In this document: positions 1-55,149 of the stretch, in pieces | How the letters are laid out: each line of letters begins with the position of its first letter | Numbering within the stretch: the first letter of the stretch is position 1 | IMG/VR virus record: IMGVR_UViG_3300022839_000018 | Reading direction: 5' to 3' (one strand) | Length of the DNA: 55,149 nucleotides | DNA from: a virus | Position numbers and translations under genes: made by a program | Notes under the pieces: generated by a model | What the model was told of the DNA's origin: nothing | Databases searched by the model: none | What the model saw: the letters and a program-made list of their open reading frames with translations, nothing else

Positions 1-47
1 GACTAGCTTTCCTCGCATCATTCCTGACACGATGCTGAAGCGCCATC
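1..47. repeat. Terminal overlap: bases 1-47 are identical to 55103-55149 (circular closure or arbitrary linearisation point)
   Basis: Direct comparison of both ends gives 47/47 identical bases. The overlap lies inside one continuous reading frame. Confidence 0.95.
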
Positions 48-439
48 TGGTGCATCCAGTGATTGAACTGTCTAAGCCAGCCTATGAGCCGTTGGTACAA
101 AATTTAGTAATGGGTGATATGCCTCACAAAGAGGTGATCCGTCTGAAGACAGAAGAAGATGCCACAAACCATATCACAGGCGAGGTAGACCAGTCTCAGG
201 TAGATCAGCCTATTCACGGTAATCGCTGGTTCATTGGCTACACGGTCGTCAACAAGCCACAGGATCAGGCGGAATCCGCAGTTCGCAACCAGCGCACTCG
301 CCTGTTGACTGGCACAGACTGGCAAGCCCTAAGCGACAACACCATGAGCGAGGCAGTGACAACCTACCGCCAAGCCCTGCGTGACGTAACCGCACAAGAG
401 GGCTTTCCGTATTCTGTCGTGTGGCCCACCAAACCGTAG
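1..439 (+). CDS. 3' part of a tail-fibre assembly/chaperone-like gene that starts at 55026 (171 aa once the circle is closed)
   Basis: Track ORF 32..439 is open back to base 2 and in frame with the ATG at 55026 through the overlap. The C-terminus TDWQALSD...YRQALRDVTAQEGFPYSVVWPTKP resembles phage tail-fibre assembly chaperone tails. The gene follows the fibre genes. Confidence 0.55.
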   Translation, partial: TSFPRIIPDTMLKRHLVHPVIELSKPAYEPLVQNLVMGDMPHKEVIRLKTEEDATNHITGEVDQSQVDQPIHGNRWFIGYTVVNKPQDQAESAVRNQRTRLLTGTDWQALSDNTMSEAVTTYRQALRDVTAQEGFPYSVVWPTKP

Positions 440-448
440 GAGTAGTAC

Positions 449-589
449 ATGCTAGGTTTTAGCCCTCTCGCCTCTGCCGCACTTGCGGATGATGGGGCTG
501 TTGCTGAAGTAATTTACCTTCTTAACGGCGATGACATTACTACGGACGAAGTTACCGCAATGGTATCTACTTGGTTTGATGGTTGGTAG
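449..589 (+). CDS. Small hypothetical protein (46 aa, MLGFSPLASAALADDG...)
   Basis: AGGAG at 438-442, ATG at 449, and a stop at 587-589 one base before the next ATG. It falls below the 60-aa track cutoff; I translated it by hand. Confidence 0.45.
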   Translation: MLGFSPLASAALADDGAVAEVIYLLNGDDITTDEVTAMVSTWFDGW

Positions 590-590
590 T

Positions 591-854
591 ATGGAAAAGG
601 ATAGCTGGCACTTGAATAAATCAATACCCATAACTTTTGTGCTGGCTATTTTAGCTCAGACTATGGCGCTGGTGTGGTTTGTTGCATCACTTAATAATGG
701 AATTGCAACAAACACAAGAGACATTATACGGCACGAGTCACGAATAATTGCGCTAGAAAATACTGTACAGGCACAAGCGGTTACTATGGGACGTATTGAT
801 GAGAATATAAAGTCTATTCGGCTTATGATGGAAGAGAGTCGTAGGGAAAAATAG
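591..854 (+). CDS. Membrane-anchored coiled-coil protein (87 aa from the internal ATG of track ORF 531..854)
   Basis: N-terminal hydrophobic segment IPITFVLAILAQTMALVWFVASL followed by a helical, charged tail. The ATG at 591 directly follows the upstream stop. Confidence 0.55.
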   Translation: MEKDSWHLNKSIPITFVLAILAQTMALVWFVASLNNGIATNTRDIIRHESRIIALENTVQAQAVTMGRIDENIKSIRLMMEESRREK

Positions 855-856
855 TA

Positions 857-1030
857 TTGCTATGTGTACTGGCCTTCGTTTCTTTTAATCACGCATGGAC
901 TACTAGAGGTAATACGCTATTTCAATATTGCTATTATGATTGTGGGCTTTCTAAAAACGGCGGTTGGTACGACAGAGTATATAAAGTAAGTTACACCTAC
1001 GTATGCCCTATAGAGGTTAGGTTTAAATGA
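857..1030 (+). CDS. Possible small Cys-rich secreted protein (57 aa, TTG start)
   Basis: Open frame from 845. Only a TTG start (857) is available. The stop TGA overlaps the next ATG (ATGA at 1027-1030). It has a hydrophobic N-terminus and 4 Cys. Confidence 0.3.
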   Translation: MLCVLAFVSFNHAWTTRGNTLFQYCYYDCGLSKNGGWYDRVYKVSYTYVCPIEVRFK

Positions 1031-1503
1031 TTGATCCATTTACAGCGTTTGCTGCCGCACAGACAGCGGTATCTGCTATTAAGAAAGGTATACAATTAGG
1101 CCGTGACATTGGTGGAATTTCTAATGACCTAGCAAAGTTTGCGGGTGCTATGTCTGACATTACTTTTGCTCACAAACAATCCGAAAACCCGCCTTGGTAT
1201 GCCGTATTGTTTGGTGATAGTGGACCAAACGCAATAGATATATTCGCTAAGAAAAAACAAACAGAGGCTTTACGTGCGGAAATTAAACAGTATATACAAC
1301 TTGGTTACGGGCCAGAAGCTTGGGATGAACTTCTCGCTATTGAAGCAAAAGTGCGCAAGGCTCGTCAAAAAACTCTCTATCGAAAAGCAGAAATACAACG
1401 GTCAATTAGGGAGTGGACTCTGGGCATTATTGTTTTGGTATCAGGATTTGGTATCCTTAGCGTGGGGATTTATTATCTCGGCAAAAAACAAAACAAATGG
1501 TAA
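1027..1503 (+). CDS. Hypothetical protein with a C-terminal transmembrane anchor (158 aa)
   Basis: Track ORF. The C-terminal segment is WTLGIIVLVSGFGILSVGIYYLG. Confidence 0.65.
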   Translation: MIDPFTAFAAAQTAVSAIKKGIQLGRDIGGISNDLAKFAGAMSDITFAHKQSENPPWYAVLFGDSGPNAIDIFAKKKQTEALRAEIKQYIQLGYGPEAWDELLAIEAKVRKARQKTLYRKAEIQRSIREWTLGIIVLVSGFGILSVGIYYLGKKQNKW

Positions 1504-1510
1504 ATAGTTA

Positions 1511-1539
1511 TTGACACGTAATATACCTAATAGTATACT
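1511..1539 (+). promoter_or_regulatory. Sigma70-type promoter: TTGACA (1511-1516), 17-nt spacer, TATACT (1534-1539)
   Basis: Read directly in the 84-bp gap before the 1255-aa gene. It shares TTGACAYRTAAT with the promoters at 30886 and 43159. Confidence 0.6.
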
Positions 1540-1587
1540 TTGTCGTATGACAATAAACGATCTAGTAAGTAAGAATGGATAATCAGT

Positions 1588-4500
1588 ATGGCTAATGAAG
1601 ATGTAAATACTACAGATACAGAAGAAGATGCTGTAGTAAAACCCTACACTATTAATGACGCTATGGTAGAAAGGGCAATGGCTCCGAACCTACCTACAGG
1701 TTCTACGGTATCTCCTGTAGGTACTACTATTACACAAGATCAACTTGTAGGTACTACATTAGGTCAAGCTCCCGATGCACCTACTTCAATGGTTGCACAA
1801 GGGGGTGCTTCAACCGCAACAGCACCAACAGCAATTACTACCGCAATGGTAGATCCCCGCTTTGTCACAACTCCAGTAACCAGCGCATTAAACAGTGTTA
1901 CTGCAGAAACAGGAAGTGTATCGTCGCAAGCTCAAGTACAGGCGGCACAAGGAACTATACCAGATAGCAGTTTAGCTACGGCTATAGGTGTAGATGAAAA
2001 ATACATACAGGAAGCAAAGGCTGGTACACGGGTTGTATCCCAACAAGAAATTGCTAATGCTGCGTTAGCTTTAAATATTCCTATTGCACAAGCTCAAAAG
2101 TTACTAACACCTGTAGCTACTGCAGAGGCAGCTAAATTTACAACGGGTACACCACAAGCTGAAGCGGTAACAGATTATACTGTAGGTACTGTACCTACGG
2201 TTGAAGGTGCGGTAGCACAAGAAGAGATTGCTACCGCACAAGGAGGCGACTTGCAAGCTGCTCAAGCTTCCGCTGAACAATCCTTAAAAGATATTCAAGC
2301 TAAGTTTGCTAGTGGTGAAGTTACTGCAGATCAACTGGCTACGGCTCAAACAAACTACAATAACGTAACAACGCAAATTGCTAAACGTGCCGTAGGTGAT
2401 AACGAACTTGCCGCAGTGGCTGGTATAGGTATGTCAGCAGAGCAGGCAGTTGCTTCGGTTAGCTCTTATCAATCTGCCTTAGAGTCTGCACAAAATAAAA
2501 TATCTGATGGTGAAACCATTACACCTCAAGATTACTATAATCTACCTGCCGCTACTATTGCAAGTATGCAAGAAACTGCTGTTAAAAATGCAGCTACCGC
2601 ATCTCTTACTCCTGAAGCAAGCGTAGCTACAAGTTCATATCAGTCTACTGTTTCTGCAACACAGGGTCATGTAGGCTCCCAAGAACTAATTGATGCAGAA
2701 GCCCAAGGTTTACAGATTGGTCAAGCAGTTGAAGCTGTTGCCGCAGTAGCTAACGAATTAAATACTGCAGCTACCGCAGTAGCGCAACAAGGTACGTTGT
2801 CACAGTATCTTGCAGAGGCTTCTCAAGTTAACACTACAGCTAAGGCTACCGTACAAGGACAGATGGCGCAGCTAATGGCGCAGTTTGAGAATGGTACACC
2901 TATATGGGCTTCCGGTGCTATGAGAGCCGCTAATGCAGCTATGGCATCCCGTGGTTTGGCTGGTTCTAGTATGGCTGGTGCTGCTATTGTGCAAGCTACT
3001 ATGGAAGCTGCTCTGCCCATCGCATCCGCAGACGCTAAGTTTTTGTTTGACGCCAATATATCTAATGCAAATTTTAAACAGCAAGTATCTCTTGCTAACG
3101 CTGCTGCGCAACAAAACATGGAGCTTGCTAATTTAAATAACAGGCAGCAAGTTGCTTTGTCTAATAGCACGAATGCATTTACACTGCAGACACAAAACTT
3201 GTCTAACGAACAGTCTGTAATTCTAGCTAATGCCCAATTTAAATCTGCGGTACAACAGAAAAACCTAGACGTAAAGACGCAGACTTCTCTAGTCAACGCA
3301 GCACGGTATGCAGAAGTAAATAATATTAACCTTAATAATACACAACAGGCATTGTTACAACGATCTTCTGAAAACTTGCAGGTAGACATGAGTAACTTGT
3401 CTAACACACAGCAAACTTCTTTGGCTAACTTGCAGGTACAAGCTTCTATTGCGGGTCAAGAACTTACTAATGAACAACAGATGTCTGTCCTTTCTTCATC
3501 ACAGACATTTGAAGCTGCGCAGTTCGACGCTACAGCAAAGCAACAAGCTTTTATGCAAGACGCACAGTCACGTGCTGCCTTAGAAGGTAAGACACTAGAT
3601 GTACGACAGCAAACTGCGTTGTTTAATGCTTCTCGTATAGCAGAAGTAAACGATATTAATCTAAACAACGAACAACAAGTTCGACTGCAAAAGTCTGCAG
3701 AAAATTTACAAGTAGATACTACAAACGCATCTAACCGTCAACAAATAGCTCTTGCAAATGTTCAGCTTAGGGCTTCTTTGCAAGATAAAGTATTGAGTAA
3801 TACACAGCAAGTAGCAGTTTTAAATGCAGAACGCTACGCAGAAGTTAATAACATTAACCTGAACAATGAACAACAGGCGTTTGTACAGGACGCTACTATT
3901 AAGGCTGTTCAAGAGAATAAAACTTTAGATAATACGCAGCAAGCTGTGTTGTTTAATGCGGCTAGGCAAGCACAAGCTAAAGATATTATTTTAAATAACG
4001 AACAACAAGCATACATGCTACAGTCTACACAAAACTTTCAGCAAGACATAACTAACCTGTCTAACCGTCAGCAAACATCGTTGGCAAACGCACAGCTAAA
4101 TGCTAGTTTGCAAGGAAAGGTTCTTGACAACAACCAACAAACTGCTATACTTAATGCCGCACGTTACGCCGAAGTTAATAATATTAATCTAACGAATAAA
4201 CAACAAGCCTTTGTACAAGAGTACTCAGCACGTACTGCATTTGAAGGTCAAGCTATATCTAATAGTCAACAAGCTTCTATCTTTAATGTATCCAGTATTC
4301 TTCAAGAAAGAAACATTGAATTAACTAACGAACAGCAAACAAGTTTGTTTAATGCGACTAGTAAAATGACTGTTGATATGACAGAACTATCTAATAGGCA
4401 ACAATCTGCCGTAGCTAATCTGCAAGTGGAGGCTGCGTTACGGGGGCAAGAGTTACAGAACCAGCAACAAGTAGCTGTAATTAATGCGGAACGGTTTGCA

Positions 4501-5355
4501 GAAGCTTCTAACCTACAGTTCTCATCTGAGCAACAGATTATTTTATCTAATTCTCAAATGATGCAGACTATTGGTTTGGCTGAAATGTCCAGTGCGAATA
4601 CTACGGCACTTCAGAACGCTGCGCAATTAGCTAACATGGATATAGCTAATTTAAATTCAAGGCAGCAAGCAGCCGTACAAAATGCTCAATCCTTTTTAAA
4701 TATGGACATGGCTAATTTGTCTAACCGCCAACAAACAAACATGTTTAAATCTCAAGCTATGCAGCAAGCGTTACTTTCAGATCAAGCGGCAGATAATGCT
4801 GGTAAACAGTTTAACGCAAGTAGTGAAAATCAAGTCAATCAATTTATGACTAGTCTATCGTCACAAGTATCCCAGTTTAATACAGCGCAACAAAACGCTA
4901 CTAAACAGTTTAATGCAGGCGAAGTTAACGCTATGAGTAAATTTAATTCACAGATAACTGCTCAACGTGATCAATTCAATGCAGCTAACCAACTTGTGAT
5001 AGCACAAAACAATGCTAACTGGCGCAGACAAGTGGCAACAGAAGACACAGCAGCTGTTAATAGGTCCAATGAAATTAATGCAGCTAATACTTTAGCTATG
5101 TCTAATACAGCGTACGATAATTTATGGAACTACTACTCCGACACTATGGAATTTGTGTGGACTAGTGCGGAAAGTGAACGAGAGCGTACTGTTGACATTG
5201 CTATAGCAAACTTAAACAATGATGCTAGTGCACTTGCAGTTAGTAACCAGCAAGACTATCAATCATCCTTGTCTTTTGGTAACTTAGTGGGTACACTGTT
5301 TACATCGGATTTAAGTGGTAGCTTTGCCGGGTCTATAATAGACAATATTTTTTAA
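1588..5355 (+). CDS. Giant Q/N-rich repeat protein (1255 aa), probable fibrous virion component
   Basis: Track ORF. The central part (about 3050-4800) holds roughly two dozen 22-residue units marked by N-x-QQ (for example NLSNRQQTSLANAQLNASLQGKVLDNNQQ). Confidence 0.75.
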   Translation: MANEDVNTTDTEEDAVVKPYTINDAMVERAMAPNLPTGSTVSPVGTTITQDQLVGTTLGQAPDAPTSMVAQGGASTATAPTAITTAMVDPRFVTTPVTSALNSVTAETGSVSSQAQVQAAQGTIPDSSLATAIGVDEKYIQEAKAGTRVVSQQEIANAALALNIPIAQAQKLLTPVATAEAAKFTTGTPQAEAVTDYTVGTVPTVEGAVAQEEIATAQGGDLQAAQASAEQSLKDIQAKFASGEVTADQLATAQTNYNNVTTQIAKRAVGDNELAAVAGIGMSAEQAVASVSSYQSALESAQNKISDGETITPQDYYNLPAATIASMQETAVKNAATASLTPEASVATSSYQSTVSATQGHVGSQELIDAEAQGLQIGQAVEAVAAVANELNTAATAVAQQGTLSQYLAEASQVNTTAKATVQGQMAQLMAQFENGTPIWASGAMRAANAAMASRGLAGSSMAGAAIVQATMEAALPIASADAKFLFDANISNANFKQQVSLANAAAQQNMELANLNNRQQVALSNSTNAFTLQTQNLSNEQSVILANAQFKSAVQQKNLDVKTQTSLVNAARYAEVNNINLNNTQQALLQRSSENLQVDMSNLSNTQQTSLANLQVQASIAGQELTNEQQMSVLSSSQTFEAAQFDATAKQQAFMQDAQSRAALEGKTLDVRQQTALFNASRIAEVNDINLNNEQQVRLQKSAENLQVDTTNASNRQQIALANVQLRASLQDKVLSNTQQVAVLNAERYAEVNNINLNNEQQAFVQDATIKAVQENKTLDNTQQAVLFNAARQAQAKDIILNNEQQAYMLQSTQNFQQDITNLSNRQQTSLANAQLNASLQGKVLDNNQQTAILNAARYAEVNNINLTNKQQAFVQEYSARTAFEGQAISNSQQASIFNVSSILQERNIELTNEQQTSLFNATSKMTVDMTELSNRQQSAVANLQVEAALRGQELQNQQQVAVINAERFAEASNLQFSSEQQIILSNSQMMQTIGLAEMSSANTTALQNAAQLANMDIANLNSRQQAAVQNAQSFLNMDMANLSNRQQTNMFKSQAMQQALLSDQAADNAGKQFNASSENQVNQFMTSLSSQVSQFNTAQQNATKQFNAGEVNAMSKFNSQITAQRDQFNAANQLVIAQNNANWRRQVATEDTAAVNRSNEINAANTLAMSNTAYDNLWNYYSDTMEFVWTSAESERERTVDIAIANLNNDASALAVSNQQDYQSSLSFGNLVGTLFTSDLSGSFAGSIIDNIF

Positions 5356-5374
5356 ATAGAGGAAAGTTAAATAA

Positions 5375-5587
5375 ATGTTTAACGTATTTGCAAAAGCATA
5401 CAAGGATATAAAGTTGCCTGAGAAGAAAGAGATTGTTTCTTCTAGCAAAACTAAAGGTTTGTTGTCACGAAATAAGGAAGTAACACCCGCTGATAGTTCA
5501 TCCAGTGAACCTATGGATCGTATAGCTAACTACGTGGCAAGCATACGAGAAGATAGAATGAGGATTAAAGATGATAGAGACACCTGA
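5375..5587 (+). CDS. Hypothetical protein (70 aa)
   Basis: Track ORF in the operon, with a GAGGAAAG-like RBS upstream. Confidence 0.55.
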   Translation: MFNVFAKAYKDIKLPEKKEIVSSSKTKGLLSRNKEVTPADSSSSEPMDRIANYVASIREDRMRIKDDRDT

Positions 5588-6086
5588 AGTATCCCTTAAC
5601 CGACCTATTCCCGGCATGGGTATGACTGCAGAAGTTGGTAGCAGGCCGTGGCAACAGCCTCCGCAGTACACAACTATAGAGGAAGCTCTTGACTTTTATA
5701 TCCCAAGGCTTACAGAAGAAAACTTTAACGATCAATTGCTAGACGTTATGGAGATGGGTATTCCTTTAACTACTATTGCTAGTAGCATACAACTTGCAGG
5801 CGTCATGCAAGGTAAGCACACGGTTGATGTAGGTGTTCTTATTATGCCAGTACTCATGGAGATGATGGCTTATATTGGTGACGATGCGGATATTAGTTAC
5901 GTAATAGGGGACGAAGCAGAAACTAATTCCGACAAAATCTCCAGTAGTAAAATTGCATTGGCTATGAAGTCAATGAAAAAACGTTTACCAGAGGCGCTAG
6001 AAAATGCTGATGAACAAGAAGTTGTAGAAGTACCAGAAGAAGAAGAAGTATCTATGCCTTCTGGTCTTATGTCGAGGAGAATATAG
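5571..6086 (+). CDS. Hypothetical virion-module protein (171 aa, acidic C-terminus)
   Basis: Track ORF with a 17-nt overlap with the upstream gene and AGGA before the ATG. Confidence 0.65.
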   Translation: MIETPEVSLNRPIPGMGMTAEVGSRPWQQPPQYTTIEEALDFYIPRLTEENFNDQLLDVMEMGIPLTTIASSIQLAGVMQGKHTVDVGVLIMPVLMEMMAYIGDDADISYVIGDEAETNSDKISSSKIALAMKSMKKRLPEALENADEQEVVEVPEEEEVSMPSGLMSRRI

Positions 6087-7172
6087 ATGGCGTTTAGCTT
6101 TGGAGGTTTTGCCGCAGGTGCAGCGGGTGCAGTTACCGAACGTATAAGAATAAACGAAGACAGAACGCAAAAACGTTTAGAGGAATCACGCCGTGATGCC
6201 CGTGCTCTTAGGTTACGTAAGGGAGCCGAACGTGATGCAGAAAAGAAAGCTACGGAAGAAGCCATAGGTTCCTTGACGTTTATGGGATACGCACCGGAAA
6301 CTGCTGCGCACATTGCTAGTCAGGGCAAAACCGCTGTATCTTTAGCAGGTGATGCAGGTACACGTGCTATGCAGCGTGGCCTAGACATTAATACTATTTA
6401 CAGTTTGCCTGAAGTTAATTCTAACAGTGCCGTAAATGAGACTATAGATGGTGCCGAACCCAAAGCAAGTACTGTGTTTGGTGGTTTTAACCGTGAAGAA
6501 TATCAGAGGTTGTATCAAGAACCTGATGAGATTAGCAATAGCTTTGGTGCTAGGCTTGCAGTCTTATCTCAAAAACAATTAGCAACTAATGACCCGAATA
6601 AAATTGCAGGTTATGAGCGGCAAAAGGTGACGCTACTAAAAGACTTAAACGCCATGAAAGAAGCTGAAAGTATTAAAGGTGAGGATGAAAAAGGTCCAAC
6701 ATTTACACTAGGTACTATACAATCTAATGTTAACTCAGCAGTCAAACAACAGCTAGTAAACTTTGATTTAGGTATGGACATGGAAGGTAATATTAGGGGC
6801 AAGATTGAAGGTAAAGAAGCTCAGGTTGAGGTGGCTAGATTACGTGCCGCAGATTATCTTAATCAAACATTTACATCTTTAGAAGACCCTGTTATGACAG
6901 ATGCTGTCTCTGCTTTACAGGCACAGGCAGCAACTAATTTAAATAGCTATAAAAATGCTATTTTATCACAAGTAAAAGCAGGGCAGCTACCACTACCGAG
7001 CAATTATAAAACAGAGGTCAGTTTAGAAGCTATGATTAACAACAAAAGTAAATATAATATAGGGGACGTTATTGCTATACCGAGAGGTGCATATGTATAC
7101 ACACAAATTGATAATCCGGGCCTTAAAAACGACATTACAGAAGACGAAGAAGATAGGATTCCGTTTTACTAA
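6087..7172 (+). CDS. Hypothetical virion-module protein (361 aa)
   Basis: Track ORF. The ATG immediately follows the upstream stop. Confidence 0.7.
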   Translation: MAFSFGGFAAGAAGAVTERIRINEDRTQKRLEESRRDARALRLRKGAERDAEKKATEEAIGSLTFMGYAPETAAHIASQGKTAVSLAGDAGTRAMQRGLDINTIYSLPEVNSNSAVNETIDGAEPKASTVFGGFNREEYQRLYQEPDEISNSFGARLAVLSQKQLATNDPNKIAGYERQKVTLLKDLNAMKEAESIKGEDEKGPTFTLGTIQSNVNSAVKQQLVNFDLGMDMEGNIRGKIEGKEAQVEVARLRAADYLNQTFTSLEDPVMTDAVSALQAQAATNLNSYKNAILSQVKAGQLPLPSNYKTEVSLEAMINNKSKYNIGDVIAIPRGAYVYTQIDNPGLKNDITEDEEDRIPFY

Positions 7173-10100
7173 TGGCTGAAGCACTTTCACTTGATGACTA
7201 TACAAAGTTTAGAGATTCAAACTATGCAAAGTCTAGAGATAAAGAAGATGACGAAGAAGATACAGTAGTCACTCCTTCTCTCCCAACGAAACCCTCCCGG
7301 CAAAGGGATGTGGGTGCCGTGTCATTGAGTGTTTATACAGCCCAACGAGATGGTACTAAAGCTAGTGATGTTTTAGTTGTAGAAGATGCGGAAGAACCTG
7401 ACTGGCTTACTCCTGTCGCTTATGACTCAAGTGAGGTAGAGGAACAACCGGATTATGAATACGTAGAAGACAGACGGTATGAAAAAGTAGCTGAAGAAGT
7501 CAAGGATTTTGAGGATTATGTTTCTGGATTAAAAGAAGAAGAACGCATTGCCTTTGATGCTGACATGCGCAAAGACATGCTGGCAGGCGCTGATATGCGT
7601 AAGGCTGGTTTGGGGGAGTATCTTATATCGCAACTGCCTACTGGTGCATTGATTTGGTTAGGTAATTCTATGCAAAAGGTTGGCGCTATGTCTACGGACG
7701 TCCTTGAAAGTACTTTTTCAGGGTTAAACGAAGCGTACCCAGAAGCCTTTGAGGTTTTAGATAGTGCTATAACAGGTAATAGGTACGGAAATACTGAAAG
7801 CCCCAAGAAACTAGCAGACTTTGTGGCAGAGGGCCTTGGCTCTGCGTTTGAATTTACAGAAACTATTCCCGCACTAGGTAGTGTTCAACGAGTTATAAAC
7901 TCAGCGGTAAATGCCGGAGTTCGTAACCCTACCAAAGTACTCGCAGGTATGGATGCTGACTTAGAGAGAGCTAACCGATACAATGTTGGTGGCGCACGTA
8001 TAGCTACAAGTAGAGCTAGGGAAGAGTCCCGTAAGGCAGCAGATACTGTCGTCCAACAGAACCGTGACATTGCGGATGAACTTATTCTTGCGTTTGAGGA
8101 TAAGACGGGTAAGACTATATCAAAAAAAGATGGTGATAACCTAACGTTAGACTTAGATGCAGCCCGTGAAGCAGGTAGAGAAACTGCTATAGAAGTTACA
8201 GAACGTGATGGTGCTTTGTTTGATCTCGCAATAGGCCCAGACAATATAACTTCTCCCATATTAAACCCTGATAAATTTAATGGCATTGTTGCTATAGCTG
8301 TAGAACTTAAAAAGAAAAACCCAGAAGCGTTCAACAATAAAAAAACTATTATTGATAACCTATTTGAACTTACTGTAAACAAAGACCTTGATGGACAAGG
8401 ACTGGTAGATGGCTTGAATAAGTACGGCCTATCCTTTGAAGACTATGTGTTGACAGTAGTAGGGTCAGGTTCTGACGCTGGTAAAGTATTGAATAAACTT
8501 TCTCAGATTGCTCGTACTAAACCGACATCCGTAGCAGATGATGCGGCGCAAAAGTTATTGCTGGATCAACAAGGTACTATACGTAAGGGTGTCATGCGCA
8601 TTGAGAACATTCGCCGTGGATTACTTGTATCACAGGTAGCTACGGCTGCTCGTAACCTTACATCTGGTGGCATACGTGCTCCTCTTGAGGGCTTAGCTAA
8701 CGTAATGGACAGTGCTCTGTATGAGTTTAGTCAACCTATTGGTAAGGGTACGGGTGGATTCTTAGGTGCAGGTAAGAAACTAGCATCACCAGAGAACTGG
8801 AAGGACAGCTTTCGGCATATGAAATATATGTTTGATCGTCCTGATGTAGCTAAAGCGTACACTGACTTAGTGCTAGAACAACCTCAACTAGAGTCACAGT
8901 TCAACAGGATGTTTAATAACCTAAACGAAATACAGGCACTAACAGGTCGTGGTGAAGGTGGTGCTGCAGATAAAGTACTCAGTGGTCTTGAAGACGTAAC
9001 AGATTTTCTTAACGTACCTAACCGTTGGCAGGAATACCTAATACGTAGAGGTACATTCTTCGGTGAGCTTGAACGCTTAACTAGGCGTGAGTATAAGATT
9101 GATTTAATTGATGCGTTGCAAGATGGCAAGCTTAAAGACTTACTTAATGATGCAAGCTCTGTAAAACCGGAGGGTGCTAGATCATTTATTAACATCGTAG
9201 ATGACTCCGTAACTAAAGCCTTAGACATTACGTACGCAAAACAACCTGACATACCTGTGTTCCGCAGCACGTCACAGTTTATAACTCGAAATGGCTTAAC
9301 AGTTATCATGCCCTTCCCACGCTTTATGTTTAACAGCATGGAGCTTATGGGTCAGTACGCAGCAGGCGCATCCATACCCTTGACACGCAAGGTTACAGAG
9401 CTTGTAACGTTAGGTAAGGTAGGCAGTGGCCCATTAACAGCCAAAGACAGACAGCGTATATCACGTAACCTTACAGGCATGGCTGCAGTAGGTGCAGCAT
9501 ACATGTATCGTACCAGTGATGACGCACCCGCTGAGTTCAATCAAGTTAGTGTGTCTGAAGAATCACAAGCGGATACTATGCCACTATATCCTGTACCGCA
9601 GTACATGTACCTTGGTGAAGCAACTAAGCGTATGCAAGATGGTACGTTTAACGATTGGTTTGATGCAAAAGAATTTGTAGAAACTTTTGCTGGTACGAAC
9701 CTACGTACTGGTACAAGTAACGCTCTCTTAGAAGAGGTGTCTGCCTTTGCTGATGCTACGGACCTTACTAAAGGGGAATCTATGGGGCGTCTAGCTGGAC
9801 GTACACTAGGTAACTACTTAGGTACATGGGCTGTCCCTCTTGCGCAGATAATTGAAGCGCAGCGTGTAGCTGGTGTGCGTGGTTTAACATACGCAGATGC
9901 AGCTAAAGACCCTACACTAGACTTCATGGGTACATTTAAGCGTGAGCTTATTCGTCCTATTGCACAGCGTGGTATCCTTACTACACCAGAGGAAGAGGCT
10001 GCACTACCAGAGCGACAGTTCTTGTTTGCAGAAGGTGGTACAAAGCAACGAGGCTCTCCTATTGCTAAGTTTGGCTTGGGCCTTAACCTAAGCGATAAGG

Positions 10101-10564
10101 ATTCAGAAGCTGGTGAGTACCTAACTAACTTAGGTTTCAAAGACTATAAGCTCGGTAGTACATCTAAGGTGCCAAGCATCAAACGTTTTGAGAATAAGAT
10201 GCTAGGTGATTTGGTTCCTACTGTAGTAGAGGCCATGAAAGGCTTAGAGGATTATTGGCGGCGTGACTACGCTAAGCAACCCGACTCGTTTAAGGCAAAA
10301 GTAAAAGAAGAAAAGTACGTTAATACTAATATAAAACCAGAGATACAAAAACAGTTTAGTGCTATCAAGTCTGCCATACGTGAGGGTAGCATCTCACAAG
10401 GGGACGCATACACACGGGCGATAGTACAGTACAGAAACGTAAGCCCTGAGTTACGAAAGATTGCAACCCTAGAGTTTTACAAAATGTATCCCGATAGAGA
10501 AATAAATGTTTTAAACACTGAGCATATAAACACACTCATAGCTATAGCAGAGGCTAGGAAATAA
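7172..10564 (+). CDS. Large virion protein (1130 aa), possibly an internal/ejection protein
   Basis: Track ORF with a TAATG start/stop overlap with the upstream gene. It is the last gene before the terminator. I recognised no catalytic motif. Confidence 0.7.
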   Translation: MAEALSLDDYTKFRDSNYAKSRDKEDDEEDTVVTPSLPTKPSRQRDVGAVSLSVYTAQRDGTKASDVLVVEDAEEPDWLTPVAYDSSEVEEQPDYEYVEDRRYEKVAEEVKDFEDYVSGLKEEERIAFDADMRKDMLAGADMRKAGLGEYLISQLPTGALIWLGNSMQKVGAMSTDVLESTFSGLNEAYPEAFEVLDSAITGNRYGNTESPKKLADFVAEGLGSAFEFTETIPALGSVQRVINSAVNAGVRNPTKVLAGMDADLERANRYNVGGARIATSRAREESRKAADTVVQQNRDIADELILAFEDKTGKTISKKDGDNLTLDLDAAREAGRETAIEVTERDGALFDLAIGPDNITSPILNPDKFNGIVAIAVELKKKNPEAFNNKKTIIDNLFELTVNKDLDGQGLVDGLNKYGLSFEDYVLTVVGSGSDAGKVLNKLSQIARTKPTSVADDAAQKLLLDQQGTIRKGVMRIENIRRGLLVSQVATAARNLTSGGIRAPLEGLANVMDSALYEFSQPIGKGTGGFLGAGKKLASPENWKDSFRHMKYMFDRPDVAKAYTDLVLEQPQLESQFNRMFNNLNEIQALTGRGEGGAADKVLSGLEDVTDFLNVPNRWQEYLIRRGTFFGELERLTRREYKIDLIDALQDGKLKDLLNDASSVKPEGARSFINIVDDSVTKALDITYAKQPDIPVFRSTSQFITRNGLTVIMPFPRFMFNSMELMGQYAAGASIPLTRKVTELVTLGKVGSGPLTAKDRQRISRNLTGMAAVGAAYMYRTSDDAPAEFNQVSVSEESQADTMPLYPVPQYMYLGEATKRMQDGTFNDWFDAKEFVETFAGTNLRTGTSNALLEEVSAFADATDLTKGESMGRLAGRTLGNYLGTWAVPLAQIIEAQRVAGVRGLTYADAAKDPTLDFMGTFKRELIRPIAQRGILTTPEEEAALPERQFLFAEGGTKQRGSPIAKFGLGLNLSDKDSEAGEYLTNLGFKDYKLGSTSKVPSIKRFENKMLGDLVPTVVEAMKGLEDYWRRDYAKQPDSFKAKVKEEKYVNTNIKPEIQKQFSAIKSAIREGSISQGDAYTRAIVQYRNVSPELRKIATLEFYKMYPDREINVLNTEHINTLIAIAEARK

Positions 10565-10568
10565 TAAA

Positions 10569-10598
10569 AGGGGGCATCAACAGCCCCCTCTTTTTTTG
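10569..10598. terminator. Bidirectional rho-independent terminator between the convergent arms
   Basis: Stem AGGGGGC (10569-10575) pairs with GCCCCCT (10583-10589) around a 7-nt loop. An A-tract lies upstream and a T-tract downstream. Confidence 0.8.
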
Positions 10599-10619
10599 TC
10601 TATAGTTAACTTCGTTACA

Positions 10620-10949
10620 TTATCGTGTGTCTCCGCTACCGCCTAACGTCCCTGCCTTTTGCCTGTCAGATAACTTCTTCTCATTCTGAGCAGCTATCAT
10701 ACCTAGTGTAAGGTTGAGGTCAGTAGCAAGTGAAGCGCAGTACCATAGTACATCACCGATCTCACTGGCTATTTGTTCTCGCCAATCATCTGGCCTGTTA
10801 TCTGGCCCGTCACGAATCAACTTCTTAACTTTGTTAGCTACCTCTCCTGCCTCACCTGATAACCCTAGTGCGGGATAAAGGATACGATGTTCTTCTGGGT
10901 ATATTGCAGTCGTTGCGGCAATGCGTTGGTAGGCGTTGAAATCTGACAT
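10620..10949 (-). CDS. mazG: MazG-like nucleoside triphosphate pyrophosphohydrolase (109 aa from ATG 10949)
   Basis: Motifs GLSGEAGEVANKVKK and EIGDVLWYCASLA. AAGGAG lies 8-9 nt before the ATG at 10949. The longer track ORF (to 11132) overlaps the upstream gene. Confidence 0.8.
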   Translation of the reverse strand: MSDFNAYQRIAATTAIYPEEHRILYPALGLSGEAGEVANKVKKLIRDGPDNRPDDWREQIASEIGDVLWYCASLATDLNLTLGMIAAQNEKKLSDRQKAGTLGGSGDTR

Positions 10950-10950
10950 G

Positions 10951-11199
10951 CTATACTTCTCCTTTAGGAATTGCTCTGCTTCTTGCTGTAGTGGATTCAT
11001 ACTCTCGTACTCTTTTTCGTTGATCAAAGAAGGCTTTGTTAGAACCTCTCTCCCATTCCCGGTACTGCATTGTGTCCTTGTTGAAAGGATTAAATTGCTT
11101 ACCCCGTCGAAACGCTGAGTAACCTTGGTCAAATTGAAACCTTAATGGTGCATCATACTTGCCAAGGCCACGATTTTTTCTATTAGAATTTTTTATCAT
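10951..11199 (-). CDS. Conserved small phage protein (82 aa)
   Basis: Track ORF with AAGGAG before the ATG at 11199. It contains the ...NPFNKDTMQYREWERGSNKAFF motif. Confidence 0.6.
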   Translation of the reverse strand: MIKNSNRKNRGLGKYDAPLRFQFDQGYSAFRRGKQFNPFNKDTMQYREWERGSNKAFFDQRKRVREYESTTARSRAIPKGEV

Positions 11200-11209
11200 A
11201 AGAAACTCC

Positions 11210-11647
11210 TTATGCTACGTTGATTAAAGTTGCTTCGGTATAGGGTACATGATAGAACTGTTCTCCTGTGTAGATGTTAGGTCCATACGCCTCACGTAGT
11301 TTATCCTCAGTCAGAATAGAACTGTCTATACGCCAGCACTTATCCATACCTTTGCTGAAGATATAGAATTGTAGATTACCATGCTTAGATAGCAGTTTCT
11401 TTTTACGTTCAAGTATGCGTATCTCTGACCAACTAGTGGGCCAGTCACCCGTCCACGCTGTTTTTACTTCCGCTTCACTGTAGTATGTTACTCCATCTTT
11501 CTGTGTTACAACGTCTGCGTCATACGACTCTGTGCTATCCACAAGTTCATGCCCCTCACCTGTTAGGTGAGAGATCAATGTTTGCTTAGCTACTTCGTCA
11601 TACTTAGCGTAAAGATTACGTGAAAAAGGTTTTCTGTATGCGGTCAT
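11210..11647 (-). CDS. PD-(D/E)xK nuclease-fold protein (145 aa)
   Basis: YDADVV ... SEAEVK arrangement (D ... E-x-K) in a beta-rich context. Confidence 0.45.
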   Translation of the reverse strand: MTAYRKPFSRNLYAKYDEVAKQTLISHLTGEGHELVDSTESYDADVVTQKDGVTYYSEAEVKTAWTGDWPTSWSEIRILERKKKLLSKHGNLQFYIFSKGMDKCWRIDSSILTEDKLREAYGPNIYTGEQFYHVPYTEATLINVA

Positions 11648-11650
11648 GGA

Positions 11651-11851
11651 TTACTCCGATTCTGATGTGGTTTCTAGGGTTTTGCGTAGGCGTTCAACTA
11701 ACTGCTCATTGAATGAGTGTAAGCTATTCAATTGAAAGGCCATCTGGTTCTTTACGTTAGTGCCGTAAGTAAGCTCCTGCACTAACTTGTTTTGTTCCTC
11801 TGTAAAGTCATCTGTTTCGTACTCTGTATCATCTAGGGTTAGTGTAACCAT
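11651..11851 (-). CDS. Hypothetical protein (66 aa)
   Basis: Track ORF, tightly packed in the operon. Confidence 0.6.
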   Translation of the reverse strand: MVTLTLDDTEYETDDFTEEQNKLVQELTYGTNVKNQMAFQLNSLHSFNEQLVERLRKTLETTSESE

Positions 11852-11863
11852 GTCAATTCTCCT

Positions 11864-13771
11864 TTAGGTTAAGTCTACGATCTCACAAGCGTCACCGCTA
11901 CATGCTAACGTCTGCATAGCGTTGGTGTTGTCCTCTATCTCATAGTCAGATAGCTTACCCCAATCAATCTTACTTGGCATACAGGACAGTAACATATTAT
12001 AGTCCGACTTACCACACTCTTGATATGGTGCCTGCTGATATGTATGATCAGAGTGTGGCAAGAAAGACACACCTGACATCTCGTCAAAGTGTTCGTATAC
12101 AAATGCACCAACTGCCATCCACTCACTGTCTAGCACAGTACATGTAATACTAGGTTTATGCTCACACCAGTGACGTTGATACGCAAGCCATGTCTCTAGC
12201 TGCTCAATTGCGGATAGGTCATTGCGGGTGACTGACTTGTTAGGTGACTTAACAGGGAAGCTAAACACTGTAGTAGTGTCGCCCTTCATCACACATGGTG
12301 AGTTAGGTACACCTTGATCCTTCATAAACTGTGTCAGGCTATCCTTGTTGTCACCCCTTACGGTACGTATGTAATAGTCACTGTGTCTAGCGTGTATCCC
12401 AGAGGCACTGTCTACCAGTTGTGATACGGTGCCGGAGGGTTTGACACATGTAATAGCAGTACTATGAGGAATGCCAAGCTTATCAGCCCAGATAGCGTTA
12501 GTAGCTACCGCAATGTGACGAAGATGTTCCAGCGTATTTTCTAGTCCCTTGTTCTTAGATGTAGTCAATGGATTGTCCATGATGCCTGTCAGTGACACAC
12601 CCAACAAGCGTTCTTCCTCTGTGTTTTTTGTCCATATCTTTCGTAGGTAGGGGAAACGTGTCATAGTAGATTGTATTGTACCTAAGATCGTAGCCAGCTT
12701 AACTTTCTCTGCTAGAGTTTCCAATGTATCGGTGGATCGTACAACACACTCGGTTAAGTTACAGAACTGATATGGGCGTAAAATTATTTCGCTGCAAGGA
12801 TTTGTCCCGAACTCAAAGTTAGGATCACGTCTGCCATATTTAGCTGCCTGCTTCTTGGATGCCTCACGGTTGAAGATGCCACGCTCACCTGACTTAGACT
12901 CAACCAATGACAACCACTCACGCATGAATGTTTCCATGTCTGGCTTCTCAGTGTACGACACAGAGTTATTTGATAGCGCCCTGTGTGGTGCATTGTCCCA
13001 CCACTGACCTGACTTAGCGTGACGCATACGATCATCACTAAGATTACTCAATGAAATCATAGCACTACGGCGTACACCACCTACTACAACCACCTGACCA
13101 ATGAAGCACATAAGATCGTGACACTCAAGTGACGATAGCTTACGTCCTTGTGCTGCCTTGAATGTAGATACAGCAAAGTTAAACAACTCAATCAATGGTG
13201 CAGGGCCTGACGCTCTACCGCCAAACGTTTTAAGTCGTGCACCTGCAGGACGAATCTGAGATACATCCCACTTAGGAATTTCACCAGCCCATAGGAGTGC
13301 AAGAACTTGACGGAACCCTTTAGCCCACCCTTCCTTACTGTCCTTAACGACAATGACAGACTCACTCTCGAAGAGTTGAGGCACATCTGGGAGCTTACTG
13401 ATGAACTGGCGCTCAACACTGAAGCCAACACCAGTACCACAGAGGAGAATGTACATAGCCTCATCGAAGGACTTAGGGTCATCTACGGGTAGGTAGCTAC
13501 AGTTGTAGCCTGCTGTGTTGTCACGGTCTAGTGCTGGTCCCGCTGTCATCATCGCTCTCATAGATGGCATAAGGTTTAAACTGAGGATAGCGTCCTCAAT
13601 ATCTTTTGCAATGCCAATTGTGTCAATGTCCAGTGCTCTACGTACTACGTCATTCATGTAACGTCCTACTGTCTCAGGCCAGGACTCTCTGCGCCCTTCA
13701 CTCTCAAGCCACCTAGCGTAGCGAGAGGTATGAATGAACGCTTGATAATCCGTTGGTAAATAATTGTTCAT
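11864..13771 (-). CDS. nrdJ: Ribonucleotide reductase, single-chain class II-like
   Basis: 635 aa with the active-site region NPCSEIILRPYQFCNLTE. No separate small-subunit gene is present in the genome. Confidence 0.8.
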   Translation of the reverse strand: MNNYLPTDYQAFIHTSRYARWLESEGRRESWPETVGRYMNDVVRRALDIDTIGIAKDIEDAILSLNLMPSMRAMMTAGPALDRDNTAGYNCSYLPVDDPKSFDEAMYILLCGTGVGFSVERQFISKLPDVPQLFESESVIVVKDSKEGWAKGFRQVLALLWAGEIPKWDVSQIRPAGARLKTFGGRASGPAPLIELFNFAVSTFKAAQGRKLSSLECHDLMCFIGQVVVVGGVRRSAMISLSNLSDDRMRHAKSGQWWDNAPHRALSNNSVSYTEKPDMETFMREWLSLVESKSGERGIFNREASKKQAAKYGRRDPNFEFGTNPCSEIILRPYQFCNLTECVVRSTDTLETLAEKVKLATILGTIQSTMTRFPYLRKIWTKNTEEERLLGVSLTGIMDNPLTTSKNKGLENTLEHLRHIAVATNAIWADKLGIPHSTAITCVKPSGTVSQLVDSASGIHARHSDYYIRTVRGDNKDSLTQFMKDQGVPNSPCVMKGDTTTVFSFPVKSPNKSVTRNDLSAIEQLETWLAYQRHWCEHKPSITCTVLDSEWMAVGAFVYEHFDEMSGVSFLPHSDHTYQQAPYQECGKSDYNMLLSCMPSKIDWGKLSDYEIEDNTNAMQTLACSGDACEIVDLT

Positions 13772-13778
13772 GTATATA

Positions 13779-13937
13779 CTACTCCGTTAATATCTTGATT
13801 GATTTAATTGACATACCGTCAATGTCATATATGTATTCTTGTAAGGCGTCTCGTACTTCATCGTCAAGCAATCCATCTACAGGCACTTGATACTCTGCCT
13901 CATCTATGTCAAGGGTTAGAAATACTTTAACTATCAT
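13779..13937 (-). CDS. Small acidic hypothetical protein (52 aa)
   Basis: Translated by hand as MIVKVFLTLDIDEAEYQVPVDG.... The ATG is embedded in the upstream stop region (ATGATAGTTAA). Confidence 0.45.
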   Translation of the reverse strand: MIVKVFLTLDIDEAEYQVPVDGLLDDEVRDALQEYIYDIDGMSIKSIKILTE

Positions 13938-14151
13938 CTTGTGCCTCAATGAGTCTGTTAAGATACCAATGTGCTTTCTTTAAGTCCTCTACACCATTCT
14001 TATATTTGTATCGCCACAAGTACTTTAAGATGTTACCTTGTAGATAACTCTCGAAACCCTCTGGACCTGTTGCTGCACGAATGGCGTCCACGCATTCAAT
14101 GCCTGCAAAATTGTAGTGTGCAGGTGAATTAACCATGTCTTGTTCATCCAT
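13927..14151 (-). CDS. DUF3310-family protein
   Basis: SPAHYNFAGIECVDAI ... GNILKYLWRYKYKNGVEDLKKAHWYL matches the DUF3310 signature as I remember it. Confidence 0.65.
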   Translation of the reverse strand: MDEQDMVNSPAHYNFAGIECVDAIRAATGPEGFESYLQGNILKYLWRYKYKNGVEDLKKAHWYLNRLIEAQDDS

Positions 14152-14164
14152 GTTCGTGTCCTCC

Positions 14165-14503
14165 CTAGTTAAACTTAACGTTGATTACGTTATCGTCAAT
14201 GGCTACAACTTTTTTTTCTGCCGTTACCTCTACCTCTTTTAGTTCTTCTTGTACCTCTGCAACTATGTCAGCCAGTACTTGGCGCACGTCTTCGTCTTCT
14301 TCCATTGCGGGTATAGCTGCACAAACCATAGCCGTTAAGTGCATGAGTTGGAAGTGGTCATGGTCACTCATATTATTATCATCGGTAGTTACTGTACCTA
14401 CCATCAACTCGCCCGTCCAATCGCCCTTCTTATCTAAGAAAGGGGATAACCTAATGATGTAGTCGTTAGGGTCGAAGTCAATATAAACTTTATCTTCTGC
14501 CAT
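14165..14503 (-). CDS. Acidic hypothetical protein (112 aa)
   Basis: Track ORF. Confidence 0.65.
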   Translation of the reverse strand: MAEDKVYIDFDPNDYIIRLSPFLDKKGDWTGELMVGTVTTDDNNMSDHDHFQLMHLTAMVCAAIPAMEEDEDVRQVLADIVAEVQEELKEVEVTAEKKVVAIDDNVINVKFN

Positions 14504-14510
14504 GTGTAAG

Positions 14511-14963
14511 TTATCTCCTCTTTACTTTTTTATATGGGCAGTGGATCAATGCAGGATGCATGTCCTTGCCCTTCTCATATAACCAATCCTCTGGAATGAT
14601 CCTGTCGTAGTATTGTATACCATGTTTGTCACACCATTGTCCATAGGTACTTTTAGCACCCTTACTTAATTTTTTCTTGCTGCTGGTAAACACAAACCTT
14701 ATGTCAAGCTTAGGATGTTGAACCTTGACAGCTAAGTGTTTGCGTCTATCATCAGAAGAAAACAATCCTTTAGTTTCAATAATGATCCCGTTACCTAACA
14801 CAAAGTCTGGTGTGTAGGTGCGGTACATGAGGTCTTCCCATTCGATCTTAACCTCTTCGTATTTAAACTTTATACTGCGTTCAACGAGGTAATCTTTTGT
14901 TCGTACTTCGAGGCCACTCCTAAACCCATGCTTCATAGCGGCAGCGAATTGCTTCCCCTTCAC
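14511..14963 (-). CDS. T7 endonuclease I-like Holliday junction resolvase
   Basis: FRSGLE ... YTPDFVLGNGIIIETKG ... DDRRKHL ... HPKLDIRFVF aligns closely with T7 gp3 as I remember it. Confidence 0.85.
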   Translation of the reverse strand: MKGKQFAAAMKHGFRSGLEVRTKDYLVERSIKFKYEEVKIEWEDLMYRTYTPDFVLGNGIIIETKGLFSSDDRRKHLAVKVQHPKLDIRFVFTSSKKKLSKGAKSTYGQWCDKHGIQYYDRIIPEDWLYEKGKDMHPALIHCPYKKVKRR

Positions 14964-15799
14964 TTTATGTACGCCACTATTGGCAATGTCTTAGCTTTTG
15001 ATACCTTAGATGGTAGCTCCTCAATGTCGAAGCAAGAGAACCTGAAGTCACAGAACTTACAGTTGTCATTAAGCACTGTGTTACCTGATGGTACACCCCT
15101 GAATGTCTCAGGCACAGGCGCAAAGCAACGCTCAAACGTATTATCGTTCACTGTTTTTACTGTCTTCTCAAGCTTAGCTATCTGTTCGTCCATGTCAAGA
15201 CCATCAGCGGGTACATACTTGATGTTACCGTTAGACTTATTGACTACCCACCAGCCACCTACCTTCTTGCCAGATGCCTTAGCGTAACCTGCCAGTTGTC
15301 CAACGTATCCGAATGGGTCACTCTTCTGTAGTGTGTCGTATGATTCAAACTTATTGCGGTATGACCAATCGGATGCAGACTTAACGTCATCCATTGCGCC
15401 ATCCACAACAATATCATATGACCCCTTGATCATAGCGTCACCTAGTTGTAGTGTTACAAAGTTGTCCTTGTCTTCATAGGGGTAGCCAGCCTCCTTAATG
15501 ATCCCTTTGAATGCAGCTTCTACTATGTCACCTAGAAGCATGTTCATCACAAACGTGGTTGGTTTGGGCAACGCTTCCTCTGGCTTGTTCTTAGCAAACC
15601 AAAGCTGACAAGTAGGCTTACCAATGTTAGACATTCGTAAACGAAACTCGTCACGCCCTTTGCCCCCACCAAACTGGCGTCTTATAGCATCCATTACATC
15701 TGTACCAATCTGTGTTATTGTCTCTTCGGACATAGTTGATTTACCAGATGTAGCATCTTCAAGATACTGATTGATCGCCAGTTCAGCAGGATGGTTCAT
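14960..15799 (-). CDS. Cas4/RecB-like PD-(D/E)xK exonuclease with a probable Fe-S cysteine cluster
   Basis: SYDIVVDGAMDDVKS (D...D-x-K), one N-terminal Cys (KPTCQLW) and a C-terminal C...CxxCxxxxxC (ERC...NCKFCDFRFSC). Confidence 0.6.
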   Translation of the reverse strand: MNHPAELAINQYLEDATSGKSTMSEETITQIGTDVMDAIRRQFGGGKGRDEFRLRMSNIGKPTCQLWFAKNKPEEALPKPTTFVMNMLLGDIVEAAFKGIIKEAGYPYEDKDNFVTLQLGDAMIKGSYDIVVDGAMDDVKSASDWSYRNKFESYDTLQKSDPFGYVGQLAGYAKASGKKVGGWWVVNKSNGNIKYVPADGLDMDEQIAKLEKTVKTVNDNTFERCFAPVPETFRGVPSGNTVLNDNCKFCDFRFSCFDIEELPSKVSKAKTLPIVAYIK

Positions 15800-16692
15800 T
15801 AGACAAAATCCTCTAGGTCAATGTCTACGAACGCTTCTACCGTGTCAGTGTCCACGTCCTCATTCTTATGCATGTTCTCACTCCATGTATTGAGAATGTA
15901 TACATTGTAGTTCTCAATCCATGCCATGAAACTAGCGAATGTTTCTTGTGACGCATTGTCCATGTCTAAGGTAGTACCCAAGTCGATGTCAGCTACAGGA
16001 ATGTAGAAGCTGCTACCGTTTGGTAGTTTTACTTCCTTAGTGGTAGAAGTAATGTAGTGCTGCGGGGGTAGTCGGCGCATCTTGGTAAGCTTAGTAAACA
16101 TCTCACCCATAGTCTTGAATGCGGTACGGTTATCAATCTCCCAGATGAATGGCGTAGTGTCTACGTCAACAGGATTACCATTCTCATCTGTAGCGTTGAC
16201 CATTTCTACTGTGCCGAACAATGCACGAACACGTTTGATAGACTTGATAAGGTCTTTCATTGTGTCCGGCAGTGCAGCCCAATCCTGAATGAACCCCGCA
16301 GGTTTACCGCAGTTAAAGCCACCATCGTTATCCTTCATGTCATTATTAAGATCGTTAGCCATGACACTCTTTACGAAGCGGTTAGCTGTAGTGTCGTTAC
16401 CCTTGATAAACTTCTTGTACATAAATCGTTGCAAGAAGGGGCGGATGGATACGGATTCGGCGTACACAGTAGGCCCATCGGGAATCTCTAATTTGTATAC
16501 ACCCCCACCAATGACCTCTACGTTCTTCATCTTACCATTGATCTCTTGCTGACCCATGATAGGGGTGTGATGAATGCGTAGACGTGCAAGTGTACTTGAC
16601 TTGTTAGTTTGCTTAGGTGCATCCGCCGCCATGCCCATTGCTTGAGCCATTGCTGCGAAGTTGTTAGTGTCGATTGTTGTAACTTGATTCAT
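15799..16692 (-). CDS. Probable ssDNA-binding protein (T7 gp2.5-like)
   Basis: It lies between the polymerase and the exonuclease. The acidic C-terminal tail ends ...DIDLEDFV with an aromatic residue. Confidence 0.45.
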   Translation of the reverse strand: MNQVTTIDTNNFAAMAQAMGMAADAPKQTNKSSTLARLRIHHTPIMGQQEINGKMKNVEVIGGGVYKLEIPDGPTVYAESVSIRPFLQRFMYKKFIKGNDTTANRFVKSVMANDLNNDMKDNDGGFNCGKPAGFIQDWAALPDTMKDLIKSIKRVRALFGTVEMVNATDENGNPVDVDTTPFIWEIDNRTAFKTMGEMFTKLTKMRRLPPQHYITSTTKEVKLPNGSSFYIPVADIDLGTTLDMDNASQETFASFMAWIENYNVYILNTWSENMHKNEDVDTDTVEAFVDIDLEDFV

Positions 16693-16733
16693 ATGTAAGT
16701 CTCCTGTTTTTGAATAGTCGAAAGGTAGTTATA

Positions 16734-18776
16734 TCACGCTACGTCTTTTGTGTCAAGCCAGTTTGGCCCTATCTTCGCCTCTAATAATAGAGGGATGTTA
16801 AAGTCTATGTCCCATTTCTTATTGACAATGGGTATCAGCCTGTCGTTAGCTGCCTTGATTACCTGCAGTACTATGTCCTCCTCGTCTGGGTGTATGTCAA
16901 TTACGATTGAGTCATGCACCGTGTTGACTACACAACTGTGTAGCTTGTTTGCTGTCAGTAGCTTATCAATGTATATCAGAGATATAGGTACGATGTCAGC
17001 TGTTGCGAACGATTGAACAGGATAATTCTTTATCTGTGTGAAAAATGTCACACCTCCGAACCTCCGTCTTTGTACATCAGGGAATGAGAACTCACGTCCT
17101 GATGGTGTAGTGATCTTGCTGGTACTTAACGCTTCCTTTGCTAGTTCTGAATGCCACTTAGCGATACCTGAGTACTTCTTGGTAAACTGTTGATAGTATG
17201 CAGCTTCTGCCTCTGACCTACCAAATCCACTGGCCCCATACAACGGAGCGAATGTGTGTGGCTTGGCTTCTTGACGTGACGTAGGTTGACCTGCATCTGA
17301 TATAACTTTTGCTGTGTAAGCATGTACATCAAAGCCTGTAGTTACCTCGTCAATAGCAGTCATGTCTTGCGATAGGAATGCAGCGACACGAAATTCTAAT
17401 TGAGCAAAGTCAGCCTCCATAATCTGACCGCCATGCCAACGGGATATGAATACCTTCTTGACAGGAAACGTACCACCACGTGGCATGTTCTGCATGTTGG
17501 GATCAGCACCCGACAAGCGGCCTGTACCAGTGCGGTGTTGCAGCAGACGAACGTGTAGCTTACCGTCAGTCTTAACGTGTGTTGCTATGCCCTCTACGAA
17601 GCTACTGAGGTACGTCTCTACGGCTGACAACCTACGTACATTCTGTAGGAATATCTCAGCTACCTTCATACCCTTGGATCGGGCAATGGCTTCAAGGAAT
17701 ACAAGGTTGTCTTTACCTGTACCAAAGCCATTGGCACTGATCCACTTAGAGTTAGGTGGTGTAAACTGTAGACCTGCTATGGTACTAGAGTTAGTATAAT
17801 AGAAACCGCCTCCAATACAAGTAGGACATTTATTAGTTCTAGCAAATGGTGTACCATCTTTCTTTACCTTTCTAACTTGACCACTACCAAAGCAATCCTT
17901 GCATTGATGTGCCTTCTGTTTGTATAGCCTCTCGCTGTATGCTTTAACGTTACGTCTGTATTCTGCATCGGGCATACGTTCATCAAACAAGTCTACCCAC
18001 ATCTTCTTATCGTGTGGCTTACGACTGTATATAATCCATGACAATTGCTCTGGGCTATTGAGGTTGATAGGTCTGTCACCCATAAGGTCACGTGCCTGTT
18101 CTTCTAATGCAATCATAAGTACGTTACGTTCTTGCTCGAACTCGTCACGTACCTCCATCAGTGCGTCCATGTCTACTTGAAAACCACGCTGATAGATACG
18201 TGCTAAGTGTATACATAATTGATTGGTCAACTGTATTGTTGGTATCAGTGACTTGCATTCCGCATAGGATGTCTGCAAAACGTTATACAATTGTTGAGTA
18301 GCGTGTAGGTCATGGGATAGATACTCTGCCAATTCAGCATGAGGAATATCCCGTGTTGAATATCCATCTTTAAAGTACTCCTTTAATGTGTCCTGTTTCT
18401 TTGTGTCTAACTCGTACCGTTCAGCACATGCCTCAAGGGACAGTGGTTGTTTCTGTCCACGTTGTAGTACGTACTCGCCCAGCATAGTGTCGAACACTGC
18501 ACCGTCATAGGTAAAGCCTGACTCCCACAACCATAGTAGGTCATGCGGTGCGTTGTGTGCTACAAGTAGATGGGCAGCGTCCAGTGCGTCTTGTACTATA
18601 TGCCGCCCATCTGTGGTAGGTTGTTGCTCTGCGTGATCAAACGTTACAATTGTTTCATTCATGTGATCATCTAGCATACCTACCATAACTAATGTATTCT
18701 CTGGCTCGAATGGATCAAGGTGTAACTTACCATTTCGCTTGACTGTTGTGTTTTCTACGTCGAGGGTTAGTATCAT
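16734..18776 (-). CDS. Family A DNA polymerase with 3'-5' exonuclease domain
   Basis: Exo motifs LDVEN, HNAPHDL and YLSHDL. Pol motifs DFAQLEFRV, RQEAKPHTFAPLYG and VHDSIV. Confidence 0.9.
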   Translation of the reverse strand: MILTLDVENTTVKRNGKLHLDPFEPENTLVMVGMLDDHMNETIVTFDHAEQQPTTDGRHIVQDALDAAHLLVAHNAPHDLLWLWESGFTYDGAVFDTMLGEYVLQRGQKQPLSLEACAERYELDTKKQDTLKEYFKDGYSTRDIPHAELAEYLSHDLHATQQLYNVLQTSYAECKSLIPTIQLTNQLCIHLARIYQRGFQVDMDALMEVRDEFEQERNVLMIALEEQARDLMGDRPINLNSPEQLSWIIYSRKPHDKKMWVDLFDERMPDAEYRRNVKAYSERLYKQKAHQCKDCFGSGQVRKVKKDGTPFARTNKCPTCIGGGFYYTNSSTIAGLQFTPPNSKWISANGFGTGKDNLVFLEAIARSKGMKVAEIFLQNVRRLSAVETYLSSFVEGIATHVKTDGKLHVRLLQHRTGTGRLSGADPNMQNMPRGGTFPVKKVFISRWHGGQIMEADFAQLEFRVAAFLSQDMTAIDEVTTGFDVHAYTAKVISDAGQPTSRQEAKPHTFAPLYGASGFGRSEAEAAYYQQFTKKYSGIAKWHSELAKEALSTSKITTPSGREFSFPDVQRRRFGGVTFFTQIKNYPVQSFATADIVPISLIYIDKLLTANKLHSCVVNTVHDSIVIDIHPDEEDIVLQVIKAANDRLIPIVNKKWDIDFNIPLLLEAKIGPNWLDTKDVA
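17805..17903 (-). other. DnaJ-type cysteine-rich zinc-finger insertion inside the polymerase (CKDCFGSG ... CPTCIGGG)
   Basis: Two CxxCxGxG motifs at residues 292-324, between the exonuclease and polymerase domains. Confidence 0.8.
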
Positions 18777-18784
18777 TGTGTCTC

Positions 18785-18979
18785 CTATACTGCTATGTCA
18801 TCTTGCCAGTGTGCCCAGTCATCAAATATATCAACATTATAAGCTTCGTCAAGGTCTTTCTGAAACTTTTTATCGTTACCTGCCATAGCTATTGCATCAA
18901 GGGCTTCTTTAAATGACACATCATGTTCTTTCATGGCATCAATTAACATGCCTACACCTCTGTTGTTTTGATCCGTCAT
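18785..18979 (-). CDS. Hypothetical protein (64 aa)
   Basis: Track ORF. Confidence 0.6.
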   Translation of the reverse strand: MTDQNNRGVGMLIDAMKEHDVSFKEALDAIAMAGNDKKFQKDLDEAYNVDIFDDWAHWQDDIAV

Positions 18980-19146
18980 TGATCACTTCCTGACTTGTCC
19001 CACGCAGCGTCTAACCCAGCCTGAACTAAGGATACAAAACCTACATTAAAGATAGCTTTGTATGTTTCTGGGTCACACTCTAGTTTCAGCGTAGCACTAC
19101 CATCTTCATGTTCATCAATTTCTGTTATTTTAATTATATCATTCAT
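18976..19146 (-). CDS. Small protein (56 aa) with an EHEDGSAT motif, paralogous to part of 20004..20303
   Basis: Translated by hand as MNDIIKITEIDEHEDGSATLKLECDPETYK.... ATGA overlap with the downstream gene. Confidence 0.5.
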   Translation of the reverse strand: MNDIIKITEIDEHEDGSATLKLECDPETYKAIFNVGFVSLVQAGLDAAWDKSGSDQ

Positions 19147-19294
19147 CTACTATCCCCTTGTTGTGTTTACGAAACCTTTTGTTGTAGGCTTTTTTAATCC
19201 TCTTCAACTGACCAGCTTTCCACAGGTAAAACTTACGTGCTTTAGTGAGGCCATCATATTCATCGCCACCCTTCATGGGAATACGTTTAGTCAT
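19139..19294 (-). CDS. Small basic protein (51 aa)
   Basis: Translated by hand as MTKRIPMKGGDEYDGLTKARKFYLWKAGQLKRIKKAYNKRFRKHNKG.... AGGAG precedes the ATG, and the gene overlaps the next start. Confidence 0.5.
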   Translation of the reverse strand: MTKRIPMKGGDEYDGLTKARKFYLWKAGQLKRIKKAYNKRFRKHNKGIVDE

Positions 19295-19366
19295 TTATCA
19301 TCTCCTATTGCTACTGGGGTGTTAGTAATAGCAAGTACTGCCCCTTAACTAATACAGTGATGTTGT

Positions 19367-19609
19367 TTACTCATCATAGTTCTCCTCAAATCCATAGAAG
19401 TTCATCACACGGGTGATTGCTATTACATCACCTGATAGCTCCTCATAGTCTTGCATTTGTGGTTCTGACAGCTTCTGCATGTTATCCAGACGTGCAATCT
19501 CTTCAAGATACATGTCCCGTGTACCCTTGAGACGTACCTTAACGACAGCATCTGCAAAGTCATACATCGTGTCGCTACCTTCAAGCTCTTTGTAGATTTC
19601 ACTCAGCAT
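19367..19609 (-). CDS. Hypothetical protein (80 aa)
   Basis: Track ORF. Confidence 0.6.
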   Translation of the reverse strand: MLSEIYKELEGSDTMYDFADAVVKVRLKGTRDMYLEEIARLDNMQKLSEPQMQDYEELSGDVIAITRVMNFYGFEENYDE

Positions 19610-19800
19610 CTTTTAGTTTCCCCTTTAATGTAATCCTCACAATCCCATGAGAAGTCACTCATAGCGATAGGTGCATTGTCTGGATCGTGGTCCCACCAAA
19701 GGCGAGAGCCTTCACGTTCAGCCTCACCGAAGTGGCGGGTGCAGGCTGTGTTAGTGCAGTCTGACGCACAGAAGGTTTTATCTTTATAGCATAGTGCCAT
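19603..19800 (-). CDS. Small Cys-rich protein (65 aa)
   Basis: Track ORF, MALCYKDKTFCASDCTNTACTRHF..., with six Cys. Confidence 0.6.
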   Translation of the reverse strand: MALCYKDKTFCASDCTNTACTRHFGEAEREGSRLWWDHDPDNAPIAMSDFSWDCEDYIKGETKRC

Positions 19801-20011
19801 TTGTTTGTTCCTTTGTTTTCTTCAGTTCAGCTTGATAAGCAGCATAAGCAGCATCAGCATAAGCAGCAGCATCAGCAGCATAAGCAGCATCACGTTTAGC
19901 AGCAGCATCAGCAGCATAAGCAGCATCAGCAGCAGCATCACGTTTAGCATCAGCAGCATAAGCAGCAGCATAAGCTGCCCTTAGTTCTTCTCCTTTAGTC
20001 ATGTTAGTCAT
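19784..20011 (-). CDS. Ala/Tyr/Asp heptad-repeat protein (75 aa from ATG 20011)
   Basis: GAGGAG RBS before MTNMTKGEEL, followed by AAYAADA-type heptads encoded by a (GCA)n-like low-complexity tract. Confidence 0.55.
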   Translation of the reverse strand: MTNMTKGEELRAAYAAAYAADAKRDAAADAAYAADAAAKRDAAYAADAAAYADAAYAAYQAELKKTKEQTNGTML

Positions 20012-20303
20012 TCTGTTTCTCCTCTGCAATCTTATTGAGCATATCAAAAGCCTCACCTACACTGATTTCTGCTACAGCACACATCAACACTAGCCTGATA
20101 CCATCTTCTACAAACATCTCTCTGGTGTCATAGCTCATGTCAAACGTGTAGGTAGCTGAACCATCCTCATGTTCTACTACTTTCTCTACATCGAAGTAAT
20201 ACCCTTTGTTATTCGTTGGTTCCTTGTGTTCAGTCATCGCAGCACAACCATCACCTGACGGGTAATCCAAAGGTTCTCTGCAGGAAGGGCATAGATCAGT
20301 CAT
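20004..20303 (-). CDS. Hypothetical protein with an N-terminal CxxC...C cluster and an EHEDGSAT domain (99 aa)
   Basis: Track ORF. Confidence 0.65.
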   Translation of the reverse strand: MTDLCPSCREPLDYPSGDGCAAMTEHKEPTNNKGYYFDVEKVVEHEDGSATYTFDMSYDTREMFVEDGIRLVLMCAVAEISVGEAFDMLNKIAEEKQND

Positions 20304-20330
20304 TCTGTTTCTCCTTTAATATAAATCTCA

Positions 20331-20513
20331 TTAGTCATCTTGTTCAACCGATAGGTATTGGTCTGCGTCTATAGTGTAGCTACACCCCCTCAAGAAGTAC
20401 GTAAAGTATTGCAACACCTCCTGCATGTCCATGTTGTCAGCATTAAACTCTAGAGTAATTGTGCAGCCACCGGGGTCTGTGTTAGTGAACTTCATATCAG
20501 TAAGCATCCTCAA
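20331..20513 (-). CDS. Hypothetical protein (60 aa)
   Basis: Track ORF overlapping the thyX-like stop by 17 nt. Confidence 0.55.
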   Translation of the reverse strand: MRMLTDMKFTNTDPGGCTITLEFNADNMDMQEVLQYFTYFLRGCSYTIDADQYLSVEQDD

Positions 20514-21171
20514 TCAATGCTATCCACGACACAGGGAATAGCTTTTCCATTTGAAAGTATATGTCCCAAGCTACCTCTTGTGTCTCTGCCTGTGTGTCAG
20601 TGGCACACCTTAGCTTACACATATCAGCAAAGGCATCAAGGCTACCTGACCAGTACCACTCAGTCATGGTGGACTGTGGTAATACCATACGTGCTTGCTC
20701 AGGACATACACCCGCCTCAAGTAATGTTTCGTACTCATAGAGGGCGGACTTGTTAAACTCATGTGGCACTAAGTAAGGAACTTTAACTTCACCTGAACTA
20801 CCTTGTTTTATATCATCAGCCCTACCACGCCATACATCAGGTGTGTAAAACTCAGGCTCATCATCGACATACCTACGGCTGATCTCATTCCAACGCAGAA
20901 ATTTATGCTTGACTAACTGTCGTGCTACAAAGCATGGAGCCTTGACATGGAAGGATGCAAAGCAGTGACCGAATGGACTATAATGGCTATGATTGGCTAG
21001 GTATTGGATTAGCTTTACGTCACGGCTTGATAGTGACTCTTCTGTCGCTTCACCTGAGTGGAAACCTTTTGTTAAGGTAACGTACTCAGATTTCTTACCA
21101 AAGCTAACACGTGCTGCATTAACTACAGTAAGGTCAGTACCCATGTGGTCTATGTATGTTGCGTTAATCAA
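20497..21171 (-). CDS. thyX: ThyX-like flavin-dependent thymidylate synthase (divergent signature)
   Basis: HYSPFGH and KHKFLRWNEISRRY align with the ThyX signature RHRxxSxxxxSxRY. Length is 224 aa. Confidence 0.7.
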   Translation of the reverse strand: MINATYIDHMGTDLTVVNAARVSFGKKSEYVTLTKGFHSGEATEESLSSRDVKLIQYLANHSHYSPFGHCFASFHVKAPCFVARQLVKHKFLRWNEISRRYVDDEPEFYTPDVWRGRADDIKQGSSGEVKVPYLVPHEFNKSALYEYETLLEAGVCPEQARMVLPQSTMTEWYWSGSLDAFADMCKLRCATDTQAETQEVAWDIYFQMEKLFPVSWIALIEDAY

Positions 21172-21511
21172 TTGTCACCTCCTTTAGTACATCTTTTGCC
21201 TGTTGTTCGGTAAGCTTAAACCATTCACCGTTATCAACCTTGTTCCAAGGTGTGCTGGTAATCCTTGCCGCAATCAAATGTGCCTTACGCTCCGCTGCAT
21301 TAACATCATCAAAGTGTACAGAGTGTACAATCCAATAGTCACGAAGTGGTGAGCTTGTCTGATAGCTACGTAGCCTGTCGTTTGCATCAATAGCCCTGCC
21401 TATCTTAACCCATTCGGGCCATGCCTTATTTGTAATTACGTAAACATACCCAGCTTGTACGTCCTCTTCTGCCATCTCAGCAAAGGCAGCTATGTCTTCG
21501 TATGAAATCAC
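21164..21511 (-). CDS. T5orf172/MUG113-like (GIY-YIG superfamily) protein
   Basis: GYVYVITNKAWPEWVKIGRAIDANDRLRSYQTSSP pattern. Confidence 0.5.
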   Translation of the reverse strand: MISYEDIAAFAEMAEEDVQAGYVYVITNKAWPEWVKIGRAIDANDRLRSYQTSSPLRDYWIVHSVHFDDVNAAERKAHLIAARITSTPWNKVDNGEWFKLTEQQAKDVLKEVTID

Positions 21512-21711
21512 TGTATTGCCTCCTCAATTTCAGATACATCTTCCTCCAATTCTGTGAAGGCGTCTGCTAATTCGTTGTGTTTGTCTATTAATTCAATCAT
21601 GCCCTCCCTAAATCTTTCTATAGTTTTTTTCTGAAGGTGTTGCTCCCAAAGTAACACAGCTACTGACGCAAGTAAACCAAATTGTATTAGGTCAGCTACT
21701 TCTATTAACAT
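21508..21711 (-). CDS. Small membrane/coiled-coil protein (67 aa)
   Basis: Track ORF with the hydrophobic segment LIQFGLLASVAVLLW. Confidence 0.55.
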   Translation of the reverse strand: MLIEVADLIQFGLLASVAVLLWEQHLQKKTIERFREGMIELIDKHNELADAFTELEEDVSEIEEAIQ

Positions 21712-22928
21712 ACGTACCTCGCAATCTTGTACTCAAGGTCGGTGTGTACAATACCGTGCCAACCTGACAGTTTGTTCTTGACCACGTTGATGTGACGTTG
21801 GTTGTCTTCTTCTTCCTGTCCCTCTACCGTAGGGTTCTTAGAGATCATAATCATAAGGTCAGCTTCTGCTGCCTTACCTGTACGTGATCCCTCCATCATT
21901 GCTTGGTTCAGTACAACCTTACCCTCTGCTTCCGCAGATAACTGTGACATATAGAACACAGCGCAGTCTTGTTGCTTAGCAATCTGTCGTGCATGTATAG
22001 CGTTAGCCTTCAGTGATTCATCAGGTCGTGAGAAGCCAGCCATACGTGAGAACTTGTCACCCATGTCAAGGATAACAATGTCAGGTTTGTATGACTTGCA
22101 TACTGACTCAACCCAATTCATGTCACGTCCCGTTGCGTCCTTGAACATGATGTTCGGTCTGATCTTAGCAAAGATTTCCATAGCCTTCTGCTTCTGCTTA
22201 ACAATCTCGTGCTTATCCATCCCAGTTGCGGCAGTTATATACCTGTGAGCGACACGGTGGTAGCCTTCCTCGTTACATAGTACAACTACCTTAGCACCTT
22301 GCCATGCAAAGCCACCCGGCCCAGCCACCAGTGAGGCATGGAAGGATGTCTTGCCAGTGTTAGGCCGTGCACCTACCTCAATCAAGTGACCAGCGTTGAT
22401 GCCTTCAACCTTACGTGTCAACGTAGGTATGTTGAATGTCCACTGTGACTCAAGGTCTGTCATTGCAATGATGGTGTCGAGGTCAATGTCTTCCCACTCA
22501 ATACGTAGGTTAGGTGTAAAGTCATCGCCGTATTGCTCAAGCATCTGACGTAATGGCTCAAGGCTGGTCTTGTCACCATTTACATAGTCGAACCCAAGGT
22601 TGGCAATGTCTTCGCCTACTACCTGTTGGAACAGCTTAGACAGCACCTCCTGCGCAATGTCACTGCCCATCGGGGCTTCTTTAGTTACTTGAAGAAACAG
22701 GTGGCTGTACGCCTGTCTCTGTGCCGTAGTGAGGGTAGGGTTGTTAGCCATGAACAACGCCTCAATCTCTGCTGGTGTTACGGTACGTTCGTAACGATCC
22801 ATAGCTGAGTCGATAGACTGCTTGATCTTACGCACATCCTTACTAAACAAACGATCAGGGCAACGTGAGCCACGATGTTCGTCATAAAATTCTTTGTCCA
22901 TCAAGCTACGAATGAGTGATAGTTCCAT
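21705..22928 (-). CDS. DnaB/gp4-like replicative helicase
   Basis: Walker A GARPNTGKTSF and Walker B-like PDIVILDMGD. It lies adjacent to the primase. Confidence 0.85.
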   Translation of the reverse strand: MELSLIRSLMDKEFYDEHRGSRCPDRLFSKDVRKIKQSIDSAMDRYERTVTPAEIEALFMANNPTLTTAQRQAYSHLFLQVTKEAPMGSDIAQEVLSKLFQQVVGEDIANLGFDYVNGDKTSLEPLRQMLEQYGDDFTPNLRIEWEDIDLDTIIAMTDLESQWTFNIPTLTRKVEGINAGHLIEVGARPNTGKTSFHASLVAGPGGFAWQGAKVVVLCNEEGYHRVAHRYITAATGMDKHEIVKQKQKAMEIFAKIRPNIMFKDATGRDMNWVESVCKSYKPDIVILDMGDKFSRMAGFSRPDESLKANAIHARQIAKQQDCAVFYMSQLSAEAEGKVVLNQAMMEGSRTGKAAEADLMIMISKNPTVEGQEEEDNQRHINVVKNKLSGWHGIVHTDLEYKIARYVC

Positions 22929-22931
22929 GTG

Positions 22932-23693
22932 TTAGTCTCCTAGTGTTGAAAGGTTTGCCATGTCGGATGGCTGTCGGTATTTTAGGTCATCGTCTAGTCG
23001 TAGTACCTTGATGTTGGCAACGTGGCTACGTAATTCCTTAGCAAATTGCAGTGTCTTGGGTAAAGCATCGGGGTCTAATGCAATTATAGCTGATGAGAAC
23101 TGCGACAAGTACTGTTTGTGTCCATTAGATAGGGACGTACCTAACAATGCTACCCCGACATATAAATCACTACCTACAACGGCAGCACTTATGCAGTCCT
23201 CAACAACTACAGCAGTTTTACCACGTCCGAAAGCGTATGGCAATACACTCTTACCATATCTTTTCCACTTAGGTATACGATTACCCAGTGATCTGCCCGT
23301 GGCATCTACTGTAACTCCACCGTGTACAACAGGGAACACCACACGATGTTCCTTCACGTCATACAATAGCCCTAAGTCTTGCGCATCTAACTGCCATTGG
23401 TCACAGAAGGATGCAATCTTTTTGTAGTCTCTTACAAACCATTCAGGTCTGCTGAATGTTACAGCATGTGTCTCTTCTGCAACATGTCCTAATGACTTAC
23501 GTATGTCATCAGCAGTCAGTGATGTACGTGTACCACCACCAGCAGTGCAGCTTGCTTTATAACAATTCCATACGATGGAACCCATGTTATTTGTAACAGT
23601 AAAAGTGTTCTTAGTATTACATACAGGACAGGACATGCGTCTTGTCTCACCATTAACAAGTGATAGATCATTTATAATACTAAGTATATTCAT
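22932..23693 (-). CDS. DNA primase (zinc ribbon + TOPRIM)
   Basis: CPVCNTKNTF...WNCYKASC, then TAVVVEDCISA and ALDPD acidic motifs. Confidence 0.8.
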   Translation of the reverse strand: MNILSIINDLSLVNGETRRMSCPVCNTKNTFTVTNNMGSIVWNCYKASCTAGGGTRTSLTADDIRKSLGHVAEETHAVTFSRPEWFVRDYKKIASFCDQWQLDAQDLGLLYDVKEHRVVFPVVHGGVTVDATGRSLGNRIPKWKRYGKSVLPYAFGRGKTAVVVEDCISAAVVGSDLYVGVALLGTSLSNGHKQYLSQFSSAIIALDPDALPKTLQFAKELRSHVANIKVLRLDDDLKYRQPSDMANLSTLGD

Positions 23694-24814
23694 TACATAT
23701 TACTTTCTTTGTTACTCACTACGCTCGATTGTACACTGACATTTCTTTGTGTCAAGGCATTATTTGCAGAATCATATGTATGCTTCATGTATGGTTTCAC
23801 AGAAGACACATGATTGTGTCCTGTCACCGACATAAGTTGCCCAATTGGCACACCTTTATCAATCATCTGTGTCACTCCTGTCCTACGTAAGTCCATCAAT
23901 CGTAGTTCCTCCGACAATGCAGCCAACCTCATTACCCTACGGCCTACCTTTGATAAGCGTTCCATTGCGTATGGTTGATACTTACCCATAACAGGGCGTG
24001 GGTGAGGTGCTACGTAGTCTTGAAACCCAAAGTCAGTGCGTTGATTGCTAAGCATCTCACACAACCCATCCGATATAGGTAAAGATACATCCGCCCTACG
24101 TTTACTCTGCTCAAGGCTTAGCTTCTGAGAATGTAAGTCAATGTTATCCCATGTCAGGTTACGCATGTCACCTAATCGTTGACACCATTCGTATGCCATC
24201 TGTACTATCAAGCCTACGTTCCTGTATTCATAATCGCTGTATGCTTTATCAAGAAACCGGACAACGTCATCATGCTGCCACACTACCTTACGTTGCGGCA
24301 ATGCCTTACGTTTGATGTTGGCCCAAGGGTTTAGGGTAGCATGTTCCATCTGTATGGCGTAGTTGTACACCCTACTGGCACATGTAGCTGCATGGTTAGC
24401 GAAGCTGATGCCCCGCTTAACCCAATCTTCATATGCCTGCTTGGCAACCTTAGACGTTACACTGTCATACTTCTTACCACCCATTGTCTGGTGGAGAATG
24501 GTAAGGAAGTATCTGTAATCCACTTTAGTTGTAGTACGTAACATAATGAAATCATTAGATTGATAGTAGTAGTTTATCAAGTCAGTCACCTTGCTGCTAG
24601 GCTTTACTTGTATAACAAGAGACTGTTCATACCGCCACGCATCTATAGCAACATTGTGTTCCTTCACAATCTTACGCACTAGCTTGAGGTCAGTGCCGTA
24701 CTCTGCACGTTGCACTACACCCTCATCTACAAGAGGCTGCGGCGGATTGAAGCGGTACGAGATCACCCCAGAGGGTGACACTCGCTCTTGTACATAGCGT
24801 GGTAGGTTAGGCAT
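23693..24814 (-). CDS. int: Tyrosine recombinase (phage integrase)
   Basis: C-terminal catalytic region with DMRNLTW..., LRRTGVT, TGHNHVSSVKPYMKHTY (R...H-x-x-R...Y pattern). Confidence 0.85.
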   Translation of the reverse strand: MPNLPRYVQERVSPSGVISYRFNPPQPLVDEGVVQRAEYGTDLKLVRKIVKEHNVAIDAWRYEQSLVIQVKPSSKVTDLINYYYQSNDFIMLRTTTKVDYRYFLTILHQTMGGKKYDSVTSKVAKQAYEDWVKRGISFANHAATCASRVYNYAIQMEHATLNPWANIKRKALPQRKVVWQHDDVVRFLDKAYSDYEYRNVGLIVQMAYEWCQRLGDMRNLTWDNIDLHSQKLSLEQSKRRADVSLPISDGLCEMLSNQRTDFGFQDYVAPHPRPVMGKYQPYAMERLSKVGRRVMRLAALSEELRLMDLRRTGVTQMIDKGVPIGQLMSVTGHNHVSSVKPYMKHTYDSANNALTQRNVSVQSSVVSNKESNM

Positions 24815-25142
24815 ATACTACTCCTTCAAAATCTTTTGCCAACATGTCTGTGCTAGAACTCCAATAATATATTTTCCCTTCCCATACGGTCATGCAAATT
24901 ATACCCGCAGCTATTTGGGATTCCGTTAATTTACTTTGCTTACCCTTTAGTGTGCCATCCGTGGCAATTATAGGACTTTTGCAGTCTATGCAAAGAGTTT
25001 GCATACTGTTCCTATCCACTACAACTATGTCAATTGGGCCATCAGAACCCACGTTTCTAAAAACTTCATACCCCCCCTTAATTAAGAGGGTACAAAGTAA
25101 TAGCTCCATAAGGTCTCCCTTCCTACTGAAACTGAGTTTCAC
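24807..25142 (-). CDS. Hjc-like PD-(D/E)xK nuclease / Holliday junction resolvase fold (GTG start)
   Basis: RKGDLMELLLCTLLIKGGYEVF...GPIDIVVVD...LCIDCKS parallels archaeal Hjc (RKGSxxER...GF...PDIIA...IExKS) as I remember it. Confidence 0.55.
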   Translation of the reverse strand: MKLSFSRKGDLMELLLCTLLIKGGYEVFRNVGSDGPIDIVVVDRNSMQTLCIDCKSPIIATDGTLKGKQSKLTESQIAAGIICMTVWEGKIYYWSSSTDMLAKDFEGVVYA

Positions 25143-25972
25143 TACGCAGCTTCCAACAAACGGAACCTGTCATCGCTGACCCACTTGCTTACCTCTTGCT
25201 CACGTGACCACATGCTGATTGCCTGTGTGTCATTGCCTGTTGACTTGAGGTTGAACCCATTACGTTCGTCTGCATAGGTAGCATAGTTAGTCATAGCACT
25301 ATATAAGGAGAACTTATTGTGACCACGAGTTGATGCTTCCGACATGTACAAACCATACATCTTCTCAGCCTTACGCTTAGACCCAAGCATGTCATCAAGC
25401 AGTGTGCTTACGTCTACATACTTGAGGCTAGTGTTAGCCCATACCTGCATCTGTTCTGCCTGTTGGTAGAAGTCAGTCCTTGCACGGTTCAATTCGTATA
25501 TAAAACTTTCCATAGAAAAGTTGGCAGTGTTTTTCTTACGCACCTTATCGTGATCTCCCGTGATCATACCATTGGTACAGAAGAAATCAATAGCACCAAA
25601 GAATACTTGGTTGCTACATGACCCATCAATACCATGCAAACTGATGATACGATTGCCAATGGATGTCTCGAACTTATCTGTGCGGATAGTTGACGTTACG
25701 TTAGGCAGGGTGATGTCCAGCATAGCCCATGCACCATTACGTGCGGTACGAAAGCCATACTTAGCACCATCTAAGTCATTGGCAGTCAGTGTCTCAGTGG
25801 CAGTGTCAACTACACCACGAAAGAAATCACCATGCGATGCACACTGAAAAGATTTACCAACGATACCAAGGGGATGCCCTGTTTCTTGGTTGATGACGTA
25901 CTTCTTGTCGGGCATACGTGTGTCCTCAAAGGCTACGTCAAAGTCTAAATGTTGTGGAATATCAAAAGGCAT
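25142..25972 (-). CDS. DUF932-family protein
   Basis: 276 aa. The overall pattern (GIVGKSF..., ISLHGIDGS..., FFCTNG) resembles the DUF932/DUF945 phage-plasmid family as I remember it. Confidence 0.6.
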   Translation of the reverse strand: MPFDIPQHLDFDVAFEDTRMPDKKYVINQETGHPLGIVGKSFQCASHGDFFRGVVDTATETLTANDLDGAKYGFRTARNGAWAMLDITLPNVTSTIRTDKFETSIGNRIISLHGIDGSCSNQVFFGAIDFFCTNGMITGDHDKVRKKNTANFSMESFIYELNRARTDFYQQAEQMQVWANTSLKYVDVSTLLDDMLGSKRKAEKMYGLYMSEASTRGHNKFSLYSAMTNYATYADERNGFNLKSTGNDTQAISMWSREQEVSKWVSDDRFRLLEAA

Positions 25973-26053
25973 ACTGGTTCTCCTATGTTTGTATGTACGG
26001 CAACTGTGCCATAGTTGTATGGTGTATGTCTACTCTTTACTGGTAACGGTAAG

Positions 26054-26446
26054 CTATTCATAGAATATGTGTGACCCATAGGTCACAGTCTTGTCAAGTT
26101 CTGCGCTCCAATACGGCTTAACGTATCTTGCGTGGTAGTGTGTTGATCCATTAGTTACGTCAGGTACATTACCAATTAGAACTTCATTAGCAAGCAGCAC
26201 GGACTTAGCCCACGCCACCATATCTGTTGGGTCATCTGACTTACCGTCACAGTACCAGCTAAACTGACACTTGTACCTACCCTTATTGTAGCCTTGATGC
26301 ACTACTTCGCACACATCATTAGGCCACCTGTTGCTCATTACCCTGTTCAGTACCACGTGAGCTACAGCGGCTTGCCCAACGGCAGGCTCACTACGTGCTT
26401 CATGGTATATATTAAGGGCAAGGCACATCAATGCTGCACTAATCAT
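26054..26446 (-). CDS. SleB-like cell wall hydrolase (Hydrolase_2)
   Basis: CLALNIYHEARSEP..GQAAVAHVVLNRV...CQFSWYCDG...GSTHYHARYVKPYW. Confidence 0.8.
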   Translation of the reverse strand: MISAALMCLALNIYHEARSEPAVGQAAVAHVVLNRVMSNRWPNDVCEVVHQGYNKGRYKCQFSWYCDGKSDDPTDMVAWAKSVLLANEVLIGNVPDVTNGSTHYHARYVKPYWSAELDKTVTYGSHIFYE

Positions 26447-26518
26447 TTTTTATCGTCCTTCTGTGGTTTGGGAAGTGGATGGCCCGACCAATCGTCACAC
26501 GGATCATCCTTTGTACCG

Positions 26519-26755
26519 TTACTGTACGGCAATGGGTGTTGAGTGTATGTATCCATAGCTTGTGTATTCCTCATGTACATACTCAGCACAGTCTATGAAA
26601 TCAATACGACAACCGGGGTAGTCATGCATAGCCATGTGTATGGCAAACTCTGTCGCTGACTTCCAATCATTTACCGCAGGGTATGTACCGTCTAACTTAA
26701 CAACTGACTTAACATTATTAATCTCAAGAGTTATGTCGTATGCCATTACAGCCAT
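26519..26755 (-). CDS. Hypothetical protein (78 aa)
   Basis: Track ORF. Confidence 0.6.
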   Translation of the reverse strand: MAVMAYDITLEINNVKSVVKLDGTYPAVNDWKSATEFAIHMAMHDYPGCRIDFIDCAEYVHEEYTSYGYIHSTPIAVQ

Positions 26756-26761
26756 GTTGTG

Positions 26762-27031
26762 TTACTCCTTTGGCTCGTAATACCATGCATTATCTGCATC
26801 AGGTAAGACCTTAGACTTCCAATGCTCTGGGTGTCCATCTTCGTCTACAACTGTACGAAAGTTAAACAACTCCCGTAAATCGGATCTTATCCGCCGCAAG
26901 TCACGCAGTGTAGAGATGTCTACGTCCAGACATTCAACTATGTTGTCTAGCGCATTGTCAAGTGTGTTGTACAAGTCAAGCATTTGTACAACTTCTTCAC
27001 GGGTTAGCTCTGTTTTAAGTTTCTTATCCAT
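26762..27031 (-). CDS. Acidic hypothetical protein (89 aa)
   Basis: Track ORF. Confidence 0.6.
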   Translation of the reverse strand: MDKKLKTELTREEVVQMLDLYNTLDNALDNIVECLDVDISTLRDLRRIRSDLRELFNFRTVVDEDGHPEHWKSKVLPDADNAWYYEPKE

Positions 27032-27042
27032 GTGGTATTCTC

Positions 27043-27267
27043 CTACCCTGCAAAATGTGACAGCTTACGTGCTGCATTACGGTTACGTTCAATGTACAAG
27101 CTTACCTTACCCATGTGGTGGGCAGTCATACACTTGTTACGTTGGAAGAACTTGAGGCCACGAGATTTGACACGCCGCTTACGCACCAATCCCTTTGTAC
27201 CCAAGATGTTAAAACGAAAGCCCTTGCTGCCATCGTCTAGTGATTTGGTTGCAAAGATTACAAACAT
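27043..27267 (-). CDS. Basic hypothetical protein (74 aa)
   Basis: Track ORF abutting the upstream stop. The antisense track ORF 27032..27406 is judged spurious. Confidence 0.5.
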   Translation of the reverse strand: MFVIFATKSLDDGSKGFRFNILGTKGLVRKRRVKSRGLKFFQRNKCMTAHHMGKVSLYIERNRNAARKLSHFAG

Positions 27268-27609
27268 TTATGCTACCCCCTCTAGTTTTGCATCAACTTC
27301 TTTAAGCCACATTGCTAACATCTTACGCTGCTTTTGCAGCTTACCACGATCCATGTTGAGTTTACCCTCAATTAAACCTGCCTGCTTTAGTAAAGTAACA
27401 CGGTAGGAAATGCGGTGATGGTATTCATTTAAGTCCTTAGCCATGCCTTTAATAGTAGAGGTACTCCAATTCTGCAAGATATAGTCATCCATTACAGAGT
27501 AATTGTAGGTGTACCTACAAGCCTTCTGCATGTGGAATGTGTGTTGTACATACAACTCAGGCTTCATGGATTTAACTACTGGGCGGGTTGTTGGTGTTGT
27601 GTTTGTCAT
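27268..27609 (-). CDS. Possible winged-helix DNA-binding protein (113 aa)
   Basis: TIKGMAKDLNEYHHRISYRVTLLKQAGLIEGK resembles a MarR/ArsR-type recognition helix plus wing. Confidence 0.4.
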   Translation of the reverse strand: MTNTTPTTRPVVKSMKPELYVQHTFHMQKACRYTYNYSVMDDYILQNWSTSTIKGMAKDLNEYHHRISYRVTLLKQAGLIEGKLNMDRGKLQKQRKMLAMWLKEVDAKLEGVA

Positions 27610-27621
27610 GGTGATAGCTCC

Positions 27622-28041
27622 TTACGCTACTGTTGGGATGTTGGAAAGTGGGTTGTAATCTAGTTGTAGGTTTACATTTATGTCGTGCCAACCTGTCGGC
27701 ATACATACATGGGTCTGCTTTCGTGTCAAGTCTATTAATACATCGCCTACTGACATGCTGGGATGTTTGCAAATATCGTGGCTAGTTATAGTACCATTGC
27801 CATAGCCGTTGCCCTCATCAAAGATGGCCTCAAATGGGGTACGCAATCCATCGGTAGCATCGTGCATAAGCATTGTAGGTTCATACATCTCATGGTATAT
27901 AGCATCTGACACTGCATCCTCTACTGTGTCAGTAGTAGGCATACCTAATGCAAAGTACGCTTTGGCATAGACGCCATTGGGTTTGGCATTGATGTGGTCA
28001 ATGTTTACGTTGTTACGTTGGTATATCATGTAAGTAGCCAT
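27622..28041 (-). CDS. Hypothetical protein (139 aa from ATG 28041)
   Basis: A GAGGA RBS lies before the ATG at 28041. The track ORF extends to a GTG at 28080. Confidence 0.6.
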   Translation of the reverse strand: MATYMIYQRNNVNIDHINAKPNGVYAKAYFALGMPTTDTVEDAVSDAIYHEMYEPTMLMHDATDGLRTPFEAIFDEGNGYGNGTITSHDICKHPSMSVGDVLIDLTRKQTHVCMPTGWHDINVNLQLDYNPLSNIPTVA

Positions 28042-28042
28042 G

Positions 28043-28207
28043 TTATGCTGTCCTCTTGCTTTTAAAATTGGTGATGCCACGTTGCATCTTTACTTTGGTC
28101 TTACGTGCCGTATCCCTGTCACGCTTCCAATCATCTCGCTTTGGTTTAGGTCCGATGTCGGACTTAGCCTTAGTCGTTTTGAGGAAGTTTTGCATGTTGT
28201 ATTGCAT
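28043..28207 (-). CDS. Possible small basic ORF (54 aa) reading through palindrome copy A as KAKSDIGP
   Basis: Translated by hand as MQYNMQNFLKTTKAKSDIGPKPKRDDWKRDRD.... It overlaps the 3' end of 28170..28340 in the +1 frame. Confidence 0.3.
   Translation of the reverse strand: MQYNMQNFLKTTKAKSDIGPKPKRDDWKRDRDTARKTKVKMQRGITNFKSKRTA
28146..28168 (-). repeat. Palindrome family copy A (minus strand GCTAAGTCCGACATCGGACCTAA)
   Basis: Read directly. The central dinucleotide is flipped relative to copies B-D. Confidence 0.9.
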
Positions 28208-28340
28208 TGATCTTGTCCTTACTTCTGTTACGTTTAGCCTTGCTACCCTTCTTAGGCAGCACTACCTGTGGAGACTTGCGCTCTTGCAGCATAGCCTTAG
28301 CCACAGGATTTACAACCCCCACAGATATCTTTTTAGCCAT
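28170..28340 (-). CDS. Small basic protein (56 aa), tentatively ArfA-like (alternative ribosome-rescue factor)
   Basis: MAKKISVGVVNPVAKAMLQERKSPQVVLPKKGSKAKRNRSK compared with E. coli ArfA ...[32 protein letters not shown] (from memory). The ATG at 28340 is coupled to the upstream stop. Confidence 0.3.
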   Translation of the reverse strand: MAKKISVGVVNPVAKAMLQERKSPQVVLPKKGSKAKRNRSKDKINAIQHAKLPQND

Positions 28341-29007
28341 GTTCAAATCCATATGTTACACATTCAACGTGGAACCTAGACACTACGTCACCAGTATCTA
28401 AGGCACGATTGGCACGATTGCCAGCTACATGGTGACACCAGCTGTCCCACCAAAACTCTGCACTAGTCATGTGATCCGGTGCTATAGCGTCCTTTCGTAA
28501 GTCATGGCATAGCTGTACATACTCTGCTATCTTGCGACGTATGGTATGTTCTTTAGCCTTCAAGTTAAGCTTCACGGCTCCTTCAGGTATACCAAATCTT
28601 TTGAGATTGTGGCTGTCCAAACATGCAGTGTTGAACCCAAGGCATTGTGCAAAGAATGCAGCTTTAACCATACCTAAGTTAGGTACATCGGCAAACAATC
28701 GTATGATCTCTTGGCAACCCATAGGTGTGCTATAACCGTAGGTGTCGGCAATGTGATATACTTTACCATATAGGTAATCCTTGTTGTCCATTAGGTACTC
28801 AAAACCTTCTGATTTTTTGCCCCATAAACAGTCTGCATCTGGACCAAAGTGCTCTACCTTGACCATGCTACCACGAACAGTGGACAGGCCAGCTTGTATT
28901 GTAAGCAGCACGAATAGGCCAGTGTTTACCAAGGCATCTGGACCACGCCATCTGACAAAGCCTTTGATTTCATTTACATCACGTTGATACATATCGTAGT
29001 TCCTCAT
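28333..29007 (-). CDS. Hypothetical protein (224 aa), possibly a helix-hairpin-helix glycosylase-like fold
   Basis: Track ORF. LGMVKAAFFAQCLGFNTACLDSHN is reminiscent of HhH base-excision enzymes, but the similarity is weak. Confidence 0.25.
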   Translation of the reverse strand: MRNYDMYQRDVNEIKGFVRWRGPDALVNTGLFVLLTIQAGLSTVRGSMVKVEHFGPDADCLWGKKSEGFEYLMDNKDYLYGKVYHIADTYGYSTPMGCQEIIRLFADVPNLGMVKAAFFAQCLGFNTACLDSHNLKRFGIPEGAVKLNLKAKEHTIRRKIAEYVQLCHDLRKDAIAPDHMTSAEFWWDSWCHHVAGNRANRALDTGDVVSRFHVECVTYGFEHG

Positions 29008-29023
29008 AAGTTAGGGTTATAAA

Positions 29024-29046
29024 TTAGGTCCGACATCGGACTAAGC
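29024..29046 (-). repeat. Palindrome family copy B (minus strand GCTTAGTCCGATGTCGGACCTAA)
   Basis: Read directly. It is intergenic, 19-40 nt upstream of the ATG at 29007. Confidence 0.9.
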
Positions 29047-29232
29047 AAACATCTCATTCCATTCGGCAGGTGTAATACCTGTCATCAGGAACTCACGTCC
29101 ATCGGCATCCAATTGTGGGAAGGCATCTTGGGCTAAGGTTCCACCTTTCCAAGCCTTTATTTGCTCAAGTGTGACATTTAACTCCATAGTATTTATGTTA
29201 CCACTAATTTGCGATAAATTACAAATTAACAT
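29041..29232 (-). CDS. Hypothetical protein (63 aa); its stop codon lies inside palindrome copy B
   Basis: Track ORF with a GGAGAA RBS before the ATG at 29232. Confidence 0.55.
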   Translation of the reverse strand: MLICNLSQISGNINTMELNVTLEQIKAWKGGTLAQDAFPQLDADGREFLMTGITPAEWNEMFA

Positions 29233-29264
29233 TTCGTATTCTCCATTGTTACTGTCTATACATG

Positions 29265-29305
29265 TTATATAAACACTTTCACTAAAGTATCAAGTGTTAA
29301 TATAA
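29265..29305. promoter_or_regulatory. 14-bp inverted repeat (13/14) separated by 13 bp in an early intergenic gap
   Basis: TTATATAAACACTT (29265-29278) and AAGTGTTAATATAA (29292-29305). Confidence 0.6.
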
Positions 29306-29320
29306 CTGTAAGACTAGTAT

Positions 29321-29521
29321 TCATTTAGTGTCTACCCATCCACTATCTTGACGCCATTCAACTAGGTCATCTTTGTGGTCATATACTTTGTATATGGTAG
29401 GTCCGACATCGGACTTAGCTAACTTTCTAGCCTCACATAGACGTGCCTGCAATTCCTGCAAACGTGTCTGTCGAGGTGTCGGCATAGCTGTAGCTATTGT
29501 ATTATGCTGAATGTATTTCAT
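29321..29521 (-). CDS. Hypothetical protein (66 aa) containing palindrome copy C (AKSDVGP)
   Basis: Track ORF. Confidence 0.6.
   Translation of the reverse strand: MKYIQHNTIATAMPTPRQTRLQELQARLCEARKLAKSDVGPTIYKVYDHKDDLVEWRQDSGWVDTK
29398..29419 (-). repeat. Palindrome family copy C (minus strand GCTAAGTCCGATGTCGGACCTA)
   Basis: Read directly. It is identical to copy D over 22 nt. Confidence 0.9.
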
Positions 29522-29552
29522 AACAATAACCTTTCAGGTTAGTGGTAACAGC

Positions 29553-30146
29553 CTAAGCTGCTACCTTTGTTTCTTCTGCTTCAGCTTCGCTGACTGTATC
29601 GACAGACATAAGCATCTCTGCAATGTCCAGCAGGTTGATGTCATTTGCTTTGCAAACTGCAACCAAGTGATCGAATACAAGTTGCTTGGTGACTACGATT
29701 GTTTCACCTTCGGTGTTAGGTCCGACATCGGACTTAGCTTCTGTCTCACCTTCGGTGGTTTCTACGGGTTCAGCCTTTGGCTTAGATGCAATGGCAATCG
29801 CTTTCTGCAAAGCAGATAAAGACGTAAAGCCTTTCTTGCTTTCAGCAATGAACTTACGGCACTCTACTTCGTTTTCAACGAACCACATAGCCTCGGCTCT
29901 ACGGCGTTTATCAACAGAGTTGATGCTGCAATCCTTTAGCCTTTGGCTAGAGATACGATCACCGCCTTCAGCTTTGAGTTCAACCATAAGCTTTCCAAGC
30001 TTCATATCAAATCCATCGGATTTAGTGTAAGCATCGAAACGAACCTTATCACCTTTGGTGATGGCTTTCCATTCTTTACCAATTACAGCACCAATCTCTT
30101 CGAGAGTATTGATTGCTGGTTTTGTTGTTGTTGCTGAATTTTCCAT
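29553..30146 (-). CDS. First gene of the early arm, hypothetical (197 aa), containing palindrome copy D (AKSDVGP)
   Basis: Track ORF with AAGGAAG before the ATG at 30146. Confidence 0.7.
   Translation of the reverse strand: MENSATTTKPAINTLEEIGAVIGKEWKAITKGDKVRFDAYTKSDGFDMKLGKLMVELKAEGGDRISSQRLKDCSINSVDKRRRAEAMWFVENEVECRKFIAESKKGFTSLSALQKAIAIASKPKAEPVETTEGETEAKSDVGPNTEGETIVVTKQLVFDHLVAVCKANDINLLDIAEMLMSVDTVSEAEAEETKVAA
29716..29738 (-). repeat. Palindrome family copy D (minus strand GCTAAGTCCGATGTCGGACCTAA)
   Basis: Read directly. Confidence 0.9.
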
Positions 30147-30181
30147 CGTTTTACTTCCTTTATCTATATTCTGTTTATATG

Positions 30182-30224
30182 AGAGAACATATATCTCTCA
30201 CAAAGAAGTGAGATATATTTCTCT
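30182..30224. promoter_or_regulatory. Long imperfect inverted repeat / leader hairpin just upstream of the first early gene
   Basis: 17 bp can pair across a 6-nt loop with two bulges. The left arm is itself a GAGAGA...TCTCTC palindrome, giving an alternative fold. Confidence 0.6.
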
Positions 30225-30420
30225 TTATAAACGAGTAGAATATAGTATAAGTTTTGTCAAGTCGGTTCTCATAGCGTGATCCTCGGTGCAGGTCGTTTCC
30301 CACGCCGTTGCAGTAATTATAGAGTAATTACGAAACTCGTGCGCTAAACTCATGCGAGGCTTCGGTTCGGATCATATCACGATTGGTGTGACATATTTAT
30401 CATATACTTTGTATATGGGT

Positions 30421-30442
30421 CTAAGTCCAACATTGGACCAAA
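30421..30442 (+). repeat. Palindrome family copy E, opposite orientation, compensated variant (CTAAGTCCAACATTGGACCAAA)
   Basis: Both arms changed symmetrically (GTCCGA/TCGGAC to GTCCAA/TTGGAC). It lies in the non-coding hub. Confidence 0.7.
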
Positions 30443-30693
30443 TGTTTTCACAATCTGTGACAGTACTAACTCTGTTAGGTAGTTATATGCATCAACACTG
30501 CAACACTCACGGTTTTTGTATATCCCATGATTCACATCACTATATATAGTGGCAACTGATTGCATAACAGTTGTCGTAGACAAGTAAGTCACTGTTTATG
30601 CTCATACTTCGTATGGTATGGTGGATAGAGGCATCAATTCTGTTCTCACCGCAGCCCTGCAAGGCATTATACATGACCACCCGCACGTTGAGA

Positions 30694-30723
30694 GGGGGCC
30701 GGGCAGGGGCCATAGGGGGTGGG
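30694..30723 (+). other. G-quadruplex-type motif (five G3-5 tracts within 30 nt) in a GC-rich island
   Basis: GGGGGccGGGcaGGGGccataGGGGGtGGG, read directly. Confidence 0.6.
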
Positions 30724-30885
30724 TACGTATATATACATGTACTTCTACACAGATCAGGAAAATGATACTGTTAACCACTATACACATAGGGTGGTTTACA
30801 TATACGTAGGGTGTTATTTGTGATCACATAATACGACAAACATGCAACTTCTAGCACATAATGTGTTGTACTGTACGATTAGGGG

Positions 30886-30913
30886 TTGACATGTAATACA
30901 GAATGTGTAAAAC
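30886..30913 (+). promoter_or_regulatory. Sigma70-type promoter for the rightward arm: TTGACA, 16-nt spacer, TAAAAC (preceded by TGTG)
   Basis: Read directly. It is strongly similar to the capsid promoter at 43159 (TTGACAtgTAAT ... ATGTnTAWAACTATAT). Confidence 0.5.
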
Positions 30914-30939
30914 TATATATGTTGGGTGTTGGGTAGGGT

Positions 30940-31040
30940 CACGTACAGTGATACATATACATGTATATATACTTACTTATAATTATACTTAACTATATAT
31001 ACATATAAGTATACACGTACAGTGATTACACTTACATGTA
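30940..31040 (+). repeat. Two copies of a 26-27-bp direct repeat CACGTACAGTGAT(T)ACA..TACATGTA (30940-30965 and 31014-31040) in a TA-alternating tract
   Basis: Read directly. AACTATATAT also recurs at 30911 and 30991. Confidence 0.7.
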
Positions 31041-31110
31041 CCAATCCGTAGACATACAATTGCCGATAGGCGAACGAATATTTGTATTAATAATAAAATA
31101 AGTATTGACA

Positions 31111-31317
31111 ATGGCAAAGAAATCAGTAAAACTATATACAGACAATGTTCTTGAAGAGTTCTATAATCATGTAATTGATGGAAAACTTGAGAACTTACAT
31201 ATTCCCCATAGTGATGTATTCTACGTAAAGACTGCAGTGGAAGCCCACTACGGTACTCCATTTACTTTAGAGCATGTAGAGTGGGCTATGCGTAAAGAAG
31301 GATGGACTGATAGCTAA
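31111..31317 (+). CDS. Hypothetical protein (68 aa from ATG 31111)
   Basis: Track ORF 31105..31317 starts at a TTG. The ATG two codons in is more likely. Confidence 0.55.
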   Translation: MAKKSVKLYTDNVLEEFYNHVIDGKLENLHIPHSDVFYVKTAVEAHYGTPFTLEHVEWAMRKEGWTDS

Positions 31318-31342
31318 AGACCCTAGATTAGAACGTGCAGGG

Positions 31343-31594
31343 GTGTCAGGTTTTAATAAACCTAAGCGTACTCCTAGTCACCCTAAGAAGTCACACGTAG
31401 TTGTGGCTAAAGAAGGTACTACCATTAAGACTATTCGCTTTGGTGAACAGGGAGCTTCCACAGCAGGTAAACCAAAAGCTGGTGAATCAAGTACAATGAA
31501 AAAGAAACGGGCATCATTCAAAGCTCGACATGGAAAGAATATAGCCCGTGGTAAGCTAAGCGCTGCGTACTGGGCAGATAAAGTTAAATGGTAA
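31343..31594 (+). CDS. Small basic protein of a conserved phage / giant-virus family (83 aa, GTG start)
   Basis: KPKRTPSHPKKSHVVVAK...IRFGEQG...SFKARHGKNI...AAYWADKVKW pattern remembered from many phage genomes. Function is unknown. Confidence 0.6.
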   Translation: MSGFNKPKRTPSHPKKSHVVVAKEGTTIKTIRFGEQGASTAGKPKAGESSTMKKKRASFKARHGKNIARGKLSAAYWADKVKW

Positions 31595-31606
31595 AGGATT
31601 ACTAAA

Positions 31607-32167
31607 ATGGGTGTACTATCAGCTGCAGCACGTGCCGCAATGAAAGCTAGTAAAGCAGCGGCTAAGCTAAAGAAGAACGCAGGCAAGGGCGACCTTGATG
31701 TAGATACGGTAGTTAAGGCAAGGGTAGCGAAGGCTAAGAAAGCTAAAGCTAAACCCAAAGCTAAAGACTCCGGTGATATTTCTGAAGTGGTAATGCGTAA
31801 AGATCGTAAGCCTAACACTGCAGAGAAGCAGACTAGCAAAGAACGTTTAAAAGAAGCTACAGGTTCTATTTCTGCAGGTACTACTAAAGCAGGGGCCAAG
31901 CCTTTGACAATGAGTTCGTATCGTTCTATGTCCTCTGCTAAACGTTCAGCTGCTTTGTTAAAAGCTGACATAGACTTTCGTGCAGGTAGTATTACTAAAG
32001 CTGAACGTGCGGAAATTGTTAAACGTATTCGGCAGTCAAATGCATCTGAGGTAGATAAGTCAGGTCGCCAAATGGCACAGGGTAAGTCTAACAAAAAAGC
32101 TAAGCCTGTATCACTTGCTCCCGACATGAAGTTTAGCAAAGGCGGCTACACAAAAGGTAAGAAGTAA
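31607..32167 (+). CDS. Lys/Ala-rich histone H1-like protein (186 aa)
   Basis: AKAKKAKAKPKAK tracts. It ends KFSKGGYTKGKK. Confidence 0.6.
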   Translation: MGVLSAAARAAMKASKAAAKLKKNAGKGDLDVDTVVKARVAKAKKAKAKPKAKDSGDISEVVMRKDRKPNTAEKQTSKERLKEATGSISAGTTKAGAKPLTMSSYRSMSSAKRSAALLKADIDFRAGSITKAERAEIVKRIRQSNASEVDKSGRQMAQGKSNKKAKPVSLAPDMKFSKGGYTKGKK

Positions 32168-32201
32168 TAATCTCCCCTATTACAGTAAACGCATAACGGC
32201 A

Positions 32202-32245
32202 TTGCATTATTGTCTGTAGTATGGTATAACTAAGTATGGTATAAC
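32202..32245 (+). promoter_or_regulatory. Tandem 15-bp repeat carrying two extended -10 elements (TGGTATAAC twice)
   Basis: AGTATGGTATAACT at 32218-32231 and 32233-32246. A weak -35 (TTGCAT) lies at 32202-32207. Confidence 0.45.
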
Positions 32246-32277
32246 TTCCTTGGCACTAATACAAGGAGATATATACC

Positions 32278-32421
32278 ATGCTAAAACGTTTACTTAAAAG
32301 TTTACAAGAAAGCCAACAACGCCGTGCAGACTATTGGCTGCTGCATAACATGACCAACAAAGACTTACGTGATATAGGAATTACTCGTGGCGAAATCAAA
32401 AGTAAAATCTACAGTCAATGA
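32278..32421 (+). CDS. DUF1127-domain protein (47 aa)
   Basis: Translated by hand as MLKRLLKSLQESQQRRADYWLLHNMTNKDLRDIGITRGEIKSKIYSQ. AAGGAG at 32263-32268. The signature is R...L..M(S/T)..DL(R/K)DIG(I/L).R..I. Confidence 0.7.
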   Translation: MLKRLLKSLQESQQRRADYWLLHNMTNKDLRDIGITRGEIKSKIYSQ

Positions 32422-32572
32422 GGCAGGAAATTATACTAAGCCTACTATGCGGAAACGTTTGTTTGAGCGGATTAAGCGTGGAACCAAGGGCGGCAGCGCA
32501 GGGCAGTGGTCTGCACGTAAGGCACAGCTACTGGCAGCAGAGTACAAAAAAGCAGGTGGGGGTTACAAGTAA
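32387..32572 (+). CDS. Small basic protein (61 aa, GTG start) with YTKP...GGSAGQWSARKAQLLAAEYKKAGGGY motif
   Basis: Track ORF. It resembles the N-terminal half of a bacterial/phage small-protein family as I remember it. Confidence 0.55.
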   Translation: MAKSKVKSTVNEAGNYTKPTMRKRLFERIKRGTKGGSAGQWSARKAQLLAAEYKKAGGGYK

Positions 32573-32742
32573 TGGCAGCTGGAATGAAGCACTATTTTAA
32601 AGATGGTGTAGAACATAAAGGTGCAACCCACAAAGACGCTAAGGGCAAGTTAATGTCCGGTGCAAAGCACGTAGCGTCTAGTAAGTATCTATACCACGTA
32701 AAGGAACTGTCAGCTACCGCTAAGAAGAAGGTCAAGAAGTAA
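32572..32742 (+). CDS. Small His/Lys-rich protein (56 aa)
   Basis: Translated by hand as MAAGMKHYFKDGVEHKGATHKDAKGKLMSGAKH.... TAATG overlaps at both ends. Confidence 0.5.
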   Translation: MAAGMKHYFKDGVEHKGATHKDAKGKLMSGAKHVASSKYLYHVKELSATAKKKVKK

Positions 32743-32999
32743 TGGCCCTTGCTAAATCCCAAAAGAGTCTTAGTAAATGGACAAAGCAAAATTGGAGAAC
32801 TAAAAGTGGTAAGCCTTCGACACAAGGTAGTAATGCTACAGGTGAACGCTATTTACCTGCTGGGGCGATCAAAGCTATGTCTAGCTCAGAGTACGCAAAA
32901 ACTACGGCAAAGAAAAGAAAAGATACAGCGGCAGGTAAGCAAGTATCTAAGCAACCTAAAGCGGCGGCTAAAACTGCCAAACGTTTTAGGAGGGTCTAA
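32742..32999 (+). CDS. Small basic protein (85 aa) with SLSKWTKQNWRTKSGKPS...ERYLP motif
   Basis: Track ORF. It resembles the C-terminal half of the same family as 32387..32572. Confidence 0.55.
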   Translation: MALAKSQKSLSKWTKQNWRTKSGKPSTQGSNATGERYLPAGAIKAMSSSEYAKTTAKKRKDTAAGKQVSKQPKAAAKTAKRFRRV

Positions 33000-33319
33000 T
33001 GACATCCTTTGAAGAAGCTGACAAAGATTGTAATGGTTCTATTGAGAAGTCTGAATGGGACGCTTTACTATTAGAAGATAAACGTAGGCGATTAGAAGAT
33101 GAAGATGCACACAGAGACCAAACTAGAAAGATGGCTTGGTTCGCATTATGGGGAATGCTCCTTTATCCTTTTGGTGTGGTTGCAACGGGTGCGCTCGGCC
33201 TTGACAACGCTTCCTCAATCATCGGCAGTATGGCAAGCGTTTACTTTGTGTCAGTTGCTGGGGTCGTATCTGTTTTTATGGGCGTAACTAACCTAGCTAA
33301 GAAAGCTGTAAGCAAATGA
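32999..33319 (+). CDS. Two-TM membrane protein with an N-terminal EF-hand loop (holin/antiholin candidate)
   Basis: DKDCNGSIEKSEW (33020-33058) fits the PROSITE-style EF-hand loop at every position. The TM segments are MAWFALWGMLLYPFGVVATGALGL and IIGSMASVYFVSVAGVVSVFMGV. Confidence 0.6.
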   Translation: MTSFEEADKDCNGSIEKSEWDALLLEDKRRRLEDEDAHRDQTRKMAWFALWGMLLYPFGVVATGALGLDNASSIIGSMASVYFVSVAGVVSVFMGVTNLAKKAVSK

Positions 33320-33672
33320 TTGGTCAACTCTTAGGTGCCGTAGGTAGTCTTGCCAGCACTTACCTCGACGGTAAGGTAGCAGTACAGAAAGCTAATGCAG
33401 AGATTAAAGTCAAACAAGCCACAGGTGAGATTGACTGGGACATTGAAGCTATCAAGGCTACACAGAATAGTTGGAAGGATGAATGGATAACTCTACTTTT
33501 CAGTATCCCCCTGATACTAGCCTTCTGTGGTGACTGGGGTAATCAAATAGTACAAGCAGGTTTTACTGCACTTGAAGTAATGCCGACATGGTATCAATAT
33601 AGCTTAGGTGGCATTGTAAGTGCCAGCATAGGAATGAGATCAGTAAGTAAGTTTTTCGGAGGAAGTAAGTAA
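33316..33672 (+). CDS. Holin-like membrane protein (118 aa)
   Basis: N-terminal amphipathic region, then WITLLFSIPLILAFCGDWG and a second hydrophobic segment. The architecture is reminiscent of the DUF3154/GTA-type holin (tentative). It lies next to the endolysin. Confidence 0.45.
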   Translation: MIGQLLGAVGSLASTYLDGKVAVQKANAEIKVKQATGEIDWDIEAIKATQNSWKDEWITLLFSIPLILAFCGDWGNQIVQAGFTALEVMPTWYQYSLGGIVSASIGMRSVSKFFGGSK

Positions 33673-33673
33673 T

Positions 33674-33940
33674 ATGGCTATGCGACCAAAGGCACGTCCC
33701 GCAAATATGGGTAAAGTAGACGGAACACCAGCAGCTGTGACACGATTTATTACAGCTAACGGTATTTCTGCAGCTAAAAAGAAATACAAGCCAGCTTCCA
33801 TTATGGCTGCACAAAAGCTAACAAAAGATAAAGTTAAAGCACCTACAACTTCACTACGTCCAAAAGGTCGTCCACTGGTCGCTGGTAGCGTAGGTAATAC
33901 GTCAAGCACTCGTGGTTTTAAGCCGTTGGGAAAAATGTAA
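33674..33940 (+). CDS. Basic hypothetical protein (88 aa) with two RPK(A/G)RP motifs
   Basis: Track ORF inside the lysis cassette. Confidence 0.55.
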   Translation: MAMRPKARPANMGKVDGTPAAVTRFITANGISAAKKKYKPASIMAAQKLTKDKVKAPTTSLRPKGRPLVAGSVGNTSSTRGFKPLGKM

Positions 33941-34392
33941 TGGCATTTAATTTATCACAACGTAGCCTTGACAAGATGGAAGGCGTAGATGAAACACTTG
34001 TGTCTGTAGTTAAACGTGCCATTGAACTTACGAAGATAGACTTCGGAGTTATCTATGGTATGCGTACACAAGCGGAGCAACGTAAACTTGTAGCTGCAGG
34101 TAAGTCTCAGACTATGAAGTCTAAGCACCTTGTAGGTAGGGCAGTTGACTTGATGGCTTACGTAGAAGGTAAGGGTTGCTGGGAACTAAACGTCTATGAC
34201 GATCTATGTGACGCAATGAAAGAGGCAGCTAAGGAACTTGATGTGGCAATCAAGTGGGGTGCCGCATGGTCAGAGGGTGACATTCGTACGTACGAAGGTA
34301 CATCGGAAGACGCAATGATGAAATACATTGATCTTCGCCGCAGTGAAGGTCGTAGGCCCTTTATTGATGGCCCACACTTTGAGTTGATGTAA
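33940..34392 (+). CDS. Peptidase M15 (L-alanyl-D-glutamate peptidase type) endolysin
   Basis: SKHLVGRAVDL and DGPHFEL zinc-ligand motifs (HxxGxAxD ... DxxH). Confidence 0.8.
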   Translation: MAFNLSQRSLDKMEGVDETLVSVVKRAIELTKIDFGVIYGMRTQAEQRKLVAAGKSQTMKSKHLVGRAVDLMAYVEGKGCWELNVYDDLCDAMKEAAKELDVAIKWGAAWSEGDIRTYEGTSEDAMMKYIDLRRSEGRRPFIDGPHFELM

Positions 34393-34402
34393 AGGAAGTA
34401 AT

Positions 34403-34777
34403 ATGGCACGTGAGTTAACGGAACGTCAACAAAAGTTTTTAGCAGTCCTTATGGATGAGGCAGGTGGTGATGTTACTACCGCCAAAAAACTTGCAGGGTA
34501 TTCAGAAAATACTTCTAATACAGAAATTACTAATAGCTTGAAAGAAGAAATCATTGACACAACACATAGCTATCTAGCACGTAACGTACCTAAAGCTGCT
34601 ATCGCTATGGTTAGTGCCTTGTACGATCCTACTGAGTTAGGCATTCGTGAAAAGATGGCGGCAGCTAAAGAACTACTAGACCGTACAGGCTTAGTTAAAA
34701 CTGAGAAGGTACAGGTAGAATCTAAGGGTGGTGTCATGCTGATGCCAGCTAAACAAGTACAGGAAGACGATGACTAA
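34403..34777 (+). CDS. terS: Probable terminase small subunit
   Basis: LTERQQKFLAVLMDEAGGDVTTAKKLAGYSE HTH-like N-terminus. It lies upstream of TerL. Confidence 0.5.
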   Translation: MARELTERQQKFLAVLMDEAGGDVTTAKKLAGYSENTSNTEITNSLKEEIIDTTHSYLARNVPKAAIAMVSALYDPTELGIREKMAAAKELLDRTGLVKTEKVQVESKGGVMLMPAKQVQEDDD

Positions 34778-35201
34778 GCCATTAGGACAATGGAAACTAC
34801 CACAACCGACTGACCTACAAGAAGACAACGAATGGGTTCCTATCCCACGTGTAGCTAGAACAGTTCCCTTCGGGTATCAATTAGACCCAGAAGATAGCGG
34901 AATACTCTTGCCAATTGTACACGAACTTGATATGCTTATGGAAGCTAAGAGATACTTAAAGCAGTACTCTTATCGTGAGGTAGCTAACTGGCTTACACGA
35001 AACACAGGCAGAAGTATATCTCACGTAGGATTAAAGAAACGGTTGGACAATGAGCGAAGAAGAAAAAACAAAGCTGGAAGCCTACGCAGATGGGCAGACT
35101 ATGCGAAAAAGGCAATCGCCAAAGCGGAAGAAATCGAGCGCACAAGGATCGGCGCAAAAGCCCAAGGCGAGGAAGACAAGCCAAAAGCAGACGCAGCCTA
35201 A
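34770..35201 (+). CDS. HTH DNA-binding protein (143 aa)
   Basis: SYREVANWLTRNTGRSISHVGLKKRL. It overlaps the longest TerL frame by 152 nt. Confidence 0.5.
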   Translation: MTKPLGQWKLPQPTDLQEDNEWVPIPRVARTVPFGYQLDPEDSGILLPIVHELDMLMEAKRYLKQYSYREVANWLTRNTGRSISHVGLKKRLDNERRRKNKAGSLRRWADYAKKAIAKAEEIERTRIGAKAQGEEDKPKADAA

Positions 35202-36642
35202 ACCTACTACCTTACTTGTAGAAGATTTGTCGCAGGTAGAAGAACAGCATAACATTATTTTTAAACCTAATGCTGGGCCACAGACAGACTTCCTAGCTGC
35301 AAGTGAGCGTGAGGTCTTATACGGAGGCTCTGCAGGGGGTGGAAAGAGTTACGCTATGTTAGCTGACCCTTTACGCTTTATGGGCCACCCAGCCTTCTCA
35401 GGATTGCTCCTACGGCATACCACGGAAGAACTACGAGAACTTATCTTTAAGTCACAAGAAATGTATCCTAAGATTTGGCCCGGTATTAAATGGTCAGAAC
35501 GTAAGATGCAGTGGACTGCACCCTCTGGTGCCAGACTGTGGATGTCCTACCTAGATAAAGAAGATGACGTACTTCGCTATCAAGGTTTAGCATTTAGCTG
35601 GATAGGCTTTGACGAACTTACGCAATGGCCTAGTCCCTTCGCTTGGAACTACATGAGATCACGTTTACGTTCTACAGCTAAAGACCTACCAGTGTACATG
35701 AGAGCGACTACTAACCCCGGAGGCAGAGGACACCATTGGGTTAAGAAAATGTTTATTGACCCTGCTGCATACGGTGTATCCTTTGACGCTACTGATATTG
35801 AAACTACTGAAGTACTTCGCTACCCTGCAGGGCATGAGAAAGCAGGGAAGGCACTATTCAAACGTAAGTTTATTCCTGCACGATTAAGAGATAATCCATA
35901 CCTAGCTGAGCAAGGCGACTATGAGGCAATGCTTCTATCCTTGCCTGAGCAACAACGTAGGCAACTACTAGACGGTGATTGGGACATTAAAGAAGGTGCA
36001 GCATTTACGGAGTTCGATAGAAACATCCACGTAGTTGAACCCTTTAAGATACCATCTAACTGGGTTAAGTTTCGGGCATGTGACTATGGATATGGAAGTA
36101 AATCTGGCGTAGTCTGGATTGCTGTATCCCCTAGTGAACAGTTAGTAGTGTATCGTGAGTTATACGTAACAAAGGTACTTGCTGCTGACCTCGCAGACAT
36201 GGTTCTTAACCTAGAAGCGGAAGACGGAAACATTAAATACGGCGTATTGGATAGCTCTCTTTGGCACAAACGTGGTGATACGGGACCGTCCCTAGCGGAG
36301 CAGATGGTACAAAGGGGTTGTCGGTGGCGTCCATCAGATCGTTCTAAAGGCTCTCGTGTAGCAGGTAAGAATGAAATACACAGGCGATTACAGGTTGATG
36401 AGTTTACAGAAGAACCTAGACTTATATTTTTTAACACCTGTACTAACATAGTTGCACAGTTACCTGCGCTACCCATAGACAAAAGAAACCCAGAGGACAT
36501 AGACACTACCTCAGAAGACCACTTGTACGATGCGCTAAGGTATGGTATTATGTCAAGACCACGATTTAGTATATGGGACTACGATCCCAACAGTGGACCA
36601 TCAAATACTATGAGAGTAGCAGATGCTACTTTTGGATATTAA
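35050..36642 (+). CDS. terL: Terminase large subunit (true start uncertain: 35050, 35101 or TTG 35227)
   Basis: Walker A YGGSAGGGKSYAML, Walker B-like SWIGFDELT, and a C-terminal nuclease region. Confidence 0.85.
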   Translation: MSEEEKTKLEAYADGQTMRKRQSPKRKKSSAQGSAQKPKARKTSQKQTQPKPTTLLVEDLSQVEEQHNIIFKPNAGPQTDFLAASEREVLYGGSAGGGKSYAMLADPLRFMGHPAFSGLLLRHTTEELRELIFKSQEMYPKIWPGIKWSERKMQWTAPSGARLWMSYLDKEDDVLRYQGLAFSWIGFDELTQWPSPFAWNYMRSRLRSTAKDLPVYMRATTNPGGRGHHWVKKMFIDPAAYGVSFDATDIETTEVLRYPAGHEKAGKALFKRKFIPARLRDNPYLAEQGDYEAMLLSLPEQQRRQLLDGDWDIKEGAAFTEFDRNIHVVEPFKIPSNWVKFRACDYGYGSKSGVVWIAVSPSEQLVVYRELYVTKVLAADLADMVLNLEAEDGNIKYGVLDSSLWHKRGDTGPSLAEQMVQRGCRWRPSDRSKGSRVAGKNEIHRRLQVDEFTEEPRLIFFNTCTNIVAQLPALPIDKRNPEDIDTTSEDHLYDALRYGIMSRPRFSIWDYDPNSGPSNTMRVADATFGY

Positions 36643-36652
36643 GGAAGCATAA

Positions 36653-38782
36653 ATGGAAGAAGATACTGAAGGCTTTATTGAAGATGATTCAATTGTATTA
36701 GAAGATAGTGAAGACTCTTCTATTGACGATGCCAATACTTCTAAAATTATTCCATTCATTATGGAAAAGTATAATCGTGCAGATGATTATCGTCAGCAGG
36801 ATGAGTTGCGCTGGCTACGTGCGTATCGTAACTACAGGGGTTTGTACGGTCCCGATGTACAATTTACAGAGGCAGAAAAGTCTCGTGTATTTATTAAGGT
36901 AACAAAAACTAAAACTCTAGCTGCCTACGGGCAAATTGTTGACGTGTTATTTGCGGGTCAAAAGTTTCCCCTTACAGTTGACCCTACTGAACTGCCAGAA
37001 GGCGTAGTTGCAGATGTACACTTTGACCCTAAAGAACCGGATCAGCTTCGTACTTCTGAACTAAATGCCAGCGTTAGCCCTTACGGATTTGCTGGTGACG
37101 GTAAAGATTTACCTGCAGGCGCTACCGCTAAAACATTGTTAGATAGTATAGGGCCACTTAAAGATAAGATTAGCGAAATTGATAATGTTCGTGTAGGTGT
37201 AGGTAAAACTCCTACTGCAGTTACTTTTAGTCCTGCAATGATCGCCGCTAAGATGATGCAAAAGAAAATCCACGACCAACTAGAAGAGTCTAGCGCAAGT
37301 AAACATTTACGTAGTACGGCCTTTGAAATGGCCCTGTTTGGTACAGGTGTTATGAAAGGCCCCTTCGCAGTAGATAAAGAGTATCCTAACTGGGGTGAAG
37401 ACGGTGAGTATTCACCTATTATGAAAACAATTCCACAAGTATCCCATGTATCCGTGTGGAACTTTTATCCTGACCCAGACGCAAATAACATGGATGAAGC
37501 ACAGTTTGTAATTGAACGTCACAAGATGTCTCGTACACAGTTGCGTGGATTAAAGCGTAGGCCACACTTTCGCCGTAACGTAATTGATGAAGCAGTCCAA
37601 CTTGGTGAAAACTATAATAAAGAATCTTGGGAAGACGATCTTTCTGATTACGCACCAGAACACGGCGTAGAACGGTTTGAGGTACTGGAGTATTGGGGCA
37701 TGGTAGATGTCGAGATGCTTATGGATCAAGGCGTAGACATTCCTGAAGAGCTAGAAAACGTAGATGAGTTGCAAGCTAATGTATGGATTTGCAATGGTAA
37801 ACTTCTTCGTATGGTTCTTAATCCGTTTAAACCTGCAAATATTCCTTACATGGCGGTGCCTTATGAGCTTAATCCTTATAGTTTTTTTGGCGTAGGCATT
37901 GCGGAAAACATGGACGATACACAAACTTTGATGAATGGTTTTATGCGTATGGCAGTAGATAACGCCGTACTGTCTGGTAACTTACTTATTGAGGTAGACG
38001 AAACTAATCTAGTACCGGGACAAGACTTGTCTGTGTATCCCGGTAAAGTGTTTAGGCGTCAAGGTGGTGCGCCGGGACAAAGTATCTTTGGTACTAAGTT
38101 TCCTAACGTAGCCCAAGAAAACTTACAGTTGTTTGACAAGGCACGTGTACTTGCAGATGAAAGCACAGGCTTCCCTTCTTTTGCGCATGGTCAGACAGGC
38201 GTATCTGGCGTAGGACGTACCGCTTCTGGCATATCTATGCTTATGGGAGCAGCCCAAGGCGGAGTAAAGAACGTAATTAAAAATATTGATGACTACTTGC
38301 TTCGCCCACTAGGTGAAGGTTTGTTTAGATTTAATATGCAGTTTGATTATGATCCTGCCATTAAGGGTGACTTGGAAGTTAAAGCACGTGGTACAGAAAG
38401 CTTAATGGCTAATGAAGTACGTAGTCAAAGATTAATGCAGTTTATGCAAATATCTTCTAGTCCAGCACTTGCACCTTTTGCAAAATTCCAGTATATTATA
38501 CGAGAGATTGCAAAGTCTCTTGAACTAGACCCAGATAAAGTTACCAACAATATGGACGAAGCAGCTATTCAAGCTGAGCTTATGAAGGGCTTTCAACAAC
38601 CAGCTGCAGATGGAAGTCAGGGACCAATGGACCCTACAGGCGCAGGTGGTGGTAATATAGGTACGGGCCAAGTTCCAGTGCCTAATGAACAAGGATTTAG
38701 TGGAAATGCACAAGGACAAGGAGCACCTGAGCAAGCTCAAGGCAATGGTCAACAACCCCCAGCAATGGGACCAGTTCAGTAG
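36653..38782 (+). CDS. Portal protein
   Basis: 709 aa immediately after TerL, with a podovirus head-tail connector-like central region and a low-complexity G/Q tail. Confidence 0.7.
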   Translation: MEEDTEGFIEDDSIVLEDSEDSSIDDANTSKIIPFIMEKYNRADDYRQQDELRWLRAYRNYRGLYGPDVQFTEAEKSRVFIKVTKTKTLAAYGQIVDVLFAGQKFPLTVDPTELPEGVVADVHFDPKEPDQLRTSELNASVSPYGFAGDGKDLPAGATAKTLLDSIGPLKDKISEIDNVRVGVGKTPTAVTFSPAMIAAKMMQKKIHDQLEESSASKHLRSTAFEMALFGTGVMKGPFAVDKEYPNWGEDGEYSPIMKTIPQVSHVSVWNFYPDPDANNMDEAQFVIERHKMSRTQLRGLKRRPHFRRNVIDEAVQLGENYNKESWEDDLSDYAPEHGVERFEVLEYWGMVDVEMLMDQGVDIPEELENVDELQANVWICNGKLLRMVLNPFKPANIPYMAVPYELNPYSFFGVGIAENMDDTQTLMNGFMRMAVDNAVLSGNLLIEVDETNLVPGQDLSVYPGKVFRRQGGAPGQSIFGTKFPNVAQENLQLFDKARVLADESTGFPSFAHGQTGVSGVGRTASGISMLMGAAQGGVKNVIKNIDDYLLRPLGEGLFRFNMQFDYDPAIKGDLEVKARGTESLMANEVRSQRLMQFMQISSSPALAPFAKFQYIIREIAKSLELDPDKVTNNMDEAAIQAELMKGFQQPAADGSQGPMDPTGAGGGNIGTGQVPVPNEQGFSGNAQGQGAPEQAQGNGQQPPAMGPVQ

Positions 38783-38924
38783 TTATATTGATACATTGAT
38801 AGCGCAACAGCATCGTACTATGGAACAGTCTGACAATGACAAGATTATGTATAGGTCACAAGGTGCTATATACACATTGCGTAGGCTAAAGCTACTTAGA
38901 GATGAAGTATTAAAAAATGGCTGA
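38685..38924 (+). CDS. Small hypothetical protein (79 aa; alternative ATG at 38745 gives 59 aa)
   Basis: Track ORF overlapping the portal 3' end. Confidence 0.45.
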   Translation: MNKDLVEMHKDKEHLSKLKAMVNNPQQWDQFSSYIDTLIAQQHRTMEQSDNDKIMYRSQGAIYTLRRLKLLRDEVLKNG

Positions 38925-41900
38925 AGAAAAAGTAAGTCAAGGTTTAAAATTTAACAGAGGTGGAACCCCAATGCGGAAACAAATGAAACTTTTTAACGAT
39001 GGTGGTCTTAAAGAAGAGGGTGGCATGGTAGACAAAGAGTCTGGTAATAAAGTTCCTGTAGGCGGTACACGTAAAGGTGTTCGTGATGACATACCCGCTA
39101 TGGTCAGCGAAGGTGAGTTTGTATTTCCCGAAGATGTAGTTAGGTATATTGGTTTAGATAAACTTATGCAGATGCGACAGAAAGCTAAGGCAGGACTTCA
39201 AAATATGGATGACATGGGGCAAATGGGCAATAGTGAAGAAGCTACTGTTCCAGATGACGCACCATTAAGTCTCCCTGTTGGCATGGCGGAAGGTGGGGTA
39301 GTACAAAATGCGGCACCTCGTTCTTTAGTTGGGGGTGTTGCTCAAACTGCTGCGCCTCGTCAACTAACTACTACAACCCCTACTGCAAAAAGATCAGCCG
39401 TTAGTTTTAAAGAATTTATGGGTAAAGGGTACGTAGAGTTTAAAGAATATCGTAACTCAGCAGGCACTTCTTTGTTAATACCTTTTGTGGGCGGCTCTCC
39501 CGCATATCCTATTCCATCAGGCTATACAGAATATACACCGACCTCTGACGAAAGTGGTTCTACAGGCGGAGCATCGCAGGGTACTACCGCTATAGCTACG
39601 GAAGTAGGTAACGCTATAAACGCCGCAACGGGCAACGACAAAGACGATAACAATTTTACTGTGCCAAAGTCTCAATTTCAAAAATCTGGTGGCTGGGATA
39701 TGGATACGACAGGCTCCGACGGTAAAGATTTACAGCTTTGGATTGACGAAGCGACTAAATTTTTTGATGGTACGTCTTCTGTAGTCTCTGGCGTTGCTTC
39801 TGTTTTTGGATTAGGTGTTCCTGTATACTTACTAAATAAAAGTCAACGGAACCGTGTGATAGAAGACTTAGACGAAAAAATTGCACAGGCTAAAAAAACT
39901 TCTATGCCGGGACAGGTTGCAGCGTTACAAAAAATTAAAGATTCACTAAATGAAGAATCAAAAAAATCTATTTTAAGTAAAGTAGTAGATGGCATTACCG
40001 GAACTATAGGCGACCTGTTTGGTGCAGACGAGGAAGAAAAGAAAAAAGCAGTAACAGAGGTAGTTAAAATTGAAAACGAAACTTTTAATTTTGGCGATGT
40101 AGAAGGTCAGTATAGTAAATCTCCTTCCTTATCTACAGACCTACCGGGTGAGCTTAGTGAACCCGAATTTACAAGTACAGCTAACATGCCAGCAGCCACT
40201 GCAAAAGACGAAGAAAAATTTAAAGATGAATTTGATGCATTTACACGTAAGTACAGTACAGCACTAGCCGATGTAGAAAAGAACCTAATACCAAGAGATG
40301 TACTAGAGTACATTTTAAAGGATGCTTCGGTGAGGCTGGGTAAAGATGCGGCTCGTGAAATACAATCTAATAGTATGACTACACTTTACAACACAGATTA
40401 CGCAAACAATACTGTTGCCAATTTATTTGGCCCTAACTTTGGTCGGCCTAAGTTATCTACAGAAGAACAAATAGCTAAACGTGCCAGTATAACACCTTCC
40501 GGTGGCGTACCTTTTTCTGCGTCAACCGCTGATCCTCGTTTATTAGAGGCGGCAGGTTATCCAGTACAAACGAAAGAAGAACAAACACCTTCCTTTACGC
40601 CCAGCACACCAAGCTACGATATGTTTGGTAAACCGTACGCTAATGCTACTGTACGTAAGTATGCAGACGATGCTTTAGCAGATAGCTCAGCTTTTGCAAA
40701 TACTGTTACCGAAGTAAATAATCTAGTTAAAGGGTATGATTTTAAAACGGACCTTGGGCCACTTCCCGGTGTTGATCCTAACTTTACACTAGAGTCAACG
40801 CAGCAGTTTACGCCTAAAATGACTACTGAAGTACCTAAATTTGATGTACCATCATCCCCACGTAATTATACAGATACCGCATACAACTATGGTACACAGA
40901 TGGATACTACTCTATTTCCTGCAACCGTACAAGACCAAACACAACAAGCTTTTGCGGGAAGCACGTACGATACCGTGCCTGCGTATTCGACTAAGCAACC
41001 ACCCGCACCTGTTGCTGGGGCACCTGTCGCACCTACCTTTCCTGTAGACCCACGTCTTTCTATCTCTAGTACAGGTCTTCCTGCTGCTACAGCACAAACA
41101 TTTAACCAAACCTTTGCAACAAATCGTGCAGCAGGTGCTAAAGAGTTTAGCTATGACAGAGATGGCGATGGTAAAACAGAAAGATACACTACTGATCTTG
41201 CTAAACCAGCTGAAGCGGCTAAAGCAGGTTCTAATAGTCTATACCAAACTGCAGCAAATTTGTTTACCCCCGGTGATGATAAAGAATATGTAGGTGGTGA
41301 GATTGTTACTACCGGAAGTAGTAAATCTAAAACAAAGACTACTCCCGCTGCAAGTAAAAACGTTGCCACTGCAAATGTTATTAATAAGACAAGTGCTCCT
41401 ATAGCTAAAGCCAATCAGGATAGATTTGGAGATGCTGGTGCAGGTAATGTGTGGGCGGTACAACCGGGAACTAATGCAGTCACTAAAGTAAAAGCTGCAA
41501 AAGTTGTAGGCTCACGTAGTAAAGAAGCTGTACAGGCAGACATCAATAAAGAAATAGCAAATGGCTGGACGCCAAGAGCTAACGAACTTGTAAAAGAACG
41601 TGCCGCTGCTCAACCTGCACCTACACCAGTTGCAAGCAGCAGTAATAAGGACAGCGGAAACGATGGTGGCAACGAAGATAAAATTGTATGTACCGAAATG
41701 TATCGCCAAACCCAACTGGTAGATTGGCAACGGTCTATAAAGATTTGGGACATATATCAAAAAAGGCACTTGACACCCCTACATCAAATAGGTTATCATT
41801 GGTTATTCAAACCTTACGTTAAAGGTATGAAGAATAGTTCTATACTAACTAAGTTAGGTGCAGCTTTAGCCAAACATAGAACACAACACCTTCGTCATGT

Positions 41901-42009
41901 ACTTACTAAAGGTAAAGCTAAAGATGATATTTTAGGTAATATCTGGTGCAAGATTGTACACCCATTAGTATACGTTGCGGGTGTCATTAAAGAAAAGATA
42001 GGTAAATAG
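38917..42009 (+). CDS. Large virion protein (1030 aa)
   Basis: N-terminal repeated (F/Y)xxGG motifs, IPAMVSEGEFVFPEDVV, a low-complexity middle and a conserved C-terminal IVCTEMYRQ... domain. Confidence 0.7.
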   Translation: MAEEKVSQGLKFNRGGTPMRKQMKLFNDGGLKEEGGMVDKESGNKVPVGGTRKGVRDDIPAMVSEGEFVFPEDVVRYIGLDKLMQMRQKAKAGLQNMDDMGQMGNSEEATVPDDAPLSLPVGMAEGGVVQNAAPRSLVGGVAQTAAPRQLTTTTPTAKRSAVSFKEFMGKGYVEFKEYRNSAGTSLLIPFVGGSPAYPIPSGYTEYTPTSDESGSTGGASQGTTAIATEVGNAINAATGNDKDDNNFTVPKSQFQKSGGWDMDTTGSDGKDLQLWIDEATKFFDGTSSVVSGVASVFGLGVPVYLLNKSQRNRVIEDLDEKIAQAKKTSMPGQVAALQKIKDSLNEESKKSILSKVVDGITGTIGDLFGADEEEKKKAVTEVVKIENETFNFGDVEGQYSKSPSLSTDLPGELSEPEFTSTANMPAATAKDEEKFKDEFDAFTRKYSTALADVEKNLIPRDVLEYILKDASVRLGKDAAREIQSNSMTTLYNTDYANNTVANLFGPNFGRPKLSTEEQIAKRASITPSGGVPFSASTADPRLLEAAGYPVQTKEEQTPSFTPSTPSYDMFGKPYANATVRKYADDALADSSAFANTVTEVNNLVKGYDFKTDLGPLPGVDPNFTLESTQQFTPKMTTEVPKFDVPSSPRNYTDTAYNYGTQMDTTLFPATVQDQTQQAFAGSTYDTVPAYSTKQPPAPVAGAPVAPTFPVDPRLSISSTGLPAATAQTFNQTFATNRAAGAKEFSYDRDGDGKTERYTTDLAKPAEAAKAGSNSLYQTAANLFTPGDDKEYVGGEIVTTGSSKSKTKTTPAASKNVATANVINKTSAPIAKANQDRFGDAGAGNVWAVQPGTNAVTKVKAAKVVGSRSKEAVQADINKEIANGWTPRANELVKERAAAQPAPTPVASSSNKDSGNDGGNEDKIVCTEMYRQTQLVDWQRSIKIWDIYQKRHLTPLHQIGYHWLFKPYVKGMKNSSILTKLGAALAKHRTQHLRHVLTKGKAKDDILGNIWCKIVHPLVYVAGVIKEKIGK

Positions 42010-42010
42010 C

Positions 42011-42220
42011 ATGGAAGAAGAAACATATACATTTGGAGAGTACTTCAATGAAGTCCAAGGCCGTGCTGCTGAACTATCAGATGAAGAAAAATCTACATTA
42101 AGTTCCTTGCAAACATCTCCTCAAGGTGCTATACTAGCAAAAGTATTAGGTCCAGACTTGACAATGCTTAGTTCAATGCTTACACCTACACCCAAGCGTG
42201 GCTTAGCGGCACGTAGATAA
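42011..42220 (+). CDS. Hypothetical protein (69 aa)
   Basis: Track ORF. Confidence 0.55.
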   Translation: MEEETYTFGEYFNEVQGRAAELSDEEKSTLSSLQTSPQGAILAKVLGPDLTMLSSMLTPTPKRGLAARR

Positions 42221-42295
42221 TCCGCTATATTTGACTGGCTACCCATCCCCCTGACAACACACTAGGCTACGGCGGCCCCAGTAAGAGAGAATAAA

Positions 42296-43153
42296 ATGAA
42301 CGATACTATTATGGCAGAAGAAATGCAAGCCCCTACTAAGGTAGCCTTTGCAAATCGTAAATACTCTAATGAAGACAAACGTAAAATAGAAGAAGAAGAA
42401 CTAAAAAAACTTATTGCGGAACAAAGTGGCGAAGCTCCTGAACAGGAAGATGAACCAGTAAACGCAGAAGATAAAAGCTTTAAGAAACGTTATGGCGATC
42501 TTCGCCGCCACATGCAAGAAAAAGAAAAAGATTGGGACGATAAGTTTAAACTTATACAACGTCAATTAGAGCAATCTACTAAAGAAGAAATTAAACTTCC
42601 TAAATCCGATGAAGACATTGACGCTTGGGCAAAGCAATATCCTGACGTAGCGGCTATTGTAGAAACTATTGCTATTAAAAAGGCACGGGAACAATCTGCG
42701 GGTTTTGAAGAACGGGTAAAAGAAATTGATGAGATGAGAGCTAGTGCCGCACGTGAAAAAGCTGAGTCGGAATTGCTGTCTGCGCATCCAGATTTTGGTG
42801 ATATACGTGACAGTGACGAGTTTCACAATTGGGTTGATGAACAACCTAAGTGGGTACAAGACGCTCTGTATGAAAATGATAGTGATTCCCGTTCTGCTGC
42901 ACGTGCAATTGATTTGTACAAAGCGGATATGGGTATTAAAACAAAGAAAAGTGCAAGCCCCAAAGACGCTGCACGTTCTGTAAATAGTCGTAATAATCGT
43001 AGTGTTCCTGACACAAGCAACTCCTCTGGTACTTTTAAAGAGTCTCAAGTAAATAAAATGTCACCGCAACAATACGAAAAAGCTTCCGATGCTATTATGG
43101 AATCTATTCGTACGGGTAAATTTATTTACGATATGTCTGGTAATGCTAGATAA
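42296..43153 (+). CDS. Probable scaffolding protein
   Basis: 285 aa, highly charged and helical, directly upstream of the capsid gene. Confidence 0.55.
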   Translation: MNDTIMAEEMQAPTKVAFANRKYSNEDKRKIEEEELKKLIAEQSGEAPEQEDEPVNAEDKSFKKRYGDLRRHMQEKEKDWDDKFKLIQRQLEQSTKEEIKLPKSDEDIDAWAKQYPDVAAIVETIAIKKAREQSAGFEERVKEIDEMRASAAREKAESELLSAHPDFGDIRDSDEFHNWVDEQPKWVQDALYENDSDSRSAARAIDLYKADMGIKTKKSASPKDAARSVNSRNNRSVPDTSNSSGTFKESQVNKMSPQQYEKASDAIMESIRTGKFIYDMSGNAR

Positions 43154-43158
43154 ACCTA

Positions 43159-43186
43159 TTGACATATAATTTATTTATGTTATAAC
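43159..43186 (+). promoter_or_regulatory. Near-consensus sigma70 promoter: TTGACA, 16-nt spacer, TGtTATAAC
   Basis: Read directly, 220 nt upstream of the capsid ATG. Confidence 0.65.
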
Positions 43187-43407
43187 TATATGTACAATGT
43201 AGTAGTGTGGCCCCTACATAGGACTACCCACACTACAACTAACTAAACTTCCCGCAAACAACAATAACGCTTTCGGACAACCTAATGTCTCATGGCCCGT
43301 TATACTAGAAGGTAGGCCAACTTTCTTGTTAACGCACCCTAGTAGTAATTAGCCTCTGTATAAGTCATTAGTCGTTTGCATCTGTATCTAATGCTAGGAG
43401 AATTAAT

Positions 43408-44466
43408 ATGGCATTCGGAACCGCTGCTGGTTATGGCAATTTACCAAACGGTAATTTCTCACCAGTCATTTATAGCAAACAGGTGCAACTTGCATTCCGC
43501 AAAGCATCTATCTGTGAAGCTATTACTAACTCTGATTATTTTGGCGAAATCGCCAATATGGGTGACTCAGTTAAAATTATTAAAGAACCTGAGATCACTG
43601 TTCAACCTTACCTACGTGGTACAACTATTACACCACAAGACTTGGACGATGAAGATTTCTCATTGACAATCGACAAAGCTAACTATTTTGCTTTCAAGGT
43701 TGACGACATTGAGGAAGCGCACAGTCACGTCAACTTCCAAAGCCTTGCTTCGGATCGTGCTGCGTATCGTTTGTCTGACCAGTTTGACCAAGACGTACTT
43801 GGTTATCTGACAGGCTTCAAACAGTCTGCAACCCACGGTACACCTGACACCGTTAACACAACCACTAACGGTACTGTTGCGGTTTCTACTGCAGGTACTG
43901 ACGAATTGTTGTCTTCAATGAAAATTGATGCAGCGTCATTTGGTGGTACTGCAACGCAAGCTCTTGCTCTTGCAGCACGTACTGGTGGAGCTACAGACGC
44001 TACACCTGCCGCTGGTGATACTTTTCCATTGACAGTTATTGCACGTATGTCTCGTCTTCTTGACCAGCAAAACGTCGATACACAAGGTCGTTGGTTGGTA
44101 GTTGATCCCGTATTCATGGAACTTTTGAAAGACGAAGATTCTCGTCTGTTCAATGCTGACTTCGGTGGTTCTGGTCTCCAGAATGGTCAAATCGGTATGA
44201 ACATCCACGGTTTCCGTGTATACCAGTCTAACAACTTGCCATCGGTTGGTGATGGTCCGTCCTTTACAGGTACGAACTCTTCTACTAACTACGGTATGAT
44301 TGTTGCGGGACATGATTCATCTGTTGCAACTGCTGAGCAGATCAACAAAACTGAAACATATCGTGACCCAGACAGCTTCTCGGACATTGTTCGTGGAATG
44401 CATTTGTATGGTCGGAAAATTCTTCGGCCTGAAGCCTTGGTTAACGCCAAGTACCATTTAGCATAA
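43408..44466 (+). CDS. Major capsid protein
   Basis: 352 aa with a strong RBS (AGGAG), its own promoter and a downstream terminator. The N-terminal pattern is ...NFSPVIYSKQVQLAFRK...GDSVKI. Confidence 0.75.
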   Translation: MAFGTAAGYGNLPNGNFSPVIYSKQVQLAFRKASICEAITNSDYFGEIANMGDSVKIIKEPEITVQPYLRGTTITPQDLDDEDFSLTIDKANYFAFKVDDIEEAHSHVNFQSLASDRAAYRLSDQFDQDVLGYLTGFKQSATHGTPDTVNTTTNGTVAVSTAGTDELLSSMKIDAASFGGTATQALALAARTGGATDATPAAGDTFPLTVIARMSRLLDQQNVDTQGRWLVVDPVFMELLKDEDSRLFNADFGGSGLQNGQIGMNIHGFRVYQSNNLPSVGDGPSFTGTNSSTNYGMIVAGHDSSVATAEQINKTETYRDPDSFSDIVRGMHLYGRKILRPEALVNAKYHLA

Positions 44467-44479
44467 GGGAGAATAGAAA

Positions 44480-44959
44480 ATGGCTACTATTTCAACACTA
44501 TTGTTACCTGCTCACGGTAGTTCACAACGTGGACGTGCACCGTACATGGTACAAAAAACTATTGTTCTTTCGGATCAGGCTATTGACTGTTCCGCTGGTG
44601 ACGTAGTTCAATGCTTAACTATTCCTGCTAACACTCGTGTACTACACGCAGGTGTTTGTGTTGTTGCGTCTGCAACAATGAATACAGGAACAGACGCAAC
44701 TGTTACACTTGGTGCAGCAGATGCAGATGAGTTTGTTGCAGCGTTTGACATTGACGGTGCGGCTGATGGTGCGTACGCTCCTTCTGCTACACCTGCGGCT
44801 GACGTTACACTTGCTGCTGCAGATACGTTGGACCTTACCTTTGCAGGTTCCGGTGCAACATTCTCAGCTGGTAAACTTCGTGTTTACGCTGTAATGATGG
44901 ACGTTAGTGACCAACGTGACGCCGCTCCTGCGGAAGTAGATCGTGACGCACTTGCGTAA
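44480..44959 (+). CDS. Possible capsid decoration/accessory protein (159 aa)
   Basis: Ala/Val/Thr/Asp-rich (beta-strand-type composition, my guess), co-transcribed with the capsid gene before the terminator. Confidence 0.35.
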   Translation: MATISTLLLPAHGSSQRGRAPYMVQKTIVLSDQAIDCSAGDVVQCLTIPANTRVLHAGVCVVASATMNTGTDATVTLGAADADEFVAAFDIDGAADGAYAPSATPAADVTLAAADTLDLTFAGSGATFSAGKLRVYAVMMDVSDQRDAAPAEVDRDALA

Positions 44960-44970
44960 ATAAATATTTA

Positions 44971-44998
44971 GTGGGGCTGTTTCGATGGCCCCACTTTA
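44971..44998 (+). terminator. Rho-independent terminator after the capsid operon
   Basis: GTGGGGC (44971-44977) pairs with GCCCCAC (44988-44994). It is followed by a short TTT. Confidence 0.6.
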
Positions 44999-45016
44999 CA
45001 GTATAAGGAATACGAA

Positions 45017-45229
45017 ATGCCTAAAATTAAAAAGTATGCTTTGGGTGGTGTAACAACTCCCGAACAAGAAGATAGTCGTTATCGCCCTTCCGCTAATCGT
45101 GCGCCGCAAGGTATGTTATCCTCTAGGGGTACTACATCCGCTATGGGTTTGTACGATGGTGGCGTAGTAACTAAAAAGAACTATTGTAATCCCGTAAAAA
45201 TTACAGACAACCGTAAAAATAAAAAGTAG
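45017..45229 (+). CDS. Small basic protein with YALGG and LYDGG motifs (70 aa)
   Basis: Track ORF. Confidence 0.55.
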   Translation: MPKIKKYALGGVTTPEQEDSRYRPSANRAPQGMLSSRGTTSAMGLYDGGVVTKKNYCNPVKITDNRKNKK

Positions 45230-45616
45230 ATGGCTGGAGTTAACTTCAGGACAGCTAGTAAGTTTGCTAGTATTGTAGGTAACTCTGCCAGTACTTCTGG
45301 TGATCCCAGTAACGCTACGTTATTATTTACTTGTCCTGAAAGCCACGAAGCTGAAATAGTATTTCTTATGGTAGCTAATGAAGCAACCTCTACAGCAAAA
45401 ATTGGCATCCAAGTATATCACGCAGAGGATACTACATACCACTTTCTTGTAGCAGAAGAAGCTATAGCAGGAAATAACCACAGGCAGTTTATTGGTGGCG
45501 GTCCACTGTTCTTACATGCAGGCGACAAGGTATTACTATTTAGGCACGGTGGGTCAGATGAGTTTGATGCTACACTTTCTGCTAGACTGTACTTCACCCC
45601 CGCTAAAAGGCTATAA
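45230..45616 (+). CDS. Hypothetical structural protein (128 aa)
   Basis: Track ORF. Confidence 0.6.
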   Translation: MAGVNFRTASKFASIVGNSASTSGDPSNATLLFTCPESHEAEIVFLMVANEATSTAKIGIQVYHAEDTTYHFLVAEEAIAGNNHRQFIGGGPLFLHAGDKVLLFRHGGSDEFDATLSARLYFTPAKRL

Positions 45617-45618
45617 CA

Positions 45619-46335
45619 ATGAGTACATTTCTTAATTTAACAAATGAACTGCTGCGTCGATTAAACGAAGTTCAAATTGATCAATCTGATTTTAGTGCCG
45701 TTAAGAATGTTCAGGCACTGGCGAAAGACGCTATAAACTCTGCTATTCGTGAGGCACTTCAGGATGCACAGGAGTGGCCCTTTACTCTTATAACCTATGA
45801 GCACACTCTTTCTGCTGGTACTAATACTTATTTATTTCCTGCTGACTATTCAAAGGCAGATTGGGATACGTTTTACATTAAACAACTTTCCTCTAAAAAC
45901 AACACACCACAAAAATTAGAATTAATTACATACGATCAATACATTTCTAACTTTAGATCAGCAGAAGACACGGGTGGTACAGGGGCTAGAGATACGCCTC
46001 AGTACGTGTACATGACACAGGATACAAAGTTTGGGGTTAGTCCAGTTTCGGATGCAGCTTACGTAGTTGAGTACCGTTACTGGAAATACCCTGCAGACCT
46101 TGTTTTACATGACGATGAGGCTATTATTCCTGATAGGTTTAAGCATGTAGTTATTGATGGTGCTATGATGTACATGATGTTGTTCCGGTCTAATGAGCAA
46201 AGTGCTTCTTTGCATAGTCAGAAGTTTGAAGACGGTATTAAAATGATGCGCAGACTTCTTGTTGACCAACCTGTAAATGTACGATCTACAGTTATGTATA
46301 GGTCTTCCTATAATTTAATATCAGATAAAATATAA
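45619..46335 (+). CDS. Possible adaptor / tail tubular protein A-like (238 aa)
   Basis: Based on position and size in a podovirus-like structural module. There is no decisive motif. Confidence 0.35.
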   Translation: MSTFLNLTNELLRRLNEVQIDQSDFSAVKNVQALAKDAINSAIREALQDAQEWPFTLITYEHTLSAGTNTYLFPADYSKADWDTFYIKQLSSKNNTPQKLELITYDQYISNFRSAEDTGGTGARDTPQYVYMTQDTKFGVSPVSDAAYVVEYRYWKYPADLVLHDDEAIIPDRFKHVVIDGAMMYMMLFRSNEQSASLHSQKFEDGIKMMRRLLVDQPVNVRSTVMYRSSYNLISDKI

Positions 46336-46337
46336 AC

Positions 46338-48122
46338 ATGGCGGATAATCTACAAACTTTTGTTTCTGTATGTGCTGGGGGGCTAGTAACTAACGTAGAC
46401 CCTTTGACGCAGAGCAATTCTTTGTCTGGTAGCGCAATACGTTTAATTAACATGGAGCCTTCTCTTGAGGGTGGATATAGACGTATAACAGGTTACGCAA
46501 ATTCTTATGGTACACTTCCCGGTACAGAAAAAGTACTAGGTCTTGCCGTAAATGGCGAAATAAATCAGGGCATACTGGGGTGTAGAAAGCCCTCTTCTGG
46601 AACTAACTACTTACATTGGTACAATCATTACTACGATGTAGCTCTTGGATCAGGTGAGGGAACGGCCTTTAGTGTAAGTGAGTCTCTTACTGCGGTAGTT
46701 AGCTCAGGAGATAGTACTGCAACAGCAGTGACTGGCACTGTTATATCTAAAACCTCAAACGCTATTGTAGTAGACTTTGGTAAGTTACCCAGTTCTGTAT
46801 TTGCTACAAGCAATATTATTACAGGAGTTACCTCTGCAGCAACAGGTACAGTAGCAAGCACACCTACTGTAAAAGGTTGGCAGGCTGTAACGTCAGCTGG
46901 TAGTCCTACAATGACAGGTGTTGACGTTGTACGGTTTGAAAGATACAACTGGACGGAAGAAGTACTACTCCTTACAGATGGAATTAATCCTGCCGCTAAG
47001 TATAATGGAACTAACTATGTGCAGATTACCCACGCTAACGCACCTAACAACCCTAAGTTTGCTAGTGCCTTTGCAAATCATCTTTGGTTAGCGGGTGATC
47101 CTGACGAACCTTTTAATATATACTTTTCTTCACCTAACTCTGATATAGACTTTGATCCCGGTAATGGTGCTGGCGTTATTAACATTGGTTTTACCGTAAC
47201 CCAATTAAAATCTTTTCGTAACCAACTTTATGTATTTGGTCAAAACCAGATTAAAAGAATTGTTGGAGATAACTATTCTAACTTTAGCGTAGAAAATGTT
47301 ACTAATGACTTGGGTTGCGTAGCGCCTGATACTGTGGTAGAATTTGGTGGTGACATTATCTTTCTTGGACCAGATGGTATTCGCCCCATTTCAGGTACTT
47401 CTAGGATTGGTGACGTTGAACTTGAAACAGTATCTCGTGAAATTCAAAAAACCTTTGAAAACTATACAGCCAACGAAGACGTAACAAAACTAAAAGCTTT
47501 GGTTATACGCCGTAAGTCTCAGTTCCGTTTATTCTTTGAAGCTAATACTTCTCTATCCCTCCTAGCAGCTATTCGTAAAAGTTCTTCTGCACAATCTACT
47601 TTTGAGTATAGTCAACTTGTAGGCATTGAAGCAACTTCCGTAGCTAGTGGTTATATAGGCCAGTTTGAATTTGTACTACATGGGAACAGTTCAGGTAAAG
47701 TATTCAAGCAAGAAGAGGGTAATTCTTTTGGTGGTGATGATGTACTAAGCGTATACCAAACACCGTTTTATTTTATGGGCGACCCAGAACTACGTAAGAT
47801 ATTTTATAGAGTTAAAACTTTTCTAAAGTCAGAAGGTGAAGCTACTATAGCTGTAGGCATTGAGTATAACTTTGGCGACTCTGAAATTGCTACACCTTCA
47901 AACTTTGATTTAACTACAGCGGGGGCCGCATCTTTCTTTGACGCAAGTTCTACACTGTACGATGAAACAGATATTTACGATGGAAACCCTACACCAATCC
48001 GTGTTACTAATATAAGTGGTTCAGGCGATTCTATTTCAATAGCGTACGTTACAAACGGTACAAGTCCTAGTCATACAATACAAGCAATTTCTATTTTGTA
48101 TGGACTAGGTGACAGGAGATAA
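46338..48122 (+). CDS. Possible tail tubular protein B / nozzle-like (594 aa)
   Basis: Based on position and size between the adaptor candidate and the fibre. Confidence 0.35.
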   Translation: MADNLQTFVSVCAGGLVTNVDPLTQSNSLSGSAIRLINMEPSLEGGYRRITGYANSYGTLPGTEKVLGLAVNGEINQGILGCRKPSSGTNYLHWYNHYYDVALGSGEGTAFSVSESLTAVVSSGDSTATAVTGTVISKTSNAIVVDFGKLPSSVFATSNIITGVTSAATGTVASTPTVKGWQAVTSAGSPTMTGVDVVRFERYNWTEEVLLLTDGINPAAKYNGTNYVQITHANAPNNPKFASAFANHLWLAGDPDEPFNIYFSSPNSDIDFDPGNGAGVINIGFTVTQLKSFRNQLYVFGQNQIKRIVGDNYSNFSVENVTNDLGCVAPDTVVEFGGDIIFLGPDGIRPISGTSRIGDVELETVSREIQKTFENYTANEDVTKLKALVIRRKSQFRLFFEANTSLSLLAAIRKSSSAQSTFEYSQLVGIEATSVASGYIGQFEFVLHGNSSGKVFKQEEGNSFGGDDVLSVYQTPFYFMGDPELRKIFYRVKTFLKSEGEATIAVGIEYNFGDSEIATPSNFDLTTAGAASFFDASSTLYDETDIYDGNPTPIRVTNISGSGDSISIAYVTNGTSPSHTIQAISILYGLGDRR

Positions 48123-48125
48123 AAA

Positions 48126-51100
48126 GTGGCAGGATATACAAGACAATCTTCAGCAGATATTATTGCAACAGCTGTTGTACGTGCTAACCCGCTGAACGTA
48201 GAGTACAATGCATTGAGAGATGCATTTAATTCTAGTAGTGGACACAAGCATGATGGTACAGCAGCAGAAGGTGCCTATGTACCACTAATTGCTGACGCAG
48301 ACGCACTTAATAAAGTTGCTATTAACACAGCTAACAATCGTGTTGGTGTATTTGTTGAAGTGTCTAGTGCTGCCGTAGAACAAATACGTATTCAAGATGG
48401 TGCCATTGTACCAGTTACTAACAATGATATTGATCTTGGCACAAGCTCCCTAGAGTTTAAAGATTTGTATATTGATGGTACTGCACACATAGATACGCTT
48501 GATGTAGATGCAAATGCTGGTATTATAGGAAACTTGACGGTTAGTGGTAACACTATTCTTGGTGATGCCGCAAATGATACTGTTACGATTACTGCTGACG
48601 TTGCTTCCCCCCTAATACCTTCCGCTGATGATACACATGACTTAGGTGCTGTAGGTTCTGAGTGGCGTAACCTATACGTAGATGGTACTGCTAACATAGA
48701 CGCCCTTGTAGCTGACACTGCAGACATTAATGGTGGTACTGTTGATGGTGCTGTCATTGGTGGAGCTAGTGCTGCTGCTGGTACATTCACTTCTTTGAAT
48801 GCTTCGGGCACAGCTACACTAGCTACAGTAGATATTAATGCGGGTAACATTGACGGTACTGTTATTGGTGCTGGTTCTGCAGCTGCTATTACAGGTACTA
48901 CAATTACAGGTACATCGCTTGTAGGTGCAGTAACAGGCGATGTTACAGGTAATGCAGACACTGCTACTGCACTAGAAACAGCAAGAACTATTGGCGGTGT
49001 ATCATTCAATGGTACAGCTAATATTAACTTGCCGGGTGTTAATACTGCAGGTAATCAAGACACATCCGGTACTGCAGCAGATGCAACGGTACTTGAAACT
49101 GCTCGAACAATCGGTGGTGTTTCCTTTGATGGTAGTGCCAATATTAATCTTCCCGGTGTTAATGCTGCGGGTAATCAGAGTACTTCAGGTAATGCCGCTA
49201 GTGCAACTATACTAGAGACAGCTAGAACTATTGCTGGAAACTCTTTTAACGGTAGTGCTAATATCACTATCGCTGCTACTGACTTATCTGATACAGACCA
49301 AAGTCTAGCCACAGGTGATAATGTTACGTTTGCTTCTGTCACAGGTAATCTAACAGGTAACGTAACATCTACAGGTGCTAACTCTTTTGGTTCAGTCACA
49401 GTTTCAGGTGCAGCAACCTTAAATGGCAACACCATAATTGGTAATGCTGCTACCGATACTGTTACAGTTACTGCAGATGTCGCATCTAATCTTATACCTA
49501 GTGCAGATAGCTCGTATAGTCTTGGTGATAGCTCTAACTATTGGTCGCATGGATACATTGATGCTATTACTACTACAGGAAATGTAATAGTCGGTGGTGA
49601 CTTAACTGTCAATGGTACAACCACTACAGTAGCTACAACTAACATGACTGTATCGGATGCCCTAATTGAATTGGGTACAGGTACTACAGGTACTCCCGCT
49701 AATGATGCAGGTATTGTCATTGAACGTGGCGATGCAGCTAATGCCTTCATGGGCTATGACGAAAGTGCTGATAAGTTTACAGTAGGTACGGGTACATTCA
49801 CAGGTGCCTCCACAGGCAACCTGAGCATCACTACAGGCACACTTGTAGCTAATGTCGAGGGTAACGTCACAGGTAATGTAACAGGCTCCTCAGGATCAAC
49901 AACAGGTAACGCAGCTACAGCTACAGCATTAGCAACAGCCCGTACTATTGGTGGCGTTAGCTTTGATGGTACAGCTAATATAAACCTTCCCGGTGTTAAT
50001 GCATCAGGTACACAGGATACATCTGGCAATGCAGACACCGCTACAGCACTAGCGACTGCACGTACTATCGCTGGTCAATCGTTTGACGGTACAGGTAATA
50101 TCTCTATCGCTCCTACCGATCTTACTGGTGTAAACTCTACTGCCACTGAATTAAATATCATGGACGGTGATACGTCAGCTTCCGCTACTACTCTTGCAGA
50201 TGCGGACAGAGTTGTAGTTAATGATGCTGGCACTATGAAACAGGTAGCACTGACAGACTTTGAGACATACTTTGAGGGTGCATTAGATACACTCAGTAAT
50301 GTAACAACTGTGGGTGCTCTTAATAGCGGTAGTATTACAAGTGGCTTTGGCGATATTAATAATGGCTCAAGTGCTATCACTACAACAGGTACAGTAACAT
50401 ACGGTAACTTGTCCGATGGTACTATTACTATTACAGGCTTCGTAGATGAAGATAACATGGCATCTAATAGTGCTACACTTATACCTACACAACAATCTGT
50501 AGAGGCTCGTATTCAGGCTGTAAGTGCTACAGCTAATAACGTAACTGGTCTTAATGCTACAGGTACAGAGCTAAACACTGTAGCTGACTTTTCTGCTGTA
50601 AGTGTAGATACAAGCACAGCAATAGCTAGTAACGATGCCCTATTAGTATTTGACAACGGTAACGAAATAGGTTATCGTGACGTAGACTTACTTGATACGT
50701 ACTTCTCAGCTACAACTAAAACACTTACCAATAAAACAATAACAAGTCCTATCCTAACAGGTATGCACCTTAACGACTCAGGGTTTACTGTTGAGGGTTC
50801 CAGTGCAGACGGTAATGAAACTACTGTAGCATTTACTAACCCTACCGCTGCTCGTACTATTACATTTACGGATGCAAGTGGTACTGTTGCTTTTACATCC
50901 GATATAAACGTAACCAACGTAACTGCTGCTGGGGCATTAATGGATAGTGAGGTTACTAACCTTGCCCAAGTAAAAGCATTCAGCTCTGCTGACTACGCTA
51001 CAGCTGCACAGGGTACACTTGCAACAAATGCATTACCTAAAGCTGGTGGTGTGTTAACGGGTGCTGTCACAACTAACTCCACATTTGATGGTGTAGATAT

Positions 51101-52772
51101 AGCTGTTAGAGATGGTATTTTAACCACCACTACAACTACAGCTAATGCTGCCTTGCCAAAAGCTGGTGGAACAATGACTGGCAATATAGTAATGCCAGCA
51201 TTAGGTACTGTAGATGGTAGAGACCTATCAGTAGATGGGGCCAAGCTAGACCTTATTGAGGCTTCGGCAGACGTTACAGACGCAACAAACGTAACTGCTG
51301 CTGGGGCATTAATGGATAGTGAGGTTACTAACCTTGCCCAAGTAAAAGCATTCAGCTCTGCTGACTACGCCACAGCTGCACAGGGTACTACAGCAGATAA
51401 TGCCCTCCCTAAAGCTGGTGGAGCTTTAACGGGTGCAGTGACAACCAACTCAACGTTTGATGGACGTGACGTTGCTACTGATGGTGCAAAGCTAGACACA
51501 ATAGCAACAAGTGCAAATAACTACGTCCACCCAAACCACACAGGTGAAGTAACATCTACTGCTGATGGTGCTACAGTTATTACAGATAACGTGGTGGACG
51601 AGGCCAATCTTAAAGTTTCTAACACTCCTACTAATGGTTATTTCCTTTCAGCACAGTCAGGTAATACTGGCGGTTTAACTTGGGCGGAAGCTGCAAGTGG
51701 TGCTGATCTTTACGCTGAAAACCCAAGCAGCCCTACTGCACCTTCTGCTACTGGGGCTAATGCTGTGGCTATTGGGAGTGGTTCTAATGCTGGGGGTACA
51801 AATGCTGTAGCTCTTGGTGTTGGCAGTGCCGCCGGTGATGGTGCTTTCTGTGCAATCAACGGTGGTGGTAATACCTCTTATGGGGCTGTTGGCAATAGAT
51901 CAATCGCTATGGGTGAAGCGGCTCGTGCGCAAGGCCAAGACAGTGTTGCTATTGGTGAGAACAGTTTAGCTTCTTTAGCAGATAGTTTTGCTATTGGTTA
52001 CAATACAGACGCTACCGCTATACGTGCGGCCGCTTTTGGATATAACGCACAGGCCAATGGCTCAAACGCTACGGCCCTTACAAACTCCTACGCATCCGGC
52101 ACAGACTCCTTCGCAGCAGCTATAGCCAACAACACCTCAAGCTATGGCGCTACTGGGGCTAACTCTATTGCTATTGGGGAGTTAGCTAAGGCAAGTGGGC
52201 AAAAGTCTTTTTCTTTTGGATACTCTACTCAAGCTACAGGAACTTATAGCTACTCTTTGGGAAGACAAGCGCAGGCAACGCAAGAGGGTTCTGTAGCAAT
52301 AGGCTCTTTTGCAAAGTCTGCTATTATCGGCAAAGTGGCAGTCGGCGGGTATAGCCCAAACAACATAGGTGACAGTCAGGCTGGCATTGTAAATCTTTAT
52401 GCGGACACCGCTAGCGCCACGCCAGAAGCCCTGACCACCAACAACAGCACAGCTTCTACAGACAACCAAGTCATCCTTCCCGACAACTCTGCCTTTGCCT
52501 TCCATGGTACCATCGTAGCCCGTCAACAAGCATCCGGCGGAACAGCTTGCGCAGCATGGAAAGTCGAAGGTCTCATCCGCAGGGAAGCTAACGCTGGCAC
52601 TACAGTGTTAGTCAACAGCGCCATAACCATCCTAGACAATACACCTGCTTGGGGCATGACCCTCTCGGCAGACACAACAAACGGTGGCCTTAAGATCGAG
52701 GTCACAGGTGAAGCGGCAACAAACATTCGTTGGGTCGCTACGATCAATACATCTGAAGTAACTTACGCCTAA
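48126..52772 (+). CDS. Mosaic tail fibre (1548 aa, GTG start)
   Basis: Five LETARTIGGVSF(D/N)G(S/T)ANI repeats of the phage tail-fibre type, an internal 101-bp duplication, and a C-terminal YadA-head-like NxxAxGxxAxA repeat region. Confidence 0.85.
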   Translation: MAGYTRQSSADIIATAVVRANPLNVEYNALRDAFNSSSGHKHDGTAAEGAYVPLIADADALNKVAINTANNRVGVFVEVSSAAVEQIRIQDGAIVPVTNNDIDLGTSSLEFKDLYIDGTAHIDTLDVDANAGIIGNLTVSGNTILGDAANDTVTITADVASPLIPSADDTHDLGAVGSEWRNLYVDGTANIDALVADTADINGGTVDGAVIGGASAAAGTFTSLNASGTATLATVDINAGNIDGTVIGAGSAAAITGTTITGTSLVGAVTGDVTGNADTATALETARTIGGVSFNGTANINLPGVNTAGNQDTSGTAADATVLETARTIGGVSFDGSANINLPGVNAAGNQSTSGNAASATILETARTIAGNSFNGSANITIAATDLSDTDQSLATGDNVTFASVTGNLTGNVTSTGANSFGSVTVSGAATLNGNTIIGNAATDTVTVTADVASNLIPSADSSYSLGDSSNYWSHGYIDAITTTGNVIVGGDLTVNGTTTTVATTNMTVSDALIELGTGTTGTPANDAGIVIERGDAANAFMGYDESADKFTVGTGTFTGASTGNLSITTGTLVANVEGNVTGNVTGSSGSTTGNAATATALATARTIGGVSFDGTANINLPGVNASGTQDTSGNADTATALATARTIAGQSFDGTGNISIAPTDLTGVNSTATELNIMDGDTSASATTLADADRVVVNDAGTMKQVALTDFETYFEGALDTLSNVTTVGALNSGSITSGFGDINNGSSAITTTGTVTYGNLSDGTITITGFVDEDNMASNSATLIPTQQSVEARIQAVSATANNVTGLNATGTELNTVADFSAVSVDTSTAIASNDALLVFDNGNEIGYRDVDLLDTYFSATTKTLTNKTITSPILTGMHLNDSGFTVEGSSADGNETTVAFTNPTAARTITFTDASGTVAFTSDINVTNVTAAGALMDSEVTNLAQVKAFSSADYATAAQGTLATNALPKAGGVLTGAVTTNSTFDGVDIAVRDGILTTTTTTANAALPKAGGTMTGNIVMPALGTVDGRDLSVDGAKLDLIEASADVTDATNVTAAGALMDSEVTNLAQVKAFSSADYATAAQGTTADNALPKAGGALTGAVTTNSTFDGRDVATDGAKLDTIATSANNYVHPNHTGEVTSTADGATVITDNVVDEANLKVSNTPTNGYFLSAQSGNTGGLTWAEAASGADLYAENPSSPTAPSATGANAVAIGSGSNAGGTNAVALGVGSAAGDGAFCAINGGGNTSYGAVGNRSIAMGEAARAQGQDSVAIGENSLASLADSFAIGYNTDATAIRAAAFGYNAQANGSNATALTNSYASGTDSFAAAIANNTSSYGATGANSIAIGELAKASGQKSFSFGYSTQATGTYSYSLGRQAQATQEGSVAIGSFAKSAIIGKVAVGGYSPNNIGDSQAGIVNLYADTASATPEALTTNNSTASTDNQVILPDNSAFAFHGTIVARQQASGGTACAAWKVEGLIRREANAGTTVLVNSAITILDNTPAWGMTLSADTTNGGLKIEVTGEAATNIRWVATINTSEVTYA

Positions 52773-52783
52773 AGGAGATACCA

Positions 52784-53089
52784 ATGGCTATTCAAAATAC
52801 AATCTTAGAAAGCGCCAGCCAGTACGGTATCGCTTTCAACAACGCTTACTACCGCATTGCTACAGCGGCTATCAGTCGTCAACGTGGGGATGACCCCAAG
52901 TTCACAGTAATGATTGACCTGTCAGCATATGCGACAGCTACACCAACTGATGATACTCGTGAGGTAGACTTCAAACGCTACAACGCAAACCTGACAGACA
53001 TCGAAGCTGCAACAGGTACTACGTTCCTAGACAAGTGCTATGCTTGGGTCATGGCTCAGGACGATATGAACGGTTCGGAGGCTGTATAA
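52784..53089 (+). CDS. Hypothetical protein (101 aa)
   Basis: Track ORF with GGAG before the ATG. Confidence 0.6.
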   Translation: MAIQNTILESASQYGIAFNNAYYRIATAAISRQRGDDPKFTVMIDLSAYATATPTDDTREVDFKRYNANLTDIEAATGTTFLDKCYAWVMAQDDMNGSEAV

Positions 53090-55012
53090 ATGTCAGTAAC
53101 CATCGACTACACAAAGGGTTTCTTTGAGCCATCGCCCGTTGCTGAGAAGGTGGGAACGATCACAGGCACAACTCTTGACCTCACGTCTGGTAACGTGTTT
53201 AGCTACACCCCTACGGCTGAAACTACGTTTGTGTTTAGCAACCCCCCTACGACGGGTACTGCCCTCGGATTTACGTTGGGGCTAACTGGCGCTGATGTGT
53301 CCGCTTCGTATGACATAGCTAATGCAGAGCCCCCTGTTTATGGGTACTTCAGTGTTGCTGCTCAAGAAACAGCTCCAACCGGCGTCTTCTTCAAACCTGA
53401 TGGCTTAAAGATGTATGTTATTGGGTATCTTGGAGACGATGTTAACGAGTATGACCTAAGCACGGCTTGGGATATAAGCACTGCGTCTTACTTGCAGAAC
53501 TTCAGTATTGCTGCTCAAGAAACAATTCCAAGAGGCATCTTCTTTAAACCTGACGGCACAAAGATGTACGTTCTTGGGCAAACAGGAGACGATGTTAACG
53601 AGTATGACCTAAGCACGGCTTGGGATATAAGCACTGCGTCTTACCTTCAGAACTTCAGTGTTTCCGCTGAAGAAGCAACTCCACAAGGCATCTTCTTCAA
53701 GCCAGATGGCACTAAGATGTACGTTGTTGGGTCCATTGGAGACGACGTAAATGAGTATGACCTAAGCACGGCTTGGGATGTCACTACGGCTAGTTACCTT
53801 CAGAACTTCAGTATTGCTGCTCAAGAAACAAGTCCAACAGGCATCTTCTTTAAACCTGACGGCACAAAGATGTACGTTCTTGGGCAAACAGGAGACGATG
53901 TTAACGAGTATGACCTAAGCACAGCTTGGGATATAACTTCAGCCAGTTACTTGCGGAACTTCAGTATTGCTGCTCAAGAAACAAGTCCACAAGGTGTCTT
54001 CTTCAAACCCGATGGCCTAAAGATGTATGTCGTGGCGGAAACAGGTGATGCAGTCTATTCCTACACCCTAAGCACAGCTTGGGACGTAAGCGCTGCCAGC
54101 TTTGATTTTCCCACTGAAGGGTACTTCAGTGTTGCTGCTCAAGAAACAGCTCCAACCGGCGTCTTCTTCAAGCCAGATGGCACAAAGATGTATGTTATTG
54201 GGTTCACAGGAGACGATGTTAACGAGTATGACCTAAGCACGGCTTGGGATATAAGCACTGCGTCTTACTTGCAGAACTTCAGTATTGCTGCTCAAGAAAC
54301 AATTCCAACAGGCATCTTCTTTAAACCTGACGGCACAAAGATGTACGTTCTTGGGCAAACAGGAGACGATGTTAACGAGTATGACCTAAGCACAGCTTGG
54401 GATATAAGCACTGCGTCTTACCTTCAGAACTTCAGTGTTGCTGCCCAAGAAACAACTCCAACAGGCATCTTCTTCAAACCCGATGGGACAAAGATGTATG
54501 TTATTGGGGCTATTGGGGATGGTGTCAATGAGTATGACCTAAGCACGGCTTGGGATATAAGCACTGCATCTTACTTGCGGAACTTCAGTGTTGCTGCTCA
54601 AGAAACAAATCCAACCGGCGTCTTCTTCAAGCCAGATGGCACAAAGATGTATGTTATTGGGTTCACAGGAGACGATGTTAACGAGTATGACCTAAGCACG
54701 GCTTGGGATATAAGCACTGCGTCTTACTTGCAGAACTTCAGTATTGCTGCTCAAGAAACAAGTCCACAAGGCATCTTCTTCAAGCCAGATGGCACAAAGA
54801 TGTATATTATTGGGCAATCAGGAGATGCAGTATGGCAATACTCCACAGGCTTTGTCGGAGATGCGACCTTCACATACCCTGCGTCTGTCGAGTGGGCAGC
54901 AGGTACACCCCCTACCTCCCCTGCTGATGGTGATACAGACCTACTGACATTCCTCACGCAAGATGGCGGCACAACTTACTACGGACGCTTGATAGGCGAC
55001 AACTTCAGCTAA
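53090..55012 (+). CDS. Beta-propeller repeat protein (640 aa), probable receptor-binding tail protein
   Basis: Ten repeats of FS(V/I)AAQET.P.G(I/V)FFKPDGTKMYV.G..GD.VNEYDLSTAWDISTASYL(Q/R)N, similar to YVTN/TolB-type propeller blades. Confidence 0.7.
   Translation: MSVTIDYTKGFFEPSPVAEKVGTITGTTLDLTSGNVFSYTPTAETTFVFSNPPTTGTALGFTLGLTGADVSASYDIANAEPPVYGYFSVAAQETAPTGVFFKPDGLKMYVIGYLGDDVNEYDLSTAWDISTASYLQNFSIAAQETIPRGIFFKPDGTKMYVLGQTGDDVNEYDLSTAWDISTASYLQNFSVSAEEATPQGIFFKPDGTKMYVVGSIGDDVNEYDLSTAWDVTTASYLQNFSIAAQETSPTGIFFKPDGTKMYVLGQTGDDVNEYDLSTAWDITSASYLRNFSIAAQETSPQGVFFKPDGLKMYVVAETGDAVYSYTLSTAWDVSAASFDFPTEGYFSVAAQETAPTGVFFKPDGTKMYVIGFTGDDVNEYDLSTAWDISTASYLQNFSIAAQETIPTGIFFKPDGTKMYVLGQTGDDVNEYDLSTAWDISTASYLQNFSVAAQETTPTGIFFKPDGTKMYVIGAIGDGVNEYDLSTAWDISTASYLRNFSVAAQETNPTGVFFKPDGTKMYVIGFTGDDVNEYDLSTAWDISTASYLQNFSIAAQETSPQGIFFKPDGTKMYIIGQSGDAVWQYSTGFVGDATFTYPASVEWAAGTPPTSPADGDTDLLTFLTQDGGTTYYGRLIGDNFS
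53348..54853 (+). repeat. Ten tandem 153-bp coding repeats organised as two 777-bp super-repeats (53348 and 54125)
   Basis: Unit starts fall at 53348, 53501, 53654, 53807, 53960, 54125, 54278, 54431, 54584 and 54737. Units 1-2 and 6-7 are nearly identical at the DNA level. Confidence 0.9.
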
Positions 55013-55025
55013 ATAGGAGCATTAA

Positions 55026-55149
55026 ATGCACGTTAAGATCACAAACGACCAGCCCGTAGAATTTCCCTACACAATCGGGCAATTTCGTCGTGACCACCCT
55101 AAGACTAGCTTTCCTCGCATCATTCCTGACACGATGCTGAAGCGCCATC
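55026..55149 (+). CDS. 5' part of the tail-fibre assembly/chaperone-like gene that continues at base 48 of the window
   Basis: ATG at 55026 preceded by AGGAG. The frame is continuous through the 47-bp overlap into ORF 32..439. Confidence 0.55.
   Translation, partial: MHVKITNDQPVEFPYTIGQFRRDHPKTSFPRIIPDTMLKRH
55103..55149. repeat. Terminal overlap, duplicate of bases 1-47
   Basis: 47/47 identical. Confidence 0.95.

What the first reader, a model, noticed from the sequence alone, without database searches (positions are those of the whole stretch)
32999..34392. Lysis cassette headed by a two-TM protein carrying an exact EF-hand calcium-binding loop
The cassette has four parts:
- ORF 32999..33319 begins with helix-loop-helix FEEA-DKDCNGSIEKSE-WDALLLED. 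The 13 residues DKDCNGSIEKSEW satisfy every position of the canonical EF-hand loop pattern (D-x-D-x-N-G-x-I-x-x-x-E-W).
- After the loop come a basic stretch and two TM segments. The positive-inside rule places the EF-hand in the cytoplasm.
- The ORF is translationally coupled (ATGA) to a holin-like protein (33316..33672).
- These are followed by a basic protein and an M15 endolysin.

I am not aware of a holin or antiholin with an EF-hand. Calcium influx on first membrane damage could provide positive feedback for lysis timing, which matters in roughly 10 mM Ca seawater. That mechanism is speculation.
Basis: partly seen in the sequence, partly recalled or inferred. Interest (0 to 1): 0.65.

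Follow-up and report, generated by a model that had tools for sequence, protein, structure and literature searches.

The report
EF-hand membrane protein in phage lysis cassette
A small two-pass membrane protein at the head of this marine phage's cell-bursting genes carries a conserved calcium-binding loop on its cytoplasmic end; it belongs to a very large, unnamed family of ocean-phage proteins, and may let calcium entry influence when the infected cell bursts.

Summary
ORF 32999..33319 encodes 106 aa: a canonical EF-hand loop (residues 8-20), a charged helix, two TM segments and a basic tail. It is ATGA-coupled to ORF 33316..33672, then an 88-aa basic protein and an M15 endolysin.

- **The loop is not chance.** It is the only PS00018 match in all six frames. 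It is conserved, at a fixed distance from TM1, in distant homologues from Roseobacter podophages and from SAR11 and OM43 myophages.
- **The family is huge and unannotated.** It has at least 8000 clusters at 90% identity and 539 representatives at 50%, with no Pfam, PHROG or NCBIfam model.
- **Context is lytic.** In 56 of 94 related loci the gene lies directly upstream of a holin-type gene, and an endolysin (M15, GH19 or GH108) follows in 51 of these.
- **It can stand alone.** It lies beside a spanin and endolysin in CRP-345, and sits between gp51 and the tape measure in T4-like myophages.
- **The loop is optional.** Over half of the diverse representatives with an intact TM core lack it, so the EF-hand is an add-on module.

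Best reading: a holin-step protein (co-holin or antiholin) gated by cytoplasmic calcium. Lysis context and loop conservation are shown; Ca binding, topology and mechanism are inferred. No such protein turned up in the literature searched.

The parts
32742..32999 (+). 85-aa basic protein (phrog_14910). It is the conserved upstream neighbour of the cassette in HMO-2011-type phages. Its stop overlaps the next start (TAATG).
   Evidence: PHROG E 4.5e-31. The same neighbour occurs in HMO-2011 and in IMG/VR loci.
32999..33319 (+). EF2TM: a 106-aa protein with an N-terminal EF-hand, a charged helix, two TM segments and a basic C-tail. It belongs to a large unannotated marine-phage family.
   Evidence: No PHROG, NCBIfam or Pfam family.
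33020..33058 (+). EF-hand calcium-binding loop DKDCNGSIEKSEW (residues 8-20).
   Evidence: It is the only PS00018 match in six frames. Across the family: position 1 D 100%, position 3 N/D, position 5 D/N/S, position 6 G 94%, position 8 I/V/L, position 12 E 97%. The family N-terminal profile hits calmodulin-type EF-hands. 30 of 39 members hit Pfam EF-hand_1 at E<0.01.
33131..33202 (+). TM1 (residues 45-68). It contains the most conserved family motif, MAWFALxGMLLYP, and is preceded by the juxtamembrane motif EDxDAxRDxxRK.
   Evidence: Hydropathy; invariant columns.
33212..33298 (+). TM2 (residues 72-100) with conserved small-xxx-small spacing (A87, S/A91, G95), followed by the basic tail AKKAVSK.
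   Evidence: Hydropathy; invariant V86, A87, V90, F93, G95.
33316..33672 (+). 118-aa membrane protein (phrog_2524, unknown function), ATGA-coupled to EF2TM. In 18 sister cassettes its slot holds a Pfam GTA_holin_3TM holin.
   Evidence: PHROG E 1e-31; position equivalence. No PF11351 match and hhalign probability 30%.
33674..33940 (+). 88-aa very basic protein (19 K/R, 2 D/E) with no TM and no family. It is present in only some sister cassettes.
33940..34392 (+). M15 peptidase endolysin (150 aa).
   Evidence: Pfam Peptidase_M15_4 at 27.6 bits, above the gathering score; phrog_465 'endolysin' at 4e-52. Similar to the CRP-345 gp67 endolysin.

Best explanation
ORF 32999..33319 encodes an inner-membrane hairpin (N-in/C-in, two TM segments, basic C-tail) that acts at the holin step of lysis. 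It works with the translationally coupled membrane protein from 33316..33672 to control when the M15 endolysin reaches the cell wall.

Its cytoplasmic N-terminus is a single EF-hand. The exiting helix of that EF-hand runs without a break into the juxtamembrane helix and TM1.

Proposed mechanism:
1. At resting cytoplasmic calcium (sub-micromolar; established knowledge) the acidic, unpaired EF-hand keeps the protein monomeric. In this state it is inert or inhibitory, behaving like an antiholin.
2. When the membrane first leaks in roughly 10 mM-calcium seawater, calcium enters.
3. EF-hands of two protomers pair, and the rigid helix transmits this to the TM hairpins.
4. The protein switches to promoting hole formation, which makes triggering abrupt.

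Shown here: the sequence features, their conservation, the lysis-cassette context and the modular exchange of partners. Inferred: topology, calcium binding, EF-hand pairing, and the direction of the effect (pro-lytic or anti-lytic).
For: **The loop is selected, not chance.**
- It is unique in the window, with a shuffle rate of 5.6e-4.
- It is kept in CRP-345, CRP-207, Melnitz and HTVC008M homologues at 42-48% identity.
- 31 of 76 intact representatives at 50% identity carry a strict DxNxDGxIxxxE, against 0.003 expected from shuffles. The loop always starts 34-41 residues before the start of TM1.
- The family N-terminal profile hits calmodulin and other EF-hand chains.
- 30 of 39 members hit Pfam EF-hand_1 at E<0.01.
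- One natural variant (P0266) has two EF loops in tandem.

**Structure models.**
- The model of P0266 has mean pLDDT 77. It shows helix 36-42, loop, then one continuous helix 53-105 running through TM1.
- The window model gives helix 17-65.

**Lysis context.**
- 56 of 94 related loci have the gene directly upstream of phrog_2524 (38 loci) or Pfam GTA_holin_3TM / phrog_3427 'holin' (18 loci). Junctions are mostly 4-nt or 1-nt overlaps.
- In 51 of those loci a GH19, GH108 or M15 endolysin follows.
- 36 of the 56 are preceded by a TM-plus-coiled-coil, spanin-like protein.

**It can stand alone next to an endolysin.**
- CRP-345 has EF2TM, then a u-spanin-like protein, then an endolysin. No phrog_2524 or PF11351 gene was found in the 54.2 of 54.7 kb of that genome scanned.
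- L067 has EF2TM followed by a membrane-anchored GH24 lysozyme.

**Architecture and expression.**
- The protein fits a class II holin: two TMDs, K+R of 5/0/3, and a basic tail.
- No + strand terminator lies between 31.3 and 36 kb, so the cassette belongs to the run that continues into terminase and structural genes.

**Precedent.** In ICP1 a holin that its authors linked to DUF3154 / GTA_holin_3TM by remote homology (TeaA) is regulated by an adjacent membrane antiholin (ArrA) (PMC7182436). The gene order there is TM-coiled-coil, then ArrA, then TeaA.
Against: - No homology to any characterised holin or antiholin was found.
- The window protein scores below Pfam's EF-hand gathering thresholds.
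- The entering helix is minimal.
- 42 of 76 intact representatives lack the loop, so calcium cannot be essential to the core function.
- In 14 loci from T4-like myophages the gene sits between gp51 and the tape measure, not near lysis genes. A further 17 loci have unrelated or unknown neighbours.
- HMO-2011 has phrog_2524 without this gene, so the gene is dispensable for lysis in that phage.
- The monomer model of the window protein is poor (pLDDT 62, loop below 50).
- Topology, metal binding and any lysis phenotype are untested.
Confidence: 0.45

Rival explanations
1. It is a pure antiholin of the lysis-inhibition type. The cytoplasmic EF-hand senses the transient ion leak caused by a superinfecting phage (or by other envelope stress), and the protein then holds the downstream holin inactive. 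This would delay lysis, as T4 RI/RIII and ICP1 ArrA do.
For: - The gene is upstream of and coupled to a holin-type gene in 56 loci.
- It occupies the slot that ArrA occupies in ICP1, in the order TM-coiled-coil, then small multi-TM protein, then holin.
- HMO-2011 manages without it, as expected of an accessory regulator.
- Sensor domains are typical of antiholins (established knowledge: the periplasmic domain of T4 RI).
Against: - CRP-345 and HTVC008M have the gene but neither a phrog_2524-type nor a PF11351-type holin gene for it to regulate.
- No sequence similarity to ArrA.
- Lysis inhibition has not been reported for these phages in the papers read.
Confidence: 0.2
2. It is a holin-step or other membrane protein in which the EF-hand is only a structural dimerisation module. 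The site would be permanently occupied by Mg2+ or Ca2+, or would need no metal, and would carry no signalling role.
For: - Many full-length family members do without the loop yet keep the juxtamembrane motif and both TMs.
- Unpaired EF-hands are known dimerisation devices, for example EF5 of penta-EF-hand proteins (established knowledge).
Against: - Every calcium ligand position is conserved, including Glu12 at 97% and Gly6 at 94%. That exceeds what a mere packing module would need.
- A bidentate Glu at position 12 favours Ca2+ over Mg2+ (established knowledge).
Confidence: 0.18
3. It is not a lysis protein. It is a membrane protein tied to DNA entry or tail assembly, for example a partner of the tape measure protein, a superinfection-exclusion factor, or a membrane anchor for baseplate-hub assembly. 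Its place in podophage lysis cassettes would then be incidental.
For: - Strict synteny of hub (gp26-like), gp51, this gene, then the gp29 tape measure in 14 T4-like loci, in HTVC008M and in Melnitz.
- EF-less members lie next to gp23 or gp13 in other T4-like contigs.
- Hub assembly in T4 involves poorly understood small proteins, gp28 and gp51 (PMC3004832).
Against: - T4-like phages scatter their lysis genes among late genes, so that position says little (established knowledge for T4 genes t, e, rI).
- In podophages the gene keeps its place while the holin type and the endolysin type are swapped around it. That pattern is typical of a lysis-module component.
- It is translationally coupled to the holin-type gene.
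Confidence: 0.12
4. The EF-hand match is a chance motif in an acidic N-terminus.
For: - PS00018 is a short, degenerate pattern.
- The Pfam scores are sub-threshold for this protein.
Against: - Conservation across thousands of homologues at a fixed register.
- Strict loops in 31 of 76 representatives against 0.003 expected.
- Profile hits to solved EF-hand proteins.
Confidence: 0.02

Closest known systems
Class II holins and pinholins (for example phage 21 S21-68)
   Same: - Small protein with two TM segments.
- Predicted N-in/C-in topology.
- Short periplasmic loop and charged C-terminal tail.
- Small-xxx-small motif in TM2.
- Encoded next to an endolysin.
   Different: - No sequence similarity.
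- A 44-residue cytoplasmic N-terminal domain with an EF-hand, where S21 has only a few residues.
- TM1 is not SAR-like.
- No dual-start motif.
ICP1 TeaA/ArrA holin-antiholin pair (Hays and Seed 2020, PMC7182436)
   Same: - A holin of the DUF3154 / GTA_holin_3TM kind is preceded by a separate small membrane protein that tunes lysis timing.
- The gene order matches: TM-coiled-coil protein, then small multi-TM protein, then holin. 36 sister loci here show that order.
   Different: - ArrA is 151 aa, appears multi-TM by inspection of its sequence, and has no EF-hand.
- No similarity was detected.
- The window's own downstream gene is phrog_2524, not a demonstrable PF11351 member.
Two-gene holin systems (PBSX XhlA/XhlB, SPP1 gp24.1/gp26)
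   Same: An upstream gene encodes a membrane protein with a cytoplasmic helical N-domain. It is followed by a holin and then an endolysin, and both membrane proteins take part in lysis (from memory; not tested here).
   Different: - Gram-positive systems with no homology.
- No metal-binding domain.
EF-hand superfamily (calmodulin-type loops; unpaired EF-hands that dimerise, such as EF5 of penta-EF-hand proteins; dockerin 'F-hand' loop-helix repeats)
   Same: - A 12-residue loop with D1, D/N3, D/N/S5, G6, I/V/L8 and E12, followed by an exiting helix.
- A tandem-EF variant exists (P0266).
   Different: - A single copy fused directly to a TM hairpin.
- The entering helix is short or absent in many members.
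- The window protein scores below Pfam's gathering thresholds.
EF-hand-like calcium sites in CHAP endolysins of staphylococcal phages
   Same: A calcium site in a phage lysis protein. This was the only kind of 'EF-hand plus phage lysis' hit in the literature searches, judged from titles and abstracts rather than full reading.
   Different: - Those sites are in soluble cell-wall hydrolases and serve catalysis or stability.
- The site here is on a membrane protein at the holin step.

Membership tests
EF-hand (Pfam clan; PROSITE PS00018) | 12-residue loop with oxygen ligands at positions 1, 3, 5 and 12, Gly at 6 and a hydrophobic residue at 8 | tested here: met
   DKDCNGSIEKSE fits every position. 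The family-wide composition is canonical.
EF-hand (Pfam clan; PROSITE PS00018) | Score above the curated Pfam gathering threshold | tested here: not met
   - EF-hand_1 scores 17.1 bits against 25.4, and EF-hand_5 scores 15.1 against 25.9.
- Some close homologues carry precomputed PF13202 hits.
- 30 of 39 diverse N-terminal segments hit EF-hand_1 at E<0.01.
EF-hand (Pfam clan; PROSITE PS00018) | Helix-loop-helix: entering and exiting helices flank the loop | tested here: inconclusive
   - The exiting helix is predicted (H17-65; H53-105).
- An entering helix is predicted only in the P0266 model (H36-42).
- In the window protein only seven residues precede the loop, and they are modelled as coil at pLDDT below 50.
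- Myophage members have Pro just before the loop.
EF-hand (Pfam clan; PROSITE PS00018) | Binds Ca2+; EF-hands work in pairs | not testable with these tools
   - No multimer or ligand modelling was available.
- A natural tandem-EF variant fits a need for pairing.
Holin (functional class) | Small protein with at least one TM segment and a charged, hydrophilic C-terminus | tested here: met
   106 aa, two TM segments, tail AKKAVSK.
Holin (functional class) | Encoded next to the endolysin in a lysis cassette | tested here: met
   - In the window it lies 620 nt upstream of the M15 endolysin.
- 51 related loci have an endolysin within 1.3 kb.
- This does not hold in the 14 myophage loci.
Holin (functional class) | Homology to a described holin family | tested here: not met
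   - No Pfam, PHROG or NCBIfam holin hit.
- Fold searches were uninformative.
Holin (functional class) | Lethal, PMF-collapsing hole formation that energy poisons can trigger | not testable with these tools
   Needs expression experiments.
Pfam PF11351 GTA_holin_3TM (tested for the neighbour 33316..33672) | Match to the family model | tested here: not met
   - No PF11351 hit for the window protein, for 9 relatives, or for 3 phage homologues, including two that their depositors labelled DUF3154.
- hhalign against true PF11351 neighbours gives probability 30% over 26 N-terminal residues only.
- It does occupy the same slot as true PF11351 members (L058 at 8e-24).
Antiholin of the ArrA type (ICP1) | Sequence similarity to ArrA | tested here: not met
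   hhalign probability 0.04%. Only the gene order is alike.

The most novel reading that the evidence does not exclude
Calcium influx from seawater is an input to the lysis clock of some of the most abundant phages in the ocean. A holin-class membrane protein reads cytoplasmic Ca2+ through its own EF-hand and converts the first membrane leak, or a superinfection event, into all-or-none triggering or into a delay of lysis. This would be the first ion-sensing holin or antiholin.
Probability: 0.3. Interest if true: 0.85.

Novelty: new variant of a known kind. Interest (0 to 1): 0.68.

Why it matters
Holins set the length of the phage infection cycle. The known inputs to that clock are holin concentration, membrane potential and, in T-even phages and ICP1, superinfection. 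A conserved calcium sensor wired by one rigid helix into a lysis-cassette membrane protein would add an ionic signal to that list.

It would do so in phages of SAR11, OM43 and Roseobacter, which drive much of bacterial mortality in the sea.

The family is very large, at least 8000 clusters at 90% identity. It has no entry in Pfam, PHROGs or NCBIfam, so naming it would annotate a 'hypothetical protein' in thousands of marine viral contigs.

It also gives a testable handle on lysis in phage groups where no holin has been assigned. HTVC008M and Melnitz carry no holin annotation in the records read here.

Tried and rejected
- **Chance motif:** rejected.
- **Known families for the 2TM protein:** Pfam, PHROGs and NCBIfam gave nothing beyond sub-threshold EF-hand hits.
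- **Fold search, P0266 model against PDB:** only Rop-like helical hairpins at E>7.
- **Fold search, window model against BFVD:** one unnamed 84-aa family member and noise.
- **Is phrog_2524 a GTA_holin_3TM?** Not supported. There is no PF11351 hit in 13 proteins tested, and hhalign probability is 30% over 26 residues. All 375 phage records call it hypothetical or 'TMhelix'.
- **Is EF2TM a paralogue of phrog_2524?** Inconclusive: hhalign probability 37%, E 3.7e-4, over 85 co-linear columns.
- **Homology to ICP1 TeaA or ArrA:** none.
- **A partner holin elsewhere in HTVC008M or CRP-345:** none of either type found.
- **Cellular homologues:** only 14 hits among 185,579 species genomes, all on metagenome-assembled contigs, most of them short, several with phage-type neighbours. 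The family is essentially viral.
- **A spanin in the window:** no lipobox ORF in the cassette region (30-36 kb), and no homologue of the sister loci's spanin-like proteins anywhere in the window.
- **Literature:** nothing on EF-hand or calcium-binding holins or antiholins, and the CRP and HMO-2011 papers do not discuss these genes.
- **Monomer AlphaFold of the window protein:** too weak (pLDDT 62) to judge the EF-hand fold.
Full report
**1. The observation**

The ORFs are as described.

ORF 32999..33319 encodes 106 aa, read here as these parts:
- MTSFEEA, seven residues before the loop.
- DKDCNGSIEKSEW, the EF loop at residues 8-20.
- A charged helix, DALLLEDKRRRLEDEDAHRDQTRK.
- TM1, about residues 45-68.
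- A three- to four-residue loop.
- TM2, about residues 72-100.
- The tail AKKAVSK.

Tests of the loop:
- It meets PROSITE PS00018 at every position.
- It is the only such match in the six-frame translation of the whole window.
- It appears in 111 of 200,000 shuffles of the protein.
- Four Pfam EF-hand models hit residues 2-25, but below their gathering scores (17.1 bits against 25.4).

K+R counts are 5 in the N-flank, 0 in the loop and 3 in the C-tail. This fits N-in/C-in, which puts the EF-hand in the cytoplasm (an inference from the positive-inside rule).

Gene junctions and neighbours:
- The ATGA overlap with ORF 33316..33672 is real, as are TAATG overlaps on either side of the block.
- ORF 33674..33940 has 19 K/R against 2 D/E.
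- ORF 33940..34392 is an M15 endolysin. It passes the Pfam gathering score and matches phrog_465 at 4e-52.
- TerS and TerL follow.
- No + strand terminator-like site lies between 31.3 and 36 kb.

The window is 55,149 bases and resembles an HMO-2011-type Roseobacter phage. It shares about 78% nucleotide identity with CRP-345 and CRP-1 over the terminase region.

**2. The loop is conserved, so it is not chance**

tblastn found homologues in only ten phage records, all from marine hosts:
- Roseobacter phages CRP-345, CRP-207, CRP-810 and CRP-701.
- The OM43 myophage Melnitz.
- The SAR11 myophage HTVC008M.

At 42-48% identity, the four homologues translated here (CRP-345, CRP-207, Melnitz, HTVC008M) each keep a canonical loop: DLNGNGTLDQDE, DEDGDGIITDDE, DTNGDGKVSDEE and DTNGDGKVSAEE.

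The family is very large in metagenomes:
- 742 clusters at 90% identity lie close to the window protein.
- An exhaustive profile search of 1.84 billion representatives at 50% identity gave 539 hits at E<=1e-3 and 245 at E<=1e-10.

Among the 150 best representatives, 76 have an intact TM core by my criteria:
- 34 carry a loop, and 31 of those fit the strict form DxNxDGxIxxxE. Shuffling their N-termini gives 0.003 expected.
- The loop always starts 34-41 residues before the start of TM1.
- Ligand positions are canonical: D1 100%, N/D3, D/N/S5, G6 94%, I/V/L8, E12 97%.

A profile of 39 diverse N-terminal segments hits calmodulin and other solved EF-hand proteins, at 14-20 bits per EF-hand. Of those 39 segments, 30 hit Pfam EF-hand_1 at E<0.01.

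One representative, P0266, has two loops in tandem. Its AlphaFold model has mean pLDDT 77. It shows helix 36-42, then the loop, then one unbroken helix 53-105 that runs through TM1. The window protein's own model is weaker (pLDDT 62) but also gives a continuous helix 17-65.

**3. The EF-hand is an add-on**

42 of the 76 intact representatives have no loop. Some are truncated, but many are full-length proteins with an acidic helical N-terminus.

These loop-less members keep three things:
- The juxtamembrane motif E[ND]xDxxxDAQRxMAWFAL.
- Both TM segments.
- The basic tail.

The core function does not need calcium, and the EF-hand is a module carried by the most abundant branches.

In the myophage branch a proline precedes the loop. 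The conserved unit is thus the loop plus the exiting helix, not always a full helix-loop-helix.

**4. Context**

I fetched 80 IMG/VR loci and 14 contigs from genome collections. The latter are all metagenome bins, and several have phage-type neighbours. I classified neighbours with local HMMs and reference proteins.

*Lysis cassettes (56 loci).* The gene is directly upstream of a holin-type gene, usually overlapping it by 4 nt or 1 nt.
- 38 loci have the phrog_2524 type found in the window.
- 18 loci have a true Pfam GTA_holin_3TM protein. L058 scores 8e-24 against Pfam and 4e-33 against phrog_3427 'holin'.
- In 51 loci an endolysin follows: GH19 in 27, GH108 in 13 (L056 scores 3e-30 against PF05838) and M15 in 11.
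- Five of the six possible holin-type and endolysin-type combinations occur. This modular shuffling is typical of lysis cassettes.
- 36 loci are preceded by a protein with an N-terminal TM and a coiled coil, which is i-spanin-like architecture. In nearly all of them a signal-peptide protein with a C-terminal coiled coil lies further upstream.

*Alone next to an endolysin.*
- In CRP-345 the order is EF2TM, then a u-spanin-like lipoprotein with a C-terminal TM (NCBIfam spanin2_3 at 3e-14, below its cut-off), then the endolysin.
- No phrog_2524 or PF11351 gene was found in the 54.2 of 54.7 kb of that genome that I scanned.
- L067 has EF2TM followed by a membrane-anchored GH24 lysozyme.

*Lineages without it.*
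- HMO-2011 has phrog_2524 and a lysozyme but no EF2TM.
- CRP-13 has an unrelated 2TM protein in the same slot.

*T4-like myophages (14 loci, plus HTVC008M and Melnitz).* The gene sits between gp51 and the gp29 tape measure. HTVC008M has neither holin type anywhere in its genome.

*Other contexts.*
- Two of the 94 loci, plus three further metagenome contigs, show a 1-TM protein, then EF2TM, then DnaJ. Peptide deformylase follows in four of the five, and a ClpB-type gene was seen in the three contigs.
- Loop-less members were found after gp23, before gp13, and convergent with an M15_3 peptidase.
- 17 loci have unknown neighbours.

**5. What it most likely does**

The gene keeps a fixed, translationally coupled place between spanin-like genes and a holin-endolysin pair, while every partner is exchanged around it. 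Its architecture is that of a class II holin.

I therefore place it at the holin step of lysis.

Whether it is a holin, a co-holin or an antiholin cannot be settled from sequence:
- Its stand-alone occurrence in CRP-345, L067 and the myophages argues that it can act alone.
- Its dispensability in HMO-2011, and its position, which matches that of the ArrA antiholin in ICP1, argue for a regulator. In ICP1 the order is TM-coiled-coil ORF139, then ORF138, then the DUF3154-related TeaA holin (PMC7182436).

The lambda S107 paradigm reconciles the two. An inhibitory form becomes a contributor to hole formation once the membrane fails (established knowledge).

The model I commit to:
1. At resting cytoplasmic calcium the unpaired acidic EF-hand keeps the hairpin inert or inhibitory.
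2. On the first leak in calcium-rich seawater the EF-hands pair.
3. The continuous helix couples that pairing to TM1.
4. Triggering becomes all-or-none.

The direction of the effect, the calcium binding, the pairing and the topology are all inferred.

**6. Rivals**

- A lysis-inhibition antiholin that senses superinfection.
- A constitutive dimerisation module with no signalling role.
- A role linked to DNA entry or tail assembly, suggested by the myophage synteny. The T4 hub-assembly proteins gp28 and gp51 remain poorly understood (PMC3004832).
- A chance motif, which is rejected.

**7. Comparison with what is known, and novelty**

- No Pfam, PHROG or NCBIfam model covers the family.
- There is no similarity to TeaA or ArrA.
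- The similarity to phrog_2524 is weak and unresolved (probability 37%).
- Literature searches found EF-hand-like sites only in CHAP endolysins and nothing on calcium-binding holins or antiholins.
- The CRP and HMO-2011 papers do not discuss these genes.

I rate it a new variant of a known kind: a lysis-cassette membrane protein with a sensor module not seen before in this role.

**8. Verdict**

The calcium-feedback mechanism remains a reasonable but untested hypothesis. Two facts complicate it: the loop-less relatives and the myophage synteny.

Noticed in passing
window 31343..32999 (+): A run of six small, very basic ORFs (83, 186, 47, 61, 56 and 85 aa) lies directly upstream of the lysis cassette. 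The last is phrog_14910, which keeps this position in HMO-2011, CRP-345 and many IMG/VR loci. Their function is unknown.
   Followed up: partly
window 33674..33940 (+): An 88-aa protein with 19 K/R against 2 D/E, no TM and no family lies between the holin-type gene and the endolysin. It is present in only some sister cassettes. No spanin or lipobox ORF was found in the cassette region of the window, so it might replace spanins as a cationic outer-membrane disruptor. That is speculation.
   Followed up: partly
L058 5057..5991 and 35 other related loci; L003 3267..3848 (CRP-207 gp73): A conserved gene pair lies directly upstream of the EF-hand gene: a signal-peptide protein with a C-terminal coiled coil (phrog_37374), and an N-terminal-TM protein with a coiled coil (i-spanin-like). 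CRP-207 gp73 is annotated 'putative lysozyme', but two of its homologues show no lysozyme domain in Pfam.
   Followed up: partly
L118 18725..20097 (Vibrio phage ICP1): ICP1 has the same gene order as the marine cassettes: TM-coiled-coil protein (ORF139), then a small multi-TM protein (ORF138, taken here to be the published antiholin ArrA), then the holin TeaA (ORF137). Neither protein is detectably homologous to the window's proteins.
   Followed up: yes
L004 5421..6126 and L002 6946..8231 (HTVC008M, Melnitz): An adenylate/guanylate cyclase gene lies convergent, just beyond the tape-measure gene that follows the EF-hand gene in both myophages. This puts a second-messenger enzyme next to a putative calcium sensor.
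   Followed up: no
protein P0266 (metagenome representative): A natural family member carries two EF loops in tandem (DKNGDGIIYDRD and DLNGDGKISQEE) ahead of the same TM hairpin. This fits a need for EF-hand pairing.
   Followed up: partly
window 33316..33672 compared with 32999..33319: The two adjacent membrane proteins align weakly but co-linearly (hhalign probability 37%, 85 columns). They share a terminal-TM motif, GGIVSASIG against AGVVSVFMG. This could be distant paralogy or convergence.
   Followed up: partly
window 34770..35201 and 35050..36642: The listed TerL ORF (530 aa) overlaps the preceding ORF by 152 nt. CRP-345 TerL is 442 aa, so the true TerL start is probably further downstream.
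   Followed up: no
L005 4642..8921 and L074, L090: In one phage lineage the EF-hand gene is followed by phage-encoded DnaJ. Peptide deformylase comes next in L005 and L090, and a ClpB-like AAA+ protein follows in L005. This is an unusual chaperone block.
   Followed up: no
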